DNA of 63,401 bases, filler included, from Sphacelaria rigidula (lineage: Eukaryota), in the NCBI GenBank assembly GCA_964200075.2. It is 7 parts of 7 records of this genome, joined end to end, with 100 filler letters (N's around TTAATTAATTAA, not from the genome) between each part and the next. Parts side by side here need not be neighbours in the genome. Positions count along the whole stretch, not along the records: positions 27,218 to 36,188 come from CAXNAA020009611.1; 6 more parts are not named here. One strand, given 5' to 3'. The notes below the pieces were generated by a model that saw only the letters and a program-made list of their open reading frames with translations, was not told the DNA's origin and searched no databases. Within the stretch, counting starts at the first letter, position 1. Each line of letters begins with the position of its first letter. Made by a program: the position numbers and the translations under genes. Shown piece after piece: positions 1-63,401 of this stretch.

Positions 1-71
1 CCCAACTCGTCTGTGTCGATGAGATATTGCTTTTAGAGCTTAAATCCGTTTTTAGGCTGGCCCAGCTCGTA

Positions 72-354
72 CAGCGTTGCCAGATTCAGTCGCCTTGTGA
101 ACATGACCAAATATATAGTGGGGTATATCTATTCCCGACTTTCCCCCGAGCACTTTTAATATGAGTTAGTGGTATCAACTGGGTTTTACTATGGGATGGT
201 GAGCAAAAAAATCGGGCGATGGGAGGTCGGACCTAAAAATAAAATGCAAGTAAATGATAAAAAATCGGGAATCCAAGCCCCAACCACTTCGGCTTTCTTT
301 TGTCTCGAAGGCTCTTTTGTGGGCCATGGACAGGGTACACCAACTTTGCAGTGA
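72..354 (+). mobile_element. Dispersed repeat with hAT-like terminus CAGCGTTGCCAGAT (second copy inverted at 45360-45641)
   Basis: 72-354 aligns by eye to the reverse complement of 45360-45641. Homology stops exactly at CAGCGTTGCCAGATTCAGTCG in both copies. The other terminus was not found. Confidence 0.7.
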
Positions 355-539
355 TAGCTCTCCCGGCGACAGCCCCCCTCCACTGGCCGTTCGGACGTGG
401 TTGATAATTTTCGCCTCGCCGTGATTGGGTAGGTCGCTCCCATACTTGTTCATTATTATTTTATGAATACATGGTGAACCCCTTGTTCATGAGCTTCAGT
501 CCCAAAAGGGTTGAGTCATCATCTTGCCATGGTGAGTGT

Positions 540-1249
540 TCAAATGCCTCTCGAGCAGGAGCCGATCCCTCGTCCTCCAGCTCCTACAGTGCCTCCACCG
601 TACCCTTCAACAATACCGCCGACACTAGATTTCGGTTCCTCATCGTAAGCTCGCCTCACAATAGCTTCGGCACCTGGCAAAAGTGGTTGGGCAGAAAACG
701 CACCACCGGCGACACTGCCTCCTCGAGCCCCTAATGCGACATTGTTTAAATCGACCGCCCGAGCCCCGTCCACTCCCATTCCTCTACCTATATGTATTCC
801 GCCCCCCTTGGCGCCCTCGAGTGAACAGTTCTCCTGCGTTTCCGCATGATTCTTTGCCTGCGATGACTTTAGGTACACCATGTCATCACACGGCAAACCG
901 GCTGCTGCTGTGATGGAGCTGGCGGACACTGGGGCGTTGCTGTCATCATTGCGATGGCAGTGTCCCGACACCGTCGACGTTTCCCGCTGGACGGGTTCTA
1001 CTTTGGTCTTGCTGTTGCCAGCATTTTGGGGGGTGGACGATAGGTCTAGCACCTCTGGTGGTGACGATGGTCGTACTGATCTTGACGGTGGAAGTTGCTG
1101 TGCCTGAGCACCACTACTACCGTTGCGACCCGGAGCAGCAACCGGTGCGTTTGGGCGGTAATCACTATCTTCCCGAGAGGTCGATGGGGGTGTTGCCGCT
1201 GGAGATGTGAGCCTGTAGAAATAGGCGTGGCGGAAAACTCCGTGATCTC
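540..1249 (-). CDS. Probable (terminal) coding exon of an unidentified gene, low-complexity S/G/A/P-rich
   Basis: Long open frame inside ORF 540..1409, preceded by the pyrimidine-rich acceptor TTTCTGCGCAG at 1250. No recognisable domain. Confidence 0.45.
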
Positions 1250-1885
1250 CTGCGCAGAAACGAAACACGTATTCACAAGACAGCCGAAGATTTTTCTTGT
1301 ATGTACGACACATAATCAGTAATTGTTTACGACAGACACGGCGAAGCGATCGGTTGAATGGATTCAACCTCACAGAGCCTTTTGTGCCACCTCGCAGGAC
1401 GGAGGGCATGATCTCTGTTCAAGTGAGTACTTACGTTGTCACCGCATGACGTTTCGGCAGTTGGAAATAATACAACTCAAAATAGGCGAGAGATAGTTAC
1501 CCCTTCGACCGCGGTGCGGGTAGTCCATGCGGATGACGCATACTTTTTTCCAGGGGTCTACACGTTACACGTTCACGTTCACGTTACGTTACGTATGTCA
1601 CGTTAAATGAATTTGAACGTTACGTTAATGTTTCATATGAAAATTTAACGTTACGTTCATCACGTAAAAAATATTTAACGTTACGTTTCGTTGCATGTAA
1701 TGCAATAAGTAACGTTTCAATGTCACGTGTAACGTCTAATATAACGTTACGTCGACACGTGTAACGTTCGAATGTAACGTTTCGTTCTGTGCATGTCGCG
1801 GCTCATTTACCAGTGTTTGAGGCATTGTCATGTGTCGTTTAACGCGTGATGTTACCGTGTACGTGGCGCTGACGGTGGCCCGTCG

Positions 1886-3361
1886 GGCTAGTTCTCACGT
1901 ATAAAGAAAACTCTATAAAAAAACGCGTTTTCTGATAACCCATTTCATATGTGATCAGAAAACGCGTTTGACATCCCGCCGCACGCCAACACACCCTCCA
2001 GTCCACGACAGCAGCCATGGGTGGCTTGGCTGCCATAAACACTGCTGTCGCTGGTGCTCGCGGGTAGTCAGCGTGTTGCTTCATTGTCCTTCGCTCGCCA
2101 GTATCATGGTAGCTCTTTACCCCATGAGAACAGCACAGGGCAGGGTCGATGGCGAGTGCTGTACACTCTGTGTGTAGTTTGCACAGATAGCATTGTCGCT
2201 CGCATTTCAGGTCTGTGCATGCAGCGTGATGCGAACAGCACTCGCGATGCAGTACAGACTGCCCACGCACCCAAGACTTGTAGAGACAGGATCGCACTGA
2301 CCATACACACAAGACCACAGTATAAGCAGTAGTGCTACTGCTGTAGTATCTACAAGGCTTGGGAGCCTGGGCAGTCTGTACTGTTTTCGAGTGCTGTTCG
2401 CAACACGCTGCATGCAGACATGAACTGAGCTACATTGCTGCGCAGCCAACCTACATACAAAGTGTCTGACAGCACTCGTCATGGACCCTGCCCTGTTTTG
2501 TTCTCATTGGGGTAAGGGATAAGGGCCATCACGCTACTGGCGAGCGAAGGACGATAAAGCAAAACGCTGACTGCCCGCGAGCACCAGCGACAGCAGTGAT
2601 GATGGTAGCCAAGCCATCACTACAACAAGGTTTTTGTGGGATTGAGAGTAAAGGATACGATTGAGAGTGAAGAGCGGTCAATTACTGTAGTGCATTACCC
2701 GTTTCAGTTCCGAAATGCCCTTCCACGAGACCTGGTTTGCTTTCTGTAGTAGCTTGCCACTCAGACCCTTGATATCCTTAAGTAGGATATTGACGTGTGG
2801 CTTGTAGCACACGCCAGTGATGGAGGGGAGAAAACGTGCACACGGAATGAATAATTGGCTGGGTTGAAGCGAATGAATAAAGCCACTCCCAATCAGCGCT
2901 CTAATCTCAATCTCACGAAAAAATTTACAGCCAATGCATACAATACAGTAGTGTGTACTCTTGTCCGTGCTTTCCTTTCAGTCAAGTACTACCGTGCAGT
3001 GAAAAGTACAACCGTCACTTCTACAGTCAGTTGTTAGTACAGCAAGGCGGTGTTCGTATTGATCGTCTTCCGTCACGCAGCCCACTATGTATTGCTCAGG
3101 CCATGTATCATAACAGTAGTACAGACAGTCAGTACGGACCGTACACAACGACACGACAGCGGAGTGCTGCGTCTATCTCGCGCGCCCCAGAATTTGAAAT
3201 CATACCTGTACACCTCATAGAGAACGCGATGAGCACTGCGTTTCCAATTTTGACCGCGCGTTGATATCGTGAGGAAGGCTACTTTGAAAATTTATGTGGA
3301 AAATCGCGCTGTTGAGAAACGGCTCTTCTGACAACGTGTTTTTTATACATGGGAAGTAGCC
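1886..3361. mobile_element. Nested Harbinger-like TIR element containing a ~600-bp imperfect palindrome (2022-2616)
   Basis: Imperfect TIR GGCTAGTTCTCACGTATAAA vs reverse complement GGCTACTTCCCATGTATAAA. A homologous arm at 9074-9421 ends ...GAAGTATCC followed by TAA. TSD here is degenerate (TCG/TTG). Confidence 0.6.
2624..2926. mobile_element. ~300-bp MITE, AACAA..TTGTT family (degenerate copy)
   Basis: Colinear with 58405-58704 along its length. TIR core GTGRGATTGAGAG / CTCAATCTCAC. Confidence 0.75.
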
Positions 3362-4142
3362 TTGAATGTGGTCGAGATGATTATGATGTTATGAATGTGA
3401 CGTGTGGTGGGGAGAACGCGAAATTTTTACAATAGTACCATATCTATATACCATGGTCATTCAAACTCACTCGTGTTAATTGAAGCACCATCTTCCAGGA
3501 TTTTTGTTTTCATTGCAAACTTGAAGTTTCACCACTGCATGTGATGTGTTCATGACCTTTCATGTAACGTGTAACGTAACATATAACGTTACGTGTAATG
3601 TGTAACGTCTAATGTACGTGTAACGTGTAATAGACGTTACACGTTACATGAAACGTTTCATTATACGTGATTTGAACGTTTGGGCAATTAAACGTTCACG
3701 TTACGTTACGTATGTCACGTTAAAACAAATTAACGTTACGTTAACGTTTCATTTGAAATTTTAACGTTACGTTCATCACGTGAAAAAAAATTAACGTTTA
3801 CATTACGTTTCGGCCAAAACGTAACGTGAACGTAACGTGTAACGCTGTGGCATGTGTAACGTGTAGACCCCTGCTTTTTGCAAGTGAATTTTGAGGCTGA
3901 TTCAGCAGGTGACCTTCCCTCGCTATCAAATGGTCAACACGTGGGGCGATATTGATCATGATTCGTGCACATTCAACTTTTGCGCATCAACCGCGCGCTT
4001 CGTGCAAGACATGCCATGTGTACATGTTTTGCACTCGTCTTGTGTACTACTTCGAGCATGTAATTTTCTCACCCGTGAGTCATACAACAAGACGTCACCC
4101 ACACATTCCCTCCCCGCCATTCGTACCGCATGAATCAAACCA

Positions 4143-4709
4143 CTCCGCTCGTTCCGTATCATAAGCTGGATAAGGACCAAATGCGGCCTAACTCCGGTAT
4201 ATCTTACTCTTTTTTCGAACAGTTTCTTCTTCGGTTTCGTCTTCTTCACACGGTTCGGCCAGAACCATTTTTTTTATTATATTTCCCTCCAAAAAAGTTC
4301 TTCCACGCCCGCAGAAGTAGCTCGGAATCACCACCCCCACTTTGCACCTCTGGTCAAAAGCCCTTCCATCGTATGGTGAGGCATGTCAGCTAATGGAAGC
4401 GCCTCCCAGGTGCAAAGACGTGAGAATTTCAACGATTTGGAAAGAGAGGAGATAATTCGGTACCTCCTCGCCGGCAGTGAAAGTGGGGTTCTCAAGCAAG
4501 TGCGTACCAGGCAGTCGGGAAGAAGTTCGGCTGCCTGGTACGCACCTCGCTCAAGAACTCCATCTTTGCTGCCGGCGAGGAGGCACCGAATCATCTCCTC
4601 TCTGCCCGACGTCCCGCAGTGGCTAGGTGACCTACCTTCCAGCATATGGTACAATCCACGCTCATATCCAGGATATCCTTACCCAGCTTATATTACGGAA
4701 CGGAGGGAG
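4143..4709. mobile_element. Stowaway-type (Tc1/mariner) MITE carrying an inverted-duplicated transposase N-terminus
   Basis: Right TIR reverse complement CTCCCTCCGTTCCGTAATATAAGCTGG followed by TA. Left end CA|CTCCGCTCGTTCCGTATCATAAGCTGG. Internal hairpin 4443-4603 encodes EEIIRYLLAGSESGVL (+) and EEMIRCLLAGSKDGVLERGAY (-). Confidence 0.85.
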
Positions 4710-6299
4710 TACATTTTTTCACGTATGATCTATGCACGCAGGACTCATAAGGTGAATCATGCCTGATATTTCTCCACTAATATGTTTATATGCCATGAAC
4801 CAATCGTACCTATACCCCCCTCATGATTTATACCTCATGAATTAAACAGAGGATATCCCCCATCCGTGAGTTAGTTGTACGGGATGAACCAAAATCAACA
4901 CTTTTCCCAACAGCAATTAACGCGGCGACTTGATTAGTCAAGGGGCAAGACGAGGGGCGGGGGGAAGGGGGCAGTTTCTTAACCATTGAGTTGATCGCTG
5001 ATTGATGTGGCGGACAATTTCTCAGTTCTTCCATTTGCGGTAAGATAAGAGGGCGATGAAGGTGAGAAGCTCGAGATAAATATCCAGCATGAACTCTGAC
5101 CTACGCATTTCTCTCAGTAGTTCGGTGAACACTTGACATATCGTTATTTTCCAACAGTGGGAGTCCGAAAAATTACTGCATCACTCCCACGTTATGAACG
5201 GTCGCTTGTTGGTTATGATTGGTTTTAGCCTGTATTGTATTGCATTGCTTGGCACTACGTACTTGTGTTGACACAGACACAAAACTTACTTGGCCGGGGT
5301 GGGTGGGGTGTTGGTTCGCCAGCCTCAAGAGGTGGTCACTTGTTCATTTCTTTGTGCGCAGAAAGTAGCCTCTTTGAAAAAGCAATATCTTCCGATCAAT
5401 GTGTGCCGTTCAAGGCGCAAGTCTATGAAATACATAAAAACAAAGCAGATATCATAGTATTGGAAATGTGCAATTCAAGGCGTGAACTATAGAAAGCCAC
5501 CATAGTGCGTAAAGTAGATGTCTTTGCACTGATCATTTCATAGGGTAGCCGTAAGAAACGTGGTTCGTTCTCGTTTCCCACCCGTGATTATCACGGTATG
5601 AATCGTCCTTCCCATCCGCGCTCCATACAGCATGAATGCAGGGCACATTTCCCAAGTACGATTTATACGGCATGAATCGAACGTACGTTATTCTCACGTC
5701 TGATCCATACGGCATCAAACAAGCGTAAATGTTTCTCATCTGTTCCGAGAGCGATAAAGCTGACGTTTTATCTAGCACTGGTTCATGAGGTAATAATCGA
5801 ACGTACTTGATCCCGTTCGTGATTCGTGTGAAGCTACTTCGAACGTACATCCCCTCCTCAGCGACTCGCACGTCGCAACTCTTTGGCACATAATTCTCAC
5901 TCGACATTCGCAAGCAGCCACCCCGTGCGAAGCATGAGTCGTCATACGTGTGAACTGCATGGTCGCGACGCGGTCTTGCATGTGCACCTTGACACTCGCG
6001 AGCGAAGCCGTATAGTTTTTTCAAGCTTAGTATCAATCCACCGTGCTGCGTTTTATTCGCACGCCCCCTCAGCTGTGATTTTCAGGGGCACCAGAATGAT
6101 CAACGGTCGCTCCGATGGGCGAAACACGCAGAACAGGGCCATGGAAGGTGCAGACAGGTGAAAAGTACGTGAGGACCCGCAACATTGAGAACAACCACGA
6201 CGTAGTCCAAGGACCTAGTAGAGTGATGTTCAACCGTCACGAGAACGATGACTACCTCATCACCTTGACCAAGTATAATTCACTAACTTTCATTTCTAA

Positions 6300-8420
6300 C
6301 CCAACTCCAGCTCACCTGTGCGTGTCAGGATGAGAGTGAGCATCTGCGAAGATGGGGGACATTCCCACTGGAGTACTTCCCCTGCGTGGTGGGTGCGTGT
6401 GGCTCCCATGGCGGACGCGCCTTCGATAGATGTGATGCTCAGTCGTACGCCAACAGTTGTTGCACTGTATCAAGACCCGGCAAATAGGGGGAGAAAATGC
6501 GGGATGGACGAAACTCGAGATAATGTAGAAACCCCCGTCCACGATGACCGCACCTAGTCAAACTCAAAACATGCGTAGAATTTACGCAATAACTCCTACG
6601 CGCGGATGAGATGGTGAACAGGACTCTACAACGCTGTGTACGTGCTAAATGGAAAGGTATTGTGATAAATCCAAGCGCGAAATATACCAAGACGATTGTC
6701 AAGCGAATTCTACCGTTTACCATCAAGCCGATTCCATCCTTTACCGTGTTGGCAACAAGAGAGCGATGATGGAAACTCGGGTTATCGTCTCCACTGGTAC
6801 CGCTCTACGATGCCGTTGGGATCAGAATCGAGCAGCCTCGATCCAAATTGGAACCCCCTAAAAAAACTGTAATACAAAGCATGTTTCCCCCCCGTGAATC
6901 CCCACGGGAAGCTGCTGTTAAAATGGTGACAACACTCCGACGCACCTCATGGTATTAATCAATACAAATAAGGCTGCACTTCCTCCCACAGGTACCACCG
7001 AAAGCGCTGCATCCGAGCCCAGAGCATGCGAGGCGATGACATCCCCCGAGACTGCTGGTGAGTCCACGAGCGGCCCGATCTGGCGTGCGAGATACAAAGT
7101 GATAGGCGTACAGATACGAAATCACGTCGTCAGACCAGTTGAGTATGGTACATAGCAGGGTATATCGGTGTTGACTTGTACAATGAAATTGAGGACGAAT
7201 TCCAATATTAATGCTAGGTCAATGTAATCAAACGTGAATCTGGGGAACCACCGTCCTCGGCGTACAAACCTCAATGTTCCCGCTTTCACGCAGGGTTAGT
7301 CAGCGATGGGCGACTAAATGATCTTCGCTCATGATTATAGAAGATGGCCGCCAACAAGTATTCCAGCACTGATAACTACTGCTGGCAGCAAGGCCCTCGC
7401 TTCTCAGCAGTTTGAGCAACCCTGCCAGTCAGTCGAGATGCTCGAACTGCTTCAGCCTTACTCAATTTCTTCACGCCTGACTATCGATGTCTTTCGTAAA
7501 CGATGTTCTTTGTACTCATACAATCTCCAGCACAAAGTAGTACCAGATCACCTATCCCTGACAAGCATTTGAACTCAAGTGTGAGCGAGGGATGCACGTT
7601 GTTGGTACATGGAAAGACGCCAGGGTCTCACCTCTAGCCATCGGTGCGACACGGCCTGGTGGAGCGCTGGGCCGACGGGAACTGCGGAAGGAGAACGCAG
7701 GCCTTTCTCCATTGCAGCAACCTACTGCACAAGTTTTTCGCATTTGGGTATAGTGCGATACGACAAAGACTTGGAGGAAATTTATCGTTCTTCTTTGAGG
7801 TGGTCTCTCCATTTCATTATTAGGCAGGTCGAGGAAACACTTGCAGGTTCTTCTGCAATTCTGTCACATTTTTTCGGCTGGTATTTTGAACATGCTGGAA
7901 CTGGACTGTTTCTCCAAGCCCCTAGATGTACGTTGAAGAAAAATATCCGTCCGAAGGAAACAGAACAGAGTCGTGCTAGGCGCTAGTGACACGTGCTCCG
8001 CCACTATTCCAGCACCTCCCAAGAACTGCCAACGCCACCTGTAAGTGTCTGGCACTGTAGACTGTGAAGCAGAAGTTGCTGCCGCGACCTTGAAAGGAGC
8101 CCAAGGCGGACGTCGATGTGCTACCGCCCAGGTACACAACGGATGCCGTATACTCCTTGCCACTCTCCAGAAACACCTCGCAGGAGATAGACCTGAGATT
8201 TAGCGAAGTGATGCGCGTCCTGCGTCAGTGCATCGACGCCCTTCTGGAAAAAAATCAGAAGTAGTCAATTTCTCATGCCTCTCATAAAGCTGATGGTGAG
8301 CTCGAAGTCCCGAATCTGAGGCCAACACCAGTGTCTCCTGCGTCAAGACTGTATTTTGCAACCATGCACCATATGTCAGCAGAAGAACATATTCTGATAT
8401 GGAAACGCTTTCGTGTAGGG
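6300..8420 (+). pseudogene. Highly decayed transposase, probably hAT
   Basis: Ordered motif relics across stops and frameshifts: TTESAAS (cf. TTDNAAN), IWRARYKV (two transitions from WCARHK, CxxH), LELLQPY, LFLQAPRCT (cf. LDPRFK), ASRLYFA..SAEEHI (cf. dimerisation motif). Boundaries approximate. Confidence 0.42.
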
Positions 8421-8794
8421 AGACGTTGGTGTAGATCCATGGGGCCCCTGGACCGTGAGCTTGCTGCTAGGTATACAGGCGATTGGCTGATTGCTCGACT
8501 GATTGATTGGTTAATTCATTGCTATTTGTCGCACATCAACTGATTTGCTACGAACTCAGTAGTGGTCAAAGGATAAAAATACCCACGGTCACGAGACACA
8601 GAAACACTTGCTAAGGGAGACTCGAAAAAAGTAAAATATGAAAGAGGAGAGAACAAGCAGTACTGTAAACCGTGAGCGCAAGAAGAAAACAAAACAGGTG
8701 TATATCTAGCGCCGGTTCGGGAAAAAGAAGATGTGAACGGCAGGCCCCGGTCGCAGGGCCTGAGGCAGCCAGACTGTGCAAGAAGAAAAACAAA

Positions 8795-8836
8795 ACGAAT
8801 CGAACCGAACCGAAACTGAACCGAACCGAACCGAAA
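8795..8836 (+). repeat. (GAACC)n pentanucleotide tract
   Basis: CGAATCGAACCGAACCGAAACTGAACCGAACCGAACCGAAA. Confidence 0.8.
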
Positions 8837-8973
8837 TTAGACAGTGAGAGCAGGTTACGACTAAGACATCCAAGGACTTCACAACTGAGGTATCCACGAA
8901 TCACAGTATTTGGGCAAGAGCTCCTCCCCACGAGATCTGCAGGAGCACGTGACAGAACACTGCTACGGCATGA

Positions 8974-9073
8974 NNNNNNNNNNNNNNNNNNNNNNNNNNN
9001 NNNNNNNNNNNNNNNNNTTAATTAATTAANNNNNNNNNNNNNNNNNNNNNNNNNNNNNNNNNNNNNNNNNNNN
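8974..9073. other. Artificial contig-joining spacer (N44-TTAATTAATTAA-N44)
   Basis: Exactly 100 bp with a six-frame-stop linker. Identical spacers at 18046-18145, 27118-27217, 36189-36288, 45260-45359 and 54331-54430. Contig sizes decrease 8973 to 8971. Internal 10-N gaps at 35107-35116 and 42172-42181. Confidence 0.98.
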
Positions 9074-9421
9074 CCATCGACCCTGCCCTCTGCTGTTCTC
9101 ATGGGGTAAAGGGCCACCACGCTACTGGCGAGCGAAGGACAATGATGCAATACGCTGAATGCCCGCGAGCACCAACGATAGCACTAGTAGTAGTGATGGC
9201 AGCCAAGCCGTCACATGTGCTGTCGTGGGCTGTAATGTGTGTTCAAAGGTGTTCAAACGAGGTTCACACGCTTTTTCAATAACGTTTTTCGATAGCGATA
9301 ACTTTGGGCTATCGGAAAATGTTATCAGAAAAATTCCTATCAGAAAACGCGTTCTCTGATCACATAATAAGTGGTTTTTTGCGTTTTCTGATAAAGTTTT
9401 TTCGATACATAGGAAGTATCC
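9074..9421 (-). mobile_element. Truncated copy of the Harbinger-like element seen at 1886-3361
   Basis: Reverse complement matches 1886-2150. Terminus GGATACTTCCTATGTAT flanked by TAA. Cut by the contig start. Confidence 0.7.
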
Positions 9422-10505
9422 TAAATATCCCAAACTTGGGGAGGGTGATGAGATCCTACTCAGCAACAGATTCGATTCTGCGTTATGGAAGAACCGAGTT
9501 TTTGTGCAGGAGCGGACATAATTTTTCATGGTGGTTGAAGTTTCTAGAAGCCATTTCAGAAGGTGTGAGGCCTGATCGATTCTTTGTGGGATGAGTCAGG
9601 TGGGATGATTCGGTGTGTGAGAAGCAAGAAGGTACAAGGGCAAGTGCACCTCCCGTCAAGTGGCAATAACGGCGTGTGGAGTAAGTTCGTAGTGTGCGTG
9701 ACTCGGGAGACGGGTGCCGCTGTTGTCTGAGTCTGTTTGGTATGCGTTTTTTTGCTTTCGAAAGCTCCAACAGACATGCCGTCGGGACAAGCGGGGTCAA
9801 ATCAGGGTGCTGGGGCAGGCGGCAAGGGCGAACGTAAGGCTACTGAGAGAGATCAGCACGCCCCCCACCAGGAGCCGTCGTCTGACGCATCCGTGACAGG
9901 TGGTATGAGAGGCAGTGGCGGGTTGTTCGCAGTCGGGATAGATCGTGTAAAGTCCACCAGAGGAATAGATAGCGGTGGGCTTCCGCGAGCCGCGGTCCAA
10001 CAGATTGACACGTTCGACAATTAGGTCAGGGATCTGACCGACAAGATATATTGGGTGGAGTATTGCGGTCGTACCTGAACTATTCCCAATATTTGGGTAG
10101 AGCTTGGAGGTCGGACCATCGCAGCACGAGGTTTGAGAGAGTAAATACCCGGGCATTTACTCTACCCGAGACACTCTTGGAACCTTCTTTGCAGCCGAGG
10201 AGATGAAAGTACGCGGGGTCAAGGATGCAGCAGTAGCGGCACTTGGCATCTGCAGAGAGCGATACGCGCGTGGCAAAGAGTCGCTCCTGCTACCTCCTCA
10301 CGTCTGCGGGGTTTCATTATCCCGATTTGAGGAGAGAAAGTCCGTAGTAGTCGTACTCGCGGAGCAGGAAACATGAGCAGCAACTACCTTATATCAACGC
10401 GAGAACACCGGATACCCGTTTCGGCTCCTAACTCGTAGCCCTTCGGAAATCAGAGCCATAACAAATACTGAGGGAAATATCAACAAAAAAATGTAAAAAG
10501 GATTC

Positions 10506-11117
10506 CAAGGTGAACTTCTGTGGGGTACGCGTATGTTCGGTAGGGTATGAGTGATGCTACGGTAGGGGTGCACAAATATTTTCTGAGGTTAGAATTGTCA
10601 GCAGTCCTTCATCTCATCCAAAACACGACTTACAAAATATGCGAGAGTACGTCAGGGATTACATTAATATCCCAATGTGCCAGGGATACCCCCGATGAAT
10701 TTGCAAACGGGAACGCCCTGACCCATATCCTTGTGCATCTAGAATCATTAGAACCCCCTGAACCAGACACGATTTTGCGCAAAAAGTGCACCCCTACCGT
10801 AGCATTGCTCATAGAGCAATTTCTTACGGAACTTGCAGAATTGTCGGATGTTCCGGGATGAAAGTCTTGCAGAACTTACAGAACCTGCCGGGTACGGTGT
10901 GGAGGTTGTATTGAAACCCTGACCCGCAGTCGGGTATTTTTACAAGGGTATACCAGCGCCCCGGGTAAGGGTACATACACATTTCGTACAAATTATACGG
11001 AATTTTCGGGTACCGGTATGAGAGGCTTACGAAACTCACGGAACTATCGGGTCCGAGTAGTACCCGGGTAAATACCCTGGTTTTGGAGAAAACCGTACCC
11101 TACAGAGCACAACCTTG
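10506..11117. mobile_element. CAAGGT..ACCTTG element with degenerate internal tandem units, interrupted by a MITE
   Basis: Imperfect 24-bp TIR (CAAGGTGAACTTCTGTGGGGTACG vs reverse complement CAAGGTTGTGCTCTGTAGGGTACG). Recurring CTTRCRGAACTYRCRGAA units at 10823-11050. Confidence 0.55.
10549..10810. mobile_element. ~260-bp MITE with TIR GAGYRATGCTACGGTAGGGGTGCAC
   Basis: 25-bp near-perfect TIR. Second full copy at 55756-56013. A longer relative with the same TIR at 62071-62768. TSD length ambiguous (AT or TA here). Confidence 0.85.
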
Positions 11118-11888
11118 TACTTTTATGTTGGCTATCATCGAAAGCGCAAAAAAAGAAGAAAAAAGAAGTGCTTTCAGGCTACTGAAGTGCATGAGGTATG
11201 GAGGATCATTTATTTGGCCATTTTTGGTGTATCATGAGAACACATGCTTTTTTTGTCCCACACCTTGTAGAGATATACTCGAGAAGGCCTACTTGTTGCC
11301 ACACAATAAATGGTCCCCGAGGAATCGAGCTGTGGTCACAAAATAGATTCACCCTACAGGCTGGTTCACGCTTTTGACCCAAACTTCTCTCATCAGCAAA
11401 TTCCTTCCGCACTACATACTCAACAGCCGCATACACTGTGTCCTACTGACCACCATGGACAACTGAAAAAGGGTGACATACCCGGACTTTCGTTCAAGGC
11501 CACAGCGGTGGCGCTGAGGACGATAATGTACCTCAACCAATCAGTACTCTCAAAAAAAGTTCTGAAATTCAAAATACGAAATTCTCAGCTCAGTATTTGC
11601 TCAATCTCTATATGCTTCAAATCAAAGTAACCGCATCAGCTCAGGAATCTAACGAAGAAAAACGCATTTTGAGAACGGTCACTATCAATATAGGATCGAA
11701 TTATACCCAAAACCATGGTATTTCGGGGATGTGAGGTTTTGGCGTCCTCGGATTTCTACTGATGATATGCATCGGAGACCCAGGAAGCCTCTTGGCGACC
11801 TCCCTCTTGTATCTGTTGTAATAAAGCTAGATCGCCCTGAAACTTGGCAGTTCGGTAGGTATTGGTCTCCAGATTTTGAAAAATTATA

Positions 11889-12466
11889 CTCCCTCTGACC
11901 GGTAAAATAAGCAAGGTTTGGACAAAATGCGGTCTAACTCGGGTCTACAGAACTCTTCTTCGGAACGTTTATCTTGTTTTGGTTACACCGCGCTGGCGCG
12001 CAGCGCGCAGAACCGTTGTCTTTTTCAAGAGCTAGGAAAAAAAGTGGGTTTCACCGCAGCAGACGGCACCCGCTTCACCACCCCAACTTTGAAGCCCCGG
12101 TCAAACGCCTTCCCATCTGCTGGTGGGACATGTCCGCTGCTGGGAGTACCTTTAAGGGGTAAAAACTCAAGAATTTCAACGTTTTCTAGAGAGAACAACT
12201 GATTCGCCATCTTCTCGCCGGCAGCAAGGACGGGGTTCTGCGGCACGGTCCAGATTTCCGCCATTTCCCCGATCAGGGGATAGTAACGCAACACCCCCCA
12301 CCCCATCGAGAGGATTTTATTCTCTCTCTCCAACGTGATATCTGATCGTATGCGAAAGTTGTCCGACGCCCAACGTGCCCAAATGGCACGTTTCTGTCAA
12401 TATCATACAAACCTCGCTCATATTACCGGAAACTCAAACATTGCTTATTTTACCGGTCAGAGGGAG
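11889..12466. mobile_element. Stowaway-type (Tc1/mariner) MITE with transposase 5' remnant
   Basis: 31/32-bp TIR CTCCCTCTGACCGGTAAAATAAGCAA(G/T)GTTTG with TA on both sides. From 12130 it reads MSAAGSTFKG*KLKNFNVF*REQLIRHLLAGSKDGVLRHG. Left half is homologous to 4143-4490. Confidence 0.92.
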
Positions 12467-12751
12467 TACTTACGAAAACATATTTCCACACATTCTTCAT
12501 TTTTTACCGGCTTCCGGGGGTCTTGGCGGAAAGACCCCCGGAAGTCTAAAAACAATGCCCCAGACTAGAAAAACAAAATATGTACACGTCCTGGGCTAGT
12601 CCAAGGAAAAATCGTACAAGCTTTGTATCGTAGCTAAAAAAGCTGATGCAACAGGGTCGTTCTCATGCTAAATGTTCAGGAGAAGTCGTTTCTCTACTTG
12701 AAACAAGTAGTTGGGAATTCGTACCTTCCGAGCTAACTTAATCGCACAAAG

Positions 12752-13163
12752 GCGCAAATGTTCACGCCGATTTACACACATGTACTACAAAAAGCACTCC
12801 GTAACTTTCAAAGAACGCCGTTTTCGTTTTTGTTTCATTTTTCACCGCAATAGTGATCGGAGGTCCCAGATGGGCACGTGATCCCCAGAATTTCCTCAAA
12901 ACCCTGGGACCCCTGATCTCTGGCGACAAATAAATAAATAAAATGCACCGGTCGTCGAAAGTTTCTTACTGTAACCCTTTTGGAACCCACTGACGATTTT
13001 TGTTTTTGTAAATCGGCATCATTTTGACTTAAAAATGAGTGAAAATGATGCCAATTCACAAAAAAACAGAAATCGTCAATGGGTTCCGAAGGGGTTAATG
13101 CCTCTCAGTATGTGTGCAATTTTCCAGAGTCTAACTCCAAGAATCAGCGTGAACATTTGCACA
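12752..13163. mobile_element. Inverted-repeat-bounded element with internal ~110-bp hairpin (12981-13090)
   Basis: GCAAATGTTCACGCCGATT vs AATCAGCGTGAACATTTGC. Hairpin core AATCGGCATCATTTT..AAAATGATGCCAATT recurs at 62157-62417. Confidence 0.5.
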
Positions 13164-13184
13164 TGATCGAATCTCAGCACATAA

Positions 13185-13570
13185 GGCCGGATGTCATGGC
13201 AAACAGATTTTCGGCCCACGGATTGTTCACTTTGGTACATTTGAGCCACTTTTTGACCCCCAAACAGGGAAAATCGCCAACACACGTCTTGCGCACTTTG
13301 CATCACCCCACAGAGAGGAGCCTCGTTTGCGCAAACTGGCGGGGGTCGGCAAGCACAGATTTTTGCGCACGAACTATTGTTCAGCGGCCAACTCGAAACC
13401 TCGGAGCCAAGGGAATCTGAAAAGCAGACGAGGCCCTTCTCTGTGGGGTGATGCAAAGTATCCGAGACGTGTTTTCGCGATTTTCCCTGTTTGGGGGTCA
13501 AAAAGTGGCTCAAATGTACCAAACGTGAACAATCCGTGGGCCAAAAATCTGTTTGCCATAACACCCGGCC
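13185..13570. mobile_element. Tourist/Harbinger-like fold-back MITE
   Basis: ~145-bp TIRs starting GGCCGG. Flanks TAA / CAA. Confidence 0.85.
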
Positions 13571-14320
13571 CAAGCATGAACAAGCCGGTAGCTAGGTGCA
13601 CAAAACGGAAATACTCTTTGAGGGAAAACCCGAGAACGGAGGAAATTGAAAAAAGATAAAACAATCGGAGTAAACTGAGCAACAAGCAACGGAAAATAAA
13701 ATCTGTAATTAGTAATGATGACAAAAAAAAATAGTAGGGCGCATGGGAAAGGAAAGAAAAAAAAAAAGCAGGGGACCAAAACAATGAAAACGCCGAGATC
13801 AACTGTCCTGTAGTACCGGTCCCAATATACAGACAAAAAATAAATGAATTGACCATCCCCTGGCAGTCAAGGAGACAAGATACCTAAGACACGCACGCTT
13901 TGTACACATACCTGCACAGGGATCCCCCGGTGTCTTCCGTGATACGTTCGAACGCATCATCCTTGTGTAGCAGCACCAGCAAGTATCTCTCAAGGTGCTT
14001 CCTGTGAAGAAAAAAAAACGCGAAAGTGTGTTTTTTACGTAGATGAGGGCGAATATATCGTGTGTGCGTGTTATTAATATAATAGTGTGTGGGGGGGTGT
14101 TTTCTTGCATGTAGATGAGAGGGAGAATGCCGAGTCATTTGTATACGAGGTTGTGGGATGGAGTTTCCGAACGAAACGCACGGTCAGACAGCAGATGAAG
14201 AGCATATCCCCACGTGGATACCAGCATACCCCCCTTTGTTGGAGATGGAAGAACCCAACTGCCGCGCACCCAAACGTGCAAAGATGCGGTACATCACCTG
14301 ACAAACTCGGGCCAATCTTC

Positions 14321-14561
14321 CACGGTTCTGACGAATTATCGCCGGTTCGAATCACCAAATCCACGATTTCTTGGGCCTGATTGGTCGCAAAAGACAAAAA
14401 AAAGGTCTCCGCGCAACTTTTGCGCCATTCCACGTGCCTGGGCTGCGCGTACCTGGGTTGCAACGCTGAAAACAAAGCCTAAGGATTGACCCGTACGGTA
14501 CGAATCAATTAGACTAAAATCAAGTGATTTTCGGACGAATCATTACTTCGTCCAACCCTTG
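14321..14561 (+). mobile_element. ~250-bp hAT-type MITE, copy A
   Basis: Perfect 8-bp TSD CAATCTTC (14313-14320 / 14562-14569). Imperfect 15-bp TIR. Confidence 0.88.
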
Positions 14562-15296
14562 CAATCTTCCGTCGCATCAGATGAACGCATGCAAGGCAGG
14601 TAGGAAATCAGAAGACTGTGGTTATCTCGCGTGCGGAGAGATAGAGAGACAGCCACACACAGACAACAGTATTTTGATTTGATTGATCCATTGGTTGTCG
14701 CAAATTAACTGGTCCCCGAGTGAGCTATTCATGTATTTAGCACTGGTCATTATCCACAAGATAGACGTACCCAGGATATAAAACAAAACGGAGACACTCT
14801 AGAAAGAAAAGTGAGGGAAACAGAAACGTGAAACAGACAAGAGTAGAGTGGAGGAGAAGAAGAAAAAAGGTATAATTGTATAGTAAAAGACAAGAGAAGA
14901 AAAAAGATAAGAATGACTAGCCTCCGCAACACGGCTTCAGGCGAGGGGCCCCATATCGGGAAATCCATGCACCACCCCCTCTTTCGCCGCACAAACCTTA
15001 TTCTGGGGTTGGATGGCGGGGGGGGGGGGTACCCAATTTCACAGAGGGGGTACCCCCCCCCCCTGATCGCTGGATGATGGCAATAGTAGTTACTGTACTG
15101 CTCAGCACGTGTTTGCCGGTCAATTCGGCCTGCGCCCTGCGTTGGGTGTACCGAAAGTAGGTGGTAGGGGTAAGTCGAAGCGAGTAGAGAAGAAGATGTC
15201 CGCAGAAGCAGGGTGTAAAGATCAAAGCGCTGAGGGTGCGGGCGCTGGAAATGTGCCGCAGATTTCAGGAGTCTTGCCTGGGGTGAACGTAACTTG

Positions 15297-15505
15297 GGTG
15301 CTTGCCTTTACTTTTCTCGCGAGAGGGGTACAGCAGTCCCTTTCCCTCGTCGACCTTGAAGTCAAATTTTGTGTACCCACGACATGGTCGCTCTCCACTG
15401 TGGGCATGGTGTGAGAAAAAAATCCAAGATCCCTCCGGGATGTGAACCCACGACCCAGCCGTCAGGAGGTTTCGAGTCTACCAATTGAGCCACCGGGGAG
15501 ACCGG
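15297..15505 (-). mobile_element. tRNA-derived SINE family 1 (partial)
   Basis: A-box TGGCTCAATTGG and B-box-like GGTTCACATCC. Body CAGTGGAGAGCGACCAYGTCGTGGGTAC shared with the copy at 29490. Confidence 0.8.
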
Positions 15506-15886
15506 CTTTGTTGGATACTCTCTTTCGCAATACCACGTCCATAACATTCCCCTTTACAACCCCTCCCTCTCTTGTGTCGCAGTGCAGTACGAACTGTAAT
15601 ATGTAGATACGTGTACGCGTGGTATAAACACGGCTGTCTGCCCAAACGCGGGCAAAGTACGTGATTACCTGCAACTCACACATTGTGCACGTTTATAATA
15701 TCAAAACATTTTCGTGTCTGCTGGTAACACCGCACAGTCAACTTACTGCATGCACATTTTAGTCATTCAGTACCAGTATAGGACTGTTCGTCCTACACCG
15801 CCCTCCCTAGCATGGCGCCCGTGTCACTACGACAGTGCCAGGTCGGTAACAAACGGTCTTGCAAAAGCCAGCGAGAATCAATATTC

Positions 15887-16143
15887 CACGGTTAGGACGA
15901 ATCATCACGACTACGAATCACCAAATCCACGAGTTCTTCGGCCTGATTGCCCAAAGGGGGCGGGGGAAGTTGACCGCTGGTCCAAGGGGTATCCAGGCAA
16001 CTGTTGTGCCATTCCACGTGTCTGGGCTGCGTGTATCTGGGTCGCAACGCTGAAAACAAGCCTAGGGATTGATTCGTGATGATTGGAATCACAATACTAG
16101 AACCAAGTAATTTACAGACGAATCATGATTTGTCCGACCCTTG
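15887..16143 (+). mobile_element. ~250-bp hAT-type MITE, copy B (further copies at 27524-27778 and ~33402-33670, minus strand)
   Basis: Perfect 8-bp TSD CAATATTC. Colinear with 14321-14561. Confidence 0.88.
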
Positions 16144-17292
16144 CAATATTCATCATCCAGTGATCGCCGCGACTCAAACGTCATTTTCCAGCCGGCAAAT
16201 TTGTTCCCCGATCGTCACAAGAACAACTGATACACCAAAATTCCTCGGTTTTGGGCTGCTCACGTTGATGCGAACCCGGAGATATCTAAATAATTGTTCA
16301 ATTCTGTATACTAGTGGAGAAATAGGAAGAGTGAGGTTTTTCCCACATTTATTTGGCATTTTCCTCATTCTCGACCGCGGGTAGGGGGAGGAGGGGGTAG
16401 CGGTGTTGCATGGATTTCCCGATGTGGAGCCCCTCGCTTCAGGTGAAAAAGGGTATTTTGCAAAAGCACATGCACATGCTCTCGTACCCAAAACGAAAAC
16501 AAAAGCAGCTGTGGCAACACATTATGGCTCATCAATTTCGGCTACACTATTTGAAAGATGAGCTCCCACCCATGAACTCCACGGAGCGAGGCACCACATT
16601 GCGACTTGCATACGCCGGGAGAAAAGAAACACACGGAGAAAGAGATGGGGAGAGAAAGAGATAACAGAGAATGCACTAGGATATTGGGGTTTCAGAACAA
16701 CGTATGGGCTGCGAGCCCAGAATTCCAGTCGTCCCTCCTCTCCTTTCACACACACACGCACACGAGTGACCACAGGCTTCTGATTGCTTATGTGAATGCA
16801 TGCGCTCAATCTGATGTGACAGAAAATTGACGAGAACCTGTACGATGATCTACTGCATCTATACGCATTTTGACCGCACTATGTGAGGACCTCCAAACTG
16901 TTATATACTGGTACAAGAGTGCAATTACTTTATTTTGATGTAGCGGGTCGGATTTGTGACAAGCGAGTTGACCCCACTGTGGAGGGATCCCGCACTGTAG
17001 GGGGACCACCGCTGTAAATTCGCCGAAAACAATGCAATCGAGCATCTCACAGGGTACTGTAGCCATAGTCACAACCGTCACCACTCCCATGCCTGCGTAT
17101 CTGTTCAACATTTAGCCAATAAAGAACGAAGGAAAACGGACACACACGCGCGCGATAGTACACCACACCAAACCGCAACCGAAAAAGTGTTGGAAAACAG
17201 AACAGAACAGAACAGACCGCCAGGGACCGAAAATGCAAGAAAACAAAAGAGCATCAACATGAGGTCACTCCTTATGTCAGGAAAAAATACAA

Positions 17293-17754
17293 GTCTGAAA
17301 AAAAAGTGCCTTTTTGGAGCTTTCGAGTCGTTTTACGCCCCCAAAGAGAGCTAGGCGGATTTGGACACCTCGGGATGCCTTGCTGTATTCGTTGAGACGG
17401 TTCCGGCAAACCTGTGCGTATTTCCGATGGCCGCAGTTTTTTTCTTGCCCAATTTTGCACTTTTTGGAGACCGGTCATGTTTTTCGGAGACCGGTCATGT
17501 TTCTCGGAGACCGGTCAAAATCAGAAAAATTCACTCAAGGAGATTTCTCTGAACTTGATCGGTTTCCGAGAAAAACGACCGGTCGCCGAGAAAATTGCAA
17601 GTTTGGGCAAGAAAAAAACTGCGGCCATCGGAAATACGCACAAATGTGCCGGAACCGTCTCAACGAGTACAGCCAGGCATTCCATGGTGTCAAAATCCGT
17701 CTAGCTCTTTTTTGGGCGTAAAACGTAGAAGCTCCAAAAAGGCGCTTTTCGGAC
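17293..17754. mobile_element. ~460-bp fold-back element (almost entirely inverted repeat)
   Basis: Arms of about 220 bp pair throughout, centre near 17530. Left arm has three tandem GGAGACCGGTCA units. Confidence 0.85.
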
Positions 17755-19297
17755 ACCCCGCTACACTCGAGCCGTAACAAGAAACGCTATGGCCCTCCAG
17801 CCTACGATCGCACGAGCGCCCGCTCGCGGTCACCGGCATCTCGACATTCAGAGGCCCGGATTCCATAGAAGGCTACGCTCCGCTTGTTCTTGGCGACCGC
17901 ACCCTACGCTACAGCAACTACCGCTACTCGTTCTGTCTAGTCGCGTCTCGTTTTTTTTTTTTTCTCGTTTTTTCTTCTTTACACTTTTCCAGATTTTTAT
18001 TCTTGTCTGCCTTAAGGAGCAGCCTAGGGGGGGAGGGGGTCGGAANNNNNNNNNNNNNNNNNNNNNNNNNNNNNNNNNNNNNNNNNNNNTTAATTAATTA
18101 ANNNNNNNNNNNNNNNNNNNNNNNNNNNNNNNNNNNNNNNNNNNNTGGAACCTAGATCTGCGTGCATATTCCGAAACGCGGCGGGTCTGGAAGTGGTCGT
18201 TAGTCCAAGCAGGTCCAAGGACTGTGTAATGCTGCAGACAAGAGACAACAAGACAACGCAACACCTACACAGCCAGCCCCCAAAAAACATGCACAGACAC
18301 CCATCACTCAGGCGCGTTAGTTTCACTGCTAGCCCTTGCTAGTCTTTCCACGACAGCCTTTGTTTGACAGAAATCCGTTCTGTCTTGGACGAATGGTGGC
18401 CTCATGCATGTCAAAAACAACCGAAAACGTGTCATTGCATCAACACCTGCGCAAACCACAAATTTTCGAGAAATATCTGTCAACTACCAAGTGGTGAAGT
18501 CACCGCGATTTTGAGTATGAAAGTAGGTAGGCAGCGGCAACTGCTGTGTGTTCAGGTGCCCCTTGGAGCAGGATGCGTTAGGTGTCCGTTTGACGAAGTT
18601 ATTCCCAAAAAGCGAAATCGGAAAGGGTTTTAGACTGGAAAAATCTAGCAAAAAACTATCGCAACAATGCGATCGCAACAATCAGGACGCAAGAATCCTG
18701 ACGCAAACAGTTAGTCGGAGTTTTACCCGCAGCAGAAACCAACTTCACTTTGTTAAATTGAAAAACGAAGTAGATACTCGAGGTCAAACTTACGTCCATT
18801 ATTTGGGAGCGGCATCGTATTGATTTTGCTGATCGATTCATTGATTGTCTCATGCGTGCGGAGGTGAAAATACAAGGCTCCGCTGTTGCTACATTTTTAT
18901 CGTCCTGTCTGCCGTAGTTGTGGCTTACCAGTAATTGTCCCCACAAATAATCACGGAGACATCCGGATAAGCGCTGGGGATAAACGTAGCCAGTTTCAGG
19001 TGTAACTGCTGTAGCGTACACCTGCTGCAGGATATGCATTTCCCGCAGGCATTCCGAATCTCGATCAATCACTCGCCTGTATTCATGAAGGCGGTGTGTC
19101 GGGTATCCATATCTGCGCCTGAAGGGGCCCCCAAAATGATGTGACAGTCCTGAACGTGACGGTTTCCCTCTAGATAATTATGTGACATGATAGGTGGCAG
19201 CAATCGCTGCCGGGACCCGTTGACCGATGTACACAGAAAATTCACAAAGCAGAACATCGGCTCCCTACTAAAGGTTGCTGCTTTGTCGCTTCCCGCA

Positions 19298-20160
19298 CTA
19301 CTCCTGTACTCCTTCTGCTATAGCAGTCAAAATGGCCACTTTCTCTGCGGCTCTTACCCTTACGCACATGCGTTCCCATTCCACGCGGGCGTCCTCGTGT
19401 TTACTCCCCTCTCCTTCCCCGTCGCAACCGCCAACTCTCCGCTCCCTCTTCGAATCACCCACATTCTTACTACCAGGACGTGGTAAACCTCTCAAAATAT
19501 CCAAATCTTCATCGAGGGTCGTGGGATATCGCCGCATTGTCCTCTGCAGAAGCGATGTTTGACAACATGAATCTCTGGAGATTGCATCTCCTGGAGACGA
19601 ACACGACCTGCGGTCCCCGTCCCAACCGTCGCCTGGGTGTGAACGTTCGTCGGCGAGAATGCGATCGACCATTGTCAGATCCACCACTAGCTCAAAATCT
19701 CCAACCACCCGCTTCATGAAGTCATTGCCTCCTGCTTTCTCGCTTTCCACCCGTTCGCTTTCTACTGTTCCCTGCCGTTCGATGGGTTCAACGTCCATTG
19801 TCACGTCGGTATGCGCGCCTGTCCGCGTCCCAGCGCTTGCACAGCCCCCTGCCCCGTCAACTTTCACTGACCCCGGCGAAGCATCCGTGTGAGCCCTCGA
19901 CGATAGCTGCGGCTCTGCAGTAACCGCCGAGTTATCCTGCAGCCGATGAGACGGTAGAGGAAGCTTCGACTTCGTTTCCGATGCTGGTGCTGCTGCTGCG
20001 ACGCGAAGAATGTCCGTGGCGGCGGTAACAGCTAGACGACCATTTCTCGTCGTGAGGAAATTTGACGAGCCGGTAGTGGCAGTATCAATGAAACCGTAGG
20101 TTCTGGCGAAGCGGTACATTCCCTTCTTGCTAGATCCGTAGTCAATTAGCAACTCGTCCC
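19298..20160 (-). CDS. SET-domain protein lysine methyltransferase (Rubisco LSMT/SETD3-like), last exon
   Basis: GDELLIDYG..YRFARTYGF (post-NH SET motif) and RYPTTLDEDLDIL..RVRAAEKVAIL (Rubisco-LSMT substrate-binding-type helix). Acceptor TGTGCAG, phase 1, TAG stop. Confidence 0.85.
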
Positions 20161-20823
20161 CTGCACATCCGCCCCCAGTACAACACAGGTGATACGCATA
20201 CACGACAAAAACGTTGTAGCAGGTGTACGGTAGGTAGGTATGCGGGTTGATTCGTCGAGATACGTCCATGTGACCCGTACAATCCCCACGTTGATGGACT
20301 CAGATCTGAACCTCATCCGAATTGGGTAAGATATCATAAACGAAGTCATCCTGCTTAACATCAATCATCCCTCCTCGCTCCCCCTTTTCTTTTGCATGTC
20401 ACTTGTGTCTACTGCACAGGAGTACTTACACCCTGTGACCCTCGGACTGAACAACTGGACGTTTTTTCTTCAGGTTACCTCAAGTCCCTCCCCTCCCTCG
20501 AGGCGAGTCCGTTGTCTCATGGGATCAACCCGTCTTTCTCCCAGTGCATGCTTGGCATTTTGGAATCGCGGACTGAATCAGCACTGATGAACATTCCACT
20601 GTCATCAAAATAACTTCGCTTCTCACACTATCACGTTTTCAACGACATATATCAGATACTTTCGAGCGAGGAAACGCTCAGTACGACACCTGCTGAGATT
20701 CGAAACTCTCCTACTCCGCCCTCATTTGCTTCAAATATGTGACAATTTGAACACCCGGGCGCGAGTGGCCTCCAGCGTTCATGGGAAACAAAGCACGATC
20801 ATGCAGCAAAACGCCCATCGTAC

Positions 20824-21051
20824 CTGGGTGAACGTCCTTCACAGCCCGCAAAAAGTGACACCCTGATTGAGTATCGAAGCCTCTTTCACAAGAGGCGTTG
20901 TGTCCCCCTCCATGGTTGGCAAAATCTAGGTAGGGCACGAGTCCCGTCCCCCCGGCGGCATCTGCCGAAACTCCCCTTGACAGGATAACGCCGAGAGCCC
21001 ACAAAAAATCTCTTCGTGACGTGGCGATCGGTGTCCCGTGCATCTCGGTGC
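20824..21051 (-). CDS. Same SET-domain gene, penultimate exon
   Basis: FLWALGVILSR..LVPYLDFANH..LRAVKDVHPG. AG/GT boundaries. Joins in frame to 20160 across a 663-bp intron. Confidence 0.88.
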
Positions 21052-21991
21052 CTGCGCGTGTTCGGCACATTATTATATTCGGGCGGGGGGAAATGTGAGA
21101 ATTTGACGTACAACAAATGGATTTGGCAGTCTCGAATGCCACCATTGGAATGAACGTGAATTAGACCGTAGGGGTTTCGAAAACTACTGTTGGGGACACA
21201 TGATGGTCTCATGTACAACTCAGGGCTGCATTGTGCTCGCTCGTGCACTCCGTCGCACTTTCTGATTGGGATACGCGTGGGTTCTTGATTCACTGCCATA
21301 GTTTACAGCCAACGTGGAAGCGCAGACCGCTCCCCGAATATGTAGCATCTATGCTCCATTAGATATGATTAGACAAACAAATGCACTGGATAAGTTCAGA
21401 TCGCGGTCAAGAAAGGTACAATTTTGGGCGCTTTCCTCGGATGTACTTTTGAGGCACAGCCCTCATGTGTCATCACATCGCGGCTGCGTTGCACAGAAGA
21501 ACTGATAATATAATATGGCTGAAACTAGATATCAGTCTCCCCTTCTGCGTGAGTTTGTGGTGAGAGAATACATGGAGGCAAACGCATCATGTCAGGGGGG
21601 GCATCGTTGTGGAAAAAGGCCCACGATGCTAAGCGTCAAAGCTACCACAACGTTGCGGGGTGGCCAAGCGAACGATGGATCCACCACGGTAGTCTGAGAC
21701 CTCAGCTATATGAGACAACTCGTGGGATTTGGTTAGCATGTTCTCACGGGGTTCAGGTTCCGAAGGTGAGAATAGGGCATCTGGCCGACCAAGCCAGCGA
21801 TTCGTTGTTTTGACCATGATCTGTGATGTACGGTACGCTACTGTCGTACACTGAACTTGCTGAACATGCGGTGCAGTGCAGAAAACAATTCAGTAGTAGA
21901 AACTGCACTACAGGTCAGAGCGCAGCATGAAGAATAGCATGGTACTGTACTGCATCTGTACAAAGTACCGCCGAATCGCCGTTAGGGTTAC

Positions 21992-22099
21992 CTTCTCGTG
22001 TGTACCGAATGTGCTGTCCGGCGTGAGGCCACTGCCACTGATCGACACGCTTGACGACGCACGGCTGCACACATTTGTGCCGTGATATGACACTGACGC
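21992..22099 (-). CDS. Candidate upstream exon (108 bp) of uncertain frame
   Basis: CAGCAG acceptor and AAG|GTAACC donor. Open in all three frames. No SET motif recognised. Confidence 0.3.
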
Positions 22100-25000
22100 C
22101 TGCTGTACGGACAGATGTATGGCGTGTTTCTGACGGGACTGCGCAGATCACGGTCCTGCTCACTCCACTGTCCTGATCAGTAAGTACATTGTATTTGTAA
22201 CGGCTGGCGTACGGTAATATCCTGCACCGCAAAAGATTATGAAATATCCCCGACCCAGCACTTACCTTTTACATCAAATGTACAGGCTGAACATTCATAC
22301 TCCTAAGCTCTTAACGCAAACCCTACCCACAATTTTCAACTACAAGTTTCCTGCGGCCAAAGCGTGAGGGTAGGGTGACCAGCTGCCAACGGCGGACTGC
22401 TAGTGTGCTTCCTTATCATCGACCGGCGAACGCCGGCAACGAATAGAGCATATTTCTCCCGTGGGGTGGTGAGCGGAGCGTGATCAAAGTGATAACGTCT
22501 TTGCAACAATGAAAAGGAACGAAGTACTTTTCTCGCACCAACTACAATGGTGGTGGTGAAAACCTCTTTCCATCTTGTATGGCCCAAGTCTGAACTCGAG
22601 CATTCGTTTTGCATTCCCTCGTATATCCCCGTATCCGCATTTTCTCGAGACATTCAGAAACGAATGCTGACCTTATCGTTTCAACGATCCCTCACTTCGC
22701 ATGCTTTTTTGCAATGTTTTCGTGACCGCCAAAACACAGAGCACATCGGAACAAATGTACAACAGGCCCAACCATGACCTGTTACCAGCGCTGGGTCCAC
22801 AGGAATGCCCCAAAACAGCAAGAAGAGTGGCATTCAACACCACTTCCTACAGTGGGAGCTCGCTGTTGTATCCACAGTAAAAAATATGCCTCTTGCGACC
22901 GTTCTTCAAAAATTTCGAAAAAATGCGGTCGAGCGGACCATGTCAGCCGTGAAATTCTACGGTCCAAGACAGCACTAAAGGTGCATGCATTCTGGAATTT
23001 TTGCGGTGCACACAGTTTGGCGTCAGACCGGGAAAGGAAAAGGGCGACCATTTTGGCGTTACTGATCGATATTTTAAGCCCGGTGGCCGTCGGAGACCCT
23101 GGAAAATAGATTTTATTGTCGAAAAATGTACTACGCACAGTGTAGAATCTTTTGTCTGTTGCCATAGACGCAATAGTGGATACTGTACTCAGCACACTTT
23201 TTGACTGTGTATTCTTCTGTCCAGGGTATGTTCTTCTCGACCCGAAGTCAAAGATTTGTACACCACAAACCGCCGGAGTGTGCTGGAAGCCGTATCGACC
23301 AAAGAGCCCGTCGTTGCGAGGTGGCACAGTCGACGTGGTGAGCTTTTGCAGAGAAAACAGTATCTTGCGTACCAGTAGGCACTTTCGAGACCAAAGAAAA
23401 TTCCCCTCCAATTGAAGTGTCATTTTCCCAACAAAATCACGTTCATCTGTGCCGTTAGTACTCCAGGCGGAACTGAACCCGGCTACGCAAGCTGGTGGTT
23501 CAAATGGTTGGAACTCATGACCCCGTGTACGGCTGGCGTCGAACGCATGACTCGTCGACGTGCCCATAAACACTCACACCAAGGTTGAATAAACACTCGG
23601 ACACGGATGTGGGGTAACCGAACCTGAGAGAAAATTGCACCCGGTCCCCAATTTCATACTCTACGAGAAAGTCTGGAAACATCTGACCGAAAGAACCATG
23701 AAACACACCTGTCTTCTTGAAAGCCGGGGATATCTGGATCTCATCTCCTGTTCCGAAAACGCCTCGGAGTAGAGCACTATACATTTGCACGGAGGCCTCA
23801 ATCGAAGCTCGCAGTGGACTAGCCTGTAGATGACCGGAGGATATACAACATTGGATGAGCACAAAACAAAGATGATGAGCGACTCTGCTCGAAAAAATAC
23901 TCACCATGGTCCGTCGCAGAGAAGGACGTGCAAATAAGTTGTAAAACATGTGCATCACCATGGCTGCTCCCGTTAATTGCGACAGGTACCAAGAAAATGT
24001 CGACAGGTACCAAGAAAATGTCATCCACGTGGCTTCCATCTAAATGCGTTTCAAAGTATGTTGAAACTAATCCCCGTCGATTCGCCTCGCAACTGTCCTT
24101 GCGTGTTTTTTAAGTTTGCCACCCCAGAAGTGGATGGACAAAAGGTGCTGTCATGACCGCAGTCTTTTTGTTCAGAAGTAGTTGTGAACCCCTCCTCTTC
24201 CTCTACACAAGTCCTCTCAGGGGAGTACCCCGTCTATCCCCCGGTACAGTACCCGCCCGATACAGTACCCGCCCGATACATTGGTATCATTGATTGGATT
24301 GTACACCCGCACAACGTCGATTCTTGACAAAAAAAACAAAAACAATCATACCCATCTCCTCGCGCTTCCAATGGCGGAAGTGATGAATTCCTTAAAACTA
24401 AAAATCATTTGTCGGGATGCGAACCCTTCACGTTCTCCGGAGAGCGCCTCCACTCGTGCCCGTGAGACAACCGGGACGAGGCATCTGTGGACAAGTACTC
24501 ATTAAGTCGACACTCGCGAAGTCGAATTCGCGACGTGCGTGTCGTCTACGCGCTCCAGCCGCCAGCAACGCCCTTAACGGACCACTCGATGCGGCACTTA
24601 CCGCCATCTCGACACGCGGCAGTAACGGCTGAGGCTCGGAGAGTGGAGGGCTGCAGTCGTAGTGCTCCGAACTCTTCAAACAATCCCGTCCCTCGGTATT
24701 CACGGAAATGTTGTCGTAAATGATGCAAATACTCCAGTGGGCGAATTCGTGCCAAAGTTACGCTAACGTAAGGTTTGTCAATGCATGGAAGGGCCTAACT
24801 CTAGGTAGCAACCGAAGGCTAGCCTAAAACGATCATGTCGGAGACTGTCTCAAGGAGAGGGCTAGGGGTAGTACTATCACACCTGCAACATGTCCAAATC
24901 TTGAGGTTCCACGAGCAATGGGTGCGGGAAGGCGTTCTTGGACCACGATGCCTCCCACAACATACCCAGATAGGGGTGACGCATGTTGCTGTGAGAAGAA

Positions 25001-25205
25001 AAAAAAAGAGAAAGGAAGAGCATCGCAGTATCAAAACACAATGAACCGATATGATGAAGTAGTTGTGTTCATAATGCGGGTGGAATGTGCTACTAGTAGG
25101 GAATAATCGAACTTCAACACCAGGTGAGCGTGGTGCTGTGAAACCGTACAGATAGGACAGACGTTGCCTGTTTCCGGACGTTCAGCATCGGTCGTTACAG
25201 GGGTG

Positions 25206-25280
25206 CATGTATGTAAGCATGCGACTATGGGATGTATGTAAGCACGCGACTATGGCATGTATGTAAGCACGCGACTATGG
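25206..25280 (+). repeat. 3 x 25-bp tandem repeat
   Basis: CATGTATGTAAGCACGCGACTATGG x3, no spacers. Confidence 0.95.
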
Positions 25281-26711
25281 GTGTCGCGCGCATTCTGCGG
25301 AGGGGGGATCTCAAAAGCAAGAAAGACAAAAGGGGTGTATCCATGAAAGTGAAAAAATAGATGCAGCACTAGAGTGTGTAGCTGGTGCATACAGAAGCGC
25401 ATTTCTTGAAATCATCCGGCCCCACCTCACTCCGGTGAATCCATCAGGTGCACCGACAGTAACTTACGGCGGAACGCAGCGAATTGGAACCTCAACAGAC
25501 AAGGCTTTTCGAGCAGAATCTGGTCTCCATCTTCAAAACTGTGAGGGCGAGAGAACTGCAGAAAATTTGAGGAGAATCGACGCGGTGCCGGAGTGCTGAT
25601 CCAATCCTCGATGCCAAAATGTCAGGCATGTACCGTGGAAGAATTGGAGTGATGCCTCGACACTAAAGATTCGTCCCGAGGATGATACTCTGGGTGCAAT
25701 GACGAGCGAGAGAAACTAAAAGAAAACCATATTGATTAAGTGCATGTCAATATGTCAATACTCTGTACTTGGAAAGTCTTGTGAGATGATTTCACACGAT
25801 CACAGGCATGGGCATGGGGACATGAAACCGAAATATAGACCAATCCCCCCCCCCCAACTTCAATTCCAGACAAAAACTACATGCGTTTCTGAATAAACAC
25901 GGCCCACGCTGTAGTGAAGCAACCAACGTCCCGATGCGGTACGCAAGGGATTGGTGTGCACATCGAGGTGTTGAACCAACCAACTGAGCTGTTGGCTATA
26001 GTGAAGCCTACCAAGTAATTGTTCGAGGTGCTGTGGTCGTAACGGGCTGGGGGTTGAGCCTAAGCTATGCTCGGGCACCCCTGAAAACTGGTACCTAACT
26101 CAGGATGAAGAGCGTGAAGATGTCATTGTACGTGTCTCTTATAGTTACGGTTTATTTTTCGTGCTGTATTATCCGGGTAGGCATCGTTCACGTCGAACGA
26201 TGAAGCTCATCTTGCGAGCAGTGGCAGACGGCACCATCTGTTCGTGACCACACAAGCCCGTCTATTCTTAATACGTGAGCCAATTGAAAGGCAGTGAAAA
26301 AAAAAGCAAGACACAGAGTGTACAGTACACCGGATGACGTCATGAAACAACATCCCCCGGGGACCTCAGCATTTGCGAATTAATGCGGTAGGATACGGGT
26401 ACGTGTTTTGCGTGCACGGAGGTTTTTATAATGTGTTGTGCTAGTGATGCTCCTTCCCTAATCGACCTTTCAGGCTCTCGTGCAGGCAGCAGTGACGTCT
26501 GCCAAGCTCACTCACAATCTAAGCATACTACCGTCCTCGGCACATAGCCCCCCTGCTCACGCTGTTATGTCTTGCGGTATGTACCGCTCTGCTCCAATTG
26601 CTATCCAAACATTGAGCACTTGCGGAGGCCACACTTAAGCCGAGTCGTCCTCGACATGAAAAGGCAGGTAAATTGCTATCCACACGCATGGTCGGCACTT
26701 ATCCAATGGTA

Positions 26712-27010
26712 CGCGTCCCGGTGGTGTAATGGCCCGACTGTCGCCATGAGGGTGGAGAGAATGAGGGTTCGATTCCCGATGCGTTCGCGTTTTTCTTCGT
26801 AATGTATGATTTTCACCGCGGCAAGCGCGAGAACGTGAGTGAACAAAGTAGTCGACTGAGTGTGTTCGACGCGAGTTGATGCGATTGCGGGAGTGCTGTC
26901 CCAACCCACGAGACCAAAACGCAAGGCGTGTATCGGGGGCGAGATGGAGTGACCCCGTGAGTCCACGGACTCATCCCGAGAAAGGGAAAGGATTCAAAGT
27001 GCGACAAATA
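26712..27010 (+). mobile_element. tRNA-derived SINE family 2
   Basis: A-box TGGTGTAATGG and B-box GGTTCGATTCC. Colinear with 31640-31941. Tail ends TTCAAAGTGCGACAAATA. Confidence 0.85.
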
Positions 27011-29489
27011 TGTAAATGAATAACACTCAAAACAAAGTGACCTGGTACCGCACAAGATAAATATACTTGACAAAACCTATCAATGCAAAGCCAAAAAAAA
27101 AAAACAAACAAACATCANNNNNNNNNNNNNNNNNNNNNNNNNNNNNNNNNNNNNNNNNNNNTTAATTAATTAANNNNNNNNNNNNNNNNNNNNNNNNNNN
27201 NNNNNNNNNNNNNNNNNATATGTCACTTCAGCCCCATATTTTGTATGAACCCCAAAATATGAAATCGGCTGTTATCCGGGGTTTCCAGGACTTGGGGACG
27301 GGGTGTCCCTCCACGAAGTATCCGAGAAACCCATAGAGTCAACCTTGTGTGGAAGTTCCTCGCGGGAAATTTTGAGCTGCGCACGAGGCCTGAGTGGCGC
27401 GGGACGACCATTCTGACCAATCGTGGTCGTCAAAGTGAGCGCTTGGGTCCCGGTAGAGGTGGCCTGCGGATAGACACATCCGCCGTCTACCCTCGAGTCT
27501 TCTTTTGACAATGCCAAATCAGTCAGGGGTCGGACAAATAATGATTCGTCTGAGAATTACTTGGTTTTAGTATCATGAGTCGACTGATGACGAACCAATC
27601 CCTTGGTTTTATTTCAGCGTTGCAACCCAGGTATACGCAGCCCAGACACGTGGAGTGGCGCAAAAGTTGCGTCGATACCCTTGGACCAACGAGCAACTTT
27701 TTTCTTCCTTTTGGGCATTCAGACCGAAGAAATCGTGAATTTGGTGATATTGAGTCGTGATGATTTGTCTTAACCGTTAGATCAACCATAGACTACGACC
27801 AAAAGGCAGGTGTTGGAGCATCTTCGGTACTGCCTCAACGTCCTACTAGGTCCATTACTTCATCTGGTATAGAACGTCAAGGCACAGCATGCGAGCGGCG
27901 GCCACGATTATCCTACGCACGCATATGTAGACAAGTACTTCGACGGTGAGGCGACCAACATCATCACTGAGCAATTGCTCTAGGGTAGTCAGAGGCGTTC
28001 GCGGCGGTAGTCATCGGGTGCGATATCGAAACGCACGCTGTCTACATACGGCACGTTCAACACTGTAAGATCCAGTAAGCTGCAGACCGCTCGACACGAT
28101 ACACTACAGACTGCACAGCAGAAATATGAGACGTAATAATCAAGTGGTCGACAACCACACCACCGTCTGTGTCATGACTCTCGCAACTATGTGCTGCCTC
28201 TTGTGCACTCCCGGTCACTTCCTTCCGCCGCAGAGTAGGCGTTTGAGTTGTGACAAAGGAATGATTCCGAACCCAAAAAGCGGAGTGTCTACATCAGTCT
28301 ACCAGCGGGGGGTCGCCGCCCAAGGGTTAATCTCACGAAAACGTTCTTCAAAATAGTTCTGGTCGCGTATCATTGTGGACGGGATGAATGATCTCGCAGC
28401 GAAATGCTCTTAGAACGTTCGTAGGGATTCTCTCCCATTTTCATTCCCGCCTGTCGACCGCACATGGGGGTGGGCATTTTTTTTGCAGCAGCCTACGACG
28501 CGCGGCTCCTCGTTCCGCAACGAGTAAGAGGACGCGAGGATTCGAAACCTCTGATACATATGACCCCCGTGGCTCGCCAACAAAAACAACCAACGTCAAA
28601 ACTGGGTTACGTCATTTCCTCGACAACAGGCGAACGTGGCGTCTCTTCAAAAAAAGAGGGCGGAGTGTCCCAAGTGCACTTCGTCATGGTTGATCGCATT
28701 ATCTATTTCTGCACACCAACCGACTCATCTCTGACACCACCAGCGGTGCTACGAGATGGACACACTGGAGGTGAAAATATGAACAGAACACTCGTTAGAG
28801 CAGGAAACATGGAGGGGAAAGTTGAGATGACGGTGGGTAGCCGTCATTCTACAGGATCAGGTGATAATATTGGAGGAAAGCCAGCAGTAGTGCGGGCGTA
28901 CACGAAGTTGGTGTGTCCATGCGCAGTATCAGTGTGCATGTGGGTTTTTCACGTCAAGTCGGTTGCTTCTAGCTGCTGTCCGTGATTTTGATATCGCCAC
29001 CGCATCAAGCGGGGTCTGATCAGGCGGTGCGGCAGAAAAGAACATATCGCCTATCCCGAGACACCTGTCTTTTTCATGGCAGGCTTCCGCGTGCACTACT
29101 CCCGTCAGTGTGGGTGGTTTTCCCACAAGGAAAAAAAAAGTTGCGAAGGTGCTTAGGATAAGGTAGGGTGCAGAAGACCTGTGGGTACTGTTGTGTACTG
29201 AACATTTCACCTGTCAATACGCCAGGTACCACGGGATTCTCACTAGCTTAAGCAGTCGATACTGTTCATAATGAGTACACATTGCGAGAGAAGCGTTAAA
29301 GTGTTCCCATATATACTGTAGCAGCACCGTGTAATAATGACTGATGACGCTGTTCGATGGCATTTTATTTGCTCATTCTGGTATTTTTCTGGTCCTGTGT
29401 GCTCTTTTCTCCCGGTGTATCCAAGTAGCAGCTTGGTGCCTCGCTTCCGTAGGGTGCATGGGCGACGAGAGCTTCATACCCAAGCGCCG

Positions 29490-30123
29490 GTCGCCCCGGT
29501 GGCTCAGTTGGTAATTACCTCGAAACCTTCTGACGGATGGGTCGTGGGTTCGAATCTCGGAGCGATCTGAGATTTTTATCACATAAAGCCCACCAACAAC
29601 AGTGGAGAGCGACCACGTCGTGGGTACGAGGGAGACGAACTGCTGAACTCCTCTCGCGATAAAAAAATCAAGGCAACCACAGCAGAAGGAAGGTGTGTTC
29701 AGGAAGCGAACAGTTTATCCATTGAACCAGTGAGCGCTCACTGGTAGCTCAATGGTCAAATGTTCGCTTCCTGCCAGGGATCTCCGGGGCCTCTTGCCCC
29801 TCGCAAGCCTCACTGTCCACATGTCAAACTCATTCCTTCCACAATCGATCATGCCGGAATCCGAACCCCATATCTTTTGTTCAGGAAGCGAACAGTTTAT
29901 CCATTGAACCAGTGAGCGCTCACTGGTTCAATGGATAAACTGTTCGCTTCCTGAACAAGGTGGAGAAGTGAAACAATCAGAAGAAAACACTCCTCTTCTT
30001 GTGCTGGCCTGCCTCCTGGCTGTGTGACCCCGGCTGGTTCGCCCACACAGTTATACTGAAAGGTGTAGACCGGCGTCCAGAATAGATGGGAAGACAACAC
30101 ACCCAAAATATTGAGGTCGAAAT
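29490..30123 (+). mobile_element. tRNA-derived SINE family 1, longest copy, interrupted by the 262-bp insertion
   Basis: GTCGCCCCGGTGGCTCAGTTGG (A-box) and GGTTCGAATC (B-box). Homologous to 15297-15505 and 54256-54330. The 3' limit is a guess. Confidence 0.72.
29696..29957. mobile_element. 262-bp TGT..ACA element with palindromic, tRNA-derived ends
   Basis: Perfect 5-bp TSD AGGTG (29691-29695 / 29958-29962). 50-bp perfect terminal repeat. Loop-less palindrome 29877-29958. A-box and B-box on the minus strand. Confidence 0.9.
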
Positions 30124-30328
30124 AGATCATCCGCAATCTCTCCTCACGGTTTTTTGTTTAATTGGGTGTGAGTGTGATTTTGTTCAAGATCGACCGTTTT
30201 TACCGAAGTCATGTTGCAGCGGCCATCCATTTTCTAGTTTTTTTTTGTCTTCTTTTTCTCTTTTGTCTCTCTGCCATTCTCTTTTTCCCCCTCACTTTTC
30301 AGCAAGTGGACCCCTTTTGTTTCATCTC

Positions 30329-30397
30329 GGATACGTCTATTATGAAACCACGGTTGGATCCCTGGGGAATCAGTTAAGGTGCGTCCATCAATCAATC
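30329..30397 (+). repeat. Non-LTR-type 3' tail ending in (ATCA)n; relatives at 52962-53034 (-) and 14672-14726 (-)
   Basis: CCACGRYTGGAYCCCTGGGG..TCAGT.AA.GTGCG followed by ATCAATCAATCA. Confidence 0.6.
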
Positions 30398-30518
30398 AGA
30401 TCAATGTGTGTTGAGCTTCGATGTTTATCGTCAATGATGACGGGTCTGAGTGCAGGGCAAAAGTGATATTACGACCGTCTTTGGTACGTGGACACGCAGA
30501 GTGTTGTCTAGCGCGAAG

Positions 30519-30632
30519 ATGGCGAACGTCGAAGTAGAGAAAGCGGCATACCTGAAGCTGATGCTTCATACAGCCAAGTATCCGTGGGCGGAAGTCAGTG
30601 GCTTTTTGCTCGGGCAGGCGTCGGGTGAAGAT
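30519..30632 (+). CDS. EMC8: ER membrane protein complex subunit 8/9 (UPF0172, MPN-like), first coding exon
   Basis: MANVEVEKAAYLKLMLHTAKYPWAEVSGFLLG matches the family N-terminus (AY.K..LH.AKYP...V.G.LLG). GAT|GTGAGT donor. Downstream exons not found in this contig. Confidence 0.85.
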
Positions 30633-31382
30633 GTGAGTTTTCGACAAGGTATCCTTGTACACAGTACCATATGTGATGCGGTATACCACCCCCCCGCGCG
30701 CGATGCATTTCTCAACCTCGATTTCTCGATAAGCAACTCATTGTATCACTGAAAGATTTTTCTCCGTTACAATGTCCTCAAAACAATCATTCCGAAAATG
30801 CCATCGTCAATTGCATGGCCATACGATGTGACTATCGCGGCTTTTAAGAAGCCTTGGGTTTTACCGGTCACGTACCGTGCAGTCTGTGCACGTGCCGGTA
30901 CTAACAGTTTACTTGAGAAGTCCTTTAGATGATGGCTGGGTACAGCAGCGACCGCGCACTGATTCTGGACGGTTTAATTTATACGTATTCTGCTGTCGGC
31001 GTGGTGTCATGTGGTATCTCCCCCTTTTTAGTTCGCCGCATTCTATGTAAGAACATCGCACCAACCCCACCGCCCGTTATTTGTACGGTGTATAACACCC
31101 CCTAATTACCCGTGTACGGCAAGACCATACATGCGTATTTGCAAACTGTGCCGTAAACTACCTCTCCATCGCATGCTTGTTTGATCCTCGTCACGTCCAT
31201 CCGATGGCACAGAATATCTCACCTCATGATGAAAATCATGTTGAAAACGTAGCATCAGAGAGACCACAACTCTTTGTCGCACAATCCCTAATTCCACCAG
31301 TACGGGTCCATGAGTTGGGTGGACCCGTACTCTCACTACTTGCCTCCAGAAATGATTCTTTGTGCCACTGATCAGTATCACA

Positions 31383-31456
31383 CCAACCCAACCCAACCCA
31401 ACCCAACCCAACCCAACCGGATCCAATCCAAACGCTAATCCTAACCCTAACCCCAA
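31383..31456 (+). repeat. (CCCAA)n grading into telomere-like CCCTAA units; similar tracts at 32621-32650 and 49881-49924
   Basis: Seen directly. Interstitial, short and degenerate. Confidence 0.8.
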
Positions 31457-31639
31457 CGAAATGCAGAGGTAGTCACTCGGGGCATATGGACGTCCATGCT
31501 ACCATAGTAACGGTCAAAAGTGACTGTAGGACCTCAGGGTCGGGCACCTCTACGCGGTACTGTAAACAAAAATACGGTTCCACCAAAAAATGGACACCCG
31601 CAAGAATGAAATGAATGATTATGTTCTTCATGTTGCCGC

Positions 31640-31941
31640 CGCGCCCCGGTGGTGTAATGGTCCGACTGTCGCCGTTAGGGTGGAGTGAACGGGGATTCGA
31701 TTCCCGATGCGTTGGGTTTTTTCTTCGTAATGTATGATTTCCACCGTGGAAAGCGTGAGAACGTGAGTAAACAAAAGTAGTCGACTGGGTTTGTGTGACG
31801 TGAGTTGACGCGGTGCGGGGGAGTGCTGGTCCAATCCGCGAGATCAAAATGAAAGGCACGGACCGGGGGAGAGATGGGTTGATCCCTTGAGACCACGGAC
31901 TCATCCCGAGGAAGGAGAGGGGTTCAAAGTGTGAAAAAAAT
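31640..31941 (+). mobile_element. tRNA-derived SINE family 2, second copy; tail-only copies at 32009-32129 (+), 33241-33347 (+), 34172-34252 (-), 20477-20585 (-)
   Basis: Shared head, body and CCACGGACTC..GAGGAAGG..TTCAAAG tail. Confidence 0.85.
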
Positions 31942-32682
31942 AATTCGTAAGGGGCAATCGACAGAACTGGGCTTGGATCAGGTATCCCAGGGCCATTTTC
32001 GGCGACCCGGGGAGTGCTGACTCAATCCGCAAGACCAAAATGCAAGGCTTGTGCCGGTGAGAGATGTATTGATCCGTTGAGGCCACGGACTCGTACGAAG
32101 GAAGGGGAGGGGTTCAAAGTGCGACAAATGACAATATAATGTTGAAATAATGGTACTACTAATAGTAAGTGTACGTACTGCACCATGGCGTGCCCTGGTG
32201 GTCTGAACTAAAATGGTACAACTGGAACGAGGTAGGGCGGAAGATTGATGGTCCGATTTCCCGGCAGATAAAGATTCATTTTATTTCTGAGAAATTGTCC
32301 GATTTCTATCGTTGAACATGAAGACGTGACCAGCAGAGGAAGTTGCCATCCTACGATAGGGGGGGGGGAGGGGCTTATGTGAGGGCATTACTCCCACGAA
32401 AATTTACTTCGAATCGTCGTTGAAAGCAGCAACTGTTGTTCGAACGCCATTGTTACCGATAAATAATGGTCATGCATACTCCTTGACACCGTTTTCATCC
32501 AAATACCCAAGCGCACCGCGAGTGTGTTGGGTCATCTGATACACCCCCGAGCCCTTTCTTTGATAAGGCCACCTGAAGAAACGTCCGCAAACAATGGTTG
32601 GTACTATTGAGATGCCGCCAAACCTAACCCTAACCCCAACCCTAACCCCGACCGTGGCATACCGAGACCCTCGGGCAAGGGC

Positions 32683-32842
32683 GGGGGGGGGGGCGTACTC
32701 ATTCGTTGTACCTTTGTCGTTTCACCACTGACCACGCACCCCTTCCAAGACGGAGCAGGGGGGGGGTAAAGGGGGGCGTACTCATTTGTTGCTTGCCCTG
32801 GTCGTTTGACCATTGACTACGCATCCCTTTCGAGACGGAGCA
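32683..32842 (-). repeat. Two tandem copies of a ~65-bp poly(C)-tailed micro-element
   Basis: Minus strand TGCTCCGTCTCGAAAGGG..TGGTCAATGGTCAAACGACC..CAAATGAGTACG(C)n. Other copies near 35117-35142, 36345-36436, 45187-45259 and 59910-59965. Confidence 0.8.
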
Positions 32843-34595
32843 CTGTTCCTACTCCTAAGAGAGAAACCTTCCACATTCCCGCGCTCATTACGTTTCTTCC
32901 ATACATTACACAAAACCTTTTTCATATCTTATCTCCGTCTTGTTTACCCGAGGGGGGTGCAGAGTGTTTCCTGAGCAAAGTGTGCGTTGCCAGAGCTCAT
33001 ATCTACGCCGCAGGCGCCGATTTGTTTAACCCAAAACACGTTCTGGACGAGCTGGGTCTACTGCTCTTCTGCGAGCACCTGCCCCAAAACCATAATTTTT
33101 TTCAAAACTTTCCTGCAGTCTGAAATCAAGCATAATCGAGTATTAACCATTGTTTATGGAGATTTATTTAGGTCTACCGCTTTGTGTCGTGGAATCGAGC
33201 CCCCCCACACCCCGCGCGCCTATTGTGGGGTCACTCGTGCCGGGGTACTGACCCAACCCGCGACACGAAATTGCGAAGCGCGCACCTGGGGAGACATGGA
33301 TCGATCCATCCCGCCAGACCATGGACTCGTCCAGAGGATAGGAGGGGACTGGAAGTATGACGAACAGAACAAAGAAGACAAAACACTGTATTGCTATGGT
33401 GCAGGTATCGGACGAATACTGATATCGTCCGAAAAATGACTTGGTTTTGGTGCCCGGTGACCCGTATCGTACGAATCAATCCGTCCTTGGAATTTGTTTC
33501 TAGCGTTGCACCACATGTCCGCGAACCCCAGGCACGTGGAATGGCGCATTTGTTTTTTACGTCAAGACTTTTCTGATCCGCGAACAACGATTTTTCTCTT
33601 TCGTGAGAGCAATCGAGCCTCAGGAATAGTAGATTTGGTGATCTAAATCAGCATTGATTCGTTCGACATGCGCAAAAGTGTTCTGAACGATGCTAAAAAC
33701 CCGTCGAGAGAAAGCAGCATCCCCCCGTGATCAATTTACCATGGTTTTCAACCTTGATCGATCGTCTTGGAATCTGCGGCAGCAAAAATAAAAAGCTGAA
33801 GGAGATGAAAAAAAAAGCAGCGGAGCAAAGCCGCATTAATCTTTTGCCGCGCCAGATTCCGTAGGTCAACCTTAGATATATGCCACTACACTATACCACT
33901 AATAGGTCGAGGGGTGGGACAGTGGAGATTAGATTACTCGAGTCCCTCGTAGAATCACGGACGAAGAGCCTATTTTTATTCCAGCGTAAGAGCATCAATT
34001 TCTGGTCTTGGAAGGACCCCTGCGAGTCCCGAGCGCTCTCGTCGATCGCAGCAGGCGATTTGGCTCCCATCGCTGCCGGCCTACGGCGTCGGTTTGAGTT
34101 CTGCCAAGGCACATGCTGCCTGGAGCACCCTTTGATTGATTTGGGGGAAATTCCACGTCCTGGGCAATTTTTTATTTGTCGCGCTTTGAACTCCCCCCCT
34201 TCCTCGGGGCGAGTCCGTGGTCTCAAGGGATCAACTCATCTCTCCCCGGTACAATATAGGGTCAATAGTTGCAATAAACAAAAAATGTACTGCGTAAAGT
34301 ATGGACTTAATGCAATTGTTGTCGGCCGACTACCGCTGCAGTAGGCTAATACTTCACGCAGTGCATTTTTTTCAGCATTGCAACTATTGGCCATGTATTG
34401 TCATTGTCCAGGGTGTGGAACATTCAACACGGTACATGTTTGTCAACGGAAATGGGAATGTTGCTCGCGAAAATGAGAACGTGCTGCTTCTCAGCTACAC
34501 TTTTACGGTCGGGGACTCTGGCGTTCGAGTATGCAAGGTTGTGATCTCAAGGGGTTAACCACTGACATTCGGTTATTCACGGCGGTCTTTCCGGA

Positions 34596-34603
<8 letters not shown>

Positions 34604-34644
<41 letters not shown>

Positions 34645-34874
34645 CCTTGACGGTCGGAAGAAACCCAACCCAACACTTCCCCCGCAAACGAGTTTTGCAA
34701 GCGAGTTCTTGTGCCGATTACCCCAAGGCTCAACTAGACCACCTCCCGGCAGTCATGTGGGGAAGATGCCTCGGGCGGTGGCCCAAGGCAGTGTGGGGGA
34801 TGCCCCCAGTAAAACCCCCTATCAACTTGGCGCAGTGCAAGCGTCGCCCTGCTCTTAGGAGCTTCGGCCCTAGG
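34604..34874 (-). mobile_element. Short retroposed insertion with (CA)n 3' tail
   Basis: 11-bp direct repeat GGACACCTGTG at 34593-34603 and 34875-34885. (TG)n tract 34600-34642 at one end. Confidence 0.7.
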
Positions 34875-35309
34875 GGACACCTGTGGTGGTTGTGTGTGAG
34901 GTGCCTGGGGTTGTTTTCGAGTTGATCCTCGCTTGGTGGCCATGCTATTTCCCTTGTGTCATCCGTCTCCTGTTGTGTTTATTTTTTCTTCCTTTTTTCT
35001 TTCGGTGTACCTTTCTTATCAGATCTGAACCGTCCTCCCCCGTCCCCTCCTGGGCGAGATACCGTGAAACTCGCAGCTACGACGGCCCTGCTAAAGCGAA
35101 AACGCTNNNNNNNNNNGCAACAAATGAGTACGCCCCCCCCCCCTCCCCTTCCATTCCGTTGAAGTTGAAGTCGGGGAAGCTACTCCTCATGTTTTCTTGA
35201 CGTCTCTCTTCTTCTTTTCATCTTGGTAATTTTTCCGTTGATTGCGTTTGTTCTTTTAATGAGGCTGGAGTCTCTCTCAAAAAGATGACGAGGACTCCAT
35301 GTCTTGTAA

Positions 35310-35388
35310 GGAATAGCAGGGACGGTATTGGAAAGACGAGCCTACGTCTGTGACCACGGGTTCGGAAGGTCGAACTAATGTGCGGAAA
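35310..35388 (+). repeat. Dispersed repeat tail (second copy 61596-61690)
   Basis: GACGGTAYTGGAAAG..CCTACGYCTGTGACCACGGGTTCG..GTGCGGAAA followed by A/T-rich sequence in both copies. Confidence 0.65.
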
Positions 35389-38300
35389 TACTGATGATAT
35401 TGATGATGATAATAATTATTATCATTATATATTTTTTTCATAATAATAATATTAATAATGATAATAGCAGAAACTATTGGAGGTCTGTTTTATCGGGCAA
35501 TAACCTCCCGGACAATATCGGAGTGTTGGCTACACGTTCCGGTATGACTTGGTGCGTCAACCGATAATCACCCACCTCCGAGTGTGCCCTACAGAACACA
35601 AACTTGGAAGTTTGCTTGAGCCGGTGAAACTGTTCCGAAAAAATCTGGCACCGGCCGAGGAAGGGTTGGTTCCAGGCGTGTGTCCCGTTCCCTGTAATAT
35701 GGCATAATTTAATTCAAAAGCAGTGAAGAGTTTCCTCCGTCATGGATATATCGATTTCAGTTTTCCCTACCTAGGGCTTCTCGCTTAAAGAAAGAGAACG
35801 TCGAAAATAGTCGTGTTGTTGTACGCTTGCGCAATAGAAGAGAAAACAAAATGAAAGAGATGAATTGTAGATCTTGTGTTATTGTGGCATCTCTTCGCAG
35901 TGCTTGTACCGAGATAAATCAATTTCTATTTTTTGTAGATTTTATCCTGACACCCTCGACCTAGTTTTATTTTCCCCGTGCAGCTGTCGGGAAAACTCGG
36001 CACAGTTTGCCATCTCAGGCTTGTTATCTTGTTGTTGTTGCTGCTGCTGCTGCTGCTGCTGTTGATGTTCTTATTGTTGTTTCGCAATTTTGACTGATGT
36101 TGCGATAGCCCCCCCCCAACTCCCCCCCCCCCCCCCCCCCCCCACCCCCCTCTCCCCACAACCCCCGCCGCACCACTCCCCTCGCGCCNNNNNNNNNNNN
36201 NNNNNNNNNNNNNNNNNNNNNNNNNNNNNNNNTTAATTAATTAANNNNNNNNNNNNNNNNNNNNNNNNNNNNNNNNNNNNNNNNNNNNGGTGTGGACAGC
36301 TTGGGGCCTGGGGGGGGGTGGGGGTGGGCGGGGGGGCGGGGGGGGGGTGGTGGGGGGGGGGGGGGGGGAGCGTACTCATTATTTGCTTGCCTTCTTCGTT
36401 TGACCATTGACCACGCACCCCTTTCGAGACGGAGCACCGTTTTTTAAGGAGGGGGGGGGGGAAGGTATGTGTCCGCTAGAACTCGGAAATGGTACCAGTT
36501 GTACTTGGCCATTATCATCAAATGGTGATGATGGTAACATTATCATCATAATGGTGATAATGGTGATAGTTAAAATAAGTTTCTGGAAACTGGTGCTCAA
36601 AAAATTATTCACCGTTACTGGCTACATATGCCACATACAGCAGGCGGCTACAACAGACAATACACAACATATAGGCAGCAGCAGTCCTGGGCTGCAGGAC
36701 ACATTCCAGCGCACACGGGGACGCAGAGGATACGCCAGAGCGCAAATTCCCGCCCACCATGGATACCATCGGCGATGAACTCGGCGCAGAAAATCGCAGC
36801 AGCGACACTAAAGATTACGCGGGTGCACGCCCACCCACAGTGCTCTGCCACGTTGCCTGTGTCAAGCTCGCGGCCAGCCTTCGCCATCGATGGCTCGTAC
36901 TTTAGTTTTGTCTTTTTCGATCAAAATTCAAAAGAAAAGCAAAGTCGGTCCTATTTTTTTCGATCAAAATATCAAATGGGCTACTTTTCCAATCGAAATT
37001 CCGAGCCAAGTGCGCTACGCTTTGGCCCTTGAAATTCGCTCAAATTTAACATATTTTTGAGGTCTAGCGAAGCCGAATCGTGTAAAAATGTGCCTCTGGC
37101 ACAGCGCCTCCGACGGGGCCCACTCTACCAGGGGGGGGCTTTTTGGCTCGCAGCTTCGCCGCTCGATGACCAAATCACCATGTGCCACTTAACTGGTTAT
37201 TGGTTGGACAAATCATTTCCGAGCCCTACTGTCCGCAGAGCAGCCGAAAAGCTCACCAAGTCCACCATGTGTTTTTGGAAGTTTCCCGCGCAAGATTATA
37301 AGCCAGAAGCGAGCCCCGAGATTCGCGGAAGGACCATTCTGACGAATCACGCCTGTCAATCCCAACCTTGCAATCATGCGTGACGCCCATCTCCTGTGTC
37401 CCAGTATATGCAGCAGTTGGTACTTCCAACACAGGCGTGTGGTGTTGTTGGTTTGACGCAGAACAAGGAAATGGCACAGCTAGACATGCATCATATGTAC
37501 ATCTGATGCATGGGTGGCCGCTAAAAAATCGAGTCAAAAAAAGAGGGAGAGCAAGGGTTTGCCGGGATGAAATTCTGGACGCGTAGCCCCCCCCTTCCGG
37601 AGAGTAATTTTTAAAAACATGAAATGATTTTGTATTTTTTTGTCGAAAATTGTTGAAAAAAAAAACTCTGACAAAAACCGAAAAGTCTGGTGGGCTTTGC
37701 GACGTTCGTATATTTGCTTCTGCTCCTTGCCCGCTCTGTCCCGATGACCTCGGATGCCGGCTACGCTCACGCACATGTATGCACACGAGCGCGTGGTAGC
37801 CACAGCCTGCAGCTAAACAAGCAACAGTATCTCACGCTTCACGCTACGTTCCTCAGACTACGTCGCGAGATGGGCGACGAGCGAGGTAGCGGCCGCTCGA
37901 GAAGATATATTAGGGCCTCAGCTAGTAGAGGGAACTGCTGAAGATGAGCTTGGGGTGGGTGGAGGGGGGGCGTGTCCGCCATCTCAGCGGCCTCCATGCC
38001 AAGGATCTGTGTACACAGCAGCTGACCGCATCCGCCAACGCCTCGGCTATAAAAAAGGGGATAACACGCTGGGTGTCCCCCCCCCCCCTCGAAAACTTAA
38101 ATTTCCGATCTTGGGGTATACTTATCTAGAAATTTTCTCCCGACAAACCCTTGGGAAGAGCGGAAACAGTCATCGACTAATAATTGAAAGGCGATACAAG
38201 AAGGTTAGAACAAACTGAATTACTACCCACCAATGTAGTTATTCTATGAACAGCTGTCGAGGGAAGGGTTGGATTGTTTCTGTAACATTTATTGTTTTGG

Positions 38301-40098
38301 GGGGACCGGACCAAAATTTGATTTATTACGATCAAAATAAAAGGAGGAAGCGTGACACGGAAGAAGTTGTGAAGAAAACATGTCTACTGTGCGAATGCAT
38401 ATTCGAAATGAGCGCTGTCCATTCAAGCCGTTTCATGTGCTGGAACCGGGGACCAAACCCATCATATGTGGTGGCTCCCAAAGTCGAAACGAAATGGGGC
38501 TCACTTGGCGCTCGAGAGAAGCCTTGCACCCTATCTCATGTTCCTGAATATTTGTTTTTTCCTGAACCAAGACAAAAAGGAAATAAGGGAAGGGATCATC
38601 AGTAACGGGGAGGAAAGTGAGCTGATGGGGAAACATGTTGCAAGATATTTTTGGGAGCGACATACAGCGGACCCCACCAGTTATTTGGGGAAAAGCGAAC
38701 GTGGTGAACGTACCCTATCGCCCGAAAGGAAAGTTACAGTTCATCTATCTAATGATATTCTAGGGAGACTGATTTTTTTTCACCAAAAATGAAGGAAGGG
38801 GGGAGCAACAACTAAAGAGAACAAATGTGTCAGAGCGACAGTTACCCATTCCTGTCAGCTCCAATGCTTGAAGAGAAGCAAAACAGTGGTGTTCTCTCAG
38901 TGCTCACGAGAAAAAATGCACTTTATCCAATGTTCTTGGGGGGTTGGTCTTCTTCTAAACCAAATAAAAGGGAGAGGGGGGAGGAACCTGGGGAGAATTG
39001 CGCGAAGGAAACAAAATGAAGAAGATCTTGCAACGAAAGAGAACGAGAAAATGGGGTTCGTCCAGTGCTGGAGAGAAAACCTGTTGCTGCGATATGATTG
39101 AAAACGTAATCGAAACAAGTCCACGATTCAGATGTTATTGTTCGAACCCTGTCCGAACGGTCGGCTCTGTAGCTCAATGGTATACTACCAGTCTCCGAAC
39201 TACGCACTAAATTTAAATAAATATAAATGACCGTCTGTCAAAGCTCCAGTGTGCGCGTGGAATGGAGCTCTCTCAGCGACAGGGGGAATTTTGCGCTGGC
39301 CCCCCACGAAATCTGTAACGCATGAAAAGCCTACCTAGTTTTTGCTTTGTGCGTACACATTCTTCGTGACCGCGACCTCCCTGCCCCCGCTTGTGCTGCT
39401 GCCAACATATGGTACCCGTTTTATCCAAGCATTCCCAATAGCACCCCCATCGCCAAGCCGTTTCGCTGAACAGTCAGCCTGCAATATTATCCACAAAGGA
39501 GGCCTCCCGCCCACGGGGTCGACCCTTTTGCTTGCGAAGTAATGTGGTTATTTTTCGATGAGAGCATGCATAGCAATGCGAACGTTTGTGACCCACTCGA
39601 TCTTCATTGGAGGAGTGCTTCCTGCTGTGAAAGTCCCAAAACCTTCGCAATCCAAGGTTCTTGGCTTTCCGTATGATTTCACGCTCGCTCACCGCGCGCT
39701 TCTCGGTCGAGAAGGTTCACAGTATCGATGACAGCATGATGATGGATAGGTCTTCGGTTTGGTAAATCACCAGATGACATGCTGCCTTTTAATTCGCACG
39801 TCAACCTGAACACCAGAGCTAGACAGCATCGTTCAACCGCAGTTGCGTTCGACACTCGCATGATGTAGAGTCCACCGTTGACATTGCTCACAGGACGGTG
39901 TCGTGCCGTTCCCCCGACAACGAACAAATGTTGCAAAGTGATATGTTTTTCTGGTCCCGGCTGTTGCCCAGCCCACCTGCCGTACTGCCGTAGCACGCTC
40001 ATGCGTCACCCAAACGTCCCACCTCACACGCAACCTCTACGGATGTATTTAACTATATTGAAATCAAGATGGTCCGGTTGGTTGCTTCGGTACCTCAG

Positions 40099-42181
40099 GA
40101 ACGGGCGTCAACCGTAGCAACGACGAGCTCGGTGGAGCGGGGGGTGTCGCCACCGAGGCGTCAATTCGGAGGCAGCAGAAGCAGGTGAAATTCGCTTTTT
40201 TGCCTTTTTAGCGATCGTCTTCATCATGTTCATCATGTATGCTATTTTTTTTTCGGTCGCCTGTCGTGGCGTTAACCGCCATGACAAACTGCAGAATTAC
40301 CTTCAGTCCGACCAGGTACAGCGCTCGGCTGTTATAATGATGTGAGCATCATTTCCCCCCTGGTCTGTATCTTGGTGAGACATGTCCATGTGCTATGTGC
40401 TATCTTTGTTCGCGAGGATGCAGTATGCTGGATGAATATTCTATGCCGTGTATTCCTCCTTATTGGAAATGGACTGCTTCGATATACCCCTTGAAACTCC
40501 GGAAATTATCACGACGTTCGGCGATGCAGAGAATCACGAACACCTCGAATACGCTTGATCGATAGCTAAGGATGTCCAGTCCGTAGCTAAGCTTTCCTTT
40601 TCCTGTGTTTCCTCTCCGATCTTCGCTTTCAACAGGTCACCGCCTACCTCTCCCGCACACACCGCCTCGGCAACTCCAGCGGAACATATGTCTCGTCTCA
40701 GAAAGTCCCGCCAGAGAGCTTTGACCCGACCGGGCTCCCCGGCGGTGGACCGGCGGTGGTCAAGCCGAATCCCTTCGTGCACGCCAACTCCCATTCCGAC
40801 ACCGACTCCTACACCGGGACAAACGCCAACTGACACGCCAGCGGCCACACCGACTCGGATTTCTTCCATCTGTGGTCAACGTGATAGTCGCTGCAACGCT
40901 GACGGACGTCATTGTGGGAACAGGGGATCCAACGAAGGTTCAGCTTCTTCGCCGGTGCTGCGTGGAACGAGCGCTAAGCCAACAGCCTTTGGATCTTGTG
41001 GGTTTCCAGAGGCATCCACCCCAATCGCGGCTGATGCCGATGGTGTCTGCCGCAGCGACGGGGGCTCTCTCGCCACAAATTTAAGGGGTGCGGAGTTGGC
41101 GGCATGTCAGCAGTCAACCAAGGAAGGCCTTGGCAGCCCTAGCAACGCATCCAATATACCGCATCCAGTTCGCTCCATTTCGGCTTGTTCTCCGCCAGTT
41201 TCGCCCACAGTGAGGGTTGACGGCTCAGAGCGTGTGGCCACAGTGGCAAGGAAAAGAGAGGTCGTTGGACAGAATATCCGGACGAGGTTATTTCCTCCTG
41301 CAGGGGGACAGGATTCCGCGAAAAACAGTGGAGGCGAGGTTGCTGGTCGGAGGGAGGATCGGGGACCGTTTGAGGCGGTGGCAGATGGGGGTAACGGTAA
41401 CCCGCGAGCGGTGCAGGCGCGACAGTGCTGGAAGAACGAAGACAAACAGCCCGTCGTGCCGCGTTCCGTTGATGCGGAGGTGCGTCGCGAGTCAAATGTG
41501 TAGGGGCGTTTGTGTGAGTGTGTGCATGAAGTGCGTCATTTTGTGGGACGCTATATTGTCTTGCACACCACATGCCGTTTGGGTCCAGAAAATTCTCGCC
41601 GCGTGTGCATTAACGCGGGAGGAAAACTGCGCAAAAGTGTGAAAAGTGTGACGAAACGAGCATTCGAACAATCCATGCTTTACATGTATTAGGCACAGTA
41701 ACATCCACAGTCCGCCCGTCGAACTCGCACAGTATGTATATGTATATGTATATATATACATTTACATACTTTGGTTGGTCTGTCACTCATCACTCCTGCT
41801 GTTGACGTTGCTCGTTTCCCTTTCATGCCCGAACATTCTCCCTCTGATCATCGTGTCGGGCTGGGTCGATGTGACAGGTCGGGGTTATGTTTGACGAGTC
41901 ACGGGGAACGCTGAGGCTGTGCCTCCATACTCTCGGCGACGAACGAGTCCCCTCTCTATCCCTGCCACAAGTTCGAGAGGCCTACCGCACGGGCACTGGA
42001 AATTTGCGCTCGTGGACAACGGAGGGAATGTGCGGGACAGGTAATCCAATAGGAACAAAGGCGCAGGACGAATGGGGGGGGGGGGGGGGGGGCCGCCGGG
42101 GGGGGGGGGGGGGGGGGGTTTTGCAGGGGGGGGCAGATGACAAAACCCCGGGCGGGATGGGGAAAGAAAAANNNNNNNNNN

Positions 42182-42224
<43 letters not shown>

Positions 42225-44772
42225 GTCCGGGAGGGCGGGGCGCGGGAGGGCTTTCACGGGGGTGGACATGTTACAATACCGTGCCCGATGAGGCAAGGAA
42301 AAACAGTAACAGACACGTAACTCTTACGGGTGGGAGATGGAATATTGCAAATAGCGTATATTTGGCATATCTCAACACGAAATAATTATCAAGGGCCAGG
42401 AGCAACAACATATCAGGGCTCTCGACTGTGTTTGTGAAGTGATGTGCGTATCCCAAAGTGAATATCCATTAGGAGACGAAGAACGCCGCACGTTGCGTGA
42501 GAATGCGTTGCGAGTGGAGAACGTGAGAGGAAGAGCGCATGTGGCATGTCACGCATGAGGTCTCCTTCCCCTCTCAACCGAGTTGTATCCGCGCTTTTGG
42601 TACATGTTGGTTATCCTCCGGCCACTGCTGTCCCGTTCTTCATGAACATCGTCGCGCACTCGATGGGAAGTGAGCGGAGAATCGTGTATTGCCATTGTAT
42701 CGCCCGTACGCTCACCACTGACGTTCTTGCACTGCCATCGTGCGCATCAATACAGCAGGCGACGATACGCTAGAACACACTTCCCTGACGGAGGTGGAGA
42801 AGGCGAGGATGGGGGTGCTCTCCTCCACGGACGCATACTTGTTCACGTTCGGAGCGAGTTCATTTAAAACAACAACAGCAGCACCTCCAACCACGGCAAG
42901 CGAGTGTGCTAGAGGGCACACAGCCGTCGCTCCAGCGAAGCAAGACGCTGCGCACGACACCCCAGTACCTTACCCTGAGAGCGATGTTGACACTGCATCG
43001 TCGATGTTGGAACAAGGTAGGACAGTCGATGAAACAACGGGAACCGCGGTCGGTGCAAAATCGAGCGAATCGGAGTTGCGTCTGGTGTATCTCTGGCTTG
43101 GGCGAGAAGCGGGTTCGAGAGCTCGGGCTGCGGTCAAGGCGCAGGTGAGAGCCTGCTACTGGACGAACGGGAAACATGGGGGCTGAGACGGCAGGAGGGT
43201 GACATGCCCTTTCGCCGGAAAAAGTGAATCCTGCCTTCTGTGCTACCATGTCTAAACCACAAGTAATGGCCCGGAGTAAGGCGCGTACATCTCGTTCCGA
43301 AGTTTACCGGGACAGGGTTGGGGACGTGGGTACACTACAAGTATAAATGAGGAACGGCAGCGGTTTTTCGGTTGCTCTCCGCATTGTCTCACGCTGCTCC
43401 GCGCCACAGGGAGAAAGACTGCTGCGGCAGCACACACGCATAACTTCGCGTCCGCCGCTACTGGAGATCGAACAAGGTTGCGAGCCGGCGCTTTTTTTGG
43501 CCCTGTTCTCCTACATGCAACCTCCTTTGGCGGCAGTTGTGCTGCAGGCCAGGAATGAAAATCCAGATCTGAGGTGAGGACATGAACAGACGTATCATCT
43601 CCTATAGCTGTAACGTGGGCGCCTCAAATTGAAGGATTGGGATTTTCAAGGTCGTGGAAGATGGCCATACTCCTTGGTGACGACCTTCACTTTATTCGGG
43701 CGGCTTGTTTGCTGCGCGAATATGAATCGAGCATACAAACTAGGCCGACACACGAAAAACTGTTGCTATATGCGCTCCACACGCGGGTCGGCTACAAGCC
43801 CATGCCGGCAAAGAGAACTCTCGTCGGCACCTGCATATTGTCATGATGCATTGTCTCTTCTTGTCTTCCGGTGCCCCCTCGAGCAATGGCAACCTCGCCA
43901 TCTAATCTGCAACAATCTGCCAACGCATCGGTCGAACAACTGTAGGTTCAAAGCTGTATCTTGTGTTGACTGGAACATGACCTTCGCCCACCCACTTCCG
44001 CTGTATTTGTCAGAGTGCTCGAGCTGCACGAGAGCCCCTGCCTGCAGGGCGCCGGCATTGCCCTCGCCGTAGAAGGCGACCCTTCTTTGCTCGCCAAGCA
44101 CGGTCCGCTGCCTGGGCGGAGCTATGTGATACTCGTCCGCCCGTGTCGGCGGCGCCGCCGAGGGGACGGTAGCGGCGGCGGTAGAGGTGGAGAGGGCGGG
44201 AAGGAGAAAGAACGAGTTCACAGTTGGAGCAGCAATGGGAGGGATAGCGTGGGTGATGGAGTGGCCGCGTTCGATGCGGGGTACTACTGGCACGGGCTGG
44301 AGGAGACGCCTGCTGTAGAGGGGGTGAGCACCATTTGTTTAGATTGAAAGGCGGGCAAGGGCGGGCAGAAGGGTAGCTACGTTTTCTTCATGCCTCATTC
44401 GCTAGACCATTGGCCGAGCGGAACAGGGTGTGGAGGCAGGGAGGTGAGGGGAATAGAGACGTGAAATACACGGAAGTGCGGCTTTATCTAGCTGCATCGA
44501 CTGGGAAGAGAGCGTGAGCGCCAGACTTCGATGGTCGTGAAGAGGTGGTCGGACGCAGCTTGTCCGCTAAAGCATTGTCCTGCCTGTGTGATGGTCTTGC
44601 CTTCCGTGCCGTGCGTGTGCAACTGCAGGTGGGCATCCTTCTGTGCCAGCAGGTAGAACGCATGTTTCCCTCACCTTCTGCCTGTACCGGCGATCGAGCC
44701 AAGCGGAAGGGCTCAGGAAGGCGGCGACGCGTTCGTGACTGTGGCGGGTGCTTCGGCATGATGAGGGGGTGA
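40099..44772 (+). CDS. Gelsolin/villin-repeat protein, spliced, 5' incomplete. Exons 40099-40184, 40636-41479, 41878-42040, 42759-43144, 43410-43573, 44014-44323, 44629-44772
   Basis: All junctions are AG/GT and phase-compatible (2,0,1,0,2,0). Gelsolin-repeat motifs GVLSSTDAYL..VYLWLGREA, IEQGCEPALFLALF and AVE..GRSYVIL..GYYWHG. Confidence 0.78.
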
Positions 44773-46401
44773 TGTAACAGTAAATCCAGTACCATGCCGA
44801 CGAGAACACCTATATTTAACTTGAGGTTCATGATTTTTTTTCTTCTTTTTTGTACGGAGGCAGAAGCACCCGCACTAGCCCGTGTCATTCAGCAGAGCGC
44901 TTCCACAACTACTAGGAAGCTGGAGAGCAATACAGATTTTAGCGAGCGTACCATCCTGAAGTGTCGGGCCACTCTCTCGTCACCAGACCTCCTCCGTACA
45001 TTACAGTAGTGGTCGAGCTTTAAATATGGTTTTCACTTAATCGGGACTTTTTCACAGACGATTTGTCACCTTCACTCGAGAGTTTGAGAGTCGGTAGGTG
45101 TCTGAAAACGAATCAGGTCATCCTCGGGACACATGTCCCCCTTCTTGTTTGTTGCCCGAACGATACGGAGTAAAATCCCGCTTGTCGGGGGGGGAGGCGT
45201 TCTCGTGTGTTGCTTGCCTTAGTCGTCTGACCATTGACCACGTATCCCTTTCGAGACGGNNNNNNNNNNNNNNNNNNNNNNNNNNNNNNNNNNNNNNNNN
45301 NNNTTAATTAATTAANNNNNNNNNNNNNNNNNNNNNNNNNNNNNNNNNNNNNNNNNNNNTCACTGCAAAGTGTGTGTACCCTGTCCCTGGCCCACAAAAA
45401 AGCCTTCGAAGCAAAAGAAAGCCCAAGTGGTCGGGACTCGGATTCCCGATTTTTTCATCATTCACTTGCGTTTTATGTAGGTCCGACCTCCCATCCCCCG
45501 AATTGTTTTTGGTCACCATCCCATAGTGAACCCTAGTTGATAACACTAACACGTAAGTAATGCTGGGGAGAAGTTCGGGAATAAATGTGCCCTACTACAT
45601 ATGTGGTCATATTCACAAGGCGACTGAATCTGGCAACGCTGTGGAACGAGAGACGGAGCTAGAGGCATGAATTCTGCGCACCCCTCTGTCGAAGCGGCAC
45701 AAGCGGCAGTAAGGTCGGATGTGATCGACGGTAACGAACTTACTGTGTATAGGCAGCTGATCTCTGTCGTGGAGAACTGCCCATAACATGTGAGGGAGTA
45801 TGCAACGGCAGCTGCTGCTGCACTCGGGAAGGCGTGCTGCACTGTATCGTATCTGCAGCGCAACACCCATGCCGTTCGAAGAGAATTTGCCGCTTGCAAC
45901 AAAGGGGGAAATCGCGGCCCACCCCGACCACAAAGGGCTGTGTGGCAAGATGATGGGGACAATGTCCAAGGCCACAAGTGGCGGGCGACGATTGCCACAT
46001 CCTATTGAAAGCTCTCCACCGCAACTGATACTGCTTGATACATTTGTACATTACCTGATGCGCACAACACCCGAATTATAGTACAGACAGTTTGTACCTG
46101 CGCCTGAAAATAGATTGGATGAAACTTTCTGTCTTCATCTAACCCTGCCGTTACATACATATACATACGTTGGTTTTTAGCAACATGAAGCCACTGTTTC
46201 ATGCATATGCAGGACACGTCATTCCTAACCAGCCTCATCGGTCGTTCTGGAGGCCCAGTCCCAAAAGGGTCAATATTAACTCAAATCCGCACATATTCAA
46301 TGACTCACTGTCCCCGGTTCGTCAAAGCGCAAGATACCCGACTTGCTAACGAAATTGTACACCATCCTCGCCGTGTCAACTCGTATTCCTAAACAAACCA
46401 G

Positions 46402-46730
46402 AGGCACTGGACGACATCCTTTCCACCGAAGTATCTCTTCGGTGCGCGTCCACGAGCGCCGAAGTGACGGTGGAGTTTAGCACACCCATCGAATCGGTGG
46501 CATATCCTGGCGCAATAGTGTCGGGTAACACGGTTACGTTCCAGGTAGACGACCTGGAAGCAAACCCTACCGAGTTCACCGCTCTGCTGGATATATGCAG
46601 CATCGCTGACGGTAGCAAGGACGGCGGCGGCACGCCAAACGCCGTCATATCGATCGCGTACTCTGACGACCAAAGCAACACGCCGGACTTGTCAGTTGCG
46701 CAACGCGCCGCTCAGCTTGGAGAATGTGAG
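46402..46730 (+). CDS. Exon encoding a beta-rich, probably extracellular domain; likely 5' part of the membrane-protein gene downstream
   Basis: ACCAG acceptor. ALDDILSTEVSLRC..GNTVTFQVDDL..ISIAYSDDQSNTPD. Donor at 46726 or 46731. Confidence 0.65.
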
Positions 46731-48361
46731 GTGGGAGACGGTTTCTACCAGAGAACAAATCTAGCCCGAGGCAAAGTAATCGGATCTCGAGCGTCGAGGC
46801 ACCCCGTACATGTGAAAATGTAAAGGGCTACCATCCATCATTCCATGTTCTCGTGTTTCTGTCGGCAAGCACTGTGCAGAATCTGATACGCGTAGTCTAG
46901 TGAATGGAAAAAAGGGACGTGGAATACGAGACCCCTCGAACGAAACGAAGTTATTCTTCGAGACGTCAATGACAGCGCGCCTGGTTCGTCTTGATCAGTC
47001 TTGGAAATGAGGGTACACGTGCAACTACAGACACGCACAACCGATGCTGACATCGTTGCTGCACACATTTTTCACACCTCGCGATACGAATGTGCTGCTG
47101 AGTTCGCCCGTTGCTGCTTTTTTCTTAGGTGGGGAACACTGGAATGAACGCTGCAAGCGTGATCTCCGCAGTTGCCACCATCTGCATTTTTGCTGCGTGT
47201 ACGGGAGGCATGTTTCGCGGCAAATACCCCGGCGATTCCCGCGGTAACAGTGTGAGTTGAATTTGTGTCTATAGCACTTCTGTTGTTGGACCTTCTTCAC
47301 TATGTGCTTATTCTACGTAGCTGAAACTGAGGTATGTTGAAAGAGTGAAAGTTTTTCAACTGTGCATTCGTGGTATTTGCTGCTGAGCACACTCTGATGA
47401 TACCCCTCACCTCGGCCACACCGATCAAATTATCATGTCGCCCGTATGTGTCACACACACTAAAACCCACGGCCATACCTAACCGCGCGACCCATACCAT
47501 CCTTCACCAAGACTCACGCTCCCCGCGTTCTGACGTGATTCTCACATCACATAAGGAGAGCCTGAACATTGGTCACTTCTGCTTCTACAAGGGTCTCCAG
47601 TAAATAGACCTTGGGATAGGTCGGTCTGTCTTGCTGGTAGGAATTTTCGATGAACTTTGGTGAAGAGTAAGCGACAGTATATTCAGCCTCGACGTCGAGA
47701 AATGAGACAGAAAGAACGACATGTTCAGACAAGATTCCCATGTGCTGACCGTTGGCTGATACCAATTGCCCTTTTTCTTCCCAATCATCGGAATCCAAGG
47801 GACAACATGTAACATAAAATGATTGCACCGACGAGTAGAATTGGTGACGAATGAGGCGTAATAAAAAGATCGAGATTTTCATGAAATAACTGGGTTTGTC
47901 GACAAGACGTACATGTGTGCTATCGCTCAATGTCGCATCCCGTGCAACTGGCGATGGCTCGGATGACCGCACAGAAGACAAGGACCGAGCGACACAACGG
48001 GTAAATATAGGAACGAAGCAGAAGCGTTACGTTATGAATGTTTCAGCGATTCTTCAAATAGAGTTTCGTTCTACTTCCCAGCGACCACAAGAGTGAGGAT
48101 GCTACTAATGAAAGCACATAATTATGGCAGTCGCTGCTTGTACTTCGATCTAATCGCGTATTAATCATGCGGGAGAATCTGTGCTCGCGCACTGGCCTGC
48201 TCTATTGGAGGCAGTTGTGGAGTTAGTCATGGTCGCACGTGACGCGGTGGCGTTCTATATTGAGGAGATAGATCAAGCTTGATACAGCTTAATGCCATTA
48301 GTGCCGACAAAGCTCGCGAGAGACGTGCTGACTTACATTCGACGCTTGCTGGTGTCAACAG

Positions 48362-51300
48362 GCTCTAGCCAACGGTGGCGGCATTGCACCTGGTGTCGTC
48401 GGACCGCCTCCCTCGTACCCTACTCGTGGCACCACACCTGGTGTCGTCGGACCGCCTCCTCCGTACCCTGTTCATGGCATCACACCGCCTCCACCCTACC
48501 CTGGTCGTGGTGTTGGACCGCCCCCCCCGTACCCTGGGATCATCGACGTCATTCCTTCTGGTGGTGAAAGCGCTCCTCGAGGTGGCGCCATTGCTCCTGT
48601 CGGTAATGCAGCTCGCCCAGCTGTCGTCATAGGTTCTGCTGGCGTGACTGCTCCAGCCGGTGATGCACCACATCCTCCAGCCGTCGCAGGTGATACTGGC
48701 GTGATCGCCCCAATCGGTGATACAGCACACCCTGCGGTTGTCGTAGATAATGCTGGCGTGACCACCCCTGCCAATGATGTTCCCTCGGGTATAACTCTCC
48801 CTCGATGTGGAATGATGGTTCCAGGTGTTGGAGTGCCAGTCCCGATAGTAAATAGGCGCTGTTACGGGCAGCCGCAGGCACCAAAGAGCAAGTTCTGAAT
48901 TAAACATGCTTCGAGATACAAATAGTGTGCGTTCTCTCACGCATTCAGTCTGATTTCTGGGACGGAACATGCGGCGAACCCGATAGAAATAGCGACACAG
49001 CTATATTTTCTTGGGTCAGTTTATCGAAACAATCAGTTACCCGTAGAAAGCGCCAAAACTTCTCGTATTATTTTTCATCTTTTCCCCTTCGTCTTCGGTC
49101 GGTCATTCGGAATCGGGTGTCGTCTTGGACGCGCAGGGCCCATCACTCAACATGGAAATACTGCCCCAGAAGGTATCGAAGTTGAGCTTGGTCCTGGTAA
49201 TGGTAATGGTAGCAGTGGAGGTATTGCAGGAGCCCGTGGTCACGACAGGGTTGCCCCAGCCGCTGAACCTGGTGACATGGAAGCTCCGCGGCAAGTCAGC
49301 AGCCGCAATCCTTCGGCCACGTTGGCCCTTCTGATCGTGCAGCAGCTGCAATTTCTCGCGATGCTATCACTCGTCGAGTATATCGTGGTGGAAGATTCCT
49401 GGCTCGCTGATTTCGTCATCAGCATAAGGTAAATGTACATAGCTCGAGGTTTTGGGGCGGTTAGAAAAACAGATCGGCGATACCGCTCCCGACAGAGTGG
49501 ACTTCCGCCACCACTGTTGGGCATTAGAGTCTGTTGCGGGAGTCACTCTTTTTGTTCAAATTGTACCAAATAGCGTTGTGTAGTTGATGATCCCCATGAA
49601 GTGTATGTCTTGCCTAGTTTGCGCGCGTGAACAAGATAGGAATGATCACCGAGAAAAAGACGTGCACCACGTTGAGCAGCAGCTTTCGACTTATTAGCGT
49701 GGGCCAAAGGGCAATACGGCAAAGCTGTGCTGTGACATCGATTGGCCATGATGGGACGATATGGGGTGACTCTGTAATCCGTGAGAGGACCGCGTGTTTA
49801 AAGGACCGCATCGTAGTCCATTGCGCCCCAGGATCGGCTTTTTTCAAAACCCATCGGGTCAGTCCCTGCAGGGACCATGCCCCTAACCCCAACCCAAACA
49901 CTAACCCTAACCCCCACCCTAACCATAGGGGTGATTAAATTCTGATGCAATCCTCTAAGCAAGCGGTCCTCTCACGCATTGCAACTCCGCCATGCTGCTT
50001 TGTGCGAGATGAATTCCTCGACTAGAGTGTTGTGTGCTGTAGTGGTGGTCGTTCTGCCAAGAGTAATGTAGGAGTGAATGTAATGCATGGGAGGACCGCG
50101 TGCCTTTTGGACCGCATCGGAATTTGAACACCTCAGGACCGACGTGTCGAGAGGACCGCGCGGATGTCGTCAATTGCAGGGACTGCATCCCGAGCAAACC
50201 TGGGCCACGCATTAATCGAATCAGGGGTAGCGAAGCCAGGCGAGGTGACTGGAGCGACACCACCACGACGCAGTGTGCCTCGAAAGAGAGGAGAGCGAGG
50301 ATTTCAAAACAATGAAATTCAGGCACCGGTAACTCGCTTGCGAGTCACTCTCGCGTGTGAACCGTGGTGGGAAAGAGTTGGCATTGGTGTATTTGGGGGA
50401 GGTGTCGGCGCTTAGCACGTCGGTATGACCGCATCGACGAACTGATTCTCGGCACTTGAAGGCACCAGATGCCGAGACGACCTATCCGCTCGATACTAAC
50501 AGGTACCAGATGCCGAAACGACCCTTCTGCTTGGCACCTGCAGGAACTGCAATGTGGTTTGCGTGCGTCCCACTTTGTTATCCAAGGTAGCTTCAAGGTA
50601 AACCCACAAGTCAAGACCACAAACCTTGCATTTCTCCTCCGCGGAGATGACATCGCAGTGACATGGTCTTGACACGTGTGTTTACCTTGAAGCTACCTTG
50701 AATGACGAAGTGAACTGCACGCAAACCACATTCCAGTACCCGCGATTTCCGAACAGATGGGTATCTCGGCATCTGATTCCCGCAAGTGTCGGGCATCAAT
50801 TCGTCGATGCGGTCATGCCGACGAGCTAGGTGCCGACACCTCCCTCAAATACAGTACACCAACGCCGACTCTGTCCCACCACAGGACTCTGTCCCACCAC
50901 AACTCACATGCAAGAGTGACCCCCACGCGAGTTACGGGCGCCTCAATTTTGAATTTTTGAAGTACTCCCTCTCCTCCCTTTCGAGGCATACTGCACCGTC
51001 GTCGCGTCGCTCCACTCACCTAGACTGGCCGCGCTACCCCTGATTCGATTAATGCGCGGCCCAGGTTTTGCTCGGCGCGCGGTCTCTGCGTTGACCACGT
51101 CTGCACGGTCCTCCCGACACGTCGGTCCTGGGGTGTTCAAGTTCCGATGCGGTCCAAAAGGCACGCGGTCCTCCCATGCATTACAGTGACCACAACAGTC
51201 AATCACGCATCACTTGAAGCGTTCTGTCACAGAGTGACTTGACACAGTCTCAGGCACCAATGCCGTCAATTTTGGGTGCTTGTACGTCATGGTGAAGTGC

Positions 51301-53943
51301 TCTGATCTGGACAGCAGCACCACCGAACGTTCGCTCTGTGGTTCATCTGTTCTGACCGCATAGGGCAATCGATTGATATTGGCTCTAGAGAGAACCGGTG
51401 GCTCACGTGTAATCCGCAGTATGATTGGTGGCTGAACCATACCATGCCTGTTTCGACGGTTTTTTAACATCCGCGCCCATCAAAGGTGGGTGCACCTCTG
51501 GTTGCCGGCTGAGGCTGCCGAAGATGACGTGGAAAGAGACTGCCGTCTCGTGGATGGACCAAGTAACCTTGACGCCCTGGTATTCGTGGGAAACGTGTCC
51601 CTTGTTGTGGGGATTCTCGTGGCTATAATAATCGTGCACATCGCTGTGGTGTCGGCGGTGGAAGCTTTCTGGCTGATAAAGGCGAGTCGGTTCAATTTAC
51701 ACATGGCAGACTCCGCTTCGGCGTCGGTTGCCCTTCTTTGTTTGCCGATCATGACCTTCTTCCCTTCCCGTATGAGGTCACCTTCTTACCACATTTTTGA
51801 CCGAAGATTGTATTTTCCTCCACATGGTAAGTAGACCTTTTCCTGTTCGTCTGCGGGTATGCTTGGAAATCACCCTGCTGTGCAAATATTTAGGTGCACT
51901 TGAACCGCTTAACCGGATGGCTCTGACTTCAAGAAACTGTCCGCATCTCTACTGCGACAGAACTGTGGGAATTTTCGCATGATTCTCCGGAGCAGAGGCG
52001 TGCCCCTAGCTTGGAGTAGTTAGCCTGTGACCACGGAAGGCGTCCGCATCAGATGCCCAGTACAGATTACTGCGCAGATATCGGAACGGTTTTTTAATGT
52101 GAAGACAACAATAAGAACAACAGAGGCGTGCACACCGAAGTAAATACCGATGGAATAGTTGCATCCGATCGTCGACAAGGCATTTGACGGTGTTGCGGTT
52201 TACTGCACCGCATGCAGAGACGTGGTATTCCTTAAGAAGACCGTGGTAATCCCGTTCTTGAAGGCGTGCCCCTACCTATCAATCCCCGACCTGAAGCCCA
52301 TAATTCCAGTCGTGCTTTGGGTATTTCCAGCAACACGCTCATGGAGAGGATATCCGACCAACACAAGTTCTGACCTCTGAACCAGTGAGCGTTTACCAGT
52401 TGAAAGCTCCATTTGATGACCCTTCCCCGCTTCCGACGGCAGCATAGATCATCAGTACTCTTGACACCCCCGCTACATACATTCATCTATGCATATGAGC
52501 GAGGTGGCTCCCTGGGGCGTATGTCCACCGCTTTCGCCTGGCCGTATAGGCTAAGAGAGCACCGCTGTCAATCCAAGACGATTCCGGCCAAGAAGATCCC
52601 ATCACCACGTGCCGGGACCGATCTCAATCGGTATGGCTGTACTTTCCGCACGTGGAGCTTTCATTCCTGCTGTTCGCCTTCGAAGGAGCGGCTGCGACGT
52701 CCGTGTCAGCCATACGGCACTCGAAGTGCCTACAAATTTTCATCCCCGCGATATTTTCACTGGTGAGCTTGCTATAGCTTGTTCGTTCAATTTTACTGGT
52801 GAGTCGGGAGCTGGGTGCATGCACTCCCCTATGTGCCCAGCAGGTAGGACGTGGACGTTGGTGGTATTCAGACCCGCGGCTGAAGGACCGATGGTTCCCA
52901 CTAAAAAAACAAGAACGCGGGAAAAACTGGGGTTGCTCCTTTTTTGATCGATTTGATATTTTAATTGATTTGATTGTCGCACTTTCACTGACCCCCCAGG
53001 GGTCCAGTCGTGGTGTCATGATAGATTGATATCCTTACTACAGCAAGTTCCAAGGGAAAGCCTGCCCACTCCCAGAAGCTCCCCATGTCTTTTCCCCACT
53101 GAAAAATCTCGGGACAAGGAACCTGAGCGATTACACTACCGCGAAATCCACATCGCCGTGTTCATAGATGGGATTCTTAGGGCAGACAATAATAGCAAAA
53201 TCCGAACTGTACGAGCGGATAAATGCAACACTTTCCATGCCGCAAGGGCCTTTGTGCGATTGAGACCTCTTCACCTGCCCTCGTCGCATCACTCCACTTG
53301 GTATGGCGAACACATATTTATGGTTATGGAGAGCACGTATTTGTGGTCGGTGTAGCGCAAGACCTAGTTGCGGGCGGGATCTTCCTTGGCTTTCCGTCCG
53401 TACGCTCATGCGAAAATTGCGGGTTTGGATATTTTTCGTAGAAAGCCTTTTCGATAAATATTGTAGAGCCAATTCGGCATCCCTCTTGCTCGATTCCCGT
53501 TCCATCTCTGTACAGTACCGTGCGATCATTTAAGTTCACAATACTACTAATAACGGGATAAACTCACTCCGCTTGCTTCGGTCTTTTTCCGCGACTTCAC
53601 GACCGCTCCCTCACACACACACCAGGGTCTTTACGCACTCTTCTTATTTTGCACAACGTGGCGCATCATTTCCGTCCGGGTCCGACCGGAGACCATCGTG
53701 AAGTTCGCACGCCGCCAAGGTCGTGAGCGTGATGTGCCCCGCAGCATCAGGGACGTCTGGAACCACATGAAGAACGGCAGCTTGCTCTCATTGTTTGACA
53801 AGGGGGCGTGGGAGACGGTAATGGTGGGCGACGATCAATCCGAAAAAGTCAGAGAGTGGGACTGGTTCCGAATTGGCTTCGAGCCCATGTTCGTGGACTA
53901 CACCGCATCCGGCACGTGGTTCGTGTTAGTTCTACTTGTCGAG
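48362..53943 (+). CDS. Multi-pass membrane protein with TRP-like (DUF907/Flc-Pkd2-type) TM region, spliced, incomplete. Exons 48362-~48788/48824, 49137-49428, 51486-51681, 52550-52762, 53626-53943
   Basis: Phase-compatible exons giving PPPPY repeats, LLIVQQLQFLAMLSL..IRWVHLW, VFVGNVSLVVGILVAIIIVH, WLYFPHVELSFLLFAFEG and FRIGFEPMFVDY..WFVLVLLVE. Confidence 0.75.
49773..49983. mobile_element. 211-bp TGT..GCA MITE containing telomere-like repeats
   Basis: TIR TGTAATCCGTGAGAGGACCGC / GCGGTCCTCTCACGCATTGCA. Perfect 4-bp TSD ACTC. Confidence 0.8.
50079..51185. mobile_element. 1.1-kb intronic fold-back element, TGTAA..TTACA termini
   Basis: ~530-bp arms pair throughout, centre near 50640. Flanks GTGAA / GTGAC. 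TIR related to that of 49773-49983. Confidence 0.88.
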
Positions 53944-54255
53944 GTGAGTTCTAGACGGTGTGACGACGGCAAGAGCGATACACCAATCGTGATATGTCTA
54001 CGCGAGCTCTACTGTATGGTACCGCCTAGTCGTTTGTCTAGAAATCCATTCTTCTATATGTGATCGACAACCTGTTTCACAGCCAGCTATTGATGGAAGG
54101 ACCGCCGAAGGCTGAGTGAGATCTACCTTGCAATGTACATGTAGGGTCCGAAATACAACTCCTAAGCGTATTCCCATTGGCTGGCGATTGTCTCAATGAA
54201 TTGCACACCCTGGATAATACAATATGTTCTCAATAGATATAAGTCGATCATATTT

Positions 54256-54330
54256 GTCGCCCCGGCGGCTCAGTTGGTAACCTCGTAACCTTCTGATGGT
54301 TGAGTAGGGGGGTTCGATTCCCGGAGCGAT
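54256..54330 (+). mobile_element. SINE family 1 tRNA-like head, cut by the contig end
   Basis: GTCGCCCCGGCGGCTCAGTTGGTAA..GGTTCGATTCCCGGAGCGAT. Confidence 0.75.
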
Positions 54331-54430
54331 NNNNNNNNNNNNNNNNNNNNNNNNNNNNNNNNNNNNNNNNNNNNTTAATTAATTAANNNNNNNNNNNNNN
54401 NNNNNNNNNNNNNNNNNNNNNNNNNNNNNN

Positions 54431-54465
<35 letters not shown>

Positions 54466-55290
54466 GTTATTGTTATTATCATTATTATTACTATTATTAT
54501 TGTTATTATTACTATTATTATTATCATTATTATTATCATTATTACTATTATTATTGTTACTATTACTATTATTATTATCACTATTACTATTACTATTATT
54601 ATTACTATTACAATTATTATTACTATTACTATTATTGTTGTTGTTGTTATTGTTATTATTATTACTACTATTATTACTATTATTAATAATAATATCATTA
54701 TTATTATTGTTATTGTTATTGTTATTGTTATTGTTATTGTTATTGTTATTGTTAGTATCACCTGTATTATTATTTTATTACTATTATTATTATTACTATT
54801 ATTATCATTATTATTATCATTATCATTATCATTATTGTTATTATCATTACCATTATTATATTTTTTACTATATTATCATTATCATTATCATTATCATCAT
54901 TATTATTGTTATCATCATTTTCATCGTTATCATCATTATCATTATTATCACCTTTATTATTATTATCATTATTGCTGTCATTATCATTATCATCATCATC
55001 ATTACCATCATCATTATCATTACCGTTGTCATTATTATCATTACTATCATTATCATTACCATTATTTTTATTCTTATTATCATTACTATCACTGTTTTCA
55101 TCATCGTTATTGTTATCATCATAATCATCATTATTATTATCATACTTATTATTATTATTATTATCTTATGATTGCCACTATTATCGTTATAATCATTATT
55201 ATTAACACTATTATCACTATTATCACCATTATCATTATTATCACTATTATCATTATTATCACTATTGTCATGATCTTCATCACTATTATC
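54431..55290 (+). repeat. ~860-bp compound trinucleotide microsatellite (TTA/TTG/CTA grading to ATT/ATC)
   Basis: Seen directly. It is the source of the poly-L/I/Y ORFs. Confidence 0.97.
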
Positions 55291-55314
55291 TATTTGGCGG
55301 GAAAACACCACAAG

Positions 55315-56266
55315 CGATGTGGTATTTCTTGCTCCATGACATCTTCACCAGTGTGTGCGGAAAGTGTTGTACACCTGGCCAGGCACGGAGACCTAAACCC
55401 TCCGACGACGGCGACGGGCTGGACCCCCTGATGAATGAATACGATAGGGCCATCACTGTCGCCGTAGGAACTCCATTTTCACTCGATGCTGCTTCTGAAC
55501 TGATTTTCGGCACCGGTTTCAACAAGAAATCCGTAGGATGAAGATCTTGAAAACACACACGATTTCGATATTCTGTATCCGTTTTTCGCGAGACATTGAC
55601 GCTTGAACGTAGAAAAATGACTGAACTTCGGTGGGTATTCGCTGCATTTGCATGCTGAAATGTAAACATGCTCGCCTCATTACGTGTTCGCGGCCAACCA
55701 ACCACCTGCTCTGTTCGAATGGAAACTAATTCCAGTGTTTCTAGGGAGTAGTGACGAGTGATGCTACGGTAGTGGTGCACAAATATTTCCGCGTTTAGAA
55801 TCGGTAAGAGTATTCAATCTCATCCGAAACACAACGTGTGAAATATGTGAGAGTACGCCAGGGTTTACTAATCCAATGTGCTGGGGATATCTCGAATGAA
55901 TTTGCAAACGGATATGCCCTGACCCATATTCTTGTGCATCTAGAATATCGCTAGGAGCCCCTCAACCAAACAACATTTTGCGCAAAGCGTGCACCCCTAC
56001 CGTAGCATTGCTCTTAAATATCCTTTTTTGGTTTCTGTCGCCAAAATAATGCCTCTGTGCGCAGTAGGCTGAGGCGAAATAGTCAGAACACAATGCGGTA
56101 GAATAGTTTTATATTGTTGCTGTCTGGGCTGTATTTTTAAGTTGATTCGACGTCGTTGTGCGCCCAGGCTGTATTTCCGGTCTTCAGGAGAAAAGGAGCT
56201 CCAGCACTGGATGATTCCGCTGAGGATGGCGGTGGCCCACTATCAATTCAGGAACGACAAGCGCTG
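55315..56266 (+). CDS. Candidate upstream exons (55315-55532, 56168-56266) of the ankyrin-repeat gene
   Basis: AG/GT boundaries with a phase-0 join. LSIQERQAL parallels LDHDSRKAL of the ankyrin exon. The exon linking to 60253 was not found. Confidence 0.4.
55756..56013. mobile_element. Second copy of the 260-bp GAG..CTC MITE
   Basis: Colinear with 10549-10810, same TIR. Confidence 0.85.
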
Positions 56267-57288
56267 GTGAGATTGTGTTTCCGTTCCGGTATCTTCGAAC
56301 AGCGATACTTCGTTCCTTTTGTCGTACTCCAGGGGCTGGCCATTTTCTGTTCAACGATTTCCGGGTGGGGGGGGGGGGGGGAATCGTTTTCACATTTTTC
56401 CTGGGGACAGGATATTTGTGTAATTTTTTTCTCCCCCTTTAATTTCCTCTGATTTTCTTTCGTTTCCTTCCCTTCATTCCATTCCCTCTTGCTATTCTGC
56501 TTTCCCTTTAATTTTTCTCTGACTCGTTTATCTGCCATCTCCGTCCAATCACATTCCATTTGTTCGAGATCTTCTTTCTTCGCCCCCTCCCTTGCTGGAG
56601 TCCCCTTGAAGCTAGTGTGCCCGTTTTTGTTCACCTTGCGTACTTCTATCGTGTGGGCACGGCTGGATCCCTCAGGAATCCGTTTAGTGCGAAACAATCA
56701 ACCAGTATTAATTAACAGAGCTTCAGCCGTTCGGTCATACCAAAGTCGCGTGGAGTCTGGGAATAGAAAGTGAATCTTCGATGTGCCCTGGACAGTAGGT
56801 ATGTTGATGCATTCATGCCAACAAAACACACCTCTCTATATCTTCACCATATCGGCCAGGATGCCTGCCTCATGGTCGACTAAAAAACGTCAGAGTATTA
56901 CTCGCGTGGCGATTTTGTCCGTAAACTCAAGGCGACACTCACTGTCTACGATGCCCCCCCCAAAAAAACAAAAACGTGCTTGGTTTGGGGATGTAAAATC
57001 TTCACGTAAATCGAAATGGGAAAAGCCGAGCACAAGAAGCAGCTGGGAATTCCCACGCTTGGGTTCGTTCCCGCCACTGTCGCCAATATGAGGCGCTTCA
57101 TGCACCCTGAACCCAAACATCAGGCGCTGTAGGACCATTTTTTTCGTGACATGTTTGGGCTGGTTTCGGGGGGGGGCGGCTATCGTAGAAAGTGTCAGGT
57201 CAAAAAAACAAAAATGAGAAACACATCTGTGACGAAACAGGCGCAGATGGGGTCGATGGGTGGGGTGGGGTGGGGGTGGAATGCGGTG

Positions 57289-57521
57289 GTCTCTGCCCTC
57301 CGATTTGAGCATGCTGGTCTTGTAAGGCTGAGTTGGCAAGGTCGGTTGGGTTGGTTGGTGGGGTGGGGTGGGTCTGTGCCCTCCGACTCGAGCATACTGA
57401 TGTGGTAAGGTTGGCTTAGCTGGGCTGAATTGGTCGTACGGATTGATGAGTCGGGTTAGGTTGATCATGTTGGTTGGGTGGGTGGGCGGGTGCGTCTGTG
57501 CCCTCCGGTTCGAGCATACTG
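57289..57521 (+). repeat. Three copies of a 28-bp core separated by G/T-rich spacers
   Basis: GTCTSTGCCCTCCGRYTYGAGCATRCTG at 57289, 57372 and 57494. Confidence 0.75.
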
Positions 57522-58404
57522 TGGGTGAGCAGGTACATTTTGCAAACCAGCATATTTGCACATATATCTGCAGGGGAATTGAGTGTCTAGTTTTGCCATA
57601 AATCTCGAGGGTTCTGCAGGGCAACTTATCTTGTTTTGAAAACGTATACCTCCCTCATACAGCATAAGCCGTGTGACGTGGGACACGAACGCATTTTCCC
57701 CTGCAAGAACGCAAGCGTAGAAACCCCTTCGGAACGTTGGTCGGTGCCCACTTTGCGCGCCGTGAACTCACAGCTGTTGTCACTTCTGGCTTCGTGATGT
57801 GTTGGTTCGGTGCGGTTTCCCTGGTTGCGTCTGGAGAAGTGCTGGTACTGCTGCTTGCACTTGAAGGCGAATGACACATGCAGGGCGGGGGGAAAGCATG
57901 GCATTTGCGGTTGGCTGTGAGCGTTGCCGTAGCTTCTTGTCGGCCTGCGTGGATCCTACTCGTTGTTCAAACGATGGCTTCCTCGTAACTTTTACATAGT
58001 CTCAACGACAACTTTAATATATATATATTGGAAATGCCACGAGGCAAGCGTATATGTATAGTGAGCCTTTTGGCTATGAGTATGAAAGTCGACGGTAAAC
58101 TGTACGCTACGGCGTACACTCCGAAACGAAGACCACTCTCTCGGCGTGTCGTGACTGTTCTGTGGCCATCCGGTACACGCATGATCGTGTGCTATTGGCA
58201 CGTCCTGATGATGTGTGCTGTAGCGACGTCAGATATATGTATGCCGCAGTTTGAAAACAAACATGTATATGGCACAATACTACATCACGAGTCTGCGTCA
58301 CGACACTGTCACTACGAATCGGAATTGTTTCGCAGTTTACGGCGCTTGTTTTTTCTTCTTCCCTTCCCTTCCTTCCTTCCTTCCTTCCTTCCTTTTTCAT
58401 AGTT

Positions 58405-58704
58405 AACAATGTTTCCGTGAGATTGAGAGTAGAGGATACAACTGAGAGTCAAAAGCGGTCAATTAGCGAATGAATCGTTTCAGTTCCGAAATGCACCTCC
58501 ACGAGGCCCGATATGCGTTTTGTAGTAGCTTGCCACTGAGGCCCTTGATATTCCTGAGTAGGATATCGACGTGTAGCTGTAAGCACACGCCAGTGATGGA
58601 AACAAATAAAAGCACACACGAAATGAAAAACTGGCTGACGTAAAGCGAATGATCAAAGTCACTCTCAATCAGCGCTGTGCTCTCAATCTCACTAAAACTT
58701 TGTT
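58405..58704. mobile_element. 300-bp MITE, AACAA..TTGTT
   Basis: ~25-bp TIR AACAAWGTTTYMGTGAGATTGAGAG. AGTT duplicated on both sides (a TA TSD reading is also possible). Confidence 0.85.
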
Positions 58705-60252
58705 AGTTCTCCTTTTCTCCCAGCGAATGCTTCCATTTTATCCACCCTGAGTACGTCCATATGCTGTGGATAAAAGACCACAGCTGGATTATGACTCATC
58801 GGGGATCAAGGAAGGTGCGGCAAACAGTCAGGTCACAGTCACATCAGTTCAATAAATCGAACAGTTGAACCATCAATCGACTATCAAGACAGAAATAGAG
58901 ACAATCAAGCGCACACGCCAGTTGAAATATATATATATATATATATCGAGGGAAAGTTTTCAGCTGAAGCCAGCTCAAACGTAAGAAGAAGCTTCTGCGA
59001 AAGAAAATACACCGGCCGCGTATCCCTATTTGTGACGCGGGCGCTGACGTACTAGAGTAGACAACTAGAAGACCTGCTTCACGTAACGGTTTTACTACGG
59101 TCGTTCTGCTAGACGTGTACGATACTATTTATGGCCAAAACGTCAAGCATGCGCTGACCCGCAGTCGAAACGATAGAATAAAAACACCTTGAAGCAACTT
59201 TGTGTATCTATGTCGCACGCTCAAATCTACAAATGTGGTGATGTTGTGGGGTGGGGTGAAGGTAGGTCCTGAGGTAGGAACGAGCCATGTTGTTGCTCCT
59301 GTTGGCATCTAACCACTGCTGTCCAGGCCATGAACATGAGTGTGTTTTCTTGGCAGCTGCAATTACTTCGAACTTTGGAAAATGACCACATCGGCACAAC
59401 AAACCGAAGCGAGAGGGTTGCACGCAGTAGGGCTCAAAATGTTTGATTCTTCGCCTCGGCATAGAGCAGTATGTCGCGGCCCAGCTCTAGCCACAGCGCT
59501 CTGTTTTACTGGTATCAACATCATTCAAGTGGGAGTGTCAAACGCGTAGGGTATTCTTACCTCTAGACGTTATTCCACGAGTTACTATGAAGATTTCAAG
59601 GAGTCGGACGGATAATGACTGGTCTGGAGATTACTTCCTCTTCATGTGAGTGCTTCATCCCGCACGATTCACTTCTTCGAGTTTGTTTTCCATCGTTTAG
59701 GGTCCGCGCACTCAAGACACGCACGTTCTTTGGCGCAAGTTTAGCACACTGAATGATTGAAAACGGCGTCGAGCAGTATGAATGGGCGTTATTGATCGAT
59801 AACAAGCGCGTCCGAGCAACCGTTGCTGCTTTCAACGACGATTTGAATTGAAATTTCATGGAAGAAATGGCCCGAAGAAATGGCCCGATATACCCCCCCC
59901 ACCCCCCCTATCGTACCGGTCAAACGGCCAAGGCAAGCAACGAACAAGTACCCCCTTCCCCCCCGCCTATCAAAAGCATGGCTCGTACGCACAGTGTCAT
60001 GATTACGGTGCAACAACGACGGAAAACAGAAAAAGGATCTCGCTTTCAACGCACACACTTGTGCAGTTTTCTATAAGAAGGTGCTGCGAAAAAAAAGACG
60101 AAAAAGAAGGAACATCCAAAACCGCCGCGACCAACCATCCTTTCTGATCGTAAAACTCTGGGGGCGGGGGGGGGGGGGGGAGATGCGTCATGTGGAGCGA
60201 GGTCGAACCAACTAACTGCTTGCTGGTAACCCATGGCGTATCTGGCCCTCAG

Positions 60253-60594
60253 GGAGCCGATGGTGTATCTGGATCATGACTCTCGGAAAGCGCTTGTGCG
60301 ATTGACCAACAAAGCTGGCGAGACTCCTCTGCACATGGCAGCACAGGGCCGGAGACGATTCGACGCCATCGAATGCACTGGAGGGTACGTAGAGGCTTGT
60401 GTATGAGGTTGGATTAGAGCATCGAAACCGATATATAGAAATCAAACTATTTTTCTGTTCATGTTCCCTGAGCCGTGTTGAGTTGTCTTGTTTGATGGAA
60501 GGCTGTCGTCAAGATTCACACGCGCAGGAGAGTGAAGGGGCCGTCTTCTACAGGATCTTCCTTGTCTTATTTCCGATACTTTTCGAGAAAACAA

Positions 60595-60634
<40 letters not shown>

Positions 60635-62003
60635 TTTGTTCGTTTTTTTTTTTTTTAATTTTCTGTTTTTCTTTTCTTTCATATGTTCTTTTTTCTTTGT
60701 TGCTATTGCTGTTGCTGTTTCTGTTCCTGTTTCTACTTTTCGTTCATGTTTCTTTCTATTGTGTTTGTTTCATTTTTATTTTTGCTTTTGTGTGCATCCA
60801 TCATTTTTCAGTGCCCTCTGTTCTATATTTCTATATATACACACATATAAATATACATCTTCACTTCCCGTTTCTCGAGCTCGAGTGCTCCCGTTTTCTA
60901 TTTACCTTGAGGTTGTCTTACTCCTTGACAATGAACACTGCTGGATTATGACTCCTAGGAGATCAATTAATGCCAGACAAGCACATAGTCCATTATCGAT
61001 CTATGGATATGAGTAGGTTAACCCAAGCGATTCTCAGCGACGATCAAAGCCCTAACCGTACGTAAAGTTTCGCTGCTCTAAGCTCCGCTGCAGAAGGGAT
61101 CCGAAAACGCCTTCCTAGAACCTTATTTCTGGATTCATCACATTCGACATGTCTCACGGAAGTATGTGTTGACACCGTGAACTGTGACTGCATTGCACAC
61201 GTATCATGAAAACTAGCATCGGACTAATGCCGAGATAGCCCCCCCACAAAATGTGCACCGGCACCATCCAACGAACTGGCTGCGATCCCACTATTGGGCT
61301 TGTTTGCAGCAATTTTGTCCACATGAGAGGCGTGTAGCAGTCCGAAATCAGCTATACTGCCCAAGTCAGTCGCTTCGTGCAGCACGAAACCAGCTTTAAC
61401 GGCAGTTATGATCATCGCCTCCGTGCACGTGTTCGGCCGGTTTTGGGGGGGGGGCATCTCGGCAGCAGTCATCGTTTCACTAGCAGAGTACGGTACAAGC
61501 ATTTTTTGTTAGCATATTTTTATATCCTATTCTATTTTATTTCATTTATTTTTTTCTCAGAAGAAGCCGCCCGTTGATGAGCGATTTTATCTCATGTAAA
61601 GGAGGAGCCGTGACGGTACTGGAAAGGTGAGACCCTACGCCTGTGACCACGGGTTCGAGAGGTCGGCTTAGCGTGCGGAAAAAAACAAAAATAATAGTAA
61701 TGTCGATCCTTCCCTCCCACCCTCCCTCCCTCTCCCCCTCCTCCTACCCCCCCCCCTAGTGACAGGTCATACTCCAGCAGCCTTACTGCTTCCGCGATCT
61801 TTGGTGTTGGCGACGGCGGAGACAAGACGGCCGAGGCTCGAGTGGCGGCCTCAGCAAATGTCATCGAAGGGGGGGATGAAAGTAGTGATACGGGCGGGAT
61901 GGGGATGGTGGGCACTTCGACTAAGTGGCAGGGGAGAGCCCTCGACACTCAAATGGTGATGAGCTCGACCATGTCCAAGAAATCTTACATCGTCGCTGTT
62001 CAG
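60253..62003 (+). CDS. Ankyrin-repeat protein, partial. Exons 60253-60384 and 61766-62003
   Basis: ALVRLTNKAGETPLHMAAQG is a canonical ankyrin motif. CTCAG acceptor, GG|GTACGT donor, phase-2 join to the GACAG acceptor at 61765. Confidence 0.72.
60598..60630 (+). repeat. (TG)n microsatellite
   Basis: Seen directly. Confidence 0.95.
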
Positions 62004-62070
62004 GTACGGTGTGTTGCCCAGCTAGTCTGTTCGTTTCTCTGACACCGCTCTTCGTTTCACCGTCCGGGGC

Positions 62071-62768
62071 GAGCAACGCTACGGTAGGGGTTGCACGTTT
62101 TCAGGGGAAACATTTCTCGGGGCTGCTCGGGGTGTTTGTCGGACGGGTCATTTGGAGAATCGGTATCATTTTTCAAGGGCAGGTCGAGTAGAGTATACTC
62201 AATTGCGGGGTATTTTGAACGACGCAATTGAGGTACTCAAATTAGGGTAGAGTGACAGGAGCCGTACCCAAGAAATAGCTGGAAAGCGATCCCTGATTCC
62301 CTTCCCCCAATTTGAATACTTTAAGTACGACTTTCAAAATACCCCGCGATTGAGTATCCTCTACTCGGTTTGCCCTTTCAATTTTAACTGAAAAAAGACT
62401 GAAAATGATGCCGATTCACGAAAAGGCCCCTGCGTGCAAACACCATGTGTCTGGAAGTCCGGTCTCCGGAGATTTGGGTCGCACAGTAGAGAGTTTTGGG
62501 AAACTATTTTTTGTCATTTCAGAGTGCAAGTATCTCAGGATCGGAGCGTAACGAAACGTTGTTTCCCCCTCCGTCAAATGTGGTATCCCCCTAACTGTTT
62601 TCGTTGAGTTTTTTTTTTTCTACACTCTGATCCTGAGATATTTGCACTGTTCCATGACAAAAAAGCGTTTTCCGAACATCTCCGGTAAGCCTCAAATATT
62701 TAGGCTCCTACAAGGAGGAGAGATCCAGAAACAAAAAAGCGTAACCCTTACCGCAGCATTCATTGCTC
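62071..62768. mobile_element. ~700-bp relative of the GAG..CTC MITE family, with a nested insertion
   Basis: GAGCAACGCTACGGTAGGGGTTGCAC at the left end and GTAACCCTTACCGCAGCATTCATTGCTC at the right end. Confidence 0.65.
62176..62376. mobile_element. 201-bp fold-back MITE AGGGC..GCCCT
   Basis: ~45-bp TIR. TTCA duplicated at 62172-62175 and 62377-62380. Confidence 0.8.
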
Positions 62769-63401
62769 GGGTAAACAGATTGGTACGCGTGCGTACGCAA
62801 CAAGTGATCGATCACCGGTATCGACAAGTCAGCGGCTCGCACAGAGTAGGATGAAAAAGAATAGCACACCATCGCCAATTACACTGGTGAGACACGGAGT
62901 GAACGCAAGGTCGTATACTGGGTAGGCCACGGAGGTCATGAGAATGCTAGTACCCAACGATCAAATTGCGCCCCGGTGATCTAAGTAAAAACAAACGATA
63001 GAGCTGACATCCCGCTAGGAAAGAAAAGCTTTCGAATTTTTCAACTCTGGAAAATGTATGCGGAGCATTTTGTTTTTTCGCGAAGAAAGTGTCTGATTTT
63101 CGGCCGCTGAAAGAGTAAAGACACGATCAGCGATGGGAATGTATTTGATTGGAGGCCACGTGGTACAAGAGGAGCAAGTGTCAAGCTCAATCCCATCCGC
63201 GAAAGTATCAAAATGTAAGGCGTGCACACAACGGGGGGGAAATGGATGGCGGGGTTGATTGGTCTCGTGAAACTGAGGACTCTTGTTGAGGAAGGGGGGC
63301 TCGGGGGGAAGGGGGGGGGGGGGGGGGGGGGACGGAACTGGGGGAAAAAAGAAAAAAAGAAAAAAAAAAGGCCTGTAGAACGGGAAATACCCCTCCTTTG
63401 G

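Follow-up and report, generated by a model that had tools for sequence, protein, structure and literature searches.

The element described here lies in a window of 63,401 nucleotides of Sphacelaria rigidula DNA (filler included; assembly GCA_964200075.2), where it interrupts a very high-copy, SINE-like host repeat. The 5′ part of this repeat (29485-29690, plus strand) carries a tRNA-like head, and its 3′ part (29963-30102, plus strand) is followed in other copies by (CA)n-like tails. The summed contig depth over the repeat (~29485-30102) exceeded that over its flanks by orders of magnitude. By description alone, as given in the accessible part of PMC12477816, the repeat matches the Ectocarpus 'unknown4-N1', a possible SINE of CRE. 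The first exon (30519-30620) of an EMC8/9-like (UPF0172) gene follows the element at a distance of ~560 bp.

The element is 262 bp long, starts with TG at 29696, ends with CA at 29957 and is flanked on both sides by AGGTG (29691-29695 and 29958-29962, plus strand), in agreement with the preliminary description. Its right end (29878-29957) is a perfect 80-bp palindrome contained in the loop-less 82-bp palindrome reported earlier (29877-29958). The left end consists of an outer arm (29696-29735, plus strand), which is the mirror image of a type-A tRNA half, and an inner arm (29736-29774, plus strand), which is a type-B tRNA half that carries an A-box and is itself ~3 nt short; ~40 bp following the left end are absent here in comparison to full copies such as locus L002. 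The 50 identical bp said to be common to both ends were recovered as direct as well as inverted repeats, and the whole element forms an inverted repeat of 80 bp perfect and ~35 bp inner sequence. A tRNA-like Pol III head (29850-29917, minus strand) runs from the palindrome centre, with an A-box at ~29911-29901 and a B-box at 29867-29857, the latter bearing a substitution in this copy. The minus-strand succession of A-box, D-arm, anticodon-like arm and B-box was found as proposed. The element had also been claimed to end exactly at the anticodon-arm hairpin; its boundary does fall in the anticodon stem, on the 3′ strand at about tRNA nt 41 in the ungapped alignment with host tRNA-Arg(CCT), whereas the small hairpin of the preliminary description is in another register. 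Flush with the right end, a short inner inverted repeat (29869-29877, plus strand) occupies the PBS/PPT position and is a candidate self-priming site.

The core between the left end and the head (29775-29849) is non-coding. Part of it, at ~29800-29845, bears a weak likeness to an end arm, with a score that was attained by 5 and 25 of 2000 shuffles, and is possibly the relic of a shorter ancestral unit. A direct join of such a core to a new head was seen in 3 of 92 loci, and the frequent core-to-head switching suspected by eye was dropped on this count.

The element was absent from all 29 paralogues of the host repeat, and its flanks projected to exactly one 5-bp overlap in 11 of them, several more looking alike by eye. 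Since the paralogues lack the element and the site is single in these cases, the duplication is real and arose at insertion. Both junctions were spanned with no differences by contigs from public runs, the left one in X2 (29638-29722) and the right one in X1 (29933-30049); X1 may derive from the source sample, and X2 comes from another study.

A DNA search of the genome identified 341 candidate contigs; the 40 of these that were scored contained 163 matches. Exact matches to the terminal 18-mer of the element numbered 218 in comparison to 0 for the control. A full family copy is ~300 bp long, with a middle of 140 bp between two copies of an 80-bp palindrome (X). From 92 loci, one per contig, 95 clusters were obtained, of which 35 had both termini; removal of three with inner or edge ends left 32 complete copies, and the remaining 60 clusters were truncated or cut by contig ends. 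An exact 5-bp target-site duplication (TSD) flanked 10 of the 32 complete copies, and 16 had one within a single mismatch, compared with 0.13 and 1.19, respectively, expected from mismatched flanks; exact duplications of 4, 6, 7 or 8 bp were found in none of the 32. The ten exact targets were all different and revealed no target preference, and only 2 of the 32 copies adjoined the host SINE, so targeting of that repeat was not seen. TG..CA termini were present in 24 of the 32, the others being off by one or two bases. The multi-copy family and the excess of exact TSDs argue against chance, and this is a real family of mobile elements with fixed ends and varied target sites, as the preliminary description had claimed. 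The same description had counted a single copy, missing TSDs or ragged ends against such a claim; copies are many and ends are fixed, whereas a TSD is absent from 16 of the 32 complete copies. Shifting the boundaries rescued none of these 16, which had diverged only slightly further, with 3.3 edits per arm as opposed to 2.4 in the exact-TSD copies.

Each X is composed of an arm of 40-42 nt, which is a tRNA 5′ half, and its mirror image. Starting at the palindrome centre, the arm and the next 30 nt could be aligned without gaps to host tRNA-Arg(CCT), which supports the proposed tRNA-derived Pol III head. The suggested Arg-CCU-like origin holds for type-A heads, for which Arg(CCT) scored best among 60 host tRNAs (62-64, next 51-54), and not for type-B heads, which scored 49 against it and 57 against Lys. 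The assignment is therefore tentative, also because the tRNAs used form an incomplete set that is organellar in part (63 scored of 16,541 rough candidates, 60 sequences compared). No tRNA was called by ARAGORN in the window, and Rfam scans (window stretch, L007, L014 and L016) likewise gave no ribozyme or tRNA match but only sub-threshold matches, mostly to generic hairpins; the lack of a hammerhead ribozyme in these scans separates the family from retrozymes.

The middle of a full copy contains two inward-facing tRNA heads around the core, with the A-box located within the end and the B-box in the internal region. Of 127 arms, 6 were unclassified; a B-box-like motif was present in 56 of the 65 on the head side and in none of the 56 on the opposite side, indicating one promoter per unit. 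In three intact folded copies, the first T4 was found ~180 nt from the palindrome centre, which places it at the inner edge of the far X. The same position held a T4 in 38 of 43 units, a count that is partly circular because units were picked for a near-T4 end, and transcription may continue past this T4. At L019, L025 and L027, the head-side B-box segment was replaced by a promoter-less segment, and these units are likely dead ends from strand switching. Cover by run X6 was rejected as a sign of expression: X6 is merely guessed to be RNA, and no run is on record as such.

Many copies have an X-mid-X-mid-X organization in which X is shared and a single TSD pair encloses the whole array, and 7 of the 10 exact-TSD copies were longer than a monomer. 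Among 17 internal X junctions, as read from a fragmented assembly of 27,214 contigs, 10 were head-to-head, 6 head-to-tail and 1 tail-to-tail; by our own count the ratio was 8:5:1 after three loci found by a head-to-head query were left out. Random flipping in place would produce equal numbers of head-to-head and tail-to-tail junctions, in contrast to this bias, whereas a head-to-head excess is predicted if synthesis turns back or jumps at an RNA 5′ end. The arm types A and B switched at the palindrome centre, and B arms were on the head side in 19 of 24 cases. An RNA intermediate is indicated by the one-sided promoter together with the location of the junction centres at the presumed start of the RNA. 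Among 101 ends, 15 carried rare variants mirrored within the palindrome, 21 cases in all (mean of the controls 5.1, maximum 14, 2000 runs), and the mean distance within a palindrome was 6.26, barely below the 6.93 between loci. Mean distances between ends were 6.3-8.0 (n = 30) and no smaller when the two ends of a copy were compared as direct repeats than in any other pairing, in contrast to fresh LTR pairs; near-identical end pairs were present in L176 and L002 and not in L014.

No conventional priming signals were recognized. The border lacked the TGG of a PBS, and the best complement to the 60 tRNAs of the incomplete host set was 7-8 nt, which is at chance level and away from the LTR border; a match to the PBS of host Copia elements was not found either. 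The sequence TGGTCC, located 14 nt inside, was considered as a tRNA-Tyr PBS and dropped: it is on the antisense strand, and tRNA-Tyr is absent from the recovered host set. At the PPT position, copy L002 was only 33-40% purine on either strand; the segment is conserved across copies. Instead, the PBS and PPT positions both hold a 9-nt inverted repeat flush with the terminal CA. The RNA 3′ end was predicted to pair at this post-CA site with p = 0.94 in L002. Of the 43 units modelled, only 11 had p > 0.5 for such a fold, and under rough typing this held for 1 of the 17 scored as type B; the type-B models show pairing between the 5′ arm and the core instead.

The search for longer elements that share these ends and encode integrase or reverse transcriptase, as the preliminary description had suggested, was unsuccessful: 50 integrase loci, from a survey that scored 150 of 1683 integrase candidates, gave only chance BLAST matches of 12-14 bp. 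Long ORFs beside one-ended copies, of which 10 of 13 listed were scanned, were unrelated or without a Pfam match, and pattern scans of metagenome contigs gave 0 matches. The host Copia element L221 is bounded by TG..CA and flanked by a 5-bp TSD, and curated Copia elements of Ectocarpus all have 5-bp TSDs, whereas those of Gypsy are 4 bp (accessible part of PMC12477816, suppl. 1). The host Copia PBS matches the tRNA-Met anticodon loop over 9 nt, which is the half-tRNA priming type; it was located flush with the LTR in L220 (2009-2019), L236 (near 2219) and L221 (minus strand). The arm of the element likewise ends in an anticodon stem. In locus L269 (G000:C10224, 1-260), an element end precedes a Gypsy gag-like start by 18 bp. 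This Gypsy was rejected as a partner, as nine other contigs with the same Gypsy region (internal part seen) had no end match, which makes insertion the simpler reading of L269.

Taken together, the family probably represents a non-autonomous, Pol III-transcribed miniature retroelement of the TRIMp3/Helenus-like kind, with palindromes of a tRNA 5′ half serving as 80-bp LTR equivalents. The TG..CA ends and the 5-bp TSD indicate an LTR-type integrase, a pathway that is inferred only. A Pol III RNA of ~180 nt would start in the centre of one end and stop at the T4, and a helper LTR element, most likely Copia, would reverse-transcribe and integrate it. The RNA 3′ end might pair with the 9-10 nt right after the terminal CA and prime TG-first DNA, and at the RNA 5′ end the enzyme may turn back or jump to a second molecule, which would rebuild the palindrome and give rise to monomers as well as head-to-head multimers. 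The self-priming detail is a tentative addition to the retroelement reading, and one more likely wrong than right. The complete scheme is a speculative proposal, likewise more likely wrong than right: a tRNA-independent element whose single ~180-nt RNA acts as promoter, template and primer for both ends, whose palindromic LTRs are rebuilt in each cycle by the turn-back at the RNA 5′ end, and which borrows a Copia-type integrase to insert the monomers and head-to-head multimers derived from hairpins.

We consider it unlikely, but still a serious competitor, that the family is a cut-and-paste foldback MITE, Ginger2/TDD-like or of an unclassified integrase-type transposase, with the tRNA as a captured passenger and the arrays produced by slippage and recombination in palindromic DNA. 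The inverted repeat that makes up the whole element, with its 80 bp perfect and ~35 bp inner portions, is within the 40-270 bp TIR range, a PPT is absent and no PBS is recognizable, and the end pairs are not LTR-like. Ginger2/TDD elements and Ectocarpus DNA5-N1_Ec32 also combine TG..CA with long inverted termini, and 5-bp TSDs are reported for TDD-4/5 (accessible part of PMC2836005) and DNA5-N1; a 502-bp TGTTG..CAACA element of Ectocarpus with a 5-bp TSD is annotated as 'possible Ginger?' (accessible part of PMC12477816, suppl. 1). However, the one-sided B-box, the head-to-head bias and a switch of arms located where the RNA would start are all unexpected for such an element. The termini here are TGTTC and not the TGTNR of Ginger, and the TSDs described for Ginger1/2 are 4 bp in the available portions of PMC2836005. 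Neither a Pol III head nor palindromic ends are described for Ginger2/TDD or DNA5-N1 in those portions of the two sources, DNA5-N1 being compared by description only. Furthermore, no transposase element with these ends was seen in the partial sample of loci.

An ordinary Helenus-type TRIM, primed by some host tRNA or tRNA half and with palindromes and inversions maintained by gene conversion after insertion, is distinctly improbable. The preliminary description had known of no named family with this design, but tRNA-promoter TRIMs with 5-bp TSDs have been described as Helenus/TRIMp3, and the following comparison is based on the accessible parts of their description (PMC10886601). Those elements are non-coding and below 1 kb, with two terminal direct repeats, tRNA-derived A and B boxes and tandem arrays, and the Copia-mobilised fungal and plant families have the 5-bp TSD found here; size, lack of coding capacity, ends, TSD and arrays fit. 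The PBSs of fungal Helenus match anticodon loops, and the host tRNA set tested here was incomplete and lacked tRNA-Tyr. On the other hand, the chance-level tRNA complement, the missing border TGG, the lack of a host Copia PBS match and the low purine content at the PPT position all weigh against an ordinary TRIM. Helenus has a PBS and a PPT with both boxes inside the LTR; here the B-box is internal, the PPT is absent and no PBS is recognizable, and the element was therefore not filed as Helenus. Palindromic LTRs made of a tRNA half and arrays with inverted units are further differences, and neither palindromic ends nor brown-algal members are mentioned in the accessible Helenus text or its readable supplement. 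In the same account, priming does not involve the tRNA-like portion of Helenus, and LTR homology with an autonomous partner is not required. Helenus is nevertheless the closest known kind, from which the family is set apart by the palindromic ends and the missing priming signals. An assembly or library template-switch artefact, which a fragmented assembly and artefact-prone palindromes might invite, is highly improbable in view of the identical centre and ends in 101 palindromes with private variants, the TSD statistics and empty paralogues that fit real insertions, and the contigs, one maybe from the source sample, that cross both junctions in the window without differences.

Other known systems share single features with the retroelement favoured here. 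According to the accessible part of PMC7215508, Cassandra TRIMs have a Pol III promoter in the terminal repeat and form LTR-internal-LTR arrays with shared LTRs, but the promoter is 5S-derived, the tRNA PBS is conserved, the LTRs are far longer and the arrays are tandem. TRIM arrays of sugar beet also share LTRs and often keep TSDs (accessible part of PMC13570524), and arrays alone are therefore not new. Self-priming LTR elements (Tf1/Sushi, TAR) dispense with a host tRNA for reverse transcription as well, with a primer that is cleaved off the 5′ end of the RNA (available portions of PMC6317226), whereas the candidate primer here is the RNA 3′ end. A tRNA head with A and B boxes is common to tRNA-derived SINEs; the fixed ends, fixed 5-bp TSD and missing tail of this family differ from the variable TSDs, simple-repeat tails and ragged 5′ ends of SINEs and support the earlier statement that it is not a LINE-mobilised SINE. 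The open-access literature, to which the comparison was confined (Repbase and the Ectocarpus consensus sequences lying outside it), yielded no description of palindromic LTRs, of inverted units or of a lack of primer sites.

If the family is a retroelement, Pol III-promoter TRIMs extend to an algal lineage, and an LTR-type parasite can shed its PBS and PPT and use palindromic ends that are free of orientation. An RNA of 180 nt is small enough for in vitro tests of self-priming and turn-back synthesis with standard enzymes. The 80-bp hairpins are similar to miRNA precursors, and the annotation of miRNAs and transposable elements would be misled by them. Solo palindromes of 68-80 bp were also observed at L100, L105 and L107, one of them with a TSD matching at 4 of 5 positions.
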